Source of the DNA: Octopus sinensis
Lineage: Eukaryota
NCBI RefSeq assembly: GCF_006345805.1
Contig: NC_043002.1
Location: 13,392,001 to 13,456,000, forward strand
Direction: 5' to 3'
Length of the DNA stretch: 64,000 nucleotides
Shown here: positions 1 through 64,000 of the stretch, in pieces
Layout of the letters: each line of letters starts with the position of its first letter
Numbering within the stretch: position 1 is the first letter of the stretch
The notes under the pieces: model-generated
What the model was told of the DNA's origin: nothing
The model's database searches: none
What the model saw: the letters and a program-made list of their open reading frames with translations, nothing else
Position numbers and translations under genes: made by a program

Positions 1-887
1 GAAGGCACATTAAATAATGTAGTCTAACACACACATTGCTCGATAAAATCTTCGGTTACAAGTCTGCCCGATTACAGGTCTGCTCAGCTAGGGCCTGATC
101 TGATGCTGAACAAAACAAATACACTTCTAATAAGCCCTCAATTTGCCTCAAAATGTAATACTTGGCTCCATATCAAAAATCAATTTTATCGATGTCTATC
201 GTCCTTGTAGCAAATAAGGTTACTACCAGTAATCTATGTCAGGGAATTCATGTGAGAAGACACTACACTCTTGGTTATAGGGGGTCATCTTGGTTCTGTG
301 GGGATCCTTGATTCGCTCCAAATGGCCACCCTCCCTCTATATGTCTAATAATTATCATTATTATTATTACTATAACATAATTATCAGTGAGTTTATGGTT
401 TGCTTTTCTTCATTTTCGTTTTTCAAGAAGGACTTAAGAGGATCAAATTGTGTGTGTGGAAGGTTTGAGTAGTATTTAGCACGAGAACAGCAGATGTTTT
501 TGTTAACCTTACTGTGAATCAGAAAGGAGAAGAAAACGGCAAATGTTTATACTTAGATGCATACTGTTGACATGCAATTTACGTTTTGTTAATTAAACAC
601 AAATCAATCAAAAAGTGGAATTATAATGCTGCATATTGTGTGTGTTTGTATGTGTATTTGCTAACCTTGTTGCTTCTGTATTTTATGGAATGTTCCGTCT
701 AGTCACAATATATATTCGTTAATAGCTTAGATTATATTGTAGTCTTGTTTTGGCCCAATCCACACGGAACATACCAAAAACATTCCAGATTACATTGTTG
801 TGTCCATATTATAGCCACATGTTACTCTCGTCCATTTTCTCATTTCTGTAAGGGATTTTTTTTTTGAGATAGAGAGGGTGATTAATC

Positions 888-1300
888 GGATCTTTTCGGT
901 TTGAACGGCAGTTTTTAAAAATAATTTCCACGTAACTTAAACACTTTTAAACTTCGTATACTGGTAGAATGTGTTTATAAAACATCTTTTTCTCTTGGCT
1001 TTATTGAGAAAATTCTATAGTTTGTAAGATATTTGTTGTTGTTTTTCTTCAATTTCTGCAATTTCAACTAATCAATGACGTCTATTGAGCTGAAAACATT
1101 CTGTGCCGTATGAATATGTCCCTCATTTAAGAAACAGATTGCGTTTGCTTACATTTGTGAAGAAAAAAAAGATACCCTTCCCCCCACCTCCACCCCTAAA
1201 ACAGATTGAAATGCAATAGATCGATACTAAGGTCATAATTATGGGTGACAATTTCATATGACACCCCTAGAAAAAACTGCCGTTCAAACCAAAAAGATCC
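888..1300. mobile_element. hAT-type MITE (family with GGATCTTTTCGGTTTGAACGGCAGTTTTT TIR)
   Basis: ~29-bp TIRs at both ends; 8-bp flanks gattaatc/tattaatc (1 mismatch); other copies at 7119, 16868 and 33155. Confidence 0.8.
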
Positions 1301-2894
1301 TATTAATCTGTTATTTATTTCTCGCAGATCGAGCAGAATTATTTTGTAACTCCCTTGTTTACACTCGGTGTGGATGTGTGTGATCATGGATTTAACGCCC
1401 ACTTATCCATGCTTGCATAGGTCGGACGAGATTTATTAAGACAGTTTTTATACAGCTGGATGCTCTTCATGTTGCTAACCCTCATCTCTTTCCACGCAAC
1501 GTCAGACATATTTTCAAAGAATATTGAAAATTAACGACACCGCTTGTATGGCAGTGGCACTCATTTCCAACAGTCTTGCAGTGTCAAGGTGGGATCATAA
1601 ACACACACACACACCCACGATGGGCTTCTTTAAGTTTCCGTCTACCAAATCCACTTACAAGGCTTTGATCTGATTCGGACTGAACTCACGACCATTTGGT
1701 TGGAAAGCAAGAGTTCTTATCCACACAGCCATACCTGAGCCTGTGTGGATAAATTCACATTTCTCATTGTAACTAATCGATTCGCATCAGTAAATAAACA
1801 AGTTCACGGTATAATAAATGAAAATTCACAGAATTATTGTACCGTGAAAAAGTAGGTTTCGTAGAGTACCATCATGATGAACACAATTATAGAGAGAGTG
1901 GTTGAGGTGACCTGCTTACAAGGAACGTTGGATAAATAAATAGGATTGATGATGTCTGTTATTTATCTTGCGAACAATTTGTGCTTTTGCAATTAAGCAA
2001 AGAGTTTTGTTTTTAAGTAATTAAGGAAGCTTCCCTTCTTCACAGCTCAAATAATTTATTCCATTTATAAGCTTGCCTGTATTCTGTTTGCCGACACTGA
2101 CCCCATCTTTCGCTAGTGCTGCGGTTACTACTATTTCACTGCACTGGACTACGAAATGTAAACTATAAGAACCTAATATTGTTTATACACAAACATTAGA
2201 CACAGATAGATAGACGGATGGCTGGACATAGACACACAGATAGAGACATATATATATATATATACATACAGACATAGCTAGACGGATAAATAAATAGATT
2301 TTTATCTCGTTTTCAAAAACGTTCGATGCATTATTCAATCCTTATATCAGATACTCCGTATTGAAGACTGCATAAATTAAGCACAATATTCTTTCTGTCT
2401 TTTAATGTGAATTGAGGAATATATATTCACTTGCTATTTTTAGCATGTTAATCGACCCCGAATCGGCTCCATCCAGTCGTTTGCCTTTTATTTGTATTGT
2501 AATGCACTGTCATGTTGGCCCTGTAGCTCTTACCTTGTGACGGATCATATATTAAGCCAGTGATATTACACATAGATTTATTATTTATGTTGTCTGGGTC
2601 TGATAAAGCCTCTTCATTGATAAGTTATATAACGTCTTATCTCCCTGCAGACGGTTTTCGTTCGCCATTTCGCTAAGTTTTTTCGGGCCCATCTCTATTC
2701 ATCACACGTTTCTTCTAATCTGTTCGTCTGTTGTACTTATAAACACAAAAGTCTGTATACATGTGTGTCTACTAATGTCCTTGTATGCACAAGTGTATAA
2801 CTTTCCTTTTCACACACACGCTTACACAGTATGTATGTTTACATATGTGCGCACATAGATACAACATTCGGTTGTGAAGGGCAGTGCCCTAGAC

Positions 2895-3080
2895 CAGTGT
2901 TTTTCAACCAGGGTTCCGTACAGTCCAGGGGTTCCGCAAGAAGTTACAAAAATGCTAAAATCGACAGTAATTTTTGTTTCTCCTGTGCAGATATGTGTGC
3001 ATAAGACTATTAAATTATTGCACAGGGGTTCCTCGAGCCAGTGGAATGTTTCCTTGGGGGTCAAAGGTTGAAAAGCACTG
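2895..3080. mobile_element. hAT/Charlie-like MITE
   Basis: CAGTG...CACTG termini and perfect 8-bp TSD ccctagac (2887-2894, 3081-3088); second copy at ~22007-22203. Confidence 0.85.
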
Positions 3081-3573
3081 CCCTAGACTGTCCTTAAATA
3101 AGCATGAACCAAAACAAATCCCAAAACCTGTCTACGTGTGTGTTTGTATGTATGCGCTTATACTCACGCATGTGTGTGTGCATATATAATGGGTCTGTTT
3201 GAATGTATGTATAGTTATGTAGTTCTGTGTGTGTGTATATATCCATAGGCGTTACGAAGGGTATTCAACCGTAGGAACCATGCCAAATCAGACTGGAGTC
3301 TAGGACAGCCCTGATCAAACCGTCCAACCCATGCCAGCATGGACAACAGACGTTAAATGAGGATGATGATGATATATAAGCTCGTTATGTATGAAATGTG
3401 TATACACATAGCATATATATGCAAGCGCATACACATATATTATAAGTATACATATAAACCGGTGTATTTATGTATGTATATGCCAGACATGTAAATACAC
3501 ACGCATGCATATGTTTGTGTATGTATAATTGAAATAATTGTACACAAGTGTTTATATATCGTCATTATTTGTG

Positions 3574-3775
3574 CTGCCGGGCGAAATGCTTAGAAGTATT
3601 TCGTCTGCCGCTGCGTTCTGAGTTCAAATTCTACCGAGGTCGACTTTGCCCTTCATCCTTTCGGGGTTGATTAAATAAGTACCAGTTACACACTGGGGGT
3701 CGATGTAATCGACTCAATCCCCTTGTTTGTCCTCTCTGTGTTTAGCCCCCTTGTGGGTAGTAAAGAAATAGGTAT
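3574..3775 (+). mobile_element. SINE family B (tRNA-derived; gcctttcatcctttcggggtcgat core), 5'-truncated
   Basis: Matches copies at 10205, 18310, 23020 and 61120. Confidence 0.75.
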
Positions 3776-5085
3776 TTGTGCTATTATCCGTCGGTACCAT
3801 TCTTTGTTATTAATCTTATAAAACCCCTTACTGAGCAGACATTATTTTAAACGTGAACATTTTGACTTTCTTTCCTGACACAGTGTAAGTAGGACGAACC
3901 TATCTGATATGTCCCTTTTTCGAAGACTCTTCCGTTGCTATATCTAGCTTAATTCGATCATTTCTACCAGTTCCCTCTTTCATTTTGTTAATCGCGGTCA
4001 TGTCGTTGTTGTTGTTGATTTTTGCTAACCCATTTCGTTTCCGTTTGTAAAACCTCTGGTCACCAAGAATTTTGCTCCATCACCGAATACACTCAATACT
4101 TATTAATGTATCCTCACTGTCTCCTGTACCTAGCTCCATATTTTGCCAGTTTTATCAAACACCACTTTACCCAACCCCTTTTTTTTTGTCTCCATTACTT
4201 CTTCGCCCATGAGAAACACTAACAGAACACCAACGAAACAGCAATAAACTACAGTTCTTCTGCCCTAACCCTTTTCCATAACCGGTTTCTGGTGCCCATT
4301 TGACTGTCTTTCAGAGAAAGTATATCAAACCTGAAAGTACTTGTTCGTCAATTTTTTTTAAATATATCTTTAATGTATTTTTTTTAGTTGAATCGCTTAT
4401 GTTTATGTACTGTACGTATGTATGGATAAGTGTATGTATGTGTGTGTTTATGTGCAATTGTGTGTATAATTTGTGTATGTATAACACTTGCCCATAAACA
4501 CACACAGACACAAATACAAATATACATATATGCAAATGAACACATTTACATACACATAATATAAGCAAGTCAGCTGCCGAAAAATAATTAAAGAAATACA
4601 AATTTTTTTTTTACGGAAACTGTCGAACATTTACTTTCACTTTCGATATACTCTCTCCGAAAAATTAGCCCCTCTCCCCTCCTCCTCATTTTCCTGCTAA
4701 CCTTTTCACAGACATCTCACAGTCAAAATTATGAGGAGCTTGTGACGCCCATACACTTTACATAGTATAGTGTTGTTATTGTAACAGTCTCGTTTGGGTT
4801 GTTTATTATATGTATGGTAATAATAATGGCTGGCAAAGCAGTGTGTCGGTATTTTTATCTATTGATATTCAGCGTCATCGATCGATCGAGCTTTATAAAC
4901 CAGTAAACATGTCTGGGAACCTGCTTCTATATTTTCAACCTCTTTCTCCCCTCAAACCCCCTCCAGTTATGTCTGTAGCTTGCAACAATTACGTGTTTGT
5001 ATGGTGCTTTGCCTGGCTGAATTTGCGCAGTGAATGAGTAAGTTGATTTGAATGAATGAACGAATGAATATATATATATGAATGG

Positions 5086-5119
<34 letters not shown>

Positions 5120-6277
5120 ATGTGTGTGTATATATAGTAAAAATTATCAACGTTTAAAACTTGTTTTTGCCCACCTTCCACCAATCGCCACCCTTTTTGC
5201 TGTTCACATGAGAAAACTAAGTTTTTTTCTTTAGCATACTTGATACTGTGTGTGTGTGTGTATTTTGACTTGGTTTGTTTCAGTCATTGGACTGGCCATG
5301 CTGGGGCACTGCCTTGAAAGGTTTAAGTCGAACAAATCAACCCCAGTGCTTATTCTATCGGTCTCTTTTGGTGAACCTCTAAGTTACACGAACATAAACA
5401 AACCCATACCGATTGTCAATCTATCTTGTGGAGACTATCATAGATAGATACATACATACACACACATACATGCATACATACACACACACATACATACATG
5501 CATACATACACACATACATACACACACACATACATGCATACACACACACATACATATAACGAGCGTCTTTCAGTTTCCGTCTACTCGAGGCTTTTTAGTC
5601 GGCTCGAAGCTATATTAGAAGACACCCCAGGTGTTACGTAGTAGAAGTGAACCCGCGACCACGCAGTTGGAAAGCTACGGAACACGAGTTTATTTTTAAT
5701 ATTTATAATAATCAGTGAGCCTGAACGATTCATCTTTGGTATTCGTAAACACGGAGTATGGCATGCATTCGTTCGTGCGTCGATATGCTTAAATTACATA
5801 ACATCTGTGATAATTAATAAATCGATTTTCTACGAAAAAAAAAAAAATAAAATAAAAAGATCGATACGACTTGTTTTAGTGAAAGGTTGATAGCCAAGTT
5901 TGCTATTTTAAAAGTTTCACATTTATATCGAACCGAAAGGTAAACGTCCTTAGCGTTATTTCCGATATGGATTGTACAAGAAACTAGTTTCTGAAGGTAG
6001 CGGCATTTCGCCTGTCACTACTGCGTTCTGAGTTCAAATTCCGCCGTGGTCGACTTTGCCTTTCATCATTCCGGGGTCGATGAAATAAGAACCAGTTACT
6101 CACTGGGGTCGATATAATCGACTTAATCCGTTTGTCTGTCCCCTTGTTTGTCGATGTAATCGACTTGGCTCCCTCCACCCCTAAATTTTGGGCCTTGTGC
6201 CTATAATAGAAAAAGGATTAAGCTGGTTTCTGGGATATAAATTTTGATGGAAGATTTAAATTTAGAGCTTTTAAACC

Positions 6278-6391
6278 AAGAAGTAGGTGCCATTTCAGGC
6301 GGGTCAGTGTTTGTGATCAAGAGTCAAAACCACTAAGAAGTAGGTGCCATTTCAGGCGGGTCAGTGTTTGTGATCAAGAGTCAAAACCACT
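6278..6391. repeat. Perfect 57-bp tandem duplication
   Basis: aagaagtaggtgcc...gtcaaaaccact at 6278-6334 and 6335-6391. Confidence 0.95.
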
Positions 6392-7118
6392 ACACTTGCC
6401 AGTTAAACAAACATTGAGCTAGCGTATTTTTCTTTCCTTTTTTTTTTTTTTAAGGTGCGCCCTCAACCTTGCTTTTGTTCAATGAATGCTCTTTTGATGA
6501 CTGATGTTACAATCCCTCATATTTCACTATGTACTTCTTCCTTGTCATACAAAAAAAAATAATAAATCACGAGAATGAACTATGAATGAACGAAGCGGGG
6601 TGTTGCTGTTCACGTGTTCACTTCATGAACTTTCAGTTCTATTAACTTGGAGGGTATATACAAAAAAATAAATAAAATAAAGTTTTTAAAAAACCCATTC
6701 AGCTATGTGTTTGAAATAGAGCTGACTTAGGTTTTATCACAGTGGAAGTATCAGATATATTTTTTAGTTCACGAGTAACCGTTGAAACTGGAATAATTAC
6801 GAGTATTCTTATTTGAAGTGCAGGCAGCCACACACTATATATTTATATATATGTATGCACAAGTTTGTAATTCTATATTATATAGTTCATTGTGTCAAGT
6901 ACATTTTTTTTTTAATCAGACATAAATAAGCAACTCTGCACTCTATTAGGATAATCGTTTCCTGTATATTTAGCTCTGTTGATGATGCAATTTTTATGCT
7001 GTGTTTCAAAGTTTGCATTGAAACCGCTATACTCAGTAGCAGTAGTTACGAAATTAGGGTTCGTTGACCTAATCTGGCCAGATGAACATGTTTAGGGATT
7101 AAAAAAAAAAGAAAGACT

Positions 7119-7915
7119 GGATTTTTTCGGTTTGAACGGCAGTTTTTTCTAGCGGTGTCATATGAAATTGTCACCCATAGTTATGTCCCTAGTATCGATC
7201 TATTGCATTTCAATCTGGGTTAGGGGGAAGGGTGTCTTTTTTTTTCTTCAGAAATGTAAATAAACCCAATCTGTTTCTTAAACGAGGGACATATTCATAC
7301 GGCACAGAATGTTTTCAGCTCAATAGACGTCATTGATTGGTTGAAATTGCAAAAATAGAAAAAAAAACCAAATATCTTACAAACTATAGAATTTTCTCAA
7401 TAAAGCCAAGAAAAAAAGATGTTTTATAAAAACATTCTACCAGTATACGAAGTTTAAAAGTGTTTAGTTACGTACTCTTTTACTCTTTACTCTTTTACTT
7501 GTTTCAGTCATTTGACTGCGGCCATGCTGGAGCACCGCCTTTAGTCGAGCAAATCGACCCCGGGACTTATTCTTTGTAAGCCCAGTACTTATTCTATCGG
7601 TCTCTTTTGCCGAACCGCTAAGTGACGGGGACGTAAACACACCAGCATCGGTTGTCAAACGATATTGGGGGGACAAACACAGACACACAAACACACACAC
7701 ACACATATACATATATATACATATATACGACAGGCTTCTTTCAGTTTCCGTATACCAAATCCACTCACAAGACATTGGTCGGCCCGGGGCTGTAGCAGAA
7801 GACACTTGCCCAAGATGCCACGCAGTGAGACTGAACCCGGAACCATGTGGTTGGTTAGCAAGCTACTTACCACACAGCCACTCCTGCGCCTCTGCCGGTC
7901 AAACTGAAAAGATCC
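7119..7915. mobile_element. hAT-type MITE interrupted by a SINE
   Basis: TIR-like ends at 7119 and 7891-7915; interior is the reverse of the 888-1300 copy; SINE A occupies 7473-7890. Confidence 0.75.
7473..7890 (-). mobile_element. SINE family A, full length (tRNA head, CORE-like ttgggcaagtgtcttct segment, TA/TG tract, (TAAAAGAG)n tail)
   Basis: Head ggcgcaggagtggctgtgtggt at the right end on the minus strand; tail repeats at 7473-7500; roughly 20 related copies in the window. Confidence 0.85.
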
Positions 7916-8090
7916 CTGTTTTTCAAAATTTGCATTGAAACCGCTATACTCATTGGCAGTAGTTAGGAAATTACAGCCCCGTTGACCAAATCTGGCCAGA
8001 TTAACATGTTTAGGGATTAAAAAGAAAAAAGACTTGACCGGAAGTGATAACTGACACCCCGTAATTTTATGTAAACAGGCCTAAATAATA

Positions 8091-8324
8091 CAATAATCCC
8101 TCGACTATCGCGGGTGTTACGTTCCAAAATTCTCCGTGATAAGTGAAAATCCGCGAAGTAGAAACAGTACTGTATTGTATATATTTTTTAATTATTTTTT
8201 AGAATTTGTATATATTTATTTCGGCGATCTTTCGGTACAAGTACCATAACTGCCAATTGTAAACCTACGTGGGTTTATTTACAGTTCTGAAGGAAAAAGA
8301 AACCCTTTTCCCCCTAACCCTAAC

Positions 8325-8360
<36 letters not shown>

Positions 8361-8517
8361 TTTACGGAAAGTGACGATCTTCTTCTTCAAATGTAAACAG
8401 ACTTGGCAGTTATGGTACTTGTACCGAAAGATGGCCTTTCTTTCAAATGCAAAACAACACCACGAAGGAATCGACGTAAACTTAAATAATAAACCGCGAT
8501 ATGGCAAGGGATTACTG
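8091..8517. mobile_element. Tc1/pogo (Tigger-like) MITE
   Basis: Imperfect TIR caataatccctcgactatcgcgg / ccgcgatatggcaagggattactg, flanked by TA at 8089-8090 and 8518-8519. Confidence 0.75.
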
Positions 8518-9004
8518 TATAGCCAATAATATAACCACGTATACATACATACATACATACATATGCTTGCATACATTATATGGCAAAAGTAAAGAATACG
8601 TACACCCAGTATTTAGGGTTAGGGTTTTTGTTGCGCCAAAAACGAGTGGTGTACATATTCTTTACCTCCGCCTATTATATAAAATGGAAACCATCACATG
8701 CTGGGTATAATAATTTGGAGCAGTGTACCTCAGCTGCTATTTTTGAAATATTTAAAATATTACATGAAAGTTCTACAGGTTCTACACCCGAAACTCCCTG
8801 TGTCCGCGGCACAATGAGGGAGCTGAGTTTATAAAATTTAATGATTTCAATAGTTGAGCTTAATGGAACGTCACTGTTGTAACTTCAGGTCAACTTTAAT
8901 TTTTTTTTTTTTTAAACCCCTCAGCTGTATCTTAACCGTCTGACCTGTGGTTTAGCCCTCCAACTTAGGCTAATTAAATATAACTTCAGTTTGTAAAAAT
9001 TGTA

Positions 9005-9393
9005 GGCAGGAGTGGCTGTTTGGTAAGGAGCTTGCTTACCAGCTACATAGTTCCGGGTTCAGTCCCACTGCGTGGCGCCTTGGGCAAGTGTCTTCTACTA
9101 TAGCCTTGGGCCAACCAAAGTTTTGTGAGTGGATTAAGCCCGTCGTATATATATGTTTATATATATATATATATGTGTGTGTGTATATGTTTGTGTGTCA
9201 GTGTTTGTCCCCACACCATCGCTTGACAACCGATGCTGGTGTGTTTAGATTCGCCATCACTTAGCGGTTTGGCAAAAGAGACCGATAGAATAAGTACTAG
9301 GCTTACAAAGAATAAGTCCTTGGGTTGATTTGATTCGACTAAAGGCGGTGCTCCAGCATGGCCACAGTGAAATGACTGAGACAAGTAAAAGAA
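9005..9393 (+). mobile_element. SINE family A
   Basis: Same head, body and tail as the 7473 copy, on the plus strand. Confidence 0.8.
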
Positions 9394-10204
9394 TTTCTAT
9401 TGCCATCTTTTACTTTTTTTCAGTCATTTGGACTGTGGCCATGCTGGGGCACCGGCTTAAAGAGCTTTTAGTCAAACAGATCGATTCCAGTACTTATTTC
9501 TTGAGTTAAAGTGTGGTATTTTATCAGTTTCTTATGCTGAATCGCTAAGTTACAAAGACATAAATATACCAGCACTGGTTGCCAAGCACTAGTAGAGTGA
9601 CAAACACAGACACATTCCGATTTTATGTTCATTTGCGTCGTATTTCCTTCATTTTAAGAGGTGATGTTTTAGTAATTATAGTGTGGGGGCGGACATCTAT
9701 TGCCTTGTATGTGGTGGTGGTGGGGGGTTCATTTTATTTCTCTCCCAAGACAAATATTTCCAATTTGGGTCACTGCAAAAAACTGTTTGCTGACCTCAGG
9801 CCTATACACAGTAGCAGAAACACCAACAGAAAAGATATGTGCTGAGTATTACATTCTTTTATGATTTGTGCATTGTTTCAATTTCCACGAAGAAGAAATA
9901 ATGAAAGGCTAATTCCAAGAATGTAGACATCCCGTAGGCAGCGTTTTATGTTTTAAAATATTTCGATTGAACATGGAAGGCTAAGTATATACTACTGGCC
10001 ACTTATTTGAATCACAAAATTAAGGCTACTAAGCAGGAGTGGCTGTGTGGTAAAAGCTTGCTTTTCAACTACATGGTTCCAAGTTCAGTCCCACTGTGTG
10101 ACACTTTGAGTAAATGTCTTTTATTACTGCCATTGACTGACCAAAGCCTTGTGGGTGGATTTGGTAGCTGGAAACTGAAATAAGCCTATTGTGTATGTGT
10201 ATAC

Positions 10205-10430
10205 ATTTCTTTACTACCCACAAGGGGCTAAACACAGAGGAGACAAACAAGGACAGACAAATGGATTAAGTCGATTACATCGACCCCAGTGTGTAACTGG
10301 TACTTAATTTATCGACCTCGAAAGGATGAAAGATAGTCGACCTCGGCGGAATTTGAGCCCAGAACGTAACGGCAGACGAAATACGGCTACGCATTTCGCC
10401 TGGCGTGCTAACGTTTCTAGCAGCTCACCG
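10205..10430 (-). mobile_element. SINE family B
   Basis: Reverse complement of the family B consensus, including the tRNA-like head. Confidence 0.8.
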
Positions 10431-11615
10431 TGTATGTGTATATATATGATGGGCCCTCGCATTGAAGATGGCGTATGAATCATTCAGGTTTTGCTGAGTC
10501 ACCTGCACAAATGATTTGTTAATGGTGATCAAGTGTTCGTGCCACATAATTAATTCACTCTCTCCATCAAATCGACGTTGTCTAAACAGGTGTGTTGTAC
10601 CATGCTTCATGTGTCAAAGTGATCAAAGAGCACTGTGAGATGAAGTGATTTGCACAGGAATGCAACGTACCACCCAGTCCAGGAATTGAAATCACAATCT
10701 TCCAATCGTGACTGCAACACCCTAACCATTAAGTCATTTATATAATGTACGTGTGCAATCTTCTATGTTTGCCCCCCACCACTACTTGACAATCGGTGTT
10801 GGTGTGTTTACATCCCCCATAACTTAGCAGTTGAGCAAAAGAGACTGATAGAATAAATATTGGGTTCAATTTATTCAACTAAAAGGTTTTCACCTACTTT
10901 CCATGATTACATGTCAGGTGATACAGTTCTATATTTAAGAGATGAGGAATTATGTGTGTGTATGTATATGTACATATGTGTGTATGTATGAATATGTGTA
11001 TGTATATGTATAGATATATATATATATGTATGTGTGTGTATGAATATATATATATATATTGGAGAACGGACGTTAAACGATGATGATGATATATATATAT
11101 ATATAAATGGGGGAATGTTAAATATTCCCTATTATTTTTGCAAGCTATATGGAACACAATGACGACAGCATGTACCAGTGAATGCGTATTAACACTTTTG
11201 CACTAACCCACCTAATTTTCACGATTTCAGGCGTAAGCAGAAAGGAATCAAAAACTGCAACCGTGTCAATTACTACCTGCATCTAAACACAGTATGGTTC
11301 TAATTTGGTTTAGATTATCTGTTTTGCACATCCATTTCTTTGGCATCATTTTGCAAGGATGTTGGTGTTGTTATCTTTAGCCAAATATAAAACGTCTTTG
11401 ATGTCTTCACTTCTCTACCAAGCAAAACAAATTAGTTGTGTAGTTTTCAGGTTATTTACGTATTTTGTTTTCTCCAGTCCTTCTGCACTTGCATATTTTG
11501 GTTTTTATAGTACAGGAATATATCATTTGCATTTGGTGTATTTTGAAGTAGGTTAGCTCTGCGCAGCTTGTGTGCTCACAAGTATCACTTCTCAGTATTT
11601 ACTCCTTTTACCACC

Positions 11616-11809
11616 ACTCTTTTACTCTTTTACTTGTTGCAGTCATTTGACTGCGGCCATGCTGGAGCACCACCTTTAGTTGAGCAAATCGACCCCAGGA
11701 CTTATTCTTTGTAAGCCCAGTACTTATTCTATCGGTCTCTTTTACAGGGACTTAAACACACCAGCATTGGTTGTCAAGCGATGTTGAGGGGACAAACACA
11801 GGCACACAA

Positions 11810-11870
<61 letters not shown>

Positions 11871-12046
11871 TATACATATATAACGACGGGCTTCTTTCAG
11901 TTTCTGTCTACCAAATCCACTCACAAGGCTTTGGTCGGCCCGAGGTTATAATAGAAGACACTTGCCCAAGGTGCCGCTCAGTGGGACTGAACCCGGAACC
12001 ATGCAGTTGATAAGCAAGCTACTTACCACACAGCCACTCCTGTGCC
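11616..12046 (-). mobile_element. SINE family A, full length
   Basis: Head at 12046, tail at 11616. Confidence 0.85.
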
Positions 12047-12837
12047 ATTAAGGAGAAAGGTATTAATATCACATTTACTGTGAATAACCCTAACTTGATG
12101 CAGCCTCTCCTGGCTTGCCAGTCCTCAGTCAAACCGTCCAACCCATGCCAGCATGGAAAGCGGACCTTAAACTATGATGACGATGCCCTACCGACTTGCT
12201 GTTTTAGCAACCCAGGACTTGTGGTCCCTTGTCTCTTATTCTAATAGTTTCAGGGACAATGTGAAGGTCACTAAGCCTTGGAAAGTGATTGGGTTCTGCT
12301 TTTCCTCCTGCTTATAACCTCTGTGAAACGGTGTGTCTTAGTGGTTAGAGTACTTCACTTGCAACCGTAAGGTTATGAGTTCAATTCCTGGCAGTACATT
12401 GCCCCCTTGAGCAAAACCCTTTTTTTTTTTGTCATGTTGCCCCAGTCCACTCAGCTGGCAAAAATCAGTAGTCCCTGTAGTTCAAGGGCCAGCCTTGTCA
12501 CATTCTGTGTTGCATTGAATCTCTTAGTAATTTGCAAGACAGAAAGTGGAGGAGGGGGGGGGGCAACGAAAATGGGAAAGGCTCCAGCTACAAGGCAATG
12601 GAGAGTATTCAAGGAGGGAAAATGGTTTTGTATATTTATATAGAATGCACCCAGTCCACTTTGTACAGTGGTGAGCATTAGGAAGGGCATCCAGCCTTAA
12701 AAACCTTGCCAAAACAGATGATGGAGCTTGGTGCAGTCCTCTGGCTTACCAGCTCCTTTCAAATCATTCATTCCATGGAAGAGGGATGTTAAATGATTAT
12801 GAAATGTGTGTGTGTGTGTGTGTACATATATGTTAAG

Positions 12838-13220
12838 TGCAGGAGTGGCTGTGTGGTAAGAAGCTTGCTTATCAACCACATGGTTCCAGGTTCAGTCCCA
12901 CTACATGGTACCTTGGGCAGGTGTCTTCTATTGCCTTGGGCTGACCAAAGCCTTGCGAGTGGGTTTGGTAGATGGAAACTGAAGGTGCCTGCCGTGTGTG
13001 TGTGCATATGTATTTGTGTATCTGTGTTTGTCCCCCGGCCACCATTTGGCAACCAATGTTGGTGTGTTTACATCCCTGTAATTTAGTGGTTCAGCAAAGA
13101 GACCAATAGAATAACTACTAGGCTTGCAAAGAATAAGTCCTGGGGTCGGTTTGTTTGACTAAAGGCAGTGCTCCAGCATGGCTACATTCAAATGACTGAA
13201 ACAAGTAAAAGAATAAAAGA
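12838..13220 (+). mobile_element. SINE family A
   Basis: Family sequence match, diverged. Confidence 0.75.
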
Positions 13221-13829
13221 ATATATACACGCACACACATATAACAGGTTTCTTTCAGTTTCCATTTATTAAATCCACTCCTTTGATCATCCTGGAGCCA
13301 TGGTAGAAGATACTTGCCCAAGGTGCTATGCAGCAGGACTGAACCCCAGACTACATCGTTGGGTAGCAAGCTTCTTAACCACACACCCGTGTCTGAGCCC
13401 CTTGTGATTATGTAATTACAATCACTCACTATATCTTGGTTCACCTATCATACCCTCAGTACATTGCAGATTTTTCTGGCTAATATATGTAAATTTATAT
13501 CACAGGTTTCTGTGGCAGGTAGGTATTTATAGTTTTTAGATTTTAATTATTTCTGTGGTAAAATAAGTATTTTCACGCCCAAAAATTAATATATTAATTA
13601 ATAAAAATGCAGTACAGTACTGCACTATAACAGATTAATTAAAATAGATTAAGCAAAAATATCTAGTGACCATAGATGAGTTAAAGAATTGCCCTTACTG
13701 TATAGAAAATGGAACTTGGGAGCCAAGTATGATGTCGGCAGTGATGAATTTCATTGTCCTAACGCGGAGAAAGTGAGCAATAGCTTCCTGGAGGCAAACG
13801 CGAGTATGTGATGTTCTTTTGCATTTATA

Positions 13830-14150
13830 ATCATGTGCCGGTGGCACATGAAAAAGCATTCAAACGAGGTCGTTGCCAGTGCTGCTGGACTAGCTCCTGT
13901 GCAGGTGGCACGTAAAAAAACACCATTTGAGTGTGGCCGTTGCCAGTACAGCCTGACTGGCCCCCGTGCTGGTGGCACGTAAAAGCACCCACTACACTTT
14001 CAGAGTGGTTGGCGTTAGGAAAGGCATCCAGCTGTAGAAACTCAGCCAGATCAAGATTGAAGCCTGGTGCAGCCATCTGGTTCACCAGTCCTCAGTCAAA
14101 TCGTTCAACCCATGCTTGCATGGAAAGCAGACCTTAAACGATGTTGATGA
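13830..14150 (+). mobile_element. RTE LINE 3'-UTR fragment (family C; gtgccggtggcacgtaaaaagcacc subunits, gttggcgttaggaagggcatccagc core, (GAT)n tail)
   Basis: Same sequence as the UTR attached to RTE coding sequence at 36093-36734. Confidence 0.75.
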
Positions 14151-14348
14151 AATATATGCAAATTTAAAAATAAAAAAAAAATATACAGTATTTTCTATTT
14201 CATGGATTTTCACCTACTGCGTGGTGGTTTTGGAATGTAAACACCCATGATAGTCGATTGCTGTAGCAGTTTTTTATATATATATATATAGTTACCGATA
14301 TGTATATCTTTGTGCATGTATTTATATGAATAATTTTTCTATTTTCAG

Positions 14349-14591
14349 AATTGGTGGTACAGTAGGTGCTATCATAACATGTCCACTTGAAGTTCTGAAA
14401 ACACGACTACAATCCTCAGTTGCCACGTTTCACCATTCTTCGGTGTATGTTCCGTCTCCGGTCTCCACACACTCCCTTGCACCCCAAACTTTCGTTGGAT
14501 TACGTTCACCAGGTTACAATGCATTGGAACTGTCTCAGAATTTACTAACAAACCGACCAAGAGTTTCATTTGGAATCTATGTATGTCTACG
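14349..14591 (+). CDS. SLC25A36: Carrier coding exon 2, copy 1 (243 nt, phase 2-2): [23 protein letters not shown]...GIYVCLR
   Basis: Acceptor ttttctattttcag|A at 14348/14349 and donor CG|gtaagt at 14591/14592; encodes helix 1 and signature motif 1. Confidence 0.92.
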
Positions 14592-15470
14592 GTAAGTTAC
14601 CGAACCAAAATTGGTCTTTGCATTCTTTAACTAGTTTAGAGCATTTTGGAGTAAAGTCAGTAATGCCTTCAAGAATTTGAGTCAATAACATTAAACCTGG
14701 TGTTTCAATGAGCATAAATGATACTGGTAAGAATCCTAAGATGCTGTGGGGAGAGAATATTGAAGGAGAGAGAGAGATGGTGGCAGGGTGATAATAATAA
14801 CACTTTTGAATAGAGGCACATGGATGCAGTTTTGAAGAAGTGTGCATATACATGTATATATATGTGTGTATAGTAGAGTATTAAGAGCACCATCTGTGCG
14901 TGATCATTGCCAGAGCAGCTATCTGGCCTCCGTGCCGGTGGCACGTAAAAGGGCACCATTCGAGCGTGAGTGTTACCAGCATTGCCTTACTGGCACCTGT
15001 GCCAGTGGAATGTGCAAAAGATTCGAGTGAGGTCTTTGCCAGTACTGCTTGACTGGCCCCATGCCGGTGGCACGTAAAAGCACCCACTACACTCTTGGAG
15101 TGGTTGGCGTTAGGAAGGGCATCTAGCTCTAGAAACTCTGCCAAATCAAGATTGGAGCCTGGTGCAACCATCTGGTTCGCCAGCCCTCGGTCAAATCATC
15201 CAACCCATGCTAACATGGAATGTGGACGTTAAACGATGATGATGATGATATATATGTGCATATACTGTAAAAACCTATGTAATTTGCACACCTGTGTAAT
15301 TTACGCAGGTGATTTTCAGGATAAAAATTGTTAAAAAAAAGCTTCTACTTGTGTAAAATTTGCATCCAAAAGTTTTCAGAATGATATATATATATAAATA
15401 TATATATATATAGTTACCGATATGTATATCTTTGTGCATGTATTTATATGAATAATTTTTCTATTTTCAG

Positions 15471-15713
15471 AATTGGTGGTACAGTAGGTGCTATCATAAC
15501 ATGTCCACTTGAAGTTCTGAAAACACGACTACAATCCTCAGTTGCCACGTTTCACCATTCTTCGGTGTATGTTCCGTCTCCGGTCTCCACACACTCCCTT
15601 GCACCCCAAACTTTCGTTGGATTACGTTCACCAGGTTACAATGCATTGGAACTGTCTCAGAATTTACTAACAAACCGACCAAGAGTTTCATTTGGAATCT
15701 ATGTATGTCTACG
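15471..15713 (+). CDS. SLC25A36: Carrier coding exon 2, copy 2 (identical 243-nt duplicate)
   Basis: Same sequence as 14349-14591 at offset +1122, with intact acceptor (cag ending 15470) and donor (gtaagt at 15714). Which copy is used is unknown. Confidence 0.75.
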
Positions 15714-16254
15714 GTAAGTTATCGAACCAAAATTGGTCTTTGCATTCTTTAACTAGTTTAGAGCATTTTGGAGTAAAGTCAGTAATGCCTTCAAGAATTT
15801 GAGTCAATAACATTAAACCTGGTGTTTCAATGAGCATAAATGATACTGGTAAGAATCCTAAGATGCTGTGGGGAGAGAATATTGAAGGAGAGAGAGAGAT
15901 GGTGGCAGGGTGATAATAATAACACTTTTGAATAGAGGCACATGGATGCAGTTTTGAAGAAGTGTGCATATACATGTATATATATGTGTGTATAGTAGAG
16001 TATTAAGAGCACCATCTGTGCGTGATCATTGCCAGAGCAGCTATCTGGCCTCCGTGCCGGTGGCACGTAAAAGCACCCACTACACTTTCAGAGTGGTTGG
16101 CGTTAGGAAGGCATCTAGCTCTAGAAACTCTGCCAAATCAAGATTGGAGCCTGGTGCAACCATCTGGTTCGCCAGCCCTCGGTCAAATCATCCAACCCAT
16201 GCTAACATGGAATGTGGACGTTAAACGATGATGATGATGATATATATGTGCATA

Positions 16255-16375
16255 TACTGTAAAAACCTATGTAATTTGCACACCTGTGTAATTTACGCAG
16301 GTGATTTTCAGGATAAAAATTGTTAAAAAAAAGCTTCTACTTGTGTAAAATTTGCATCCAAAAGTTTTCAGAATG

Positions 16376-16411
<36 letters not shown>

Positions 16412-16575
16412 CACCATCCGGTACGAATGTTTACATTTGTATGTTATTTTTCAACAAAAAAAAAACTTTCTAAATAAAATCTGGAAATGATCTACTCATG
16501 TAATTTACACACCCACTAAAGTTTATTTTTGTTTTTGCAAAAAAAAGTGCGTAAATTACATGTGTTTTTACAGTA
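16255..16575. mobile_element. Tc1/mariner-pogo-type MITE with internal (TA)n
   Basis: TIR tactgtaaaaacctatgtaattt / aaattacatgtgtttttacagta; its left half is duplicated at 15263-15412. Confidence 0.75.
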
Positions 16576-16867
16576 TATGAAATATATATATATATGTATT
16601 ACAGAGATGTACTTGCATAGCAAGTGACTTGATCTGAGATCGTGTGCTGAAACAAAAACAATTGCAGCATAGATGTAAGCCATTTAAGAACACATAAAAA
16701 CCATTAATTTCACTTCACTATTTAAATTTAATTTGTCAAAATATTTCCATCGCTTTGAAACCACGACCTGTTCACTGACAAAACTTAGTGTTACACATGA
16801 CTGAGCAGGGTACAGTGTTGAGGGATGTGATAGTATGAAAGAGGGGACAAGACAGGGATAGGTTTTC

Positions 16868-17233
16868 GGATCTTTTCGCTTTGACCGGCAGATTTTTAAA
16901 ATATTTTCTTTGTAACTAAAGACTTTTAAACTTTGTATACTGGTAGAATGTGTTTATAAAACATCTTTTTCTCTTGGTGTTCTTGAGAAAATAATTGTTG
17001 TTGACAACGATCCGGCAGAAATTGGATTCACCTCAATAAACGTCATTGATTGGTTGAAATTACCGAAATGCAAGAAATTAAAGAACAAATAGTTTACAAA
17101 CTACAGAATTTTCTCAAGAAAACCAAGAGAAAAAGATGTTTTATAAACACATTCTACCAGTATACAAAGTTTAAAAGTGTTTAGTTACAAAGAAATTATT
17201 TAAAAAAATCTGCCGGTCAAAGCGAAAAGATCC
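16868..17233. mobile_element. Foldback variant of the hAT-type MITE (~110-bp inverted arms)
   Basis: 16868-16978 is the near reverse complement of 17123-17233; flanks aggttttc/agtttttt. Confidence 0.8.
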
Positions 17234-18309
17234 AGTTTTTTTTGTCACTGAGGTGAATACATGGCTTGAACTTTTACGGTGCCAGAATTATGGTTAGATA
17301 GCGTCAGAGGCTACACAGGAATTTTGTATTTTATCGGTTGAATGACGTAAGTGTTCTACCTGTTACGTCATTCAGTCTTATTAAAAGTATGTCAACGGAT
17401 GTGCATTATTTAACATGATCATATTCAGTACAGTTTCCTTTGTTTACAAGCCTTACAGATCTGTAATACGAGTCTCATGAATAATTAAGGTCTGTGTAAA
17501 TATTGTAGGTAAGCAAAGCAGAATGATAACCTTTGACCTCTATATTAATATACCTGCATAGCATCGAGTTTGGCTGCTATTATCAGAGTTCACCTTGTTG
17601 CAAGTATTTAGATCTTGTTGGCGGTGTGCCTTTGTTGCACTCTTTCTTTCTTTCTTTCTTTCTTTCCTTCTCCGTATCTGGCTACATTTTTTACTTCCTA
17701 CGTTGACCTACATATGTTCAGACTGATTACTGCATCGCCTCCTCCACTTCCTCTGTTTAACCAAATGGGAAAGAAAATTCATATGGAAGACAGTGTCACA
17801 GAGCTTGAATTTTTAACCAGTTTTACATCACACTGTTGTTCAGGTTGCTGTTGTAGACCCAATAGTCTCTCTACTTAGATATATTAGCAGGGTAACTAAA
17901 TAATCACTTGGTCAACTTGAGGTTTGTTTGTTCATAACCAATCCGTCTCATAATTAGAGTGCTGTCCCATAATTTGACACTATCTATTCTGGAAACTGGG
18001 TTAAGTTCTACTTTGATGAGCCTGAAGTCAGATAGCAAACTTAAGGCTAAGATTTATTAAATCATATATCATGATATTATATTTAATTTTTATATACCTT
18101 GAGCAAGGTGCAAGCATGGCTGTGTGGTAAGAAGCTTGCTTCCCAACCACATGGTTCCATGTTCAGGCCCACTGTGTGACACTTTGGGCCAGTGTCTTCT
18201 TCTATAACTTCTCAGGCTGGCCAAAGCCTTGTGAATGGATTTTGTGGACTGAAACTGAAAGCAGCCCATTGTGTGTGTGTAAATATACACACATATATAT
18301 ATATATATA

Positions 18310-18519
18310 GGCGGCGAGCTGGCAGAACTGTTAGCACACCGGGCGAAATGTGTAGCCGTTTTTCGTCTGCCGTTACGTTCTGAGTTCAAATTCCGCCGAG
18401 GTCAACTTTTCATCCTTTCGGGGTCGATAAATTAAGTACCAGTTACGCACTGGGGTCGATGTAATCGACTTAATCCGTTTGTCCCCTCTAGGTTTAGCCC
18501 CTTGTGGGTAATAAAGAAA
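18310..18519 (+). mobile_element. SINE family B
   Basis: Head ggcggcgagctggcagaa, B-box-like gagttcaaattcc, tail aaagaaa. Confidence 0.8.
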
Positions 18520-19519
18520 CATAAAAAGCACCCACTACACTCACGGAGTGGTTGGCGTTAGGAAGGGCATCCAGCTGTAGAAACACTGCCAGATAAGACT
18601 GGAGCCTGGTGCAGCCTTCTGGCTTTCCAGATCCCCGGTCGAACCGTCCAACCCATGCTAGCATGGAGAACGGACGTTAAACGATGATGATGATGATATT
18701 TATATATGTACACACACACACTTATATGTATATATATATATATAAATATATATGTCCATGCCATCATGAAGGTGATGTTAAACGATAATGATGATGATTT
18801 ATGTGTGTGTGTGGGTCTTTGTCTGTGTTTGTCTCCCCGCTCCCCCATCACTGCTTGACAACTGTTGTTAGTGAGTTTACATCCCTGTAACTTAGTGGCT
18901 TGGCAACAGAGATCGATAGATCTGAGTACAAATGTCTTGTTTTCATAAGTTTTGATTTAAAATCTTTCACCAAACTTTAGTCATAATTTATGATGCTAAC
19001 ACTAGCTGAATGATAACTAAGTGATTTTACTATAATCTTTGTTATATTTAAAGTAATTGAAAGAAACACAGAGCATCTCAAAATAATTACAGTTCAGCTT
19101 TATGTTCCCTAAGACTGGTTGTTTGCTTTCCATGGTGTATAGATGACTAATATCACAACATACTCCTGAATGGGACACTGACCTCAAGGATAGCAATTTT
19201 GAAGGGAAGAGTCAAGTCAGTTCCTTCAACCACAGTCCTTGACAGGTACTTGATTTTATTGACCCCCTAAAGGGATGAAAGGTGAAGTTAACCCTGGCAG
19301 GACTTAGTTCCACACTTAAAAATAATCACATATTGCCTACAACAGAACCCAAAATGCTGCCCCTGTGGCAGACCACAGCCTGGCTAGCTACACTATTGGA
19401 TTCATGGTTACCCTGCATTATACAACTATGTTCTAGCAGCTATATTCTAACAATTATATGGGGGCACATAGCTTAGTGGTTAGGGTTTTGTTGGAATTTT
19501 TGTAAATATTTATAATGAT

Positions 19520-19875
19520 TGAAATCGATCAAAAATCAATGGAAATTGTAGTTGTGATACCAGTGCTGGTGGCACGTAAAAGAACCATCCGAACGTGGCT
19601 GTTGCCCGCGCCGCCTCGACTGGCCTCCGTGCCGGTAGCACATAAAAAGCACCAACTCATCGTGGCCGTTGCCAGTCACCTCTGGCCCCTGTGCCGGTGG
19701 CACGTAAAAAGCACCCACTACACTCACGGAGAGTGGTTGGTGTTAGGAAGGGCATCCAGCTGTAGAAACACTGCCAGATCAGACTGGGCTTGGTGCAGCC
19801 TCCTGACTTCCCAGACCCCGGTCGAACTGTCCAACCCATGCCAGCATGGAAAGCGGACGTTAAATGATGATGCTG
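19520..19875 (+). mobile_element. RTE LINE 3'-UTR fragment (family C)
   Basis: gaaattgtagttgtgatacc start shared with the 34700 and 36400 copies; ends in a (GAT)n tail. Confidence 0.8.
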
Positions 19876-20325
19876 ATAATGTGAGTTGTATCAATAATTG
19901 CAGAGACTCATCGGTCTCCGTTTGATTTTGCTGAGGGGAATCAGGATCAGTTTCTGGTTTTATTGTTAAATATGGAGCAGTGCGGTTTGCTTTGTTGTCT
20001 ATTGCTGAATATAGAAATATTTCATTTATAAGATCTTTGTGTAGAGTGTTATTTTTTGGGAGGTGGAATTTTGAGGATTTCTATGGGGTATCATTAATCA
20101 GTATTATTAATTGTAGGTTTATTGAGATTTTGATTTATTTGAGTTTGTGCAAGTTATCCTCGATTGTAAGATTGTACTTTTCAGTTCCTGGACCGGGTGA
20201 CACATTGTGTTCTTAAGCAAAACACTTCATTTCATGCTTCTCCGCAGTCCACTCAGCTGGCAAAAATGAGTAACCTTGCGACAGACCAGTGTCCTGTCCA
20301 GTGGGTAAACATATATATATGTATA

Positions 20326-20671
20326 CGAGTAAAACGCTCCTCTGTCCGATGGACGGTACTGAGTTGACAAACATTTAAACCAAATTTTCTCAAAACTTGT
20401 CCGACCATCCCATAGGCCTGATTTAACCTAAATTTGAGACACCAGCAAAAGAAGAAATTAAGATGGATTTTTTTCTATTTCAAAGAAAAACGATTTCCCA
20501 CGGCTTTATCGCATTCTCACCTGGAATGGTTTTTTTAAATTTTTTCAAGACTTATACATGCCCTGATACCGTCTGTATCTACATATCAAATTTGAGCGCA
20601 ATCGGATGAAGGATGCCCTAGATCCTAGAAGCCACACACACAGACAGACAGAATATATTTTATATAAGAGA
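20326..20671 (-). mobile_element. Non-autonomous Helitron-like element inserted in a SINE
   Basis: Minus strand begins a|TCtcttatataaaa...ctgtctgtctgtgtg and ends in a gtcc-atc-ggac hairpin followed by CTCG|t (CTAG variant). Confidence 0.55.
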
Positions 20672-20956
20672 TATATATGCCATGAAAACCAGGAAAGCAG
20701 CCCTTATGAGTCCATAGGGCTCAAGAAGAGTGGGCCTTGTGTCTAGAGTAGAAAAGAATATGTATCTGTATGACCTCAATAAGGTCATCATGCATGAGAA
20801 AAGCATGTTTTCCACACTTTAAAGTGGTTGATATAAGGGCATCCAACTGTAAGAATCATGCCAAAGTAGAGACGTTAGAGCTCAGTGCAGTCCTGTCAAA
20901 CCATCCAACACATGCCAGCATGGAACAATGGTGATGATATATATATATATATATAG

Positions 20957-21089
20957 ATACTTATTAATAAGGGTTCAGGAAAGATTTGCTTTACCACATA
21001 CCGAAGTTTAGAAATAGCAGCCAAAAAATCTTAGCTAAACTTCGGTATGTGGTAAAGCAAATCTTTGCTGAACCCTTATTAATAAGTAT
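20957..21089. repeat. Near-perfect inverted repeat: 55-bp arms, 23-nt loop
   Basis: 20957-21011 versus the reverse complement of 21035-21089 shows one mismatch. Confidence 0.95.
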
Positions 21090-22276
21090 TACTTAAGTTT
21101 ACCGTGAAATGGTCCTTTTTTCATACCGAATTCTACTTGGTGAAATTATTGATTACTTCTTAATTTAATAATTTTACCCTTTGTTATTGTATATATAGAT
21201 AGATAGATATGTTAAATGATAATGATATACATATATAAATATATATATATACACACACACACACATATATCGTCATTTAACATCTGCTTTCCATGCTGGC
21301 ATGGGTTGGATGGTTTGACTGAGGACAGGTGAGCCAGAAGGCTGCACCAAACTCCAATCTGATTTGGCAAGGTTTCTACTGCTGGATGCCCTTCCTAACA
21401 CCAACCACTCTGAGTGTGTGTGTGTGTGTATGTATATATACAAACACACACATCCTGACTGGCTCTTGTACCAGTGGCATGTAAAAAGCACCATCCAAAC
21501 GTGATCGATGCTAAGCCTGCCTGACTGGCTGCTGTGCCGGTGGCACGGAAAAAGCACCCACTACAATCTTGGAGTAGTTGGCATTAGGAAGAGCATCCAG
21601 CTGTAGAAACATTGCCAGATCAGATTGGAGCCTGGTGCTGGCTTGCCAGTCCTCATTCAAACCGTCCAACCCATGCCAGCATGGAAAGTGGATGTTAAAC
21701 AATGATAATGATGTCACACAAGCATACACATACACACAGGCAAATACTTATATTCTTGCAAACAAACAATTATTCTACAAAATATGGTGTAGTTTCCCTC
21801 AATATCTCCTTGCTTGGGAACAAGTAAAACTTGGCAACAGGAAGGGCATGTCGAAAATTTGATCCTTTATACACTCCATATGCTTTTCTCTTGTATTGTA
21901 CTATATATTCTATATAGGAGTTTTTCTTTTGAGCACCACTGAATTAAGTTGTCTCCGTATATTTGTGACTTAAATTAATATATATGTATATACATATATA
22001 TAAATTGTGGTTTTCAACCAGGGTTCTGCCTGTACAGTCCAGGGGTTCCGCAAGAAGTTACAAAACTGCTAAAATTGGCAGTAATTTTTAATTCTCCTGT
22101 GCAGATATGTGTGCATAAGACTTAAATTATTGCACAGGGGTTCCTCGAGCCAGTGGAATGTTTCTTTGGGGTTCTACCCCAGCAAAAAGTTTGAAAAGCA
22201 CTGATGTATATCAATATATTCATTGAGATACACAGAATGTCACTCTCTTCCCTACCTACCTACCTACCTACATATA

Positions 22277-22329
<53 letters not shown>

Positions 22330-23019
22330 ATTCATATACACACACATAATCATTGATTTTATTTCTGTTTTATCATGCTAACATGAGCGAAACAAAATTA
22401 TTGGAGCAGGTTTTTCTGCTGTGGAAACTACTTCCTTTAAGCACACTTGATTTATTCAATTGTTTCCAGGTAATTTCCCACCCCCATGATTTGTAGAATA
22501 TTGGGTCATGAATGACAATAGTTTTATGATTGTGACATTTATTTACAACTTTTCATGCAAGGTCAAGACAAGGAGATACACAGACACTCTCTCAATTAAA
22601 AAAAAAACAACAAAAAACAAACACACATACACATGCGCAAATATATACAGACATACACAGTCTTTATATTGTGTAATGTCACTTGCTTCACCTTTGTTAT
22701 TTCTTAGTATATAACTTAGTGTAATTGGTTAACCAATTCGCTAGTAACTAATAAAAGAAGAGCCAGTGTGTGTGTTTACTTTGGTATTATGACCCTCTCA
22801 ATAGACAGTGAAATATGTTTCAATGCAAGAGTTTGTCATTAAGCAATCTTGCTATCCAAATACAAAAATTAAATAACATAGTATGCGTTGTTTTCTTTTT
22901 GTAACACTTACATATGGATAGGGCTTGATGGCAAACTATATGCTTTGGGACTATTTTTTTAGGGACTGATTATCTTTCATGTATACTGTGTGGTTTGTGT
23001 TGTGTGTTTTAATATTGAT

Positions 23020-23630
23020 GGTGGCGAGCTGGCAGAAACGTTAGCATGCTGGGCGAAATGCTTAGTAGTATTTCGCCTGCTGTTACATTCTGAGTTCAAA
23101 TTCCGCCGAGGTCGACTTTGCCTTTCATCCTTTCAGGGTCGATAAATTAAGTACCAGTTACACACTGGGTCGATATAATCGACTTAATCCGTTTGTCTGT
23201 CCTTGTTTGTCCTCTCTGTGTTTAGCCCCTTGTGGGTAGTAAAGAAATAGGCATTTCGTCTGTCTTTATGTTCTGAGTTCAAATTCCGTCAAGGTCGACT
23301 TTGCCTTTCATCTTTTTGGGGTCGATAACTTAAGTACTAGTTACACACTGGGGTCGATGTAATCGACTTAATCCCTTTATCTGTCCTTGTTTGTCCCCTC
23401 TGTGTTTAGCCCCTTGAGGGCAATAAAGAAATAAGAAATGTTAGCATGCTGGGTGGAATGCTTAGCAGTATTTTGTCTTTACATTCTGGGTTCAAATTCC
23501 GCCGAGATCTACTTTGCCTTTCATCCTTTCAGGGTTGATAAATTAAGTACCACTTGTGTACTGGGGTTGATCTAATTGACTGAGCCCCCCCTCCCCAAAA
23601 ATTCAAGCCTTGTGCCTAGAGTAGAAAAAA
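23020..23630 (+). mobile_element. SINE family B head-to-tail trimer
   Basis: One full unit followed by two 5'-truncated units; aatattgatggtgg duplicated at 23011-23024 and 23629-23642. Confidence 0.8.
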
Positions 23631-24381
23631 TATTGATGGTGGTTGTATAGACTATGTTGTGTGGGTTGTGCACAATTTATTTTGTGTATTGTGGGGATGT
23701 AAACAAACTAACACCAGCAATAGTAAGGGACAAACACGGATGCAAAGAACATGCACATGCATACATAACAGGCTTCCTCACAGTTTTTCTCTACAAAATT
23801 CACACAAGCCATGGTTGGCCAGGGGCTATAGTAGAAGACATTTGTCCAAAGTGCTGAGTAGTGAGATTGAACCTGAAGCCATGTGGTTGCAGAATGAGCT
23901 TCTTAGCCGCACAACCATACCTGCACCTTTATTTGTGTGGTTTCCTTTGATCTCCTTGACCTCTGGACAGGCGTGTTCCTGAGTTGTCATCTACCATGTT
24001 TTGTACATATTTTGGGATAAGCAGAGCTGCCAACTCTGTTGTATTTCTTTGAATATTCCAACATACCTACGATTTGGCTATTGGAATTTATATAACCAGT
24101 CAGTACCACCAAACTGGCCCTCGTGCCGGTGGCACATAAAAGCACCCACTAAACTCTCGGTGCATGGAAAGCGGACGTTAAATGAAAAATGATGATGAGT
24201 TCTTTCATTATACTGATTGTGTAGCTTTCACTTGATGCTAGCCTCTTCATTTTTAAAAAATTTATTTACTTATTCACGGTAAAGTATTGATGATGTGTTG
24301 CTTAAAGTCAGACGTATGTCTGCTAATAGTCCAAAGTTATTTAACATCCAATGTCTATTAGAAAACATAAGGTCATTGCTT

Positions 24382-24609
24382 TTAACTCTTTCATTACCAA
24401 CCTGGCTGAAACCAGCTCCTGCTTTGAGTACAAATGTCTTGTTTTCATAAAGTTTGAATTAAAATCTTCCACCAAACCTTAGTCCCAAATTATGTTCGTA
24501 ACACTAGCTGAATGATAACTAAGTTATTTTACTAAATTCTTTCTTATATTTAATGTAATTGAAAGAAACACAGAACATCTCAAAATAAATACGGTAACGA
24601 AAGGGTTAA
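24382..24609. mobile_element. piggyBac-type MITE (~230 bp)
   Basis: TTAA-c(t/c)ctttc...ggtaacgaaaggg-TTAA ends; other copies at 43480, 43733, 46842 and 50856. Confidence 0.8.
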
Positions 24610-25088
24610 AATCCTAGTTACACCTGGAGACTTCATACATTCACATACTTACATATATTACCTCACTATATCCATGACAATCTTTTGGTCGTATGGTTTG
24701 AGATCATAGTTACTGTTTTCCCTCTGCGCTACTCATTAACCTCAGATTGAGGTTCATGAAATTAAACGTTTAATTACAGGGTTGAAAATACTGCTACTTC
24801 TGCATGAACCTGGTGATTTGAGACCTCTGAGTATAGTGTTAAGATTTTAGTTACTGGCCTTGCACATAAATATTCATGGCTGTTCAGGTGTGAGTTTTCA
24901 GGTGTAAAAGTTTGTTTTGACATATAACACAGTGGTGTCAATGCATTTAATAGGAGAAAACAAAAGAAAATACTTCTAAGTTCCTCAGCCTGCTAATTAA
25001 GCAGAGATCCTTTCCCCACAAGAAATCCCAGCCCTGGACCATCTAATATTTGAATCATAAATCATAACACTACTGTTATTATATTTCT

Positions 25089-25474
25089 TATTTCTTTACT
25101 GCTCACAAGGGGCTACACACAGAGGGGACAAACAAGGACAGACAAACGGACTAAGTCGATTATATCGACCCCAGTGCGTAACTGGTACTTATTTAATCGA
25201 CCCTGAAAGGCAAAGTCAACCTCAGTGGAATTTGAACTCAGAACGTAGCGGCAGACGAAATACCTATTTCTTTACTACCCTCAAGGGGCTAAACACAGAG
25301 AGGACAGACAAATGGATTATATCAACCCCAGTGCATAACTGGTACTTATTTATCAATCCTGAAAGGATGAAAGGCAAAGTCGACCATGGCGGAATTTGAA
25401 CTCAGAACGTAGTGGCAGACAAAATACTGCTTAGCATTTTGCCCATATGCTAACGTTTCTACCAGCTCGCCGCC
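25089..25474 (-). mobile_element. SINE family B dimer
   Basis: 18-bp TSD tactgttattatatttct at 25071-25088 and 25488-25505 encloses both units. Confidence 0.85.
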
Positions 25475-25973
25475 TTGAAACGTTATATACTGTTATTATA
25501 TTTCTAATAAGTAGACTACCCAAGTTTTCCATCTACTTTTTACTATATTAAAGACTTAGGCTTAGATAAAATAGCTGTAACATGGTACAGGTATATTGTT
25601 GGTGTTGACCAACTGAAATCTTGCGTTATCATTTATATTTAAATATTTTGATTGAGGGCTTAATGTAAGTATGAGCACTTTGTGAATGAACTCGGGTTAG
25701 TATTTAATATTACAAAGATTAAGATTAATCTTGTGACTGGCAAACTGCATATTCAAATTGATTTATGATAAAGAAATTACATGAAAGAAACTTAGGAAGT
25801 TGGTCATAAAATATTATATGATTACTTACTGGGTTGTTTTATTTTGAAGAACTTCATACTTCCTTAAGAAATAAATACTAAAATTTTTATAATTATTTCG
25901 TGAATTATAATCTTTTTTTCTTTTAACCTATTTGATGTGAATCCTCCTGAAATAATCTGATTGATTCTGTTGT

Positions 25974-26300
25974 TGCTAAGACCCCCTTCGGTCATGACTG
26001 ACCGTGGGATTACACCTAGAAAGTTACCCTCCCAGACACAAGTCCAGGCAAGGTTTATGGAAGACTAGCAGTCGCCCATGCATACCGGCCTCCTCTCTCC
26101 ACGCCACTGATGTTATCCAAAGGAAAGGCAAAGGCCAATACAGCTTGGCACCAGTGGCGTCACAACTCATTTCTACAGCTGAGTGAACTGGAGCAACGTG
26201 TCTTGCTCAAGAACACAACACGCAGCCCAGTCCAGGATTCAAACTCACAAACTCACAATTGTAAGCTCGGCGCTCTAACCACTGAGCCATGCGCCTTCAC
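25974..26300 (-). mobile_element. tRNA-derived SINE (family E)
   Basis: Minus-strand head gaaggcgcatggctcagtggttagagcg; TSD gattctgttgt at 25963-25973 and 26301-26311. Confidence 0.8.
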
Positions 26301-26607
26301 GATTCTGTTGTAGAACTACCAAATTTGAAGCGTTTGGATTTAAATTAAAAACCTTCAATCGTAATTTTATATAAGAACATTTTTTAAGTTACATTCTAAA
26401 CATTAATTATTTCTCCTGTGATGTGTTCTGGTCTTGGGAAACTTGCTCCAGCATGTCTCATGTCCCATTCTCCAGAAGGGCAACCCGTTTGACAAATGTC
26501 TTGTATTAACTTGTTGTATTTCAAAGATAATAAACAAATGCAGTAACAACAATCTCCATCGTCTTGAAATTCTATCTCTCCTTCTATCCATCAGTACGAC
26601 TTTCGTC

Positions 26608-27058
26608 ATAATATAATGAAATTATTGTATACGGTGCTCAGGTGCACCACAACTTGTCAGAAAGTGCATATAAAGTACATGCAGTAATGTACAAATGTCT
26701 GGAAAGCGAACAATGTATGAGTCAGATACATGCTTGCGTGTGTATGGTGGGGAGAAAATCAGGTGTAGTGTTGGCGAATCTCAGGAAGCATGGAAGTTTT
26801 GAAGGATGCAGTGCTCCGACAACTAACAACTGATGCCGGCAGTCTGTTCCATGCTTCAGCAACTCTTAGCGTGAAAAAATGTTTCCGAAAGTGATGGGAG
26901 CTGTGCTGTTTTCTGACTTTGTAAACATGTCCACGGGTGTTAGACGGGTGGAGTTTGAAAAAGTGCTCAGAGTTATTGTTTGTAAGATGGTTAATAATTT
27001 TATGGGTGTCTGCCAAGTCAGTTGCTAGATGTCGGAGTCTCAATGTGTCCATGAAGTC
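26608..27058 (-). mobile_element. CR1-clade LINE 3' fragment (end of the RT ORF plus 3' UTR)
   Basis: ORF 26759..27052 contains TRGHVYKVRKQ...RKHFFTLRVAEAWNRLPASVV...SFK, the typical CR1 C-terminus; UTR ends in an ATT-rich tail. Confidence 0.85.
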
Positions 27059-28140
27059 TTACTTTCTTATGTTACTCTCATTTGGTGAAAGAAAGTTTTG
27101 CCCTTGACATCAAAGCTTTCAATTGTGTCTATCACATGAATTTCTTGTCTAAACCTCCCCACCTATAGACTATAGGTTCCAGCTATTTCTTGTTTTCTGA
27201 CTCAATGCTTTCCTATCAGATGGCATTATAATGGTATGTGTTGATGGTGGTCTCTCTGGGACAATATTTTCATCAGCTTTAGTGTATACCAGAATTCATT
27301 TTGACCTTTCCATATTTTTCTTCCCACACATCAGTGTGCACTCCTATGCAGGTACCACCCTTCGTTCCACCCTACATTTCTGCACCCAGGTATTATCTGC
27401 ATGCATTCAGTAGACAGAAATTGTGTGGAAGCCCATTGTGTTTGCCCATCTCACCTGACAACTAGTATTGGTTTGTTTGCATCCCTGTAACTTAGCAGTT
27501 TGGCAGAAAGAGAATAATACAATTAGTCAATTAGTACCAGACTCGAAAAGTAAGTATTGGGGTTGATTTGTTCAACGAAACTCTTCAGAGCAATACACAG
27601 GATGGCCACATTCCTGTCATTGGAACAAGTAAAAGGAAAATGAACCTTACTATTCTCAGGGAATCTATGAAGGCCATAGGCACAGTTTATTCTTTTAGAT
27701 TGAACTGATAAATGAGTAGAATAACAAAGTTTAATGTCATAAAAAATTATTTTACTACTAATCTAAAACAAATGCATAGACACTATTTTAATTAGTCTAC
27801 ATGCTATGAAAGGGTTGGCATTAGGACGGGCATCTGGCCTTAGAAAATATGTCTGCACACACACATAATGAGATAGACAATAATATAAATAAAGGAGGAA
27901 GAGTAAATGACAAATAGATATTATTTCATTTGGAAATTAGCACTTCTTCAATTTTTGTATTTGTACCCAAATATTTGATAAAATTGTTAAATTGTAATAA
28001 TTATATATATGCCATACTTCCTGATATTAGCCATGGTGGCTAAAACAGATTTCCAGAATTACCTGTCGTATGATTGGTAACACTCTACTATTAGTAGTAG
28101 TAGTAATAAGAATAATAATGATATTAAAATTTCTTTTCAG

Positions 28141-28218
28141 CCACATAGTGGAAACTGAAGGTCTAAAAGGATTATTTAAAGGACTTGGCCCGAATCTTGT
28201 TGGAGTTGCTCCTTCACG
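28141..28218 (+). CDS. SLC25A36: Carrier coding exon 3 (78 nt): [26 protein letters not shown]
   Basis: Acceptor ttcttttcag ends 28140; donor CG|gtaaat; in frame with exon 2; conserved [DE]G..[YF][KR]G motif. Confidence 0.95.
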
Positions 28219-28389
28219 GTAAATATCTTCCTGATTATTTTTTGTTTGTCTTTTGCAGTTTATAAATTATTATGATTACATTTACATATGATGTTTGTGT
28301 GTGTGTGTGTGTGTGTGTGTGCAGGAAGTCCAGACTTACCTTTAATGAATATATTTGTTGAGGCAAGTGAAATCGAAATAAAATTTGAT

Positions 28390-28800
28390 GACTGGCATTC
28401 GTGCTAGTGGAGCACTAGGAGCACCATCCAAGCATGATCGTTGCCAGAGCGGCTAACTGGCTTCCGTGCCAGTGGCATGTAAAAAGCACCATTCGAGCGT
28501 GATCGTTACCAGCGTTGCCTTACTGGCACTTGTGCAGGTGACACGTAAAAAAAAAACACCACCATTTGGGCGTGGCCATTGCCAGTACCGCTAGACTGGC
28601 CTTTGTGCCGGCAGCACATAAAAGTACCCACTACATTCTCGGAGTCGTTGGCATTAAGAAGGGCATCCAGCTGTAGAAACTTTGCCAGATCAGATTGGAG
28701 CCTGGTGCAGCCATCTGGTTCGCCAGTCCTCTGTCAAATCATCCAACCCATGCCAGCATGGATAGCAGGCATTAAACGATGATGATTATGATGATGATTG
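28390..28800 (+). mobile_element. RTE LINE 3'-UTR fragment (family C)
   Basis: Subunit repeats, core and (GAT)n tail present. Confidence 0.75.
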
Positions 28801-29706
28801 ATTAATGACTCACATCATCTGAAGTTATGTGGCTTTGTTGTTAGGGTCATAATTGTGAGGTGAGTTTGATTTCCAGTGCCTCATTGTATACTTGAGCAAG
28901 ATACTTTATTTCATTTTGCTCCAGTTCAGTTAGCTACCAAAAAGGAGTAGTTCCTGTATTTTAAAGGGTCAGCCTTTACACACTCTGTGTTACGCTGAAT
29001 TTACCTGAGAACAAACATTGAGTTCACCTGTTTGTGGAGCGTCTGGCTACTTGCTTGCTAATTTCATTAGCAGGCTGTTTCTGTGGATTGGATCTACCCG
29101 AACCCTCAATCATTGTAACCAATGGAGTTCCAGTTATTGATTCACAAATATCTTATTTCTGAAGTCATATTATCCATCATCGTTTTCATAGATGAAAACT
29201 CTGTGGAAACACATTTACCAAAGCAGGCTTGCTTCTATTCTTTCTAGCCTTTGTACGTCTATGTTTCAGTGTTCACGTCTTGCTATCATACAACATTTGC
29301 ACTTCATATACTTGAATACAGATATGTGCAAACATCTTACAATCTGCTCTTCATTCATAGAAATAAACTGTTCATTCATCAACAGAAAACCACTTAGGAT
29401 TGTTTTTTTGTTTTACTCGGTCCTTACTCTGGTTCCTGTGCTTTCACAGTCGTCCACCAATTACTTGTTAGTACTTTTGGGTAACAGAAGCCAACAACTG
29501 TGTCTATTGGGCCTCTTGGACTGTTAAAAGATCTTATTTCTTAGGTCATCATACTGTTTAGTTATTCCTGTGAGTTTTTTCTTCTCTGCTTGTCCAATAT
29601 CCAACTGCTCCTTTCTTCCATTAAATTACACTATATAGAGTTCTTTTCCTACCTATTTTCTTTCTGCTTATTGAGTATGGTCCCTTCAGTGTTAATCTTT
29701 TGCTCT

Positions 29707-30069
29707 TTGACTGCGGCCATGCTGGAGCACCGCCTTTAGTCGAGCAAATTGACCCCAGGACTTATTCTTTGGAAGCCTAGTACTTATTCTATTGGGCTCT
29801 TTTGCTGAACCACTAAGTTACAGGGAAATAAAAAAGCACACCACCATCGGTTGTCAAGCAATGTTGGGGAGACAAACACACACACATATATATATACATA
29901 TACGTATATATGCTGGGCTTCTTTCAGTTTCTATCTACCAAATCCACTCACAAGGCTTTGGTTGTCCCGAACCTATAGTAGAAGTCATTTGCCCAAAGTG
30001 CTATGCAATGGGAATGAACCCACAACCTTGTGGTTGGTAAGCAAGCTACTTACCACACAGCCACTCCTG
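29707..30069 (-). mobile_element. SINE family A
   Basis: Family sequence match. Confidence 0.8.
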
Positions 30070-30854
30070 TTAGTTCACTTTCTTTATCTTTTACTTGCTT
30101 CAATCATTGGACTGCAGCCATGCTGTCACTGCCTTGAATATCAACTTGTGCCCTCTCCTGAAATTGCTGGCTTTGTGCCAAAATTTGCAATCGATATATA
30201 TAAAGGGCTTCTACATATTTTCTGTCTACCAAATTCACTCATAAGGCAATAACTAGTGACCAAGACCTTTGGGAATATGCTGTGCTTGAGAAGACGCAGC
30301 AAGCCAGGGGTGTAAATATCAATTATTTATTTATTTTTTGTGCCCTTATCAGTACTTGTTTTTTAGGGTTAGTACTTACTCAGTTGATCTCTTTTGCTGA
30401 ACCACTAAGTTAATGGAATGTAAACAAACCAACATCGGTTGCCAAGCAGTGGTGGTGGAGCAAACATAAAAACACACACACACCAATAGAGACCAACAAA
30501 TAAATTATGTGGTATTGCTCCAATCACTTCATTAAGAGATTCTATTGCATTGTAGTATCATATAAGCAGGTATATATGAGGGGCAACATCGATAAGATAA
30601 TGTAGCGCACAACAGGGAATCTCAAATGCTAGGCTGCGTTGTGTTGTGTGAGTTCAGGTACTGACATGCTGCTGGGCAGTATAAGCTCAACAGGACATTG
30701 TTCACCTGCTGATTTGTATTTTACCATATTAGCCATTAATTTGATATTCCCTGGTTTTGATCAATCCTCTTAAACACTCACTTTCTCCGTCTCTCTCTCT
30801 CTCTCTCCACACTCATATGTACATAGTGTATTTTTATGAGCTACCAATAGTCTT

Positions 30855-31207
30855 CCGTGCTGGTGGCACGTAAAAAGTCAACATTCAAGCATGATCATTA
30901 CTAGCGTCGCTTTACTGGCACTTGAAAAAACATTCCAGCAAGGTCGTTGCCAGAGCCGCTGGACTGGCTCCTGTGCAGGTGGCACATAAAAACACACCGT
31001 TGTCAGTACCGCCTGACTGGCCTACGTGCCAGTGGCATGTAAAAACACCCACTACACTCTCAGAGTGGTTGGCGTTAGGAAGGGCATCCAGCTGTAGAAA
31101 CTCTGCCAGATGAAGATTGGAGTTTGGTGCAGCCATCTGGTTCGCCAGTCTTCAGTCAAATCGTCCAACCCATGCTAGCATGGAAAGTGGACATTAAACG
31201 ATGATGT
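30855..31207 (+). mobile_element. RTE LINE 3'-UTR fragment (family C)
   Basis: Family sequence match with tail. Confidence 0.75.
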
Positions 31208-33154
31208 TGCACCATTGGCATATCATAGCTTTCCCCTTTGCTAGATTTTGAAAACAGCAACTTTAAAGTAATGAAATATTGGTCAGGGTGACAATACAGC
31301 TACTTCGTAATACCACTGCGTAGTATTCCATTAGTTTAGTGTCTGAATTAATGGAAACAGTTTAACAAATGTTTATATATGCATGAGAACATTCATCTTT
31401 AAATAACTGGCCATTCATTGAAGTTCGTTATGTAAATAACAAGATGACAATTGTTTATTTGTTAATAGACTTAACTTTGCTGTGCAGTTATTATTTGTGC
31501 TGTGTTAGCTCCGCTGATATTTTCTTGTTTTTCTTTTTGTCAATGCATATATGTATATATGTAGATATATGTATAGACATTTACATGCACGCACGCACAT
31601 GTGTGTGTGTAAATGGACATAATATGCAAATAGATTCCTACACAGTCTTTGTTTAGCAAGTTTAACTCACAAATGAGGTTTTTACACTGAAACTATGTTT
31701 GGAAGAAACTTGCCCAAGATGTCACACAATGGAATTGAACCCAGAACACAGGAGATGAGAAGCAAACTTCTTAACCATATAGCTGTGTCTGCAGTTGTGT
31801 GTGTGTTGGTACATATTTCTTTCGAGGTGCAAAGAAATATAATACAAGGAAAACCAAAGACACCAAAACAGCCAAAAGTATACAACACATTCACAGTAAA
31901 ATGGCACACTGTTTTAATGCGACCCCGAAAGAAACTTTGTGCCACAATCAGGTAGTCCCTGCTCATGTTGTCAACCTTGCTCAAAAAAGCAACCTACTTT
32001 AATTCTCTGTTTCTGTGGAGCCATCAGCTGATCCTTCATATTGATCAAACTCTCTTGGTAGTCCTAAGGGCCCATTTGTTGGGATTGCTGGATTGTGAAA
32101 TGTTTTGCACACCTGGTGTGACCCCTGCCTTGCCAGCTCCTGTCAAGCCATCCAACCTATGATGCAGTCTTCCCCTTTCATATGGCAGATGATTCCCCTT
32201 ATACCTGATTTTTCTGCCTCAACTTTTTTGAGCTCACTCATTCAGACACACTAAGCATTACACATTCAGTGGAACATACTTTCCTAATTTGTTCCAGTCT
32301 GAATTCTCATCCTTTGTATTTAATACCCCTGTAGCTTATTTATTCTCTCTACTACCACAAACTCATTCCTGTTCTTTCTATCATATTTCAATCTCTCATC
32401 ACCTAACATAGGGCAGCCTCCTTCTTTACTATATTGCCATTCAGTTTTTTAAAAAAGGGTGCTTTGTAGTTTAAAAAAAGGTATATGGTGACCTCACCAG
32501 TTCTTGTATCATGAAAGAAACCACCAGTACACTTTGTAAAGTTATTGGCTTAAAAAAAGGCATCTGGCTGTGGAAACCATGCCAGCCTGGAAGACTTATA
32601 TTAAATTGTGATGACGGTGAAGATGATGATACAATCACTGCGAGAGAGAGTGAGAGAAAGAGAATGGATTTCTTATCAACAGATGTAACTTATGATTCAT
32701 TTTCACACTAATCACCTGCTTAAGTGATTTATCATGTGACAAAAAGAATCCGATATAGACAGAAATTTTAAGTAGCAGCAAAATGAATTACCATCTTTGA
32801 AATAATAAATAAACGAACCCTGTGATATCTATTTAGTATTCTTTCTCCTATTCCAGATGTGTGTGTCTGTGTTTATATTCAGTAAACATGCACTGAGTAA
32901 AGGGTTCAAATACTGCCCATGTAATGTTTAATATTAATGGTAACTGTTTACTTCAAAGTTTCTCTGATAGAACTGGCTTCTCTGGTTCTTGCAAAGAAAG
33001 CAGAGTTTAAATTAATATCTTATGAGAGCCATGCAAACCATTTGCTGGGGTGTTGCCAATGAAATGACAGTTAGCAACAAGTCCAATAAGGAACTTAGTG
33101 AGGTGATAGTGTATAGATAAGGATTGGGTTGTCTGCTCCTTCTATTTATTTTTG

Positions 33155-33565
33155 GGATCTTTTTGGTTTGAATGGCAGTTTTTTCTAGCAGTGTCAATGA
33201 AATTGTCACCCCTAATTATGACCCTAGCATCGATCTATTGCATTTCAATCTGTTTTAGGGTTAGGGGTGGGGGGAAGGGTATCTTTTTTTCTTCACAAAT
33301 GTAAAACCCAATCTGTTTCTTAAACAAGGAACATATTCATACGGCACAGAATGTTTTTATTTTTACCTCAATGGACATCATTGATTGGTAGAAATTGCAG
33401 AAATTGAAGAAAAAAACAACAAATATCTTACAAACTATAGAATTTTCTCAATAAAGCCAAGAGAAAAAGATGTTTTATAAACACATTCTACCAGTATACG
33501 AAGTTTAAAATTTTTTAGTTACCTAGAAATTATGTTAAAAACTGCCATTCAAACCGAAGAGATCC
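33155..33565. mobile_element. hAT-type MITE
   Basis: TIRs plus perfect 8-bp TSD tatttttg (33147-33154, 33566-33573). Confidence 0.88.
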
Positions 33566-33769
33566 TATTTTTGTTCTTCTGGTTATAATAGAATTTAAAA
33601 CTCGCCATCTGTGGGAATCCTTGTATGCTCACATTGTTGTCATAATGAAATCAAAGAATTAGAGGAAATTTTCTGAGAACGGAAATAGGGTTCAGAAGTG
33701 TAAATGTGAACCTAACATATCAATAGTTTTATTTGGCTTGAAAAAATATGGTTGTTGATGGAATATAAA

Positions 33770-33960
33770 TGTGTTGAGAGAAAAACTGGGTCTATTACAA
33801 GTTAGAGAGAAGACTACTGTTTGCATATGGAGGATGACATTTGGGTGATAAAGAACTGCCATATTACACAAGTAGAAGGAACCTGAGAAAGAGGGCCACA
33901 TGGCAAAAAGTGTGAAAGCTGTTGTTAGGGTGTTAAACTGCATGAAGGTGACAAAGGAGT
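33770..33960 (+). mobile_element. Degenerate RTE ORF C-terminal fragment
   Basis: With frameshifts it translates to VLREKLGL...MEDDIWVIKNCHITQVEGT*ERG, resembling the 36093 peptide. Confidence 0.45.
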
Positions 33961-34699
33961 GCAACAACTAGTGAGGGGTGTTTAAGGGGACACACACACG
34001 GCATAACACATTTTAAGTAGATTTAAAGAGTGCATACTCTCTTTTACTTCTTTCAGTCATTTGACTGCGGCCATGCTGGAGCACCACCTTTAGTAAGCAA
34101 ATCAACCCCAGGATTTATTCTTTGGAAGCCTAGTATTTATTCCATTGGTCTCTTTTGCCGAACCGCTAAGTTACGGGGATGTAAACACACCACCATCGGT
34201 TGTCAAGCAATGTTGGGGACAAACACAGACACACAAGCATATACACACACATACACACTCTGGGAATGGTTGACGTTAGGAAGGGCATCCAGCTGTAGAA
34301 ACTCTGCCAGATCAAGGCTGGAGCCTGGTGCAGCCATCTGGTTCGCCAGTCCATGCTAGCTTGGAAAGCAGACGTTAAACGATGATGATGATGATGATTT
34401 CTTATGAAATACATTATCTTTTGTTTCAATTCATTTTCCAAATAAGGAAGCGTTTTGTACAATAACTTTTGGCTGATGTCAGGAACACAGATTAATATGA
34501 AACTTTGATGGAAATCGAACCAAGTGCGTTCTTGGGCGGGTTCGTATCAAAAGAGTTAAACAGAGCAAAACCTGTAGATATAAAGAATAATCTAGGAGTT
34601 TCTTTCGCTGTTTTTATATTCATTCTTGCTGGTGTAGGTTCTACTTTTTGTTGCTGGTGTCTAACTCTGATTGAGCCATCCTGTGGCCAGTCATTACTG

Positions 34700-35056
34700 A
34701 AATCGGAATTGAAATCGAAATCGCTCAAAAATCAATGGAAATTGTAGTTGTGATACCAGTGCCGGTGGCACGTAAAAGAACCATCCGAACGTGGCCGTTG
34801 CCAGCGCCGCCCCGACTGGCCTCCATGCCGGTGGCATGTAAAAAGCACCAACCAATCGTGGCCATTGCCAGTCTCACCTGGTACGTAAAAAGCACCCACT
34901 ACACTCACGGAGTAGTTGGCGTTAGGAAGGGCATCCAGCTGTAGAAACACTGCCAGATCAGACTGGGCCTGGTGCAGCCTCCTGCCTTCCCAGACCCCAG
35001 TCGAACCATCCAACCCATGCAAGCATGGAAAGCGGATGTTAAACGATGATGATGAT
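34700..35056 (+). mobile_element. RTE LINE 3'-UTR fragment (family C)
   Basis: Closely similar to 19520-19875; (GAT)n tail. Confidence 0.8.
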
Positions 35057-36092
35057 AAAGGTGTGATTTGAGGGCGATACAACTGCAAATAATCGACTGT
35101 ATAGAGGCCCCTCTTTTGTATGATGGACACTCCATTTCTATCATTAGAAAAGTATTAATCTAATTATTGGTTTTCAATGTTAACCTTTTGATAACAACCC
35201 ACCTGAGACCACCTCTATGACTTGTTATAAAGTAATCTAAATTAAAATCTGCAGCTGTGGATGGAAAAGCTGGAGAACAATCCTTTTCCAATTGACATAA
35301 AAATCCCTCCTCTTGCTGAAGACTTCTCTCTTGGCTCAGAAGCACCATGGATTCAGTTGAAGACACTCAATCACTTGAGAATTAAAACTGGACAATAAAA
35401 AGTTGCTATGATCAGTGGTGCACAACACTGGCCCAACCACTTGTGAAGGTGGCAAAGCAGGCCATATTATGAAGAACTGCCTTGAATGCCCCCTATTAAC
35501 CAACCGTAACAGCTCAAAGGACCTTCCATACTCTTTTACTCTTTACTCTTTTACTTGTTTCAGTCATTTGACTTTGGCCATGCTGGAGCACTGCCATTAG
35601 TCAAGCAAATCGACCCCAGGACTTATTCTTTGTAAGCCTAGTACTTATCCTATCGGTTTCTTTTGCCGAACCGCTAAGTTATGGGGACGTAAACACACCA
35701 GCATCGGTTGTCAAGCGATGTTGGGTGGACAAACACAGACATACAAACATACATACACACATACATAGTTCAATAAAAATGCAAAGAACTTTGTGAAACA
35801 AATGAAAAATTGGTCACATAACAATTATGCATTGAAGAATTGAAAGAAGAATTAAAACTTGCTTAATAATGACAGTTATTGTATTAAATTCGTTATTGTT
35901 TCCAAAATTGATTGAAATGAAAGTAATGAATGTCAACTGAAATATGGCTGTAAAAGGATGAAAGTGATTTAAATCAAAACCTTTCAGGAAAATTTCCATG
36001 TTTAATTTGTGTTCGAAGCTCCAGCTTAATAAAGATAGTTGTTTCATTAAGTTCTTCGTTGTTTTCAAAATTAATTAAAACAATGGTAATAT

Positions 36093-36734
36093 ATGGATGT
36101 GGAGAGATGTGTGAAGAAGTGCCACTCCCAAACAGTTGAAGAAATCCAGGGTAGAAGTAGACCCAGGAAGACATGGGATGAGGTGGTCAAGCATGACCTT
36201 TGAATGTTGGGTCTCACAGAGGCAATGACGAAAGACCGAAACCTTTGGAGATATGCTGTGTCTGTGAAGACCCGACAAATGAAGTGAGTTCATGGCTCGC
36301 AGGATGGCCTGCTGTGCTAACCTTGGATTGTAGAGTGACCTGCTGTTCTTGAGGAGACCTATTGAGTCAAGTACATCAACATCAAAATAAAAGTCAAATA
36401 GAAATTGTAGTTGTGATACCCGTGTCAGTGACATGTAAAAAGCACCATCTGAACGTGGCCGATGCCAGCGCTACCTTGACTGGCATCCATGCCGGTGGCA
36501 CATAAAAAGCACCAACCGACCGTGGCCGTTGCCAGTCTCCTCTGGCCCCTGTGCCGGTGGCACATAAAAAGCACCCACTACACTCACGGAGTGGTTGGCA
36601 TTAGGAAGGGCATCCAGCTGTAAAAACACTGCCAGATCAGACTAGAGCCTGGTGCAGCATCCTGGCTTTTCAGACCCTGGTCGAACTGTCCAACCCATGC
36701 TAGCATGGAAAACTGACGTTAAACGATGATGATG
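36093..36734 (+). mobile_element. RTE-clade LINE 3' end: ORF C-terminus plus long 3' UTR plus (GAT)n tail
   Basis: 36093-36287 translates MDVERCVKKCHSQTVEEIQGRSRPRKTWDEVVKHDL*MLGLTEAMTKDRNLWRYAV, containing the RTE GRGRPRKTW...DL..LGL...DR..WR motif; continues directly into family C sequence. Confidence 0.85.
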
Positions 36735-37414
36735 TAATATATATCATTAGTAGTACAGTAACAAAGTATTTGAAAAATGTTTATACCCAAGTTGATACAT
36801 TAGTTACTGCTACTTACATTCCATTTGTGGAAGTCGAAAAAGACATCTGCTTTCATCCTGGACAATTAAGACTAGCTCTGTCGTGACCTTCGCTTTATAA
36901 GATCAGGACATAAATGGTTTGATTAGTGCCTTTCTGAATGTATTTATAATCATGGAATCAAAAGCTGCTACTTAATATCAAATAAACTTCATAGAATTAC
37001 ATGTCAATAAAAAATGGAATCTTGAAAATGCGCATGTGAGTACTCCTATGCATACACACACACACACACAGGCATATGTGTATACACATGCCTCTTTCTG
37101 GATACTTATTGATCAGATGTATTGATAAGTATCCAGATTGTTGCCATAGTAATGAAGCTAAAGCACGCAGAGTAAAGCCGCTCTGCAAAGCTTGGTCATC
37201 TCTCTGTCTCATAGTCCACTCTGCTGGGTGGTTGACATTAGGAGTGGCATCCAGCTGTAAAAACCCTACCAAAATAGACATGGAAATCTGCTGCAGGCTC
37301 CTGCCTGGCCAGCTCATGTCAAACTGTCTAACCCATGCCAGTATGGAAGGCAGATGTTAAATGATGATGATGTTGATGATGATTTTACTTGTTTCGGTTA
37401 TTAGTGCGGCACCA

Positions 37415-37695
37415 TAGTAGCCCGCACTTTTAACCACTATGCCATATGCCCACAGGCATATGACGAAGTGGTTAAGAGCATGGGCTACTAACCCCAAGAT
37501 TCCGAGTTCGATTCCAAGCAGTGACCTGAACAATAATGATAATAATAATATCGAAAAATACCTTAGGAATGAGAACCCAGGTTTGAAATTTCCTCAAGAC
37601 ACCTGACGAAGGCTGGTGGGTATATCAGCCGAAACGTTGTGTTAACAACAAACAAGATGAGGACAAATATCCATCAAATGTAAATAATGAACAAT
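37415..37695 (+). mobile_element. tRNA-headed SINE-like element with 5' inverted repeat and Penelope-like, hammerhead-containing 3' part
   Basis: A-box-like tgacgaagtgg at 37461-37471 and B box gttcgattcc at 37506-37515; inverted head copy at 37415-37450; hammerhead core at 37598-37643. Confidence 0.65.
37598..37643 (+). ncRNA. Minimal type I hammerhead ribozyme motif (predicted)
   Basis: Stem I gacac (37598-37602)/gtgtt (37639-37643); CUGACGA at 37603-37609 plus an extra A; stem II ggctg/cagcc with a 10-nt loop; GAAAC at 37631-37635; GUU triplet at 37636-37638 within palindrome AACGTT. Confidence 0.6.
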
Positions 37696-37800
37696 ATCAG
37701 TAAAAGCCATTGTAAAGCTATCTCTCGCCATATCACGGTTCACCTATCGCACACTCAGTACATGCGGCAGATTTTCCTGGCTAATATATGTATTTATATA

Positions 37801-37959
37801 GCAGGAGTGGCTGTGTGGTAAGTAGATTGCTAACCAGCCACATGGTTCCGGGTTCAGTCCCACTGCGTGGCATCTTGGGCAAGTGTCTTCTACTATAGCC
37901 CCGGGCCGACCAATGCCTTGTGAGTGGATTTGGTAGACGGAAACTGAAAGAAGCCTGTC

Positions 37960-38000
<41 letters not shown>

Positions 38001-38200
38001 TGTGTGTCTGTGTTTGTCCCCCTAGCATTGCTTGACAACCGATGCTGGTGTGTTTACGTCGCCATCACTTAGCGGTTCGGCAAAAGTGACCGATAGAATA
38101 AGTACTGGGCTTACAAAGAATAAGTCCCGCAGTCGAGTTGCTCGACTAAAGGCGGTGCTCCAGCATGGCCGCAGTCAAATGACTGAAACAAGTAAAAGAG
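37801..38200 (+). mobile_element. SINE family A, full length, little diverged
   Basis: Family match with most CpGs retained. Confidence 0.85.
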
Positions 38201-38401
38201 ACTCCTCGGTATATCACGTGTTTCTGCAGCCGATTGGTATTTACATTTTTTTAGATTTTAATTATTTTTGTGAGAGGTTTCGGAACGTAACGCCTGCCAT
38301 AGTCAAAAGATTACTATATTACGTTTTGCAGGTAAATATTTAAAATATTTTAATTAGATGCACTTATGTATCAGTGGGAGACTTCTTTGAACTTTAGATG
38401 A

Positions 38402-38863
38402 ATTAACTCTTTGTTATTTGATCCAGCTACGTCTGGCGCAAATATTCTACCTGTTTTAAGTCCAAACTGACCAAATCCAACCACTCACCTATCCTACAAT
38501 GTCATTCTGAAAATATACAAGCACGCTATTGAAATTTTAAAACTATGAGATAACGCGTGATTAATTCAGAAAAATGTGAATAAATCATCATCATCATCAT
38601 CATCGTTTAGCGTCTGTTTTCCATGCTAGCATGGGTTGGACGGTTCAACTGGGATCTGGAATCCTAACGCCAACCACTCCGTGAGTGTAGTGGGTGCTTT
38701 TTACGTGCCAGACAAGTCTGGCAAACGACCACGATTGGATGGTGGTTTTCACGTGCCACCGGCACGAGGCCAGTCGGGGCGGCGCTGGCAACGTCCACGT
38801 TTGGATGGTTCTCTGGTATCACAGCTTACATTTGACAGAATAATCTGAATGCTAAAGGGTTAA
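38402..38863. mobile_element. Second piggyBac-type MITE family interrupted by a minus-strand family C fragment (~38584-38815)
   Basis: ttaactct... start and ...atctgaatgctaaagggttaa end; related copy at ~50700-51125. Confidence 0.6.
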
Positions 38864-38908
38864 ATATATGAGAGGAATTGTTGATAATGAAATTATTATT
38901 TTTTGGAT

Positions 38909-39299
38909 TACTCTTTTACTTGTTTCAGTCATTTGACTGCGGCCATGCTGGAGCACCGCTCTTAGTTGAGCAAATCGACCCCGGGACTTATTCTTTGTAA
39001 ACCTAGTTCTTATTTTATCGATCTCTTTTGCCGAACTGCTTAGTTACGGGGATGTAAACACACCAGCATCGGTTGTCAAGCAATGCTAGGGGGACAAACA
39101 CAGACACACAAACATACACGCACACACACATATATATACATATATACGACGGGCTTCTTTCAGTTTCTGTCTACCAAATCCACTCACAAGGCTTTGGTCG
39201 GCCCAAGGCTATAGCAGAAGACACTTGCACAAAGTGCCACACAGTGGGACTGAACACAGAACAATGTGGTTGGTAAGCAAGCTACTTACCACACAGCCA
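38909..39299 (-). mobile_element. SINE family A
   Basis: Family sequence match. Confidence 0.82.
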
Positions 39300-39774
39300 G
39301 TGATTGAGTAGGGTTTTTATTACATAAATTTTCATGTGCAGGTGTGTGGTTAAGAAGCTTGATTTCTGTCTAGTCATAAGTTCATTCCCACTCTTTGGCT
39401 ACCTTGAGCAGATATCTTGTACTATAGTCCAAGGCTGACCAAAGCCTTATGAGTAGATTTGGTTGGCGGAAACTGAAAGAAGCCTGTTGTATGTATATGT
39501 GTATTTGTACGTACACCTGTCTAGACATTGTGTGATGGTTGTAAATGAACATCACTATCATACAAGCAAGGGTTTTCATTTCAAGTCTTTCTTGAAAAAC
39601 ATGTTTAGCTTCAAGAAAATATTGCCTTGCACTCAGAAGATGGTAGGGGTGTTTGGCTGTAGAAAAATCTACCTTGACAAGTTCTGATTGACCCATGTGA
39701 GCCTGGGAAAATGGACATTAAATTAAGATGATTATTTGCCAGATATTTTCACTTGTTTTAATATCCTGTCAATC

Positions 39775-40080
39775 ACCATCATCATCGTTTAACGTCCGCT
39801 TTCTATGCTAGCATGGGTTGGACGATTTGACCGAGGTCTGGCGAACCAGATGGCTGCACCAGGCTCCAATCTTGATCTGGCAGAGTTTTTACGGCTGGAT
39901 GCCCTTCCTAATGCCAACCACTCCGAGAGTGTAGTGGGTGCTTTTATGTGTCACCGGCACGAGGGCCAGTCAGGCGGTACTGGCAACAGCTACACTCAAA
40001 TGGTGATTTTTTTACGTCCCACCTGCCCAGGAGCCAGTCCAATAGCACTGGCAACAACCTCGCTCGAATGTTTTTTCCAC
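39775..40080 (-). mobile_element. RTE LINE 3'-UTR fragment (family C)
   Basis: (CAT)n at the left end, followed by the core and subunits in reverse. Confidence 0.78.
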
Positions 40081-40232
40081 ATCATCTGTAATATCCCTAG
40101 ATGAACTGGTAACCTTTATTTCTGAACTAATAGTTGCAAAGTAATACATTTATCCACTGAAACCCTAAAGTTTTGCATATAAGACACCTTATTAGCACAA
40201 GGGCATAGAGCAGTAGGATCAGTTGTACAGTA

Positions 40233-40435
40233 TCTCTATATATATAAATGGCAAAATGTGTGTGTGTGTGTGCGTGTCCTTTATACAAATCCACAATTTT
40301 TCAGTTAGAAGGCTCGCACTTTCTATGGTCATTCAAAGCCATCCAAGGGTGGTCGTGCACATCTTTACATTTCCCCAGTCACCCTGCAAAGCCATTGAAA
40401 AATCAACAGAAGTGACTTTTTTGTGAATTTTCTAT
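40233..40435 (+). mobile_element. Helitron-like 5' fragment
   Basis: a|TCtctatatatataaatggcaaaatgtgtgtg start resembles non-autonomous Helitron 5' ends; no 3' hairpin/CTAG found. Confidence 0.4.
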
Positions 40436-41651
40436 GCAGGGGATTTTTAGGGGGCTGCACTTCTGAAAAACCTAAACCTTGTGCATAATACGCACTCCTT
40501 CTCTAACTTGAGTCATGCAATAATTAAGCCAGCAGCACCTGGTCGAACAAACACTTGCATGCATGAATCATACAATAATGGTGATGTTCTTAACTGTTAT
40601 ATGGGAATGTAAATATGTTTGCAAATTGTTTTTGTTACATGTTATTCTGTGTTCTGAATACTTTTATTTTAATAAATGTTGCTTACTGCAAGTTATGGAT
40701 GATTCTTTTATGACTTCATTGCTTTCAGACTTAGCTTAAGGTATTTTTGCACTCGACATCACAAAATGCGTCTGAATAACCATTGCAAATAGAGACAGCA
40801 AATAGAGACTCAGACATTGCTTAGAAAATACTTTTCATTTTTAACCTCGTATATAGTATGCACTAGGGATTTTGATCTTCAAATTTTGGGAAAAAAATGC
40901 AGGTTACACTTGAGGATTTATGGTACTCATACACGTCTTTTTTGCCTCACCATTTACAGAAACTGATGGATTCTGTGTGGACTAGGCCATTTTCCATCAT
41001 CCTATATTTTTGTATGCCTGCCAACAGGCCTTGCTCGGAGCTCTCTAACTTTTTTCACAGTGGTCATATTACCACCCTCAGACATTTGGTGAAGAACATT
41101 TTCTGAGGAACTGTGCAGCCAGAAACAACCCGAGGGGTGGATGTGCTACCACTGAAGACCAGTGCCTTCAGTCCTGCTTGACCCACACAAATCTAGAAAT
41201 ACAAATGGGTGGAAACAGTACTAAGTAGATTACAGCAGGGTCAATTTATTTATTCTTACAATGCTCCAAGAATCCTCTCAACACACAAACACACATTGTT
41301 GCAGCCATCCACTGTTTGCTATATCTCAGAAACAGATTTCATTTAGATTTGTTGTAACTAGGTATCTGTCATTGACAAGGTCTAACAAGGGTTAGGGTTA
41401 GATCAAAACATGTCTGACATTTCTGTGAGCCACTGCTGAGACAATGTTCACTTCGTTTTGATTTATATTATATTTCTGATGCATGTCTGTGAAGAGATTT
41501 TTCCCCTGACAAAAACCATGACATGCCTTTCAATGGTGTATATTCATTAGGTATGTTACACAACTGTTTTAAGAAGTTTGTATCATAGAACCAGGGGTAG
41601 TTTCAAGCAAGTTGGTATCAAAAGGATTAAGTCAACCTAAGGCGATATCGT

Positions 41652-42050
41652 GGATACGCGTGGCTTAGTGGGTAGAGTGTCAGCATCATGATCGTAAGAT
41701 TGCGGTTTTGATTCCTGGACCGGGCGACACATTGTGTTCTTGAGCAAAACACTTTGTTTCACGTTGCTCCAGTGGCTAGGCTTTAAAAGCGTTCATCTAT
41801 TTTGTGGAGACACGTGGCTTAGTGGGTAGGGTGTCAGCATCATGATCGTAAGATTGTGGTTTCGATTCCTGGACTGGGCGACGTGTTGTGTTCTTGAGCA
41901 AAACACTACATTTCACGTTGCTCCAGTCCACTCAGCTGGCAAAAATGAGTAACGCTGCGTTGGACTGGCGTCCCATTCAGCTGGGGAACACATACGCCAT
42001 TGAAACCGGGCCCATGAGCCTGGCAAGGCTTTAAAAATGCGCATTTATTA
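41652..42050 (+). mobile_element. Tandem pair of tRNA-derived SINE family D (internally deleted copy followed by full copy)
   Basis: Two heads (acgcgtggcttagtgg... at ~41656 and ~41811); the first jumps from ccagt to ggctaggctttaaaag. Confidence 0.75.
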
Positions 42051-42649
42051 TTTTTTTAAGGCCATATCAGAAATCTCATACCCTGGGTGTTGTGCGGTGT
42101 AGTAAATCTCACATAACAATACATCTTACATAACAATACTATGCATAACAATCTTACATAACAATACAATGCACAACATATATTCTTATTGATTTATAAT
42201 TGAATTCTCACTTGTCCTCTTCTGACTGTCCTAACAGACCACACCTTACCTAATCTAGTTCACTGTCCATGTCATTGTGTTTGCTTTATTTTCTTTTTAC
42301 CTAGAAATTCTTTAGCTAACATCTGTTCTTACTGTCTACACATCCAGCTGTTCATTTATTCACTCTGTCATTTCCATCTCCCAGTTACCCTCTCACTCAA
42401 CCTCAATTTACCCCTTAATATACTCTCTAAGGTTCTGTGTGTAATTTTAGGTCAGAATCTTCTATTAATAATCATGATTGCTTTTCAGAAATTCTGATTA
42501 TTTATCAGAACTATAAGAATTTATTGGCTTATATTACTATTGTGTAAGAAATTGTTGACATGCACTTACTCATACATACATTCATACACTCATTGTGTAA
42601 AATGAAAGAAGCTCCGTCATGTATGTATGTATGTATCTATCTATCTATA

Positions 42650-42862
42650 TATTTCTTTATTGCCCACAAGAGGCTAAACACAGAGGGGACAAACAAGGAC
42701 AGACAAAGGGATTAAGTTGATTACATTGACCCCAGTGCCTAACTGGTACTTAATTTATCGTCCCCGGAAAGGATGAAAGGCAAAGTCGACCTCCACTTAA
42801 TCCCTTTGTCTGTCCTTGTTTGTCCCCTCTATGTTTAGCCCCCTGTGGGCAATAAAGAAATA
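42650..42862. repeat. Inverted SINE B tail dimer (68-bp arms, 77-nt spacer)
   Basis: 42650-42717 versus the reverse complement of 42795-42862 shows ~3 mismatches. Confidence 0.85.
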
Positions 42863-43479
42863 AGAAATTGAAAGAAGCCCATTGTGTATGTATTTATATA
42901 TGTGTGTAATTGTGTCTCTTTACATTATTGTTGTAAATGTGAGTCACCGTCATATAAACAATGTCGTTCATTTCTAATGAACTGTGACTGACAACATGTC
43001 TGTGCATGCTGGCCATGAGGAAACATGAGGGTTATTGGCAGGAAGGGTAGCTGGCTGTAGAAAATTTGACTCTATGAATTTCGTCCAACCTATGCAAGCA
43101 TGGAAAAGAGGATGTTAAAATGATGGTGGTGGTGGTGGTGTTGACAGTGTTGGCAGTAGTGATAATGGTGATGATAATGATTGGAAAGTGGGTTCTTAAA
43201 AAAGAATCAAGAAGGGTTTGGGAACCATTGCTGGTTGTGGCAGTTTAGCCACAGTTTGACCTTGAATAAGTAGAATCTGATCAAAAAGACCCATGATGAA
43301 AAACAGTTCAGCATCAATCATCTTGAATTAATATTTATTATTTTTCTCAATATATATTATGTATTTTTTTTTTTTCTTTTGCGTGTGTGTGTGGCCCGAA
43401 GGAAATTTGGCCACTAATTTTAACCATGTTCAGTGACCACATTGACGTATTTAATGTTAGTTTTTTGGAAACTATTTAA

Positions 43480-43939
43480 TTAACCCTTTCGATACCAACC
43501 TGGCAGAAACTGCCTCTAGTTATGTAATACAAATGTCTTGTTTTCATAAGTTTTGAATTAAAACCTTCTACCAAACCTTAGTCACAATTTTTGTTCCAAA
43601 ATCTAGCTTAATGATAACTTAGTTATTTTACAATATTTTTAGTTCAATTTTAAATTAATTGAAAGAAACAGAGAGCGTCTCAACAGAAATATGGCAACAA
43701 AAGGGTTAAAATATATAATAGAGAAACAATTCTTAACCCTTTTGATACCAACTCTGCTGAAATCGCCTCTGGCTCTGTAATACAAATGCCTTGTTTTCAT
43801 AAGTCTTGAATTAAAATCTTCCACCAAACCTTAATCACAATTTTATGTTCATAACTCTAGCTTAGTAAATTCTATTTTATACTTAAAATTGAAAGAAACA
43901 CAGAGCATCTCAAAATTAATACCGTAACAAAAGGGTTAA
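43480..43939. mobile_element. Two adjacent piggyBac-type MITEs (43480-43709, 43733-43939)
   Basis: Each is bounded by TTAACCC...GGGTTAA; they end ~70 nt before the exon 4 acceptor. Confidence 0.8.
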
Positions 43940-44010
43940 TACATTCTGAAAATAGCTAACACACCTCTGTTGAATACTAAAACGAACTTCTCCTTTTCTC
44001 TCTTTTGCAG

Positions 44011-44111
44011 GGCTTTGTACTTTTTTGCATATGCTAATATGAAAATGACCCTAAATTCAGTATTAGCACCTGATACACCTCTGGTCCACATCTTCTCTGC
44101 ATTAGCAGCTG
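44011..44111 (+). CDS. SLC25A36: Carrier coding exon 4 (101 nt): ALYFFAYANMKMTLNSVLAPDTPLVHIFSALAAG
   Basis: Acceptor tctctcttttgcag ends 44010; donor G|gtaagt at 44112. Confidence 0.95.
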
Positions 44112-44355
44112 GTAAGTTGCTCTTTCTACTGTTTTTTCTTTAAATATTTCTTTGAAATAGAAAAATTTTTGCTAGAGACCAGGCAATAATTGTAATGTTT
44201 GTTGACTGTTTCAGTTTTATAAATCTCATCAAGAATTTTTTTTTATCATTTACTTTCTTCAGTCATTGGATTGTGGCTATTCTAGGGCACTGCCTTGAAG
44301 GGGTTAATCAAAGAAATTGACCCCTGTACTTATTTGTTTAAGTCTAGTACTTATA

Positions 44356-44672
44356 GGCGCAGTAGTGGCTGTGTGGTAAGTAGCTTGCTTACCAACCACA
44401 TGGTTCCTGGTTCATTCCCATTGCGTGGCACCTTGAGCAAGTGTCTTCTACTATAGCCTTGGGCCAACCAAAGCCTTGTGAGTGGATTTAGTTGACAGAA
44501 ACCGAAAGAAGCCCGTCATATATATATGTGTGTGTATATATATTTGTGTGTCTGTGTTTGTCCCCCCAACATCACTTGATGACCAATGGTGGTGTGTTTA
44601 CGTCCCTGTAACTTAGCAGTTTGGCAAAAGAGACCAATAGAATAAGTACTAAGCTTCCAAAGAGTAAGTCCT
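44356..44672 (+). mobile_element. SINE family A
   Basis: Family sequence match. Confidence 0.78.
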
Positions 44673-45082
44673 GATGGTCTTATTTATTTTGTCGGTCTCT
44701 TTTGCTGAACTAAGCTAACCAACACCAGTTGTCAAGCAGTGTAGTGGTGGTGGTAGACACACACACATAGTGGGCTTCTACATCCATCTACCAAATTCAC
44801 TCCCAAGACATTAGTTGACCCAGGGTTGTAGTAGAAGGCACTTGTCCAAGGTGCTGCACTCTGAAACTGAACCCAAAACCACATGGTTACAAACTGAGCT
44901 GTTTACCTGCAACCCATACCTGCACCTAATAAATATTTTTAAAAAGGTGTAAATATTTTATTCTGTAATCAGAGTTCAATAAACCAAAATGTTGAATGAT
45001 TATATCTTCTTTCATGTTGATACAGCAGACTTGTAATCAAAAGCTTTCCAACTAATGACCATCTTCACTTTAATGCTTAGAG

Positions 45083-45463
45083 CAGCGTTTTTCAACCGGG
45101 GTTTCCCGGAACCCTAGGGTCCACAAAAGGTTCCTAGCGGTTCCGCGAGAAAGAGTGAGATAAACTGATGCTAATTTCATGATTGTATCACACATATATA
45201 TGTGTGTCTGTGTTTGTCCTGCCATCATCACTTGGCAACCAATGCAGGTGTGTTTTCATCCTCGTAACCTAGCAGTTCAGCAAAAGAGACCGATAGAATA
45301 AGTACTAGGCTTACAAAGAATGAGTCCTAGGGTCGATGTGTTTAACTAAAGGCAGTGCTCCACCATGGCCACAGTCAAATGACTGAAACAAATATATATA
45401 TACATATATATAAAGCATGATTTATTTATGATCAGAAGTAGTTCATGTTTTAAATATCATTTT

Positions 45464-45518
<55 letters not shown>

Positions 45519-46266
45519 CTGGTGTTTGCTGAATTTTCTTGAGAACATTCCTTAGTGGTAAGACCAAAGCGGATTTACTTCTGGCATGAGGGTTGTCCAT
45601 ATAGTGGTCATCCCACTCATATGTATGTAATACAATTTCTGAACCTTCAGATTTTAATATGCTAGACCACTGGTTTTAAATTGATGTGAATCAAATTAAT
45701 ATCCAATTTTTCTCCCTCATTTTAAATTTATATATGTATATAATGATATTTACCTCATGAACTCTGATGAAAAAGTATGAGAAAGATATACACTCTCTTT
45801 TACTTGTTTCAGTCATTTTACTGCAGCCATGCTGGAGCACCGCCTTTAATCGAGCAATTCGACCCCGGGACTTATTCTGTCGGTCTCTTGCCAAACCGCT
45901 AAGTAACGGGGACATAAACGCACCAGCATCAGTTGTCAAGCAATGCTAGGGGGACAAACACAGACACACAAACACACACACGCATATATATATATATAAT
46001 ATATATATATATATACACATATATACGACAGGCTTCTTTCAGTTTCTGTTTACCAAATCCATTCACAAGGCTTTGGTAGACCCGAGGCTATAGTAGAAGA
46101 CACTTGCCCAAGGTGCCACACAGTGGGACTGAATCCGGAATCATGTGGTTGGTAAACAAGCTACTTACCACACAGCCACTCCTGGTATATAATTTTTTTT
46201 TGTGTGTAGTGAGACATGTAATATATTTTAAGGGTTACGCAAGGGTAAAAATGTTGAGAAACACTG
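45083..46266. mobile_element. Possible Charlie-like MITE expanded by nested SINE A copies and microsatellites
   Basis: cagcgtttttcaacc start and ...gttgagaaacactg end; flanks gcttagag/gtctagaa match only loosely; SINE A (minus) at 45792-46183. Confidence 0.45.
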
Positions 46267-46841
46267 GTCTAGAACTACATTGTTTAGTCTCTTCTCCCTT
46301 TTATGCTGGTGCCATGTAAAAAGCACTCAGCCCACTCTGCTGGGTGGGTGATGTTAGGAAGGGCATCCAGCCGTAAAAACCATGCCAAAACAGAGACAGC
46401 AGTCTAGTGCTGGCTCCTGCCTGGCCAGCTCCTGTCAAACTGTCCAACCCATGCCAGCATGGAAAGAGGCTGTTAAACAATGATTATATGTAGTGTGTTA
46501 TATGGTGATAATTTGGTTGCTATTTCTAGCAAGTCATGTGCCTGCATAGAACCCTCCCTCTTCATTGACTCTTTGTTCAACATTGTGGTGGCTTTCATGT
46601 TCATGATTTTATTTCAAATATTAAGATACAGATTCACTGAGGATTTAGGTTTGAATGTAAACACCTCGTTGATCATGAATTTATACAATCCTTGCCTCCG
46701 TACATCTGGCTGTCGATTATCACCTGTTTTGTTGGCAACATAAGGCTTCCACTGTCTGTCTAGATTACTGTGGCCCCTACTCTTGTTTGTCTGGAAGCCA
46801 ATATAAATAATCCCCTTATAAACAGTAATCCTCTAAATATA

Positions 46842-47070
46842 TTACCCCTTTCGTTACCAACCCGGTTGAAACCGGCTCTGGCTCTGTAGTACAAATGTCT
46901 TGTTTTCATAAGTTTTGATATAAAATCTTCCACCAACCCTTAGTCATAATTTATGTTCCTAACACTAGCTGAATGATAACCAAGTTATTTTACTAAATTC
47001 TTTGTTATATTTAAAGTAATTGAAAGAAACACAAAGCATCTCAAAATAAATAGAGTAATGAAAGGGTTAA
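46842..47070. mobile_element. piggyBac-type MITE
   Basis: Same family as 24382. Confidence 0.8.
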
Positions 47071-47121
47071 TAAATAAGTCCTCATTTTGATACTTGCTGT
47101 ACACCATGCACTTGACAATTT

Positions 47122-47474
47122 ATGTGTGGCATGAGGCTGTTTGATAAGAGGAGGACTGAGGACTTGATGGAGATGCTGGGGTTGGAGGTATCAGTGGAAC
47201 GGCTGGCAAGGGTGGATGGAGTGCAGTGGTATGGGCATGTGTTGAGGGGGGATGAGGAGCATGTTCTGAAGAGGGTGCTAGAGTTTGAGGTGAATGGATG
47301 AGGAAAGCGAGTTAGACCAAGGAAAATGTGGAGTAGATTGGGAGGGTTGGCTTGAGAAGGGCAGATGCCCAAAACTGGGCGAGATGGTGTAAGGGTGGTT
47401 GCTATGGCATTGGGGTAGATCTGGCCACCCCCGTTAACGGGTACAAAACTCAGATTCAAAATATGATGATGATG
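47122..47474 (+). mobile_element. RTE-clade LINE 3' fragment (second family, short UTR)
   Basis: Translates MCGMRLFDKRRTEDLMEMLGLEVSVERLARVDGVQWYGHVLRGDEEHVLKRVLEFEVNG*GKRVRPRKMW, containing the RTE WYGHVLR...GRPRKTW motif; (ATG)n tail. Confidence 0.85.
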
Positions 47475-47557
47475 GTAGATATCAGCATAGATCAGCAAAG
47501 TTTGTTCACAGAAATTATAAACAAGACTTGTTTATAGGTATAGGAGTGGCTGTAACA

Positions 47558-47934
47558 GGCGCTGGAGTGGCTGTGTGGTATGTAGCTTGCTTACCAATCA
47601 CATGGTTCCAGGTTCAGTTCCACTGCGTGGCACCTTGGCAAGTGTCTTCTACTATAACCTTGGGCCAACCAAAGCCTTGTGAGTGGATTTGGCAGATGGA
47701 AACTGAAAGAAGCCTGTTGTATATATGTGTATATATATATGTGTGTGTGTGTATATTTGTGTGTCTGTGTTTGTCCCCCAACATCACTTGACAACCAATG
47801 ATTGTGTATTTATGTCCCTGTAACTTAGTGGTTCGGCAAAAGAGACCGATAGAATAAGTCCTGGGGTTGATTTGCTCGACTAAAGGCGATGCTCCAACAT
47901 GGCCACAGTCAAATGACTGAAACAAGTAAAAGAG
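47558..47934 (+). mobile_element. SINE family A
   Basis: Family sequence match. Confidence 0.8.
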
Positions 47935-48057
47935 AAAGACCAGCTAGTCCCATGCTGTCAAAAATGACAGCTAATTGAAGTATTTTATATATAAATACGG
48001 ATGGTAAATCAAATTAATACACCAGTCAATGTTCGCATGCATACACATATTTCCCTT

Positions 48058-48096
<39 letters not shown>

Positions 48097-48487
48097 TACA
48101 CACACACACAGAATTGCAATGTTTGATTTTTCTTTTCAACATTGCATGTTCACCATCCCACTACCAGTTTACCATTACCCCTTCCTTTCTCATTCATATG
48201 TTGTGATGGAGAAAAACACAAGAGTATTATTATAGTAGATTATTGGTTCTTGTTACATTCGTTGGTCTGGGAGTGCTTCTGACTGATGAGATACAATATT
48301 GTTGAAACACTGGTTGTTCGAGAATCTCTTGTACTAATGACTCAGGTGTTATGAACATACATCGTCATCATCACCATCATCATCGTTTACCGTCTGCTTT
48401 CCACGCTGGCATGGGTTGGACGGTTTGACTGAGGACTGGCGAGCCAGATGGCTGCACCAGGCTCTAATCCGATCTGGCAGAGTTTCT

Positions 48488-48712
48488 TATTTCTTTATTG
48501 CCCTCAAGGGGCTAAACATAGAGGTGACAAACAAGGACAAAGGAATTGTCGATTACATCGACCCCAGTGCATAACTGGTACTTAATTTATCAACCCCAAA
48601 AGGATGAAAGGCAAAGTCGACCTTGGCTGAATTTGAACTCAGAACGTAACAGCAGACGAAATACCACTAAGCATTTCATCCGTCGTGCTAACGATTCTGC
48701 CAGCTCGCCGCC
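48488..48712 (-). mobile_element. SINE family B nested in a family C fragment
   Basis: 19-bp TSD ccgatct(g/a)gcagagtttct at 48469-48487 and 48711-48729. Confidence 0.85.
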
Positions 48713-48777
48713 GATCTAGCAGAGTTTCTACTGCTGGGTGCCCTTCCTAATGTCAACCACTCCAAGAGTGGAGTACA

Positions 48778-49152
48778 TCTTTATATATAAAAGTCAAGTT
48801 GTGTGTCTGTCTCCTACGATTTAGATTCCTAACTACTCCCACATTTTGCGGTGCAGTTTAACCAAAACCGGGTATCTTATAGTCGTGATTCATATCGAGC
48901 CCTTCTGGGTATTAGCACGCATCTACGATGATTCTACGATTTAAAAAAAAATTTACCATCATTTTTTTCCATTTTAATGCATTTTTTTCGCTATTATATA
49001 AGGGAAGTAACTCTCTAAAAATGTCTACGATAAGTCAACGATTTAAAAAAAAATTTACCATAATTTATTTTCCATTTTTAATTTTTTTGCTATTTTTTGG
49101 CTATAACTCTAAAAATGTTACAAACCCGAGCAACGCCGGGCGATACTGCTAG
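48778..49152 (+). mobile_element. Non-autonomous Helitron
   Basis: Inserted between A48777 and T49153; 5' TC; 3' hairpin cccg-agcaacgc-cggg at 49125-49140; terminal CTAG at 49149-49152. Confidence 0.85.
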
Positions 49153-49386
49153 TTTCTTGTAAAAGAAAAGCTGTTCTCCTGTGACAGACACAACAATATT
49201 TAGCATATTTTTCTTCAAATCTTCCAGAATGTTTTAAGAATGAATATGCCAGTTATTATTTTGAGGTTCTGTTTTCATATTTGATCTCTCTTCTCAAATT
49301 TTGATTTGTATCTGTTTTTTTGTTTTTTTTTTTAAATTTGCATTAAAAAAAAAGTGTATTAGTTCTCATTTTATTTCATCTTCCAG

Positions 49387-49453
49387 GTTTCACTGCAAGC
49401 ACAGCTACAAATCCAATTTGGTTTGTCAAGACTCGGTTGCAATTGGATCAGAA
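49387..49453 (+). CDS. SLC25A36: Carrier coding exon 5 (67 nt): [21 protein letters not shown]
   Basis: Acceptor catcttccag ends 49386; donor AA|gtgagt at 49454; signature motif 2. Confidence 0.95.
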
Positions 49454-50855
49454 GTGAGTTCATTTGTTCATTTTTATTTTTTATATTTTATGTCTTTTTT
49501 TCTCTCTATCTCCCCCCCTCCCTTTCGTTCTTTCATAAGTTAGATGAATATTTTATTGTGGCAGTGTTATGCAGCTGGATGCATTTCCTCTCACTAATTG
49601 GTTCTTCAAGTAAGGCTTTTCTATCTCTTATTCCACTTTGCCTTCAAAGGTATAAAGCTGATGATTTGTCAACAGAAGAAATAACAACTTCATAGCTTGT
49701 AACTCAACAATTTTCTGAGAAGTGCAAATGGAAGCAGATGCATGCACATACATACACACACAGATAATACACGGAAAATACACACAAACGTGCGCATCTT
49801 ATGAGCTTTTCTCAAGCTTCTGTCTATTCTGAGAAAGCTTTGGTTGACCCAAAGCTCTAGTGGAAGACACTTGCCCTTAGTGCTGTACGGTGGGACTGAA
49901 CCCAAAACCATTTGGTTGGAAAGTACACTTTACTACACAGCCATACATTACCATTGCTTTTATTTCTTTAGCCATCTCTCCACCATTTTTTTTTTTTACA
50001 TTTTATTTAATTCTGTGGAGTTATTTATAATTTTGTCTTATTTCAGCAAAATTTGAATTTGTATTGAAATTCAATTCAATGAAAGGTTACATTTTACGGT
50101 AGCCATGTTGTTGAATTATTAGATTATTTAGCCAAAGGATCAGTTTTTATTCAATTTCTGATCCCTAACAAAGACACTTGAGAAATAAATTCCATGTTTT
50201 TTATCATGGTACCTCTTTATTCAGTTTTTACTTCTTGGAGCAGTTGTGGCGCATTTAAAATTCTAACCAAGTCATTACACCCGGAATTTTTCAACTTTTA
50301 TTGTCTCAGTTGCCTTGACTGACAACTGGTGTACTTCCTGATTGGAAACTGTGTGAATAACTCCTTTGTTATCAACCCACTCAACCCCTCTGGTTCTATG
50401 ATGCATATGTCTTGTTTTAAAGTTGTTTAAATTAAACCCCTCCTCCAAAATTTCGTGTTCAATTATGCTTGAAAACCCGGATTTGTAATGACATTTATTT
50501 TACTGAATTCTTTATAATTTTGAAAATTAATGGAAACAAAGGCAATGTATTTCTGTAAATTTTGGTCACAAAAGGGTTAATGTTGATGAATGTAATCTTA
50601 TTTTTAAAGTTAGCAGTGCTAAGTTCAAATCTCATATGAGCCTTAGCAGATGGCCCCTCAATCTCTGTATTGGTTAAAGGGTTGCACATCATCATCATTA
50701 TTAACTCTAGCATTTAAACTGGCTATATCTGACCCAAATATAATACTTGCTTCATGTCCAAACTGGCTAGATCTGGTCTCTCACAACTGACCTACCATGC
50801 CATTCTAAAAATTCACAGCATCACTAAAATCTTGAAGCTATAAGATAATGTGTGA

Positions 50856-51072
50856 TTAACCCTTTCGTTACCGTATTTATTTTGATATGCTCATTGTTTC
50901 TCTCAATTATTTTAAATATAACAAAGAATTTTGTAAAATAACTTAGTTATCATCAAGCAAGTGTTAGGAACATAAATTGTGACAAAGGATTGGTGGAAGG
51001 TTTTAATTCAAAACTTATGAAAACAAGACATTTGTACTACAGAACCAGAGCCGGTTTCAGCTGGGTTGGTAA
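50856..51072. mobile_element. piggyBac-type MITE (reverse orientation) lacking one TIR, nested at TTAA of another MITE
   Basis: ttaaccctttcgttaccg start; the other end is replaced by a copy of the left flank taatgtgtgattaa. Confidence 0.7.
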
Positions 51073-51193
51073 TGTGTGATTAAAATAAATATTGCTTTGA
51101 CAAAGTGATCTGAATGCTGAAATTAAAATTCTATAAGTTTATTCTAAAAAATGCTATTCACAACCATTGACCAAATCTGTTTTCTATTTTCAG

Positions 51194-51477
51194 GAAAGAC
51201 AACAGTTTAAAGTGTCGTGACTGTATTAAGAACATTTACCAACAGAGTGGTGTTAGAGGTTTCTACAAAGGCATCACCGCTTCCTACTTTGGAATGACCG
51301 AAACCGTTATTCATTTTGTGATATATGAAGCTCTCAAGAGCCGGTTCCTTGCCTACAATAATCAAAAGCAGAGTGGCAGCTACACTAACAATGAACGGAA
51401 ACCATCAGATTTCCTCTACTGCATGCTTTCTGGTGCCATTTCCAAGACTTGTGCTACATGCATTGCATATCCACATG
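51194..51477 (+). CDS. SLC25A36: Carrier coding exon 6 (284 nt): KDNSLKCRDCIKNIYQQSGVRGFYKGITASYFGMTETVIHFVIYE...CIAYPH
   Basis: Acceptor tttctattttcag ends 51193; donor G|gtaagt at 51478; open frame throughout and overlaps ORF 51294..51506. Confidence 0.95.
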
Positions 51478-53110
51478 GTAAGTTTGAAGAGAAAAATATG
51501 ATGTAATTACAAGAACTTTCCTTTTACAGCTGAGTTGGGTAGTTTTGCATTTATGAGACTCATCTTCATTATCATCATCATTGTTTAACATCTGCTTTTC
51601 CATGCTTGCATGAGTTAGATGGAATTTGTTTAAACAGATTTTCAATGACTGGATGCTCTTCCTGTTGCCAACCTTCACTTGTTTCTAAGTAAGGTAATAT
51701 TCCCCCATGGCCAGACATAGTTCAACAGAATATTGGAAACGGTGCAAAGAGCACCATAGAGTGTGATCATTGACAGAGCGGCTAACCGGCTTCCATGCCA
51801 GTGGCACTTAAAGAGCACCATTTGAGCATGATCGTTACCAGCGTCGCACTACTGGCACTCGAGTCCGTGCTAGTAGGGTATTAAGAGCACCTTTAAGATG
51901 ATGAAATGATAATGGCACGACATGTTTCATTTAGTTTCCATCCACGAAATATGGGACCTTGGTAAAAGACACTTTCCCAAGATGCCATGCTGTAGGATTG
52001 AACCTGAAACCGCATAGTTGGGAAACAAGCTTCATAAACAAGCAGCCATTCCTGTTTATTTATTAAACACACTCTTGAAAGTTATGCATTCAAATATTTT
52101 TACGACCACTTAATAGAATTCCTAAGGAGAATTGATTGCACAAGTCAAGTACCCAAAATCCCGTTACAAACATTTTGTTTTGGTTTTAAGCAAAGCACTT
52201 TGCTGTACTTGTCTATGCCTGACCTACAGACAGCATGTTCCACTTGTGTTGTATAGTTATTGTTGTTAACTCCAGACCAGCTTGAACCAGCTGTCTTATC
52301 ATTGAAAACATCCCAGCCATGGCATCCTGTCTGTTTTCCAGACATAATGAATATAATACTACCATATTATCCGACTGTATGATTTGAAGGATATTTCGCT
52401 GCTATTTCTAGCTGATCAAGTGACCATTTAGAAGCTCTCTTTCTGCTTCTCTCTAGCTGGTAATATTTATTAGTATTAGTAGTAGCATTTATCATCCTCA
52501 TCATCATCATTTAACATCTGTTTCCCATGCTGATATGGCTTGAATGGTTTGGTAGGAGCTAGCAAGGCTGGGAGCTGTACCAGGCTCCTTTGTTTTGGCA
52601 GTGTTGCTACAGCTTGACACCTTTCCTAAAACCAACCACTGTACAGAACATGCTAGATGGGTTTCACTTGGCACTAACATTCTATTTCAAAAATACTTTT
52701 TCCAACAATATATAGACACCTGAAATATGTAGAACCCATCCATCCGTCATTATCATCAGCTGGTAGAAACATTAGCATACTGGGCTAAATGCTCAGCGGT
52801 ATTTCATCTGTCTTATGTTCTGAGTTCAAATTCCTGCCAAGTTTGACTTTGCCTTTCATCCTTTCAAGGTCAATAAATTAAGTACCAGTTGCATACTGGG
52901 TCAATCTAATCAACTGGCTCCATCCTCCAAAATTTCAAACCTTGTGCCTAGAGTAGAAAAGAATATTAGTAAAGCATTCACTTAGATGTATTTTAGTAAG
53001 TTTAGTTCAACATCATGATAGGCTTGGCTTTTGTATTTGTCATTGACAGTCAAGAAAATAAGTACAAGTAAAAATTATAGATATCTTCTATAATTATTAT
53101 CCTTCTGTTT

Positions 53111-54213
53111 AATTAAGGAGTTAATATTTTTTATATCCTTTATATTATTTTTAAATTAAGGAGTTAATATTTTTTTATATCCTTTATATTATTTTTAAAT
53201 TAAGGAGTTAATATTAGTTTTTATATCCTTTATATTATTTTTAAATTAAGGAGTTAATATTATTTTTTATATCCTTTATATTATTTTTAAATTAAGGAGT
53301 TAATATTATTTTTTTATATCCTTTATATTATTTTTAAATTAAGGAGTTAATATTATTTTTTATATCCTTTATATTATTTTTAAATTAAGGAGTTAATATT
53401 ATTTTTTTATATCCTTTATATTATTTTTAAATTAAGGAGTTAATATTATTTTTTATATCCTTTATATTATTTTTAAATTAAGGAGTTAATATTATTTTTT
53501 TATATCCTTTATATTATTTTTAAATTAAGGAGTTAATATTATTTTTTTATATCCTTTATATTATTTTTAAATTAAGGAGTTAATATATTTTTTTATATCC
53601 TTTATATTATTTTTAAATTAAGGAGTTAATATTATTTTTTATATCCTTTATATTTTTTTAAATTAAGGAGTTAATATTATTTTTTTATATCCTTTATATT
53701 ATTTTTAAATTAAGGAGTTAATATTATTTTTTATATCCTTTATATTATTTTTAAATCAAGGAGTTAATATTATTTTTATATCCTTTATATTTTTTAAATT
53801 AAGGAGTTAATATTATTTTTTTATATCCTTTATATTATTTTTAAATTAAGGAGTTATATTATTTTTTTATATCCTTTATATTATTTTTAAATTAAGGAGT
53901 TAATATTATTTTTTTATATCCTTTATATTATTTTTAAATTAAGGAGTTAATATATTTTTTTATATCCTTTATATTATTTTTAAATTAAGGAGTTAATATT
54001 ATTTTTTTATATCCTTTATATTATTTTTAAATTAAGGAGTTAATATTATTTTTTATATCCTTTATATTATTTTTAAATTAAGGAGTTAATATTATTTTTT
54101 TATATCCTTTATATTATTTTTAAATTAAGGAGTTAATATTATTTTTAAATTAAGGAGTTATTTTTTATATCCTTTATATTATTTTTAAATCAAGGAGTTA
54201 ATATTATTTTTTT
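53111..54213. repeat. AT-rich minisatellite, ~46-48-bp unit (aattaaggagttaatattatttttttatatcctttatattattttta), about 25 units by eye
   Basis: Direct head-to-tail repeats without spacers; variation mainly in T-run length; ends ~20 nt before the last-exon acceptor. Confidence 0.95.
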
Positions 54214-54236
54214 AATATCTTTTTTTTGTTTTGCAG

Positions 54237-54433
54237 AAGTTGCACGGACAAGGTTACGTCAAGAAGGCCTCAAATACACCTCCTTTTTCCAGACGTTATT
54301 CCTCGTTGCTCGCGAAGAAGGTTTCTTGGCTTTGTACCGTGGTCTTGGCACACAGTTCGTACGTCAGATACCTAACACAGCAATAGTGATGTCCACATAC
54401 GAACTTGTTGTTTACAAGTTGTCTGACCGGTGA
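54237..54433 (+). CDS. SLC25A36: Carrier last coding exon: [21 protein letters not shown]...[11 protein letters not shown]
   Basis: Acceptor ttttgttttgcag ends 54236; TGA at 54431-54433; completes signature motif 3. Confidence 0.95.
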
Positions 54434-55472
54434 ACTCTTCTTTAGCAAACTGTGATTTAATAGGTCTTGTGAAACTTGGCGTTTTAGCAATGCAGAGAGG
54501 GCCAGAAGGGAGAAACTACTGGTTCTTTTATGATGCTGCAGAAGACATTTAATTTTCTTGGGACCTTTTGTAAAAGATTTTCCTTGGCTGTACTAAACAA
54601 ACAAACAAACAAACAAAAAAAAAACTGAAATGGACTACAGGCCAAAAGTCCCAAGTGCTTTATATGAATTTTTTTAAGGAAAAAAAAAAACCATCCGTAG
54701 CCATGCAAAGCATCTTGTGACCAACACAATTGGTAACATAGTTGTTAATCATTAAACTATTTAACGTTTATGTTTTTTTTAATGATTTAAAAAGAGATAT
54801 TTAAATCTTGTCTTTCCACATTCCTCCTTCTAAATATCTTTGTGTTGACCCACAGATTTCGGTTGTGGGTCTAAGTGTAGAAAGAGACAAGGTGTCTTCT
54901 TAAAATTCCACTTCTCCTCCCTAGCAGCTATTTGCTTGATGCTTGGTTCATTGCCGAGTTCCATTAGTTGTCCAATCTTTTTAAAACTTCATATACATGT
55001 ATGTATACGTGTACGTTTTTTTTTTTAAGACAATGGGCGATGAGGAAACATTTTTCTTTAAATGCATCTTTGCTAAGATGTAAATATGCCTCTTGTTTTC
55101 ATTTTCCTTTAGAAATGTATTTTACAAAAGGAAAAGAGACAATAGAATAAGAGGAAAAAGAAAGATGGGCAGACTGAGATGCAAATACAAAGGAGAAAGA
55201 GAAAACATATAATGAAGAAAAACAGGAAAGAAAACAAAATAATTTAAAATTTAAAGGATTATTTTAAAAAGGAAAAAAATTGTTTTTTAAATTTTCATTT
55301 ATGAAGTTAAAAAAAAATATAAATTGTAGATAGCTAAAAATAGATAAAAATTAACAAATTTAAACATCAAAAATTTCAAAAACCAAAAAAAAAAAATTAA
55401 AATTCTACCAAAGAAAACCAAGAAATGTGAGTAGCAATCTTAAAACAGATTTGATCCAAGTCAAATATTAAA

Positions 55473-55865
55473 TTAACCCTTTGATGCCAAACACCTGAAA
55501 CCGCCCCTGGTTCTATGACACTTACCTCCTGCTGTTAAGTGATCTCAAAATTCCTCATTAATATTTTCTGTTAATATATATTCCAGACACCAGTTAAATA
55601 ATTACAAGATTATTTTTACTATTCTTCATTATTAAAATAATAAAAAAAATAATAAAATTCTAATTAAAATAATGGCAATGCATTTCGTTAGATATATGGT
55701 AACAAAAGTGTTAAAGTGATCTAAAAACCTTCAATCAAAATTTCATTTTCATTTATGTTTCAAACCCCCAGCTTATTAATGAGAAAGTTAGTTTAATAAA
55801 CTCTTCATTCTTTTCTGAAATTAATTGAAACAATAGCAATGGATATATGGTGACAAATGGGTTAA
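55473..55865. mobile_element. Degenerate piggyBac-type MITE remnants downstream of the stop codon
   Basis: ttaaccctttgat start; ggtaacaaaagtgttaa and gtgacaaatgggttaa ends. Confidence 0.5.
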
Positions 55866-56328
55866 AATAATATTCATCTAAATGATTAACAAAAACAGAA
55901 CATGGTGTTAATCCTTGCTTAAGGATAATCTATGTGATGAATTTGTTCATTTATTATATATTTTTTTTTTCCTCTTAGGTATAACTAAAGATAGGATGAG
56001 ACTAGTCAAATCTGATTTTACTAGCTTATGTGAAAGAACTTTAGAACGGAACTTATTCTAAAACAAACAACGGCAGATATTTAAATTTATTTTTTTATTT
56101 TTTTAAAAAATGTTTTTTCTTCCTTCAAAAATTTTAATTTATTGTTCAATTTTTTTTTTAATTTAATTTTTTTGTTTGTTGTTGTTGTTTAATAACAGCT
56201 GTTGCAGTAGTCGCATTGGCTGTTACATTGCACTGTCTCCAACGGAGACTTACCAATACATAAACATATATCATACACCATACATATTACTTATGTACAT
56301 TTACATACATGTGTGTGTATATATACAC

Positions 56329-56397
<69 letters not shown>

Positions 56398-56747
56398 ATA
56401 TGCAAATATATGTGCATTTATACACACTTATGCATGCGCATACATACACACGCACATTTATACATGCATTTATATGTCGAGCATTTGTGTTTTTGTGCAG
56501 AAATGGCTAAGTGATAAATACACACCTGCGTTTGAAGTGTTAGGTCCCCGATATAATTGTGTGGCAAGGAAATCAGATAGATTCTACGGGCCCCAAAGAT
56601 TTGTGCACTTGAGGTTGGTCATTGGGAGATGCTAGGATATGAATGTGAACTGCATCAAATAGTTAGGCATAGGAATATCGCTCATATATATATGTCTGTA
56701 TCCGCATATAAATACATATATACATGTGTGTGAGTGCTTGTATGCAT

Positions 56748-56950
56748 CTACTAACATATATATTTATAAATGTATATAATATATATTTGTGTCTATTTAT
56801 ACATGTATATATTTATAAATTTATATATTTATATATTTATAAATATGTATCTACTAACATATATTTATAAATGTATATAATATATATTTGTGTCTATTTA
56901 TACATGTATATATTTATAAATGTATTTATATATTTATAAATATGTATTTA
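56748..56950. repeat. AT-rich ~100-bp tandem duplication
   Basis: ctactaacatata...atatttataaatatgtat occurs twice in succession. Confidence 0.75.
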
Positions 56951-58201
56951 CTGATAGTACATATATAAATATATACATTATTTATAATATATATAAATTC
57001 ACACACTTGCAAAAATATGTGAGTGTGTGACATTTTATAGGAGACATCAATATATGTATATATATACTTATGAAAATGTAATTATAAATATGTACATAAT
57101 ATCAGTATATATTTATAGATGTGTGTATGTATATATATATATATATATATATGCATGTAGATATTATAATCTATAATTAACCTCCACTGTCCATGTTGCC
57201 ATGCTTTGGACAACTTGACAGGGTCCAACAGCCGAAAGGAATGCAGCATATTCCAACGCCTGTTTTGGCATGCTTTCTACAAAGCAGATAATGGAGCGTG
57301 ACAACTGATCTTACGCGAGTGTATATATAATTAAGTATATATTTAAAATACATACTGTATTTAGTAAAGACAACAATATATCTTAAGACTAGAAATAAAA
57401 AGAGAAAAAAAAACCCACAACCTCAAATGGAAATATAACTAAGCCACTATTGTTGGCTGGTAGATCATTTCTAAAGATTACACCAAGTGTAGACTATGCT
57501 TTTATTTCATGTTTGAAATAAGAAATTCCTCATATTGGTTTCAGATTTGGGTTCATATTACCAAGTAATTTTAACAATTTAGTCATGTCATATGTCTTGA
57601 AATTCTTGTAATCTGGCCACTTCTTAGTCTCTGAAAGATAAACTACAGCAATTAGCATCAGATCTAGACCTCTTTAGAATTTTTAACTTGCAGTAAACTC
57701 ACTCAAGAATGTGAATAATTAATTAACTTATATTAACTGTAAAGATTTTTTATCTATAAATCATATATATCTCTAAGTGTGTATATGCTCAATATAGTTA
57801 ATAACTTTGATAGGTTTCAGCCAGTATAGGGCCCAGGCCATGTCTAACTCAATAGCACCAACTGATGAAGTCATTTAGTCATAAATGGGGCACCATAGCC
57901 CACTATAGTAAAGAGTTATTATTGTTGGAGACATATCCGGGTATAAATTATTTTTATTTTGGTCAAGATAGTTTCCAGCTGCTCTGAGTTTTACCAGCGA
58001 GTGCATAGTATGTTCAGGCGAGTTACAAATGCTGTAGCTCATAACTTGCTTGGCCTGAAGACCCTGTGTACCAACAAAACAAAGCTCAACAGAGCAAGAG
58101 ACGAACTTGACCAAAATAAAAAAAATCATGACTTTCTATTACTAAGTACTCTCTCTTCGGAAAGTCAACATTCAAGTGACACATATACTTGTGTGTGTAT
58201 G

Positions 58202-58234
<33 letters not shown>

Positions 58235-58245
58235 AATCAATGGGA

Positions 58246-58460
58246 ACAATGAATTCTGGGAAAATAGTTTAAGCCATTTAAGAACACAGAAGTGGTGTTA
58301 CAATATATCTTAAGACTAGAATTAAAAAGAGAAAAAAAAACCCACTTGCAAAAATATGTGAGTGTGTGACATTTTATAGGAGACATCAATATATATATAT
58401 ACTTATGAAAATGTAATTATAAATATGTACATAATATCAGTATATATTTATAGATGTGTG

Positions 58461-58508
<48 letters not shown>

Positions 58509-58721
58509 TGTAGATATTATAATCTATAATTAACCTCCACTGTCCATGTTGCCATGCTTTGGACAACTTGACAGGGTCCAACAGCCGAAAGGAATGCAGC
58601 ATATTCCAACGCCTGTTTTGGCATGCTTTCTACAAAGCAGATAATGGAGCGTGACAACTGATCTTACAATGAATTCTGGGAAAATAGTTTAAGCCATTTA
58701 AGAACACAGAAGTGGTGTTAC
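58246..58721. repeat. Complex templated insertion (A-B-C-A) built from nearby sequence
   Basis: A: 58246-58301 = 58666-58721; B: 58300-58345 = 57373-57418; C: 58343-58667 = 57004-57314. Confidence 0.9.
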
Positions 58722-59599
58722 GTTCACTATTTGCTGTGAGTAGGTCACCGACGCTATTTCATAGTATATAATGCAAGTATATATATGTATCTAGATGTGT
58801 GTATATATATATATATACATACACATACACAAATATACAATTACACATTTATAAATATGTAGGTATATATGTATGCATACATATGTGTATATGTGTGTGT
58901 ATATAAATATACATACGGCATGTTTCAGTCTGTGTTGTGTGTGTGTTATATATATATATATTTATATTTAAACATAAATACAAATATAGTATATGTATGT
59001 TTATCACACTGTGTGCTCATATACACGCAACATGCATACACTCACAATACTTGTGTGTTTATCATATATGTGTGTGTGTGTGTGTATGGTCACATACATA
59101 CACATACAGTACTTGTGTGCTTATTTATGTATAAACATAATAGTGTGCATTCGCATGCGCACACACACATGCAGACAATCTGAAGAAGTATGTTGGTGCA
59201 TTTACATGCAGCGTAGGATTGTGCATTTGCAAGAAAGTAGGACTAGCTGGGTGTGCAGCCACGTGTGTCTGTGTGTATATATTTCTAGAGGTTTTTTTTT
59301 TCCTGCTTTATATACATATATTTAATAATTCAAGTGTGCTCATAGTCTTCCTTTTTGTCCCAATATGCCAATATATATATGTATATATATATACCTGCCA
59401 AATTCTTGCATATGTGCACAGACTAGAATGCATTGTGATTGGGTTTATATGTCTATGTATACTTGATTTATGTGATTTGTATGATTGATGTATTTTTGAT
59501 TAACGTGAGATCAGTCATGAGTAAGTGCGTAGAGTACTTTGTCTTGAATTTGTAGATGCATTATCTCTACGATTAAGGAAATCTGTTCTGTAACATATA

Positions 59600-60310
59600 G
59601 ATATATGTATATATGTGTGGGTATGCACACAAATACGCACATGCTCACATATATATATGTGTGTGTGTGTATATGTATGTGTATATATATGTATGTGTAT
59701 ATATATGTGTGTATATATATGTATGTATATATATATATGTATGTATATATATGTGTATGTATATATATATGTGTATGTATATATATATGTATGTGTATAT
59801 ATATGTATGTGTATATATGTGTATATATATATGTATGTGTATGTATATATATATATATATGTATGTGTATGTATATATATATATATATACGTAACGTATG
59901 TATGTATATATATATACGTATGTATATGTATGTATATATATATACGTAATGTATATATATACGTATGTATATATATGTATATATATACGTATGTATATGT
60001 ATGTATGTATATATATGTACGTATGTATATGTATGTATATATGTACGTATGTATATGTATATACGTATGTATATATGTACGTATGTATATGTATATACGT
60101 ATGTATATGTACGTATGTATATGTATGTATATATATATATGTATGTATATATATATATGTATGTATATATATATGTATGTATGTATGTATATATGTATGT
60201 ATGTATATATGTATGTATGTATGTATATATGTATGTATGTATGTATATATGTATGTATGTATGTATGTATATATGTATGTATGTATATATGTATGTATGT
60301 ATATATGCAT
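59600..60310. repeat. Compound microsatellite (TA/TG/ATGT/ACGT motifs)
   Basis: ~700 bp of low-complexity di- and tetranucleotide repeats; source of the Y/I/T/H- and Y/V/C/M-rich ORFs. Confidence 0.95.
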
Positions 60311-61119
60311 TCATTCCCTTATGAAATTGAAGCAGCCCTGGCGTAATAAATATTATCAACCATATATATTTGATGCACAAGCACCATGTATTTGGCGTGG
60401 GGGAGAACACTCTCACACTGCTGGGTGTTAGAATACTTTCAGCACAGCATACCGACAAATGCACAAAGCATATACCTTGAGTATATATGGTTGATAATGT
60501 TTGATACACACACATATGTATATATGATGCTTAGACTGATGTTTACTTTCTCTAGCAAACTTACCTCTGTGTATTGATATATGATCTTTTTCTGTATGTT
60601 ATACAAATGTACACATTCGATGTGGATACATCATATATGTGTCATATACTTGTCATGATATATGTTATTAAGTCAGTAGGAATTGGTCTTCACCTGTACT
60701 CAGTTTCGAAGACAATAATTACGCTTCAATCATTTGGCTTGCAAATTCAACTCTAAAACACCAGACGGCCATCAGGGATTTTACGGTGAGGGATCGAAGC
60801 AAACTGTGTTCTGTGAACTCTGGATCTGGCTGACTTGATAAGTTATACATTCTACCTCAGGTATTGAGTACTTTTCCCCCTCTGTTATTGGTGATGCAAT
60901 GGTTTGTGTTATGTCGTATGTGAGTGTTTGTGTGTGCGCATGTTTGTGAATATATATCTTGATATATGTGTGTATGTATACAATATATGTGATATATATG
61001 CACATATATATAATAAGAATATGCGAATGAGTTATCTGATCCTGCTACAAGTGTTACATTAAGAGTTTTTATTGTGCCCTCAACGTAGTACTGTCAGGTA
61101 TGTAATTTGCACAACATAA

Positions 61120-61350
61120 GGCAGCGAGATGGCAGAAACGTTAGCACACAGGGTGAAATGCCTAGCGGTATTTCGTCTGCCGCTACGTTCTGAGTTTAAA
61201 TTCCGCCGAGGTCGACTTTGCCTTTCATCCTTTTGGGGTTGATAAATTAAGTACCAGTTATGCACCGGGGTCGATATAATCGACTTAATCCGTGTGTCTG
61301 TCCTTGTTCATCCCCTCTTTGTTTAGCCCCTTGTGGGCAGTAAAGAAATA
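61120..61350 (+). mobile_element. SINE family B, full length
   Basis: 25-bp TSD aggtatgtaatttgcacaacataag at 61096-61120 and 61350-61374. Confidence 0.9.
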
Positions 61351-62512
61351 GGTATGTAATTTGCACAACATAAGATTACATAATACGTTACTCAAATGTA
61401 TGTATATGTATGCATCTATCTATCTATATGTGCACACACATGAGAGAGAGAGAGAGAGAGAGGTATGCATATACTCTAATATTCAGGTGTGTATAATGTG
61501 TAAATAGATTAAATGTGTGTATAATGTGTGTACATCGCACGCAGCCTTTGCAGTATCTGCTGTTTAGAATGCCATTCCTACAAGAATTTATCCTGGTGTA
61601 TGATGGACACAATCCACACTAAATTAATTATAATGATTATACTAAGCTTGCAACAGTCACTGGATGTAAATATATTGTTTCTGAATTGTCAGTTTGTTGG
61701 AGTGGAAAAGAAAGATGTAACCCACGTCCAAACTCTTTCAGAGAAGGAATGGCAATAAAGATTTTTTTTTTTTTTTGAAAAAATAATAAAAAATAATGAA
61801 GTAATAAAATGTTATTTTGTTTTTAGTTTTAATTCTTCAACTCTGTTACAACTCATGTTGAAAGATGGACGGGTTAAACTGCTAACTTCGGTCTTGATTT
61901 CTGGTTATTTTGTGGAACTTATAAAGACCTCAAGGTTTTGCTGGTGTATTACAGGTGTGATATGCATTTTTCTCTCTTCCTTTCTACAAGGAATAACTGA
62001 AAAGTCACTTCACTCCGAAGCTATCACCCCCCCCTCAACTAATAAATTTATAAGACTTAACATAATGTAGTTTAACTCGTACCTCTTTCTAAATGCCAAA
62101 ACCAATACAGGTACAACATCGATTTTCCGGAACCTTTGGCTCCACAGTCTTTCTGGGTTATTGATTTTGCCAAACCAGGTGCAGTTACTTTGGTCCGCGT
62201 AAACACCTATTAAGCTTACTTTAATAATTAATTGAAAGGATCTGTAAATTAATGCAGTCAACATAATATAAAGCACCTATTAAATTTACCTAAGTGAAAT
62301 ACAGGTAAGTTAGTGTGGAATATAAGTGGTTCTATATCATCAGTGTCCGAAAAGTCGATGTTTACCTCTACTTTCTGTTAGACCATAGATACTACATGGT
62401 CAGTCACTCAACCAATATTTAAAATATTGTATGCAAACGACTTGTAAGTTCTGGAGAAAATAATGCTAAGTGTACTCACTAATTGGTACAAAAGCAGTAA
62501 TCTTGTGTGTCA

Positions 62513-62776
62513 ACGTCACCGTGACCGACCAGGCTATCAGATGTTGCTACACATCGCTGGTCACAATGCACTTTGCATTGTTTTAGCCTTCAAATGACGC
62601 CACCCCGCAGGCCAACAGAAGAAAGTTGTGGCGAAAGAGTACAGCAAGGATCGCCACCACCCCCTGTCGGAGCCTCGTGGAGCTTTATGTGTTTTCGCTC
62701 AATAAACACTCACAACGCCCGGTCTGGGAATCGAAACCGCGAGTCCGCTGCCCTAACCACTAGGCCATTGCGCCTC
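62513..62776 (-). mobile_element. tRNA-derived SINE (family F)
   Basis: Minus-strand head gaggcgcaatggcctagtggttagggcagcgg...gtttcgattccc. Confidence 0.7.
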
Positions 62777-62879
62777 TACTTGTGTGTCGATGTAAATTTA
62801 GTTAATCTCACTACCAAATACTACATAAGAATGATCGAGAGAAGTTTCAAAAGTCGCTAATAAAACCCAGCTTTATCTT

Positions 62880-63277
62880 TCTGAAATGAAGAGGAACACT
62901 CCAACTTTTTCAAGCTACATATAGAAATTTAAGAACAAGATATAACAATCCATTTGTATAAATTGAACTAAAACAAGGCATGCGTCACTTGTTTAGTGAT
63001 TTGCAACCCGTGTTAGAAATTTTTCATTATAAATTAACGTAAATACCGAACTAATTAATATTTCGTGTTTGGATTTGGTTTGCAAGATTCTTTATGAGTT
63101 CGTGTGTTGAAGCATATTCTGTTGTGTCTGGGGAGAGTCAAGACTATTGAAAAGGTTGCAAGACGCAACGAAAATTTTAGGAAAATAAAAATAAGAAAAA
63201 AGTGGAAATTTTACCAGTGAGTGTGTTAAATAATAAGGCACTAAAAGAGAACGACTCTCCCCAGACACGACAGAACT
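62880..63277. mobile_element. Repeat fragment with terminal inversion (possible Penelope-like relic)
   Basis: ttctgttgtgtctggggagagtc (~63117-63139) is inverted at ~63253-63275; family assignment is tentative. Confidence 0.35.
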
Positions 63278-64000
63278 AATTAATATTATTATTATTAAAG
63301 CGGCGAACCGAACTGGCAGAATCGTTACTACGCTGGTAAAAAATACTTAGCGGCATTTCTGAGCTCAAATGCCCCCGGAGTCAACTTTGTCATCATTTTG
63401 GGGTCGATAAGTATCAGTTGAGCTGTAGGGGGAAGGGGGCTTGATGTAATCGATTTACTCACCCGAACTTCCTAGCTTTGTACCTAAATCTGACACCATT
63501 ATTTTTATTATTAATTATTATGTATAGATTTTGATATAGTGAGGTAAGTTTATTTACTTTTAAGCTTTCAACAGTAGAAGCAATAAGTGAGGTAGGAGGA
63601 AAGACGTCATGAGTGAGAGTGAGAGATAGATGGGAGTAACATCGGTCATGTGAAGGAGGCGGGGCAGAAACGCAAAGCAGTGGCGCTGTTAAAATTGTGG
63701 AATTTTACTTGACGTAATTCTGTTATATAAAGAATGAATTAATTCAGTGAATGATATCAGTTCAGTTTTTCTTCTATGAAACAAAAAGTTACCAATCTTG
63801 TGGCTCAACACTGATAAATAACTACGAGAAAGACTTGACCTTTCAACGTAGAAAACGACTAAAAACAACAAATGTATGAAAAAATATTGAATTATCGAAA
63901 CAAAACTAAAACAGAATTACTTCAACGAGGGAGCAAAGAAAAAACAGCGGAATTAGACAAGGAAAGAGGTGGGTGATAGCGGGTAACTGGTTGTACATCT

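Follow-up and report, generated by a model that had tools for sequence, protein, structure and literature searches.

Exon 2 of an SLC25A36-like (Rim2) gene occurs twice in a 64,000-nucleotide window of the Octopus sinensis genome (GCA_006345805.1, CM016864.1:13,392,001-13,456,000; all positions are those of this window unless stated), as adjacent homologous exons of equal length and phase, with intact splice sites and in one uninterrupted sequence. They lie within two tandem units of about 1 kb that are 99.6% identical, which on sequence comparison is not attributable to chance. We consider that this is probably a real and very young tandem duplication of 1.1 kb that arose on the O. sinensis lineage, an event of an ordinary type and probably still polymorphic. 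The data point to a very recent duplication, an assembly error being less likely.

Tandem units and exon copies

The two units were delimited by global alignment and with a repeat finder (Table 1), and both methods bear out the initial annotation of an identical 243-nt exon present twice with intact splice sites and an 879-nt intron in between. The identity of exon copies 2a and 2b continues for 73 nt before the acceptor and 8 nt past the donor, so that both have the same GT-AG sites (acceptor ttttcag/, donor /gtaagt). With 1 base, 80 codons and 2 bases, the exon is in phase 2 at both ends. It preserves the frame, as annotated (81 codons, with CG/A = Arg at the join), and the exon 2a-exon 2b join reads ...GTATGTCTACG/AATTGGTGGTACAG... 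Along with exon 2 and all its splice signals, the duplicated unit takes in some 880 nt of intron 2 and carries a SINE-like repeat and one arm, the left, of a hairpin (MITE-like) element.

Table 1 Coordinates of the duplication, its neighbouring repeats and the coding exons in the window
Feature	Position	Strand	Remarks
Upstream SINE-like copy	13851..14150	+	87% identical to 15057-15245, spacing 1095 bp
Left breakpoint, (TA)8 tract	14275..14290	.	59 nt upstream of exon 2 acceptor
Duplication unit copy 1	14276..15397	+	1122 bp; alignment, four-way with O. vulgaris and O. bimaculoides
Exon 2 copy a	14349..14591	+	243 nt; encodes residues 15-95
SINE-like repeat in copy 1	14880..15245	+	includes 129-bp segment absent from copy 2
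Orphan left hairpin arm	15249..15383	+	between exon 2 copies; 100% identical to 16241-16375
Junction (TA)n tract	15384..15412	.	left part corresponds to the inner hairpin-element tract
Duplication unit copy 2	15398..16410	+	1013 bp; same alignments
Exon 2 copy b	15471..15713	+	identical to copy a
SINE-like repeat in copy 2	16002..16237	+	with 129-bp deletion
Intact hairpin (MITE-like) element	16251..16579	+	329 bp, terminal inverted repeats
Right breakpoint, (TA)n tract	16376..16411	.	within intact hairpin element
Exon 3, SLC25A36-like gene	28141..28218	+	spliced product 100% identical to annotated protein
Exon 4, SLC25A36-like gene	44011..44111	+
Exon 5, SLC25A36-like gene	49387..49453	+
Exon 6, SLC25A36-like gene	51194..51477	+
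Exon 7, SLC25A36-like gene	54237..54433	+	stop codon included

The host gene and what exon 2 encodes

The gene had been annotated as a pyrimidine nucleotide carrier, and the protein matches, the Mito_carr repeats and the signature motifs agree in placing it in the SLC25A33/36 type. In a protein search its product was 100% identical to XP_029638337.1 / CAI9724907.1. Exon 7 ends where the annotated gene range ends (position 73000 of a retrieved 83-kb O. sinensis locus), and the first true coding exons are found upstream of the window, at ~10001-10600 of the same locus. A candidate exon 1 at 6247-6302 was ruled out, being located inside a tandem repeat. Rfam and tRNA scans of the window gave no matches.

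Three Mito_carr repeats (PF00153, 222 bits) were detected in 4 stretches, a long loop splitting repeat 1, and the AF2 model of the normal protein shows six long helices plus the matrix helices. The signature P-x-[DE]-x-x-[KR]-x-[RK] appears at the ends of H1, H3 and H5 as PLEVLKTR (P26), PIWFVKTR (P164) and PHEVARTR (P270), and all three motifs are invariant in 41 relatives. Among the best 120 matches the family-named sequences were called SLC25A36, SLC25A33/36, Rim2 or pyrimidine nucleotide transporter, names that are the labels of their sources and not tested functions; the others were unnamed or uninformative. The three repeats and the three motifs are shared with SLC25A33, SLC25A36 and the yeast and fly Rim2, full-length identity to SLC25A36/Rim2-named proteins is 55-65% across molluscs, arthropods and chordates, and sequence comparison revealed nothing in the normal octopus product that sets it apart from these carriers. 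This 336-aa product is predicted to be a pyrimidine-nucleotide carrier of the SLC25A33/36 (Rim2) subfamily.

Of H1 (5-38), exon 2 encodes the final 24 residues; it also encodes signature motif 1, the loop at residues 38-86 and the first 6 residues of the matrix helix h12. The loop is disordered in the model (pLDDT below 50), and neither its sequence nor its length is conserved among relatives. It had been proposed that inclusion of both copies would duplicate helix 1 and signature motif 1; this holds for the motif, whereas only the C-terminal 24 residues of H1 are in the exon. Because exon 2 lacks a whole H1, double inclusion would insert 81 aa on the matrix side and give no clean extra helix.

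Breakpoints and the hairpin element

The location of the breakpoints in (TA)n tracts, already noticed in the initial annotation, was confirmed and three such tracts were located. The right side of the junction tract runs into AGTTACCG, the sequence found upstream of exon 2, so that the tandem junction has the form ...CAGAATGA(TA)nAGTTACCGATATG; the arrangement GCATCCAAAAGTTTTCAGAATGA-(TA)n-GTTACCGATATGTATATC is unique to the tandem form. Since (TA)n tracts of at least 12 bp make up only 1.2-1.4% of the locus, the presence of both ends in such tracts is not due to chance (about 2e-4). Furthermore, next to the same TA tract O. vulgaris carries a separate tandem duplication of 56 bp, indicating that the site is prone to duplication. 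An exchange or a replication template switch would have joined two short (TA)n tracts, one of them 59 nt upstream of the exon 2 acceptor and the other in the middle of the old hairpin element of intron 2. Recombination between SINE-like copies was rejected as the origin, the junction having none of the sequence between the upstream SINE-like copy and exon 2 (14150-14275).

The hairpin element has arms of 33 nt (16251-16283 and 16547-16579) that are 88% complementary according to the repeat finder, and as RNA it has a predicted MFE of -100.1 kcal/mol (z = -10.3). The left half occurs a second time, 15249-15412 matching 16241-16404 exactly, and the right arm is single. The flanks are TA-rich and the complementarity extends into them, so no boundary can be fixed for a target-site duplication. 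Apart from the orthologous ones, no further copies were found in 250 kb from three Octopus loci. The term MITE given to it previously stands as a structural label only, for a short non-coding element with terminal inverted repeats.

Both O. vulgaris and O. bimaculoides have the element at the orthologous site, and a single copy of exon 2 each (positions 33021-33263 and 28528-28770 of the respective retrieved loci). As both species have one exon copy and the intact element, the duplication is derived and younger than the hairpin element, which agrees with the order of events originally proposed.

Differences between the copies and age of the duplication

Alignment of the two units gave the same set of differences that had been listed before. 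Position 14600 is C and its equivalent 15722 is T; a 129-bp segment (14933-15061), flanked by the 19-nt direct repeat TGCCGGTGGCACGTAAAAG, exists in copy 1 only; three clustered substitutions distinguish 15094/15096/15097 from 16087/16089/16090; and there is a 1-bp indel at 15117, copy 2 having one G fewer. This amounts to 4 substitutions in 959 sites (0.42%), or about 2 events, a value to be compared with the 3-5% divergence between O. sinensis and O. vulgaris. If real, the duplication would date back no further than a few hundred thousand years, or it is not fixed.

A four-way alignment showed the ancestral (O. vulgaris-like) state in copy 1 at all the differing positions. The derived states, all in copy 2, are the T at 15722, the 129-bp deletion, a TTTCAG patch at 16087-16090 and the missing G. 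The SINE-like repeat is found in ~30 copies per 80-kb locus, and the patch of copy 2 is common only to the neighbouring SINE copy at ~13992, making the upstream SINE-like copy its likely donor. The differences could have come from allelic exchange, or from a later short ectopic conversion from the neighbouring SINE plus one point change. A single-step model in which the patch is the footprint of the exchange was rejected, since the patch lies inside copy 2, away from the junction.

Real duplication or assembly artefact

The main alternative, which we regard as unlikely although it has several points in its favour, is that the animal has a single copy whose two alleles, differing in the 129-bp indel, the SNP and the lengths of the TA tracts, were assembled end to end at these low-complexity tracts. 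The divergence of 0.42% between the copies is within the allelic range (heterozygosity is 1.22% in the sister species O. vulgaris, PMC10700109), a value that fits a young real duplication as well. The distribution of ancestral and derived states, entirely split between copy 1 and copy 2, is what two haplotypes would show. The duplication is also absent from both other Octopus assemblies compared, the exon never appears doubled in transcript-derived proteins, and false exon gains are on record for assembled heterozygous genomes (PMC9516828). Public assemblies searched for an exact match to the exon 2 ORF (89 aa) yielded none.

The false heterotype duplications described by Ko et al. 2022 (PMC9516828) are similar to the octopus pair in having adjacent near-identical copies with differences at the level of alleles, an apparent gain of an exon and a heterozygous species as their source. 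However, false duplicates on one scaffold are mostly separated by gaps, and the octopus locus has no gap between or near the copies and shows a precise microhomology join. There are 0 N characters in the window and in the whole 83-kb O. sinensis locus, which thus lacks the sign that typically betrays a falsely duplicated haplotype. At just 16 nt, the left TA tract would fall far below the overlap that a long-read assembler needs, and a difference of 0.4% would normally be collapsed by the assembly rather than kept separate. The pair is, besides, the sole near-identical repeat of kb scale across the 83-kb locus, which also argues against an artefact. The caveat of the initial annotation that two haplotypes might have been assembled in tandem is thus weakened by the absence of gaps and by the microhomology at the junction.

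Splicing and the protein product

If the duplication is real, the default expectation is that both copies would be spliced in, because their splice signals are identical and 879 nt apart, giving the in-frame matrix-side insertion of 81 aa; skipping of either copy would yield transcripts for the normal 336-aa protein. The seven annotated (RefSeq) isoforms have 330-342 aa, and no protein with the exon 2-exon 2 junction was found among 5.8 billion proteins or among the annotated products. A query with the 81-aa exon 2 peptide retrieved three exon-like ORFs from other species and missed the exact full-length protein, for which reason its silence was not used as evidence. The double-inclusion isoform and the mutually exclusive use suggested earlier are left with no supporting record. 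Likewise, a change of the protein by the duplication finds no support; the normal protein is unaffected and there is no sign of a new function.

The absence of the junction from the isoforms and from the protein collection would be unexpected for a fixed duplication under default splicing. In invertebrates the Rim2-type gene is usually the only one of its kind and an important one, and a fixed, disruptive insertion in it would be surprising. In disease-causing single-exon tandem duplications of human genes, for example that of DMD exon 2, both copies are normally spliced in. Like the octopus case they are intragenic tandem events of kb scale with intronic breakpoints and full splice signals on both copies. 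Unlike them, the octopus exon is a multiple of three and its double inclusion is in frame, so the product would escape nonsense-mediated decay.

Predicted competing pairings in intron 2

An improbable variant of the real duplication is that the exons are already used as alternatives, with two identical left arms (selectors) competing for the single right arm (docker) of the hairpin. Pairing with the distal arm would loop out exon 2b and produce the normal mRNA, which would account for the lack of a double-inclusion product on record. The geometry is the one proposed by Ivanov and Pervouchine 2018 (PMC6071210) in their docker/selector model for the birth of mutually exclusive exons. The duplication copied the left arm only, the element is predicted to form a strong hairpin as RNA, and fold prediction together with the repeat finder predicts alternative base pairings within the intron that compete for a single docking site. 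In the MFE fold of 15230-16600, exon 2b is enclosed by pairing of the right arm with the distal left arm. This is, however, a thermodynamic prediction alone. The docker is separated by 263 nt from the proximal arm and by 1255 nt from the distal one, so that co-transcriptional folding should favour the local hairpin, which loops out nothing. Nor does anything block joint inclusion: with 243 nt (81 codons), an 879-nt intron and the same GT-AG sites, none of the mechanisms that bar it (frame shift plus NMD, an overly short intron, splice sites that are incompatible) was found in the exon 2 pair.

Tandem exon duplications are known to give rise to mutually exclusive exons (surveys in PMC9013439, PMC8373072 and PMC9741552). 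The octopus locus resembles such systems (PMC6071210) in the tandem duplication of an exon with its flanking intron, equal in length and phase, and in the predicted stem-loop with one arm inside the unit and the other outside, that is, two selectors and one docker. It differs from them in that joint inclusion is unblocked and in that the exons are identical, so either choice leaves the protein unchanged. The choice of 2a or 2b is accordingly indistinguishable in proteins, in which the absence of double inclusion alone is visible. Furthermore, most known cases are ancient and diverged, whereas the octopus pair is a few hundred thousand years old at most or unfixed. There is a slight chance, resting on structure prediction, that the locus is a first-generation snapshot of the birth of mutually exclusive exons, in which one event created two exons, two selectors and one docker. 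Should this be true, the arm that wins the competition would already determine the fate of exon 2b, looping out giving the normal carrier and retention the 81-aa insertion, and the allele would be tolerated and free to diverge.

Least probable of all, and by our estimate very unlikely, is that both copies are included and yield a functional carrier of 417 aa in which the matrix loop is enlarged, a product which the preserved frame, the identical splice signals, the position of the insertion in or next to the disordered and unconserved loop 38-86 and the existence of some relatives 416-426 aa long would allow, but which is absent from the records and would repeat 24 hydrophobic residues of H1 and signature motif 1 and cut h12 after 6 residues.

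Significance of the locus

If real, as we think probable, the duplication would be a dated and unusually clean example of an exon duplication at birth, with the ancestral state known from two outgroups, the breakpoints resolved to the tract and the exons identical. Its geometry would fit a published model, so far largely theoretical, of how competing RNA structures originate, and one species would suffice to test what first becomes of a duplicated exon, whether double inclusion, skipping or loss. If an artefact, it would warn that gap-free false exon gains could arise within a contig of a cephalopod reference in wide use. The O. sinensis reference has also been used in annotating O. vulgaris.

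Probable tandem duplication of exon 2

Global alignment of copy 1 (14276-15397) with copy 2 (15398-16410) found the tandem duplication just as the initial annotation had described it. The copies are distinguished by one isolated C/T substitution (14600/15722), a 129-bp segment present in copy 1 only (14933-15061) and bounded by two copies of TGCCGGTGGCACGTAAAAG, three substitutions in four bases (15094, 15096 and 15097 vs 16087, 16089 and 16090) and a 1-bp indel at 15117. A repeat finder agreed with the alignment, giving stretches of 300 and 295 nt at 100% identity. Both exon copies are preceded by ttttcag and followed by gtaagt, their identity reaches 73 nt beyond the acceptor on the upstream side and 8 nt beyond the donor on the downstream side, and an 879-nt intron separates them. 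The first base of the exon is a third codon position and its last two bases open the next codon, so that joining exon 2 to itself keeps the frame (CG|A, Arg), as had been proposed.

The clustered differences of copy 2 form a patch, CACTTTCAGAG, that within 250 kb of Octopus sequence was common only to the neighbouring SINE-like copy at about 13992. It looks like a short ectopic gene conversion, which would have taken place either on the allele from which copy 2 derives or else after the duplication. The regions involved are 16049-16100 and 13975-14022, the candidate SINE-like donor lying about 2 kb upstream.

The carrier gene

With a human SLC25A36 sequence serving solely as a probe, six further coding segments were found on the + strand. 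Across 322 residues the spliced product matched, at 100% identity, a 336-aa protein that bears the annotation solute carrier family 25 member 36(-like) (XP_029638337.1 in Octopus sinensis, CAI9724907.1 in O. vulgaris), and Mito_carr repeats and three signature motifs are present, in line with the carrier identity given initially. Within its family the gene is unremarkable. Base for base, the window equals GCA_006345805.1 CM016864.1:13,392,001-13,456,000.

Coding exon 1 is located upstream of the window. It (M..VHLLAGG plus a GTAAGA donor) is tandemly repeated every 170-210 bp or so, and the copies match RefSeq isoforms X1-X4, which are distinct solely in the first 13-14 residues; the gene has therefore an older history of tandem exon duplication. 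RefSeq isoform X5 (P0128, O. sinensis; MNNFSIFR...) starts at an ATG within the intron, 23 nt upstream of the acceptor of exon 2, at 14326 or 15448 depending on the exon 2 copy, just downstream of a TA tract resembling a TATA box. In an annotated O. vulgaris isoform (P0125, 342 aa) the last 15 residues give way to a different C-terminus of 21 residues, SLEDKLQQLASDLVPYHTRPL, by which helix 6 would be cut short. At residues about 155-172 the O. bimaculoides protein P0005, as annotated, has VFTSWSSCGAFKILT where a conserved 22-residue stretch (signature motif 2) is expected; its locus includes 8683 N, and the cause is probably an exon 5 mis-called in an assembly with gaps and no real difference. 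Around and after the last coding exon (52001-60000) G+C is 0.25-0.30 vs 0.35-0.43 in the rest of the window.

Positions of the exons, arrays and palindrome arms (window coordinates unless a locus is named)
Feature	Position	Strand	Description
Exon 2, two copies	14349-14591; 15471-15713	+	243 nt, no differences between copies
Gene exons	14349-14591; 28141-28218; 44011-44111; 49387-49453; 51194-51477; 54237-54433	+	splice sites read from sequence
Exon 1 array, O. sinensis	L001 (83-kb locus) about 10001-10600		four copies, upstream of window
Exon 1 array, O. vulgaris	L002 about 10001-10404		three copies
Exon 1 array, O. bimaculoides	L003 about 9820-10213		three copies, one without ATG
Exon 2 orthologues	L002 33021-33263; L003 28528-28770
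Left arms of hairpin element	15249-15412; 16241-16404		identical; single right arm
Arms of second palindrome	16868-16992; 17108-17233		96-100% complementary, 115-nt spacer

Comparison with other octopuses and age

In the orthologous loci of O. vulgaris (GCA_951406725.2) and O. bimaculoides (GCA_001194135.2) exon 2 is single-copy, differing from O. sinensis at 0 and 2 of its 243 nt respectively, so one copy is the ancestral state. In O. vulgaris a (TA)n tract is followed by exon 2, then the intron, the SINE-like repeat, the whole hairpin element with its inner (TA)n, and the right flank, and both halves of the element occupy the orthologous place in O. bimaculoides. With the whole element beside one exon 2 in both outgroups, the claim that the duplication postdates this MITE-like element holds; the element is older than the split of these species (~34 My, PMC10700109) and the duplication later. 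Exon 2 is nearly invariant across the three species, synonymous sites and disordered-loop codons included, while differences in the adjoining intron amount to 3-5% and more.

Copy 1 has the O. vulgaris state at every position that differs between the O. sinensis copies, and therefore the derived states are in copy 2. Substitution divergence between the copies is 0.42% (4 in 959). When O. sinensis is compared with O. vulgaris, it is 5.1-5.3% within the unit and 3.0-3.3% within its flanks. On the scale of the 2.5-My split given in PMC10700109, the duplication would date to about 0.2-0.35 My counting all four substitutions, or about 0.05-0.09 My with the isolated one alone. The copies appear to differ no more than two alleles do (O. 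vulgaris heterozygosity is 1.22%, PMC10700109), and the duplication, if real, is for this reason probably not fixed.

Breakpoints

The junction tract (15384-15412) starts like the inner tract of the hairpin element, GA(TA)5 TAAA (TA)n, as from 16376 on, and ends in AGTTACCG, like the tract at 14275-14290. Tracts of (TA)n of 12 bp or more make up 1.2-1.4% of the locus, and if two ends were placed at random and independently, both would hit such tracts about twice per ten thousand, which argues that the join was made through TA tracts. The proposed breakpoints are thus upheld; of the unequal exchange suggested with them the TA-tract join stands, and a replication template switch would fit the sequence equally well.

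An independent tandem duplication of 56 bp occurs in O. vulgaris (L002 32911-33000, unit AGTTACCGATGTGTAT(A)TCTTTGTACATGTATTTAT, twice), directly adjoining the upstream TA tract that is the left breakpoint in O. sinensis, which suggests that this tract is a recurrently unstable site.

Real duplication or assembly artefact

The duplication is probably real, on at least one haplotype of the sequenced animal. An artefact is rather unlikely, although the copies differ as alleles would, with all derived states in one of them, the duplication is absent from the two other assemblies compared and no protein record has exon 2 twice. Against it, the 83 kb of the O. sinensis locus are uninterrupted by any N, and pairs of false duplicates within one scaffold are most often separated by gaps while true pairs are not (Ko et al., PMC9516828). 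Furthermore, the two units meet precisely at a stretch of microhomology, the left TA tract (16 nt) would be far short of an overlap acceptable to a long-read assembler, and no other kb-scale near-identical repeat exists in the locus. Exchange between short repeats is known to produce tandem duplications of exons, and false exon gains are likewise known from assemblies. Unusual features here are how young the event is, that two outgroups resolve it fully, and the half-copied hairpin.

Consequences for the protein

In an AlphaFold model of the normal carrier (mean pLDDT 78), H1 is predicted at residues 5-38, followed by a disordered stretch (38-86) and the matrix helix h12 (90-101). Exon 2 encodes residues 15-95. 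With both copies included, the final 24 residues of H1 would therefore recur, together with signature motif 1, the disordered loop and six h12 residues. Of the duplicated helix 1 and motif 1 foreseen initially, the model thus retains the motif and only part of the helix. The 417-aa product would carry an 81-aa matrix-side insertion and no extra complete transmembrane helix. Such an insertion may be tolerated, since the matrix loop is the least conserved part of the carrier family; a second hydrophobic half-helix and a second signature would be likely to disturb folding.

Given the shared splice-site flanks and the 879-nt spacing, no signal appears to favour exon 2a or 2b, or to forbid using both. 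Inclusion of both copies is the norm in human single-exon duplications. Seven products are annotated in the cluster, five of them O. sinensis proteins, and all have 330-342 aa. A query with the exon 2-exon 2 junction found no protein covering it among 5.8 billion, which is weak evidence because this collection is without O. sinensis transcript assemblies.

Hairpin arms around exon 2b

The duplication unit takes in the left arm of the hairpin element (RNA fold with MFE -100.1 kcal/mol, z = -10.3) and leaves out the right one, so that the pre-mRNA would have two identical left arms and one right arm. Such an arrangement was proposed by Ivanov and Pervouchine (PMC6071210) as the way in which docker/selector control over mutually exclusive exons originates, and the likeness to their model, as well as any competition between arms around exon 2b, is by prediction only. 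That the pair behaves as alternative exons, the distal arm looping out exon 2b, is improbable: the predicted fold of 15230-16600 does pair the right arm with the distal left arm and encloses exon 2b, but the proximal arm, at about a fifth of the distance, should prevail during transcription, and the local hairpin so formed leaves nothing looped out.

A second, younger-looking palindromic element (16868-17233) lies about 290 nt downstream of the hairpin element, in a region colinear with O. vulgaris in the alignment.
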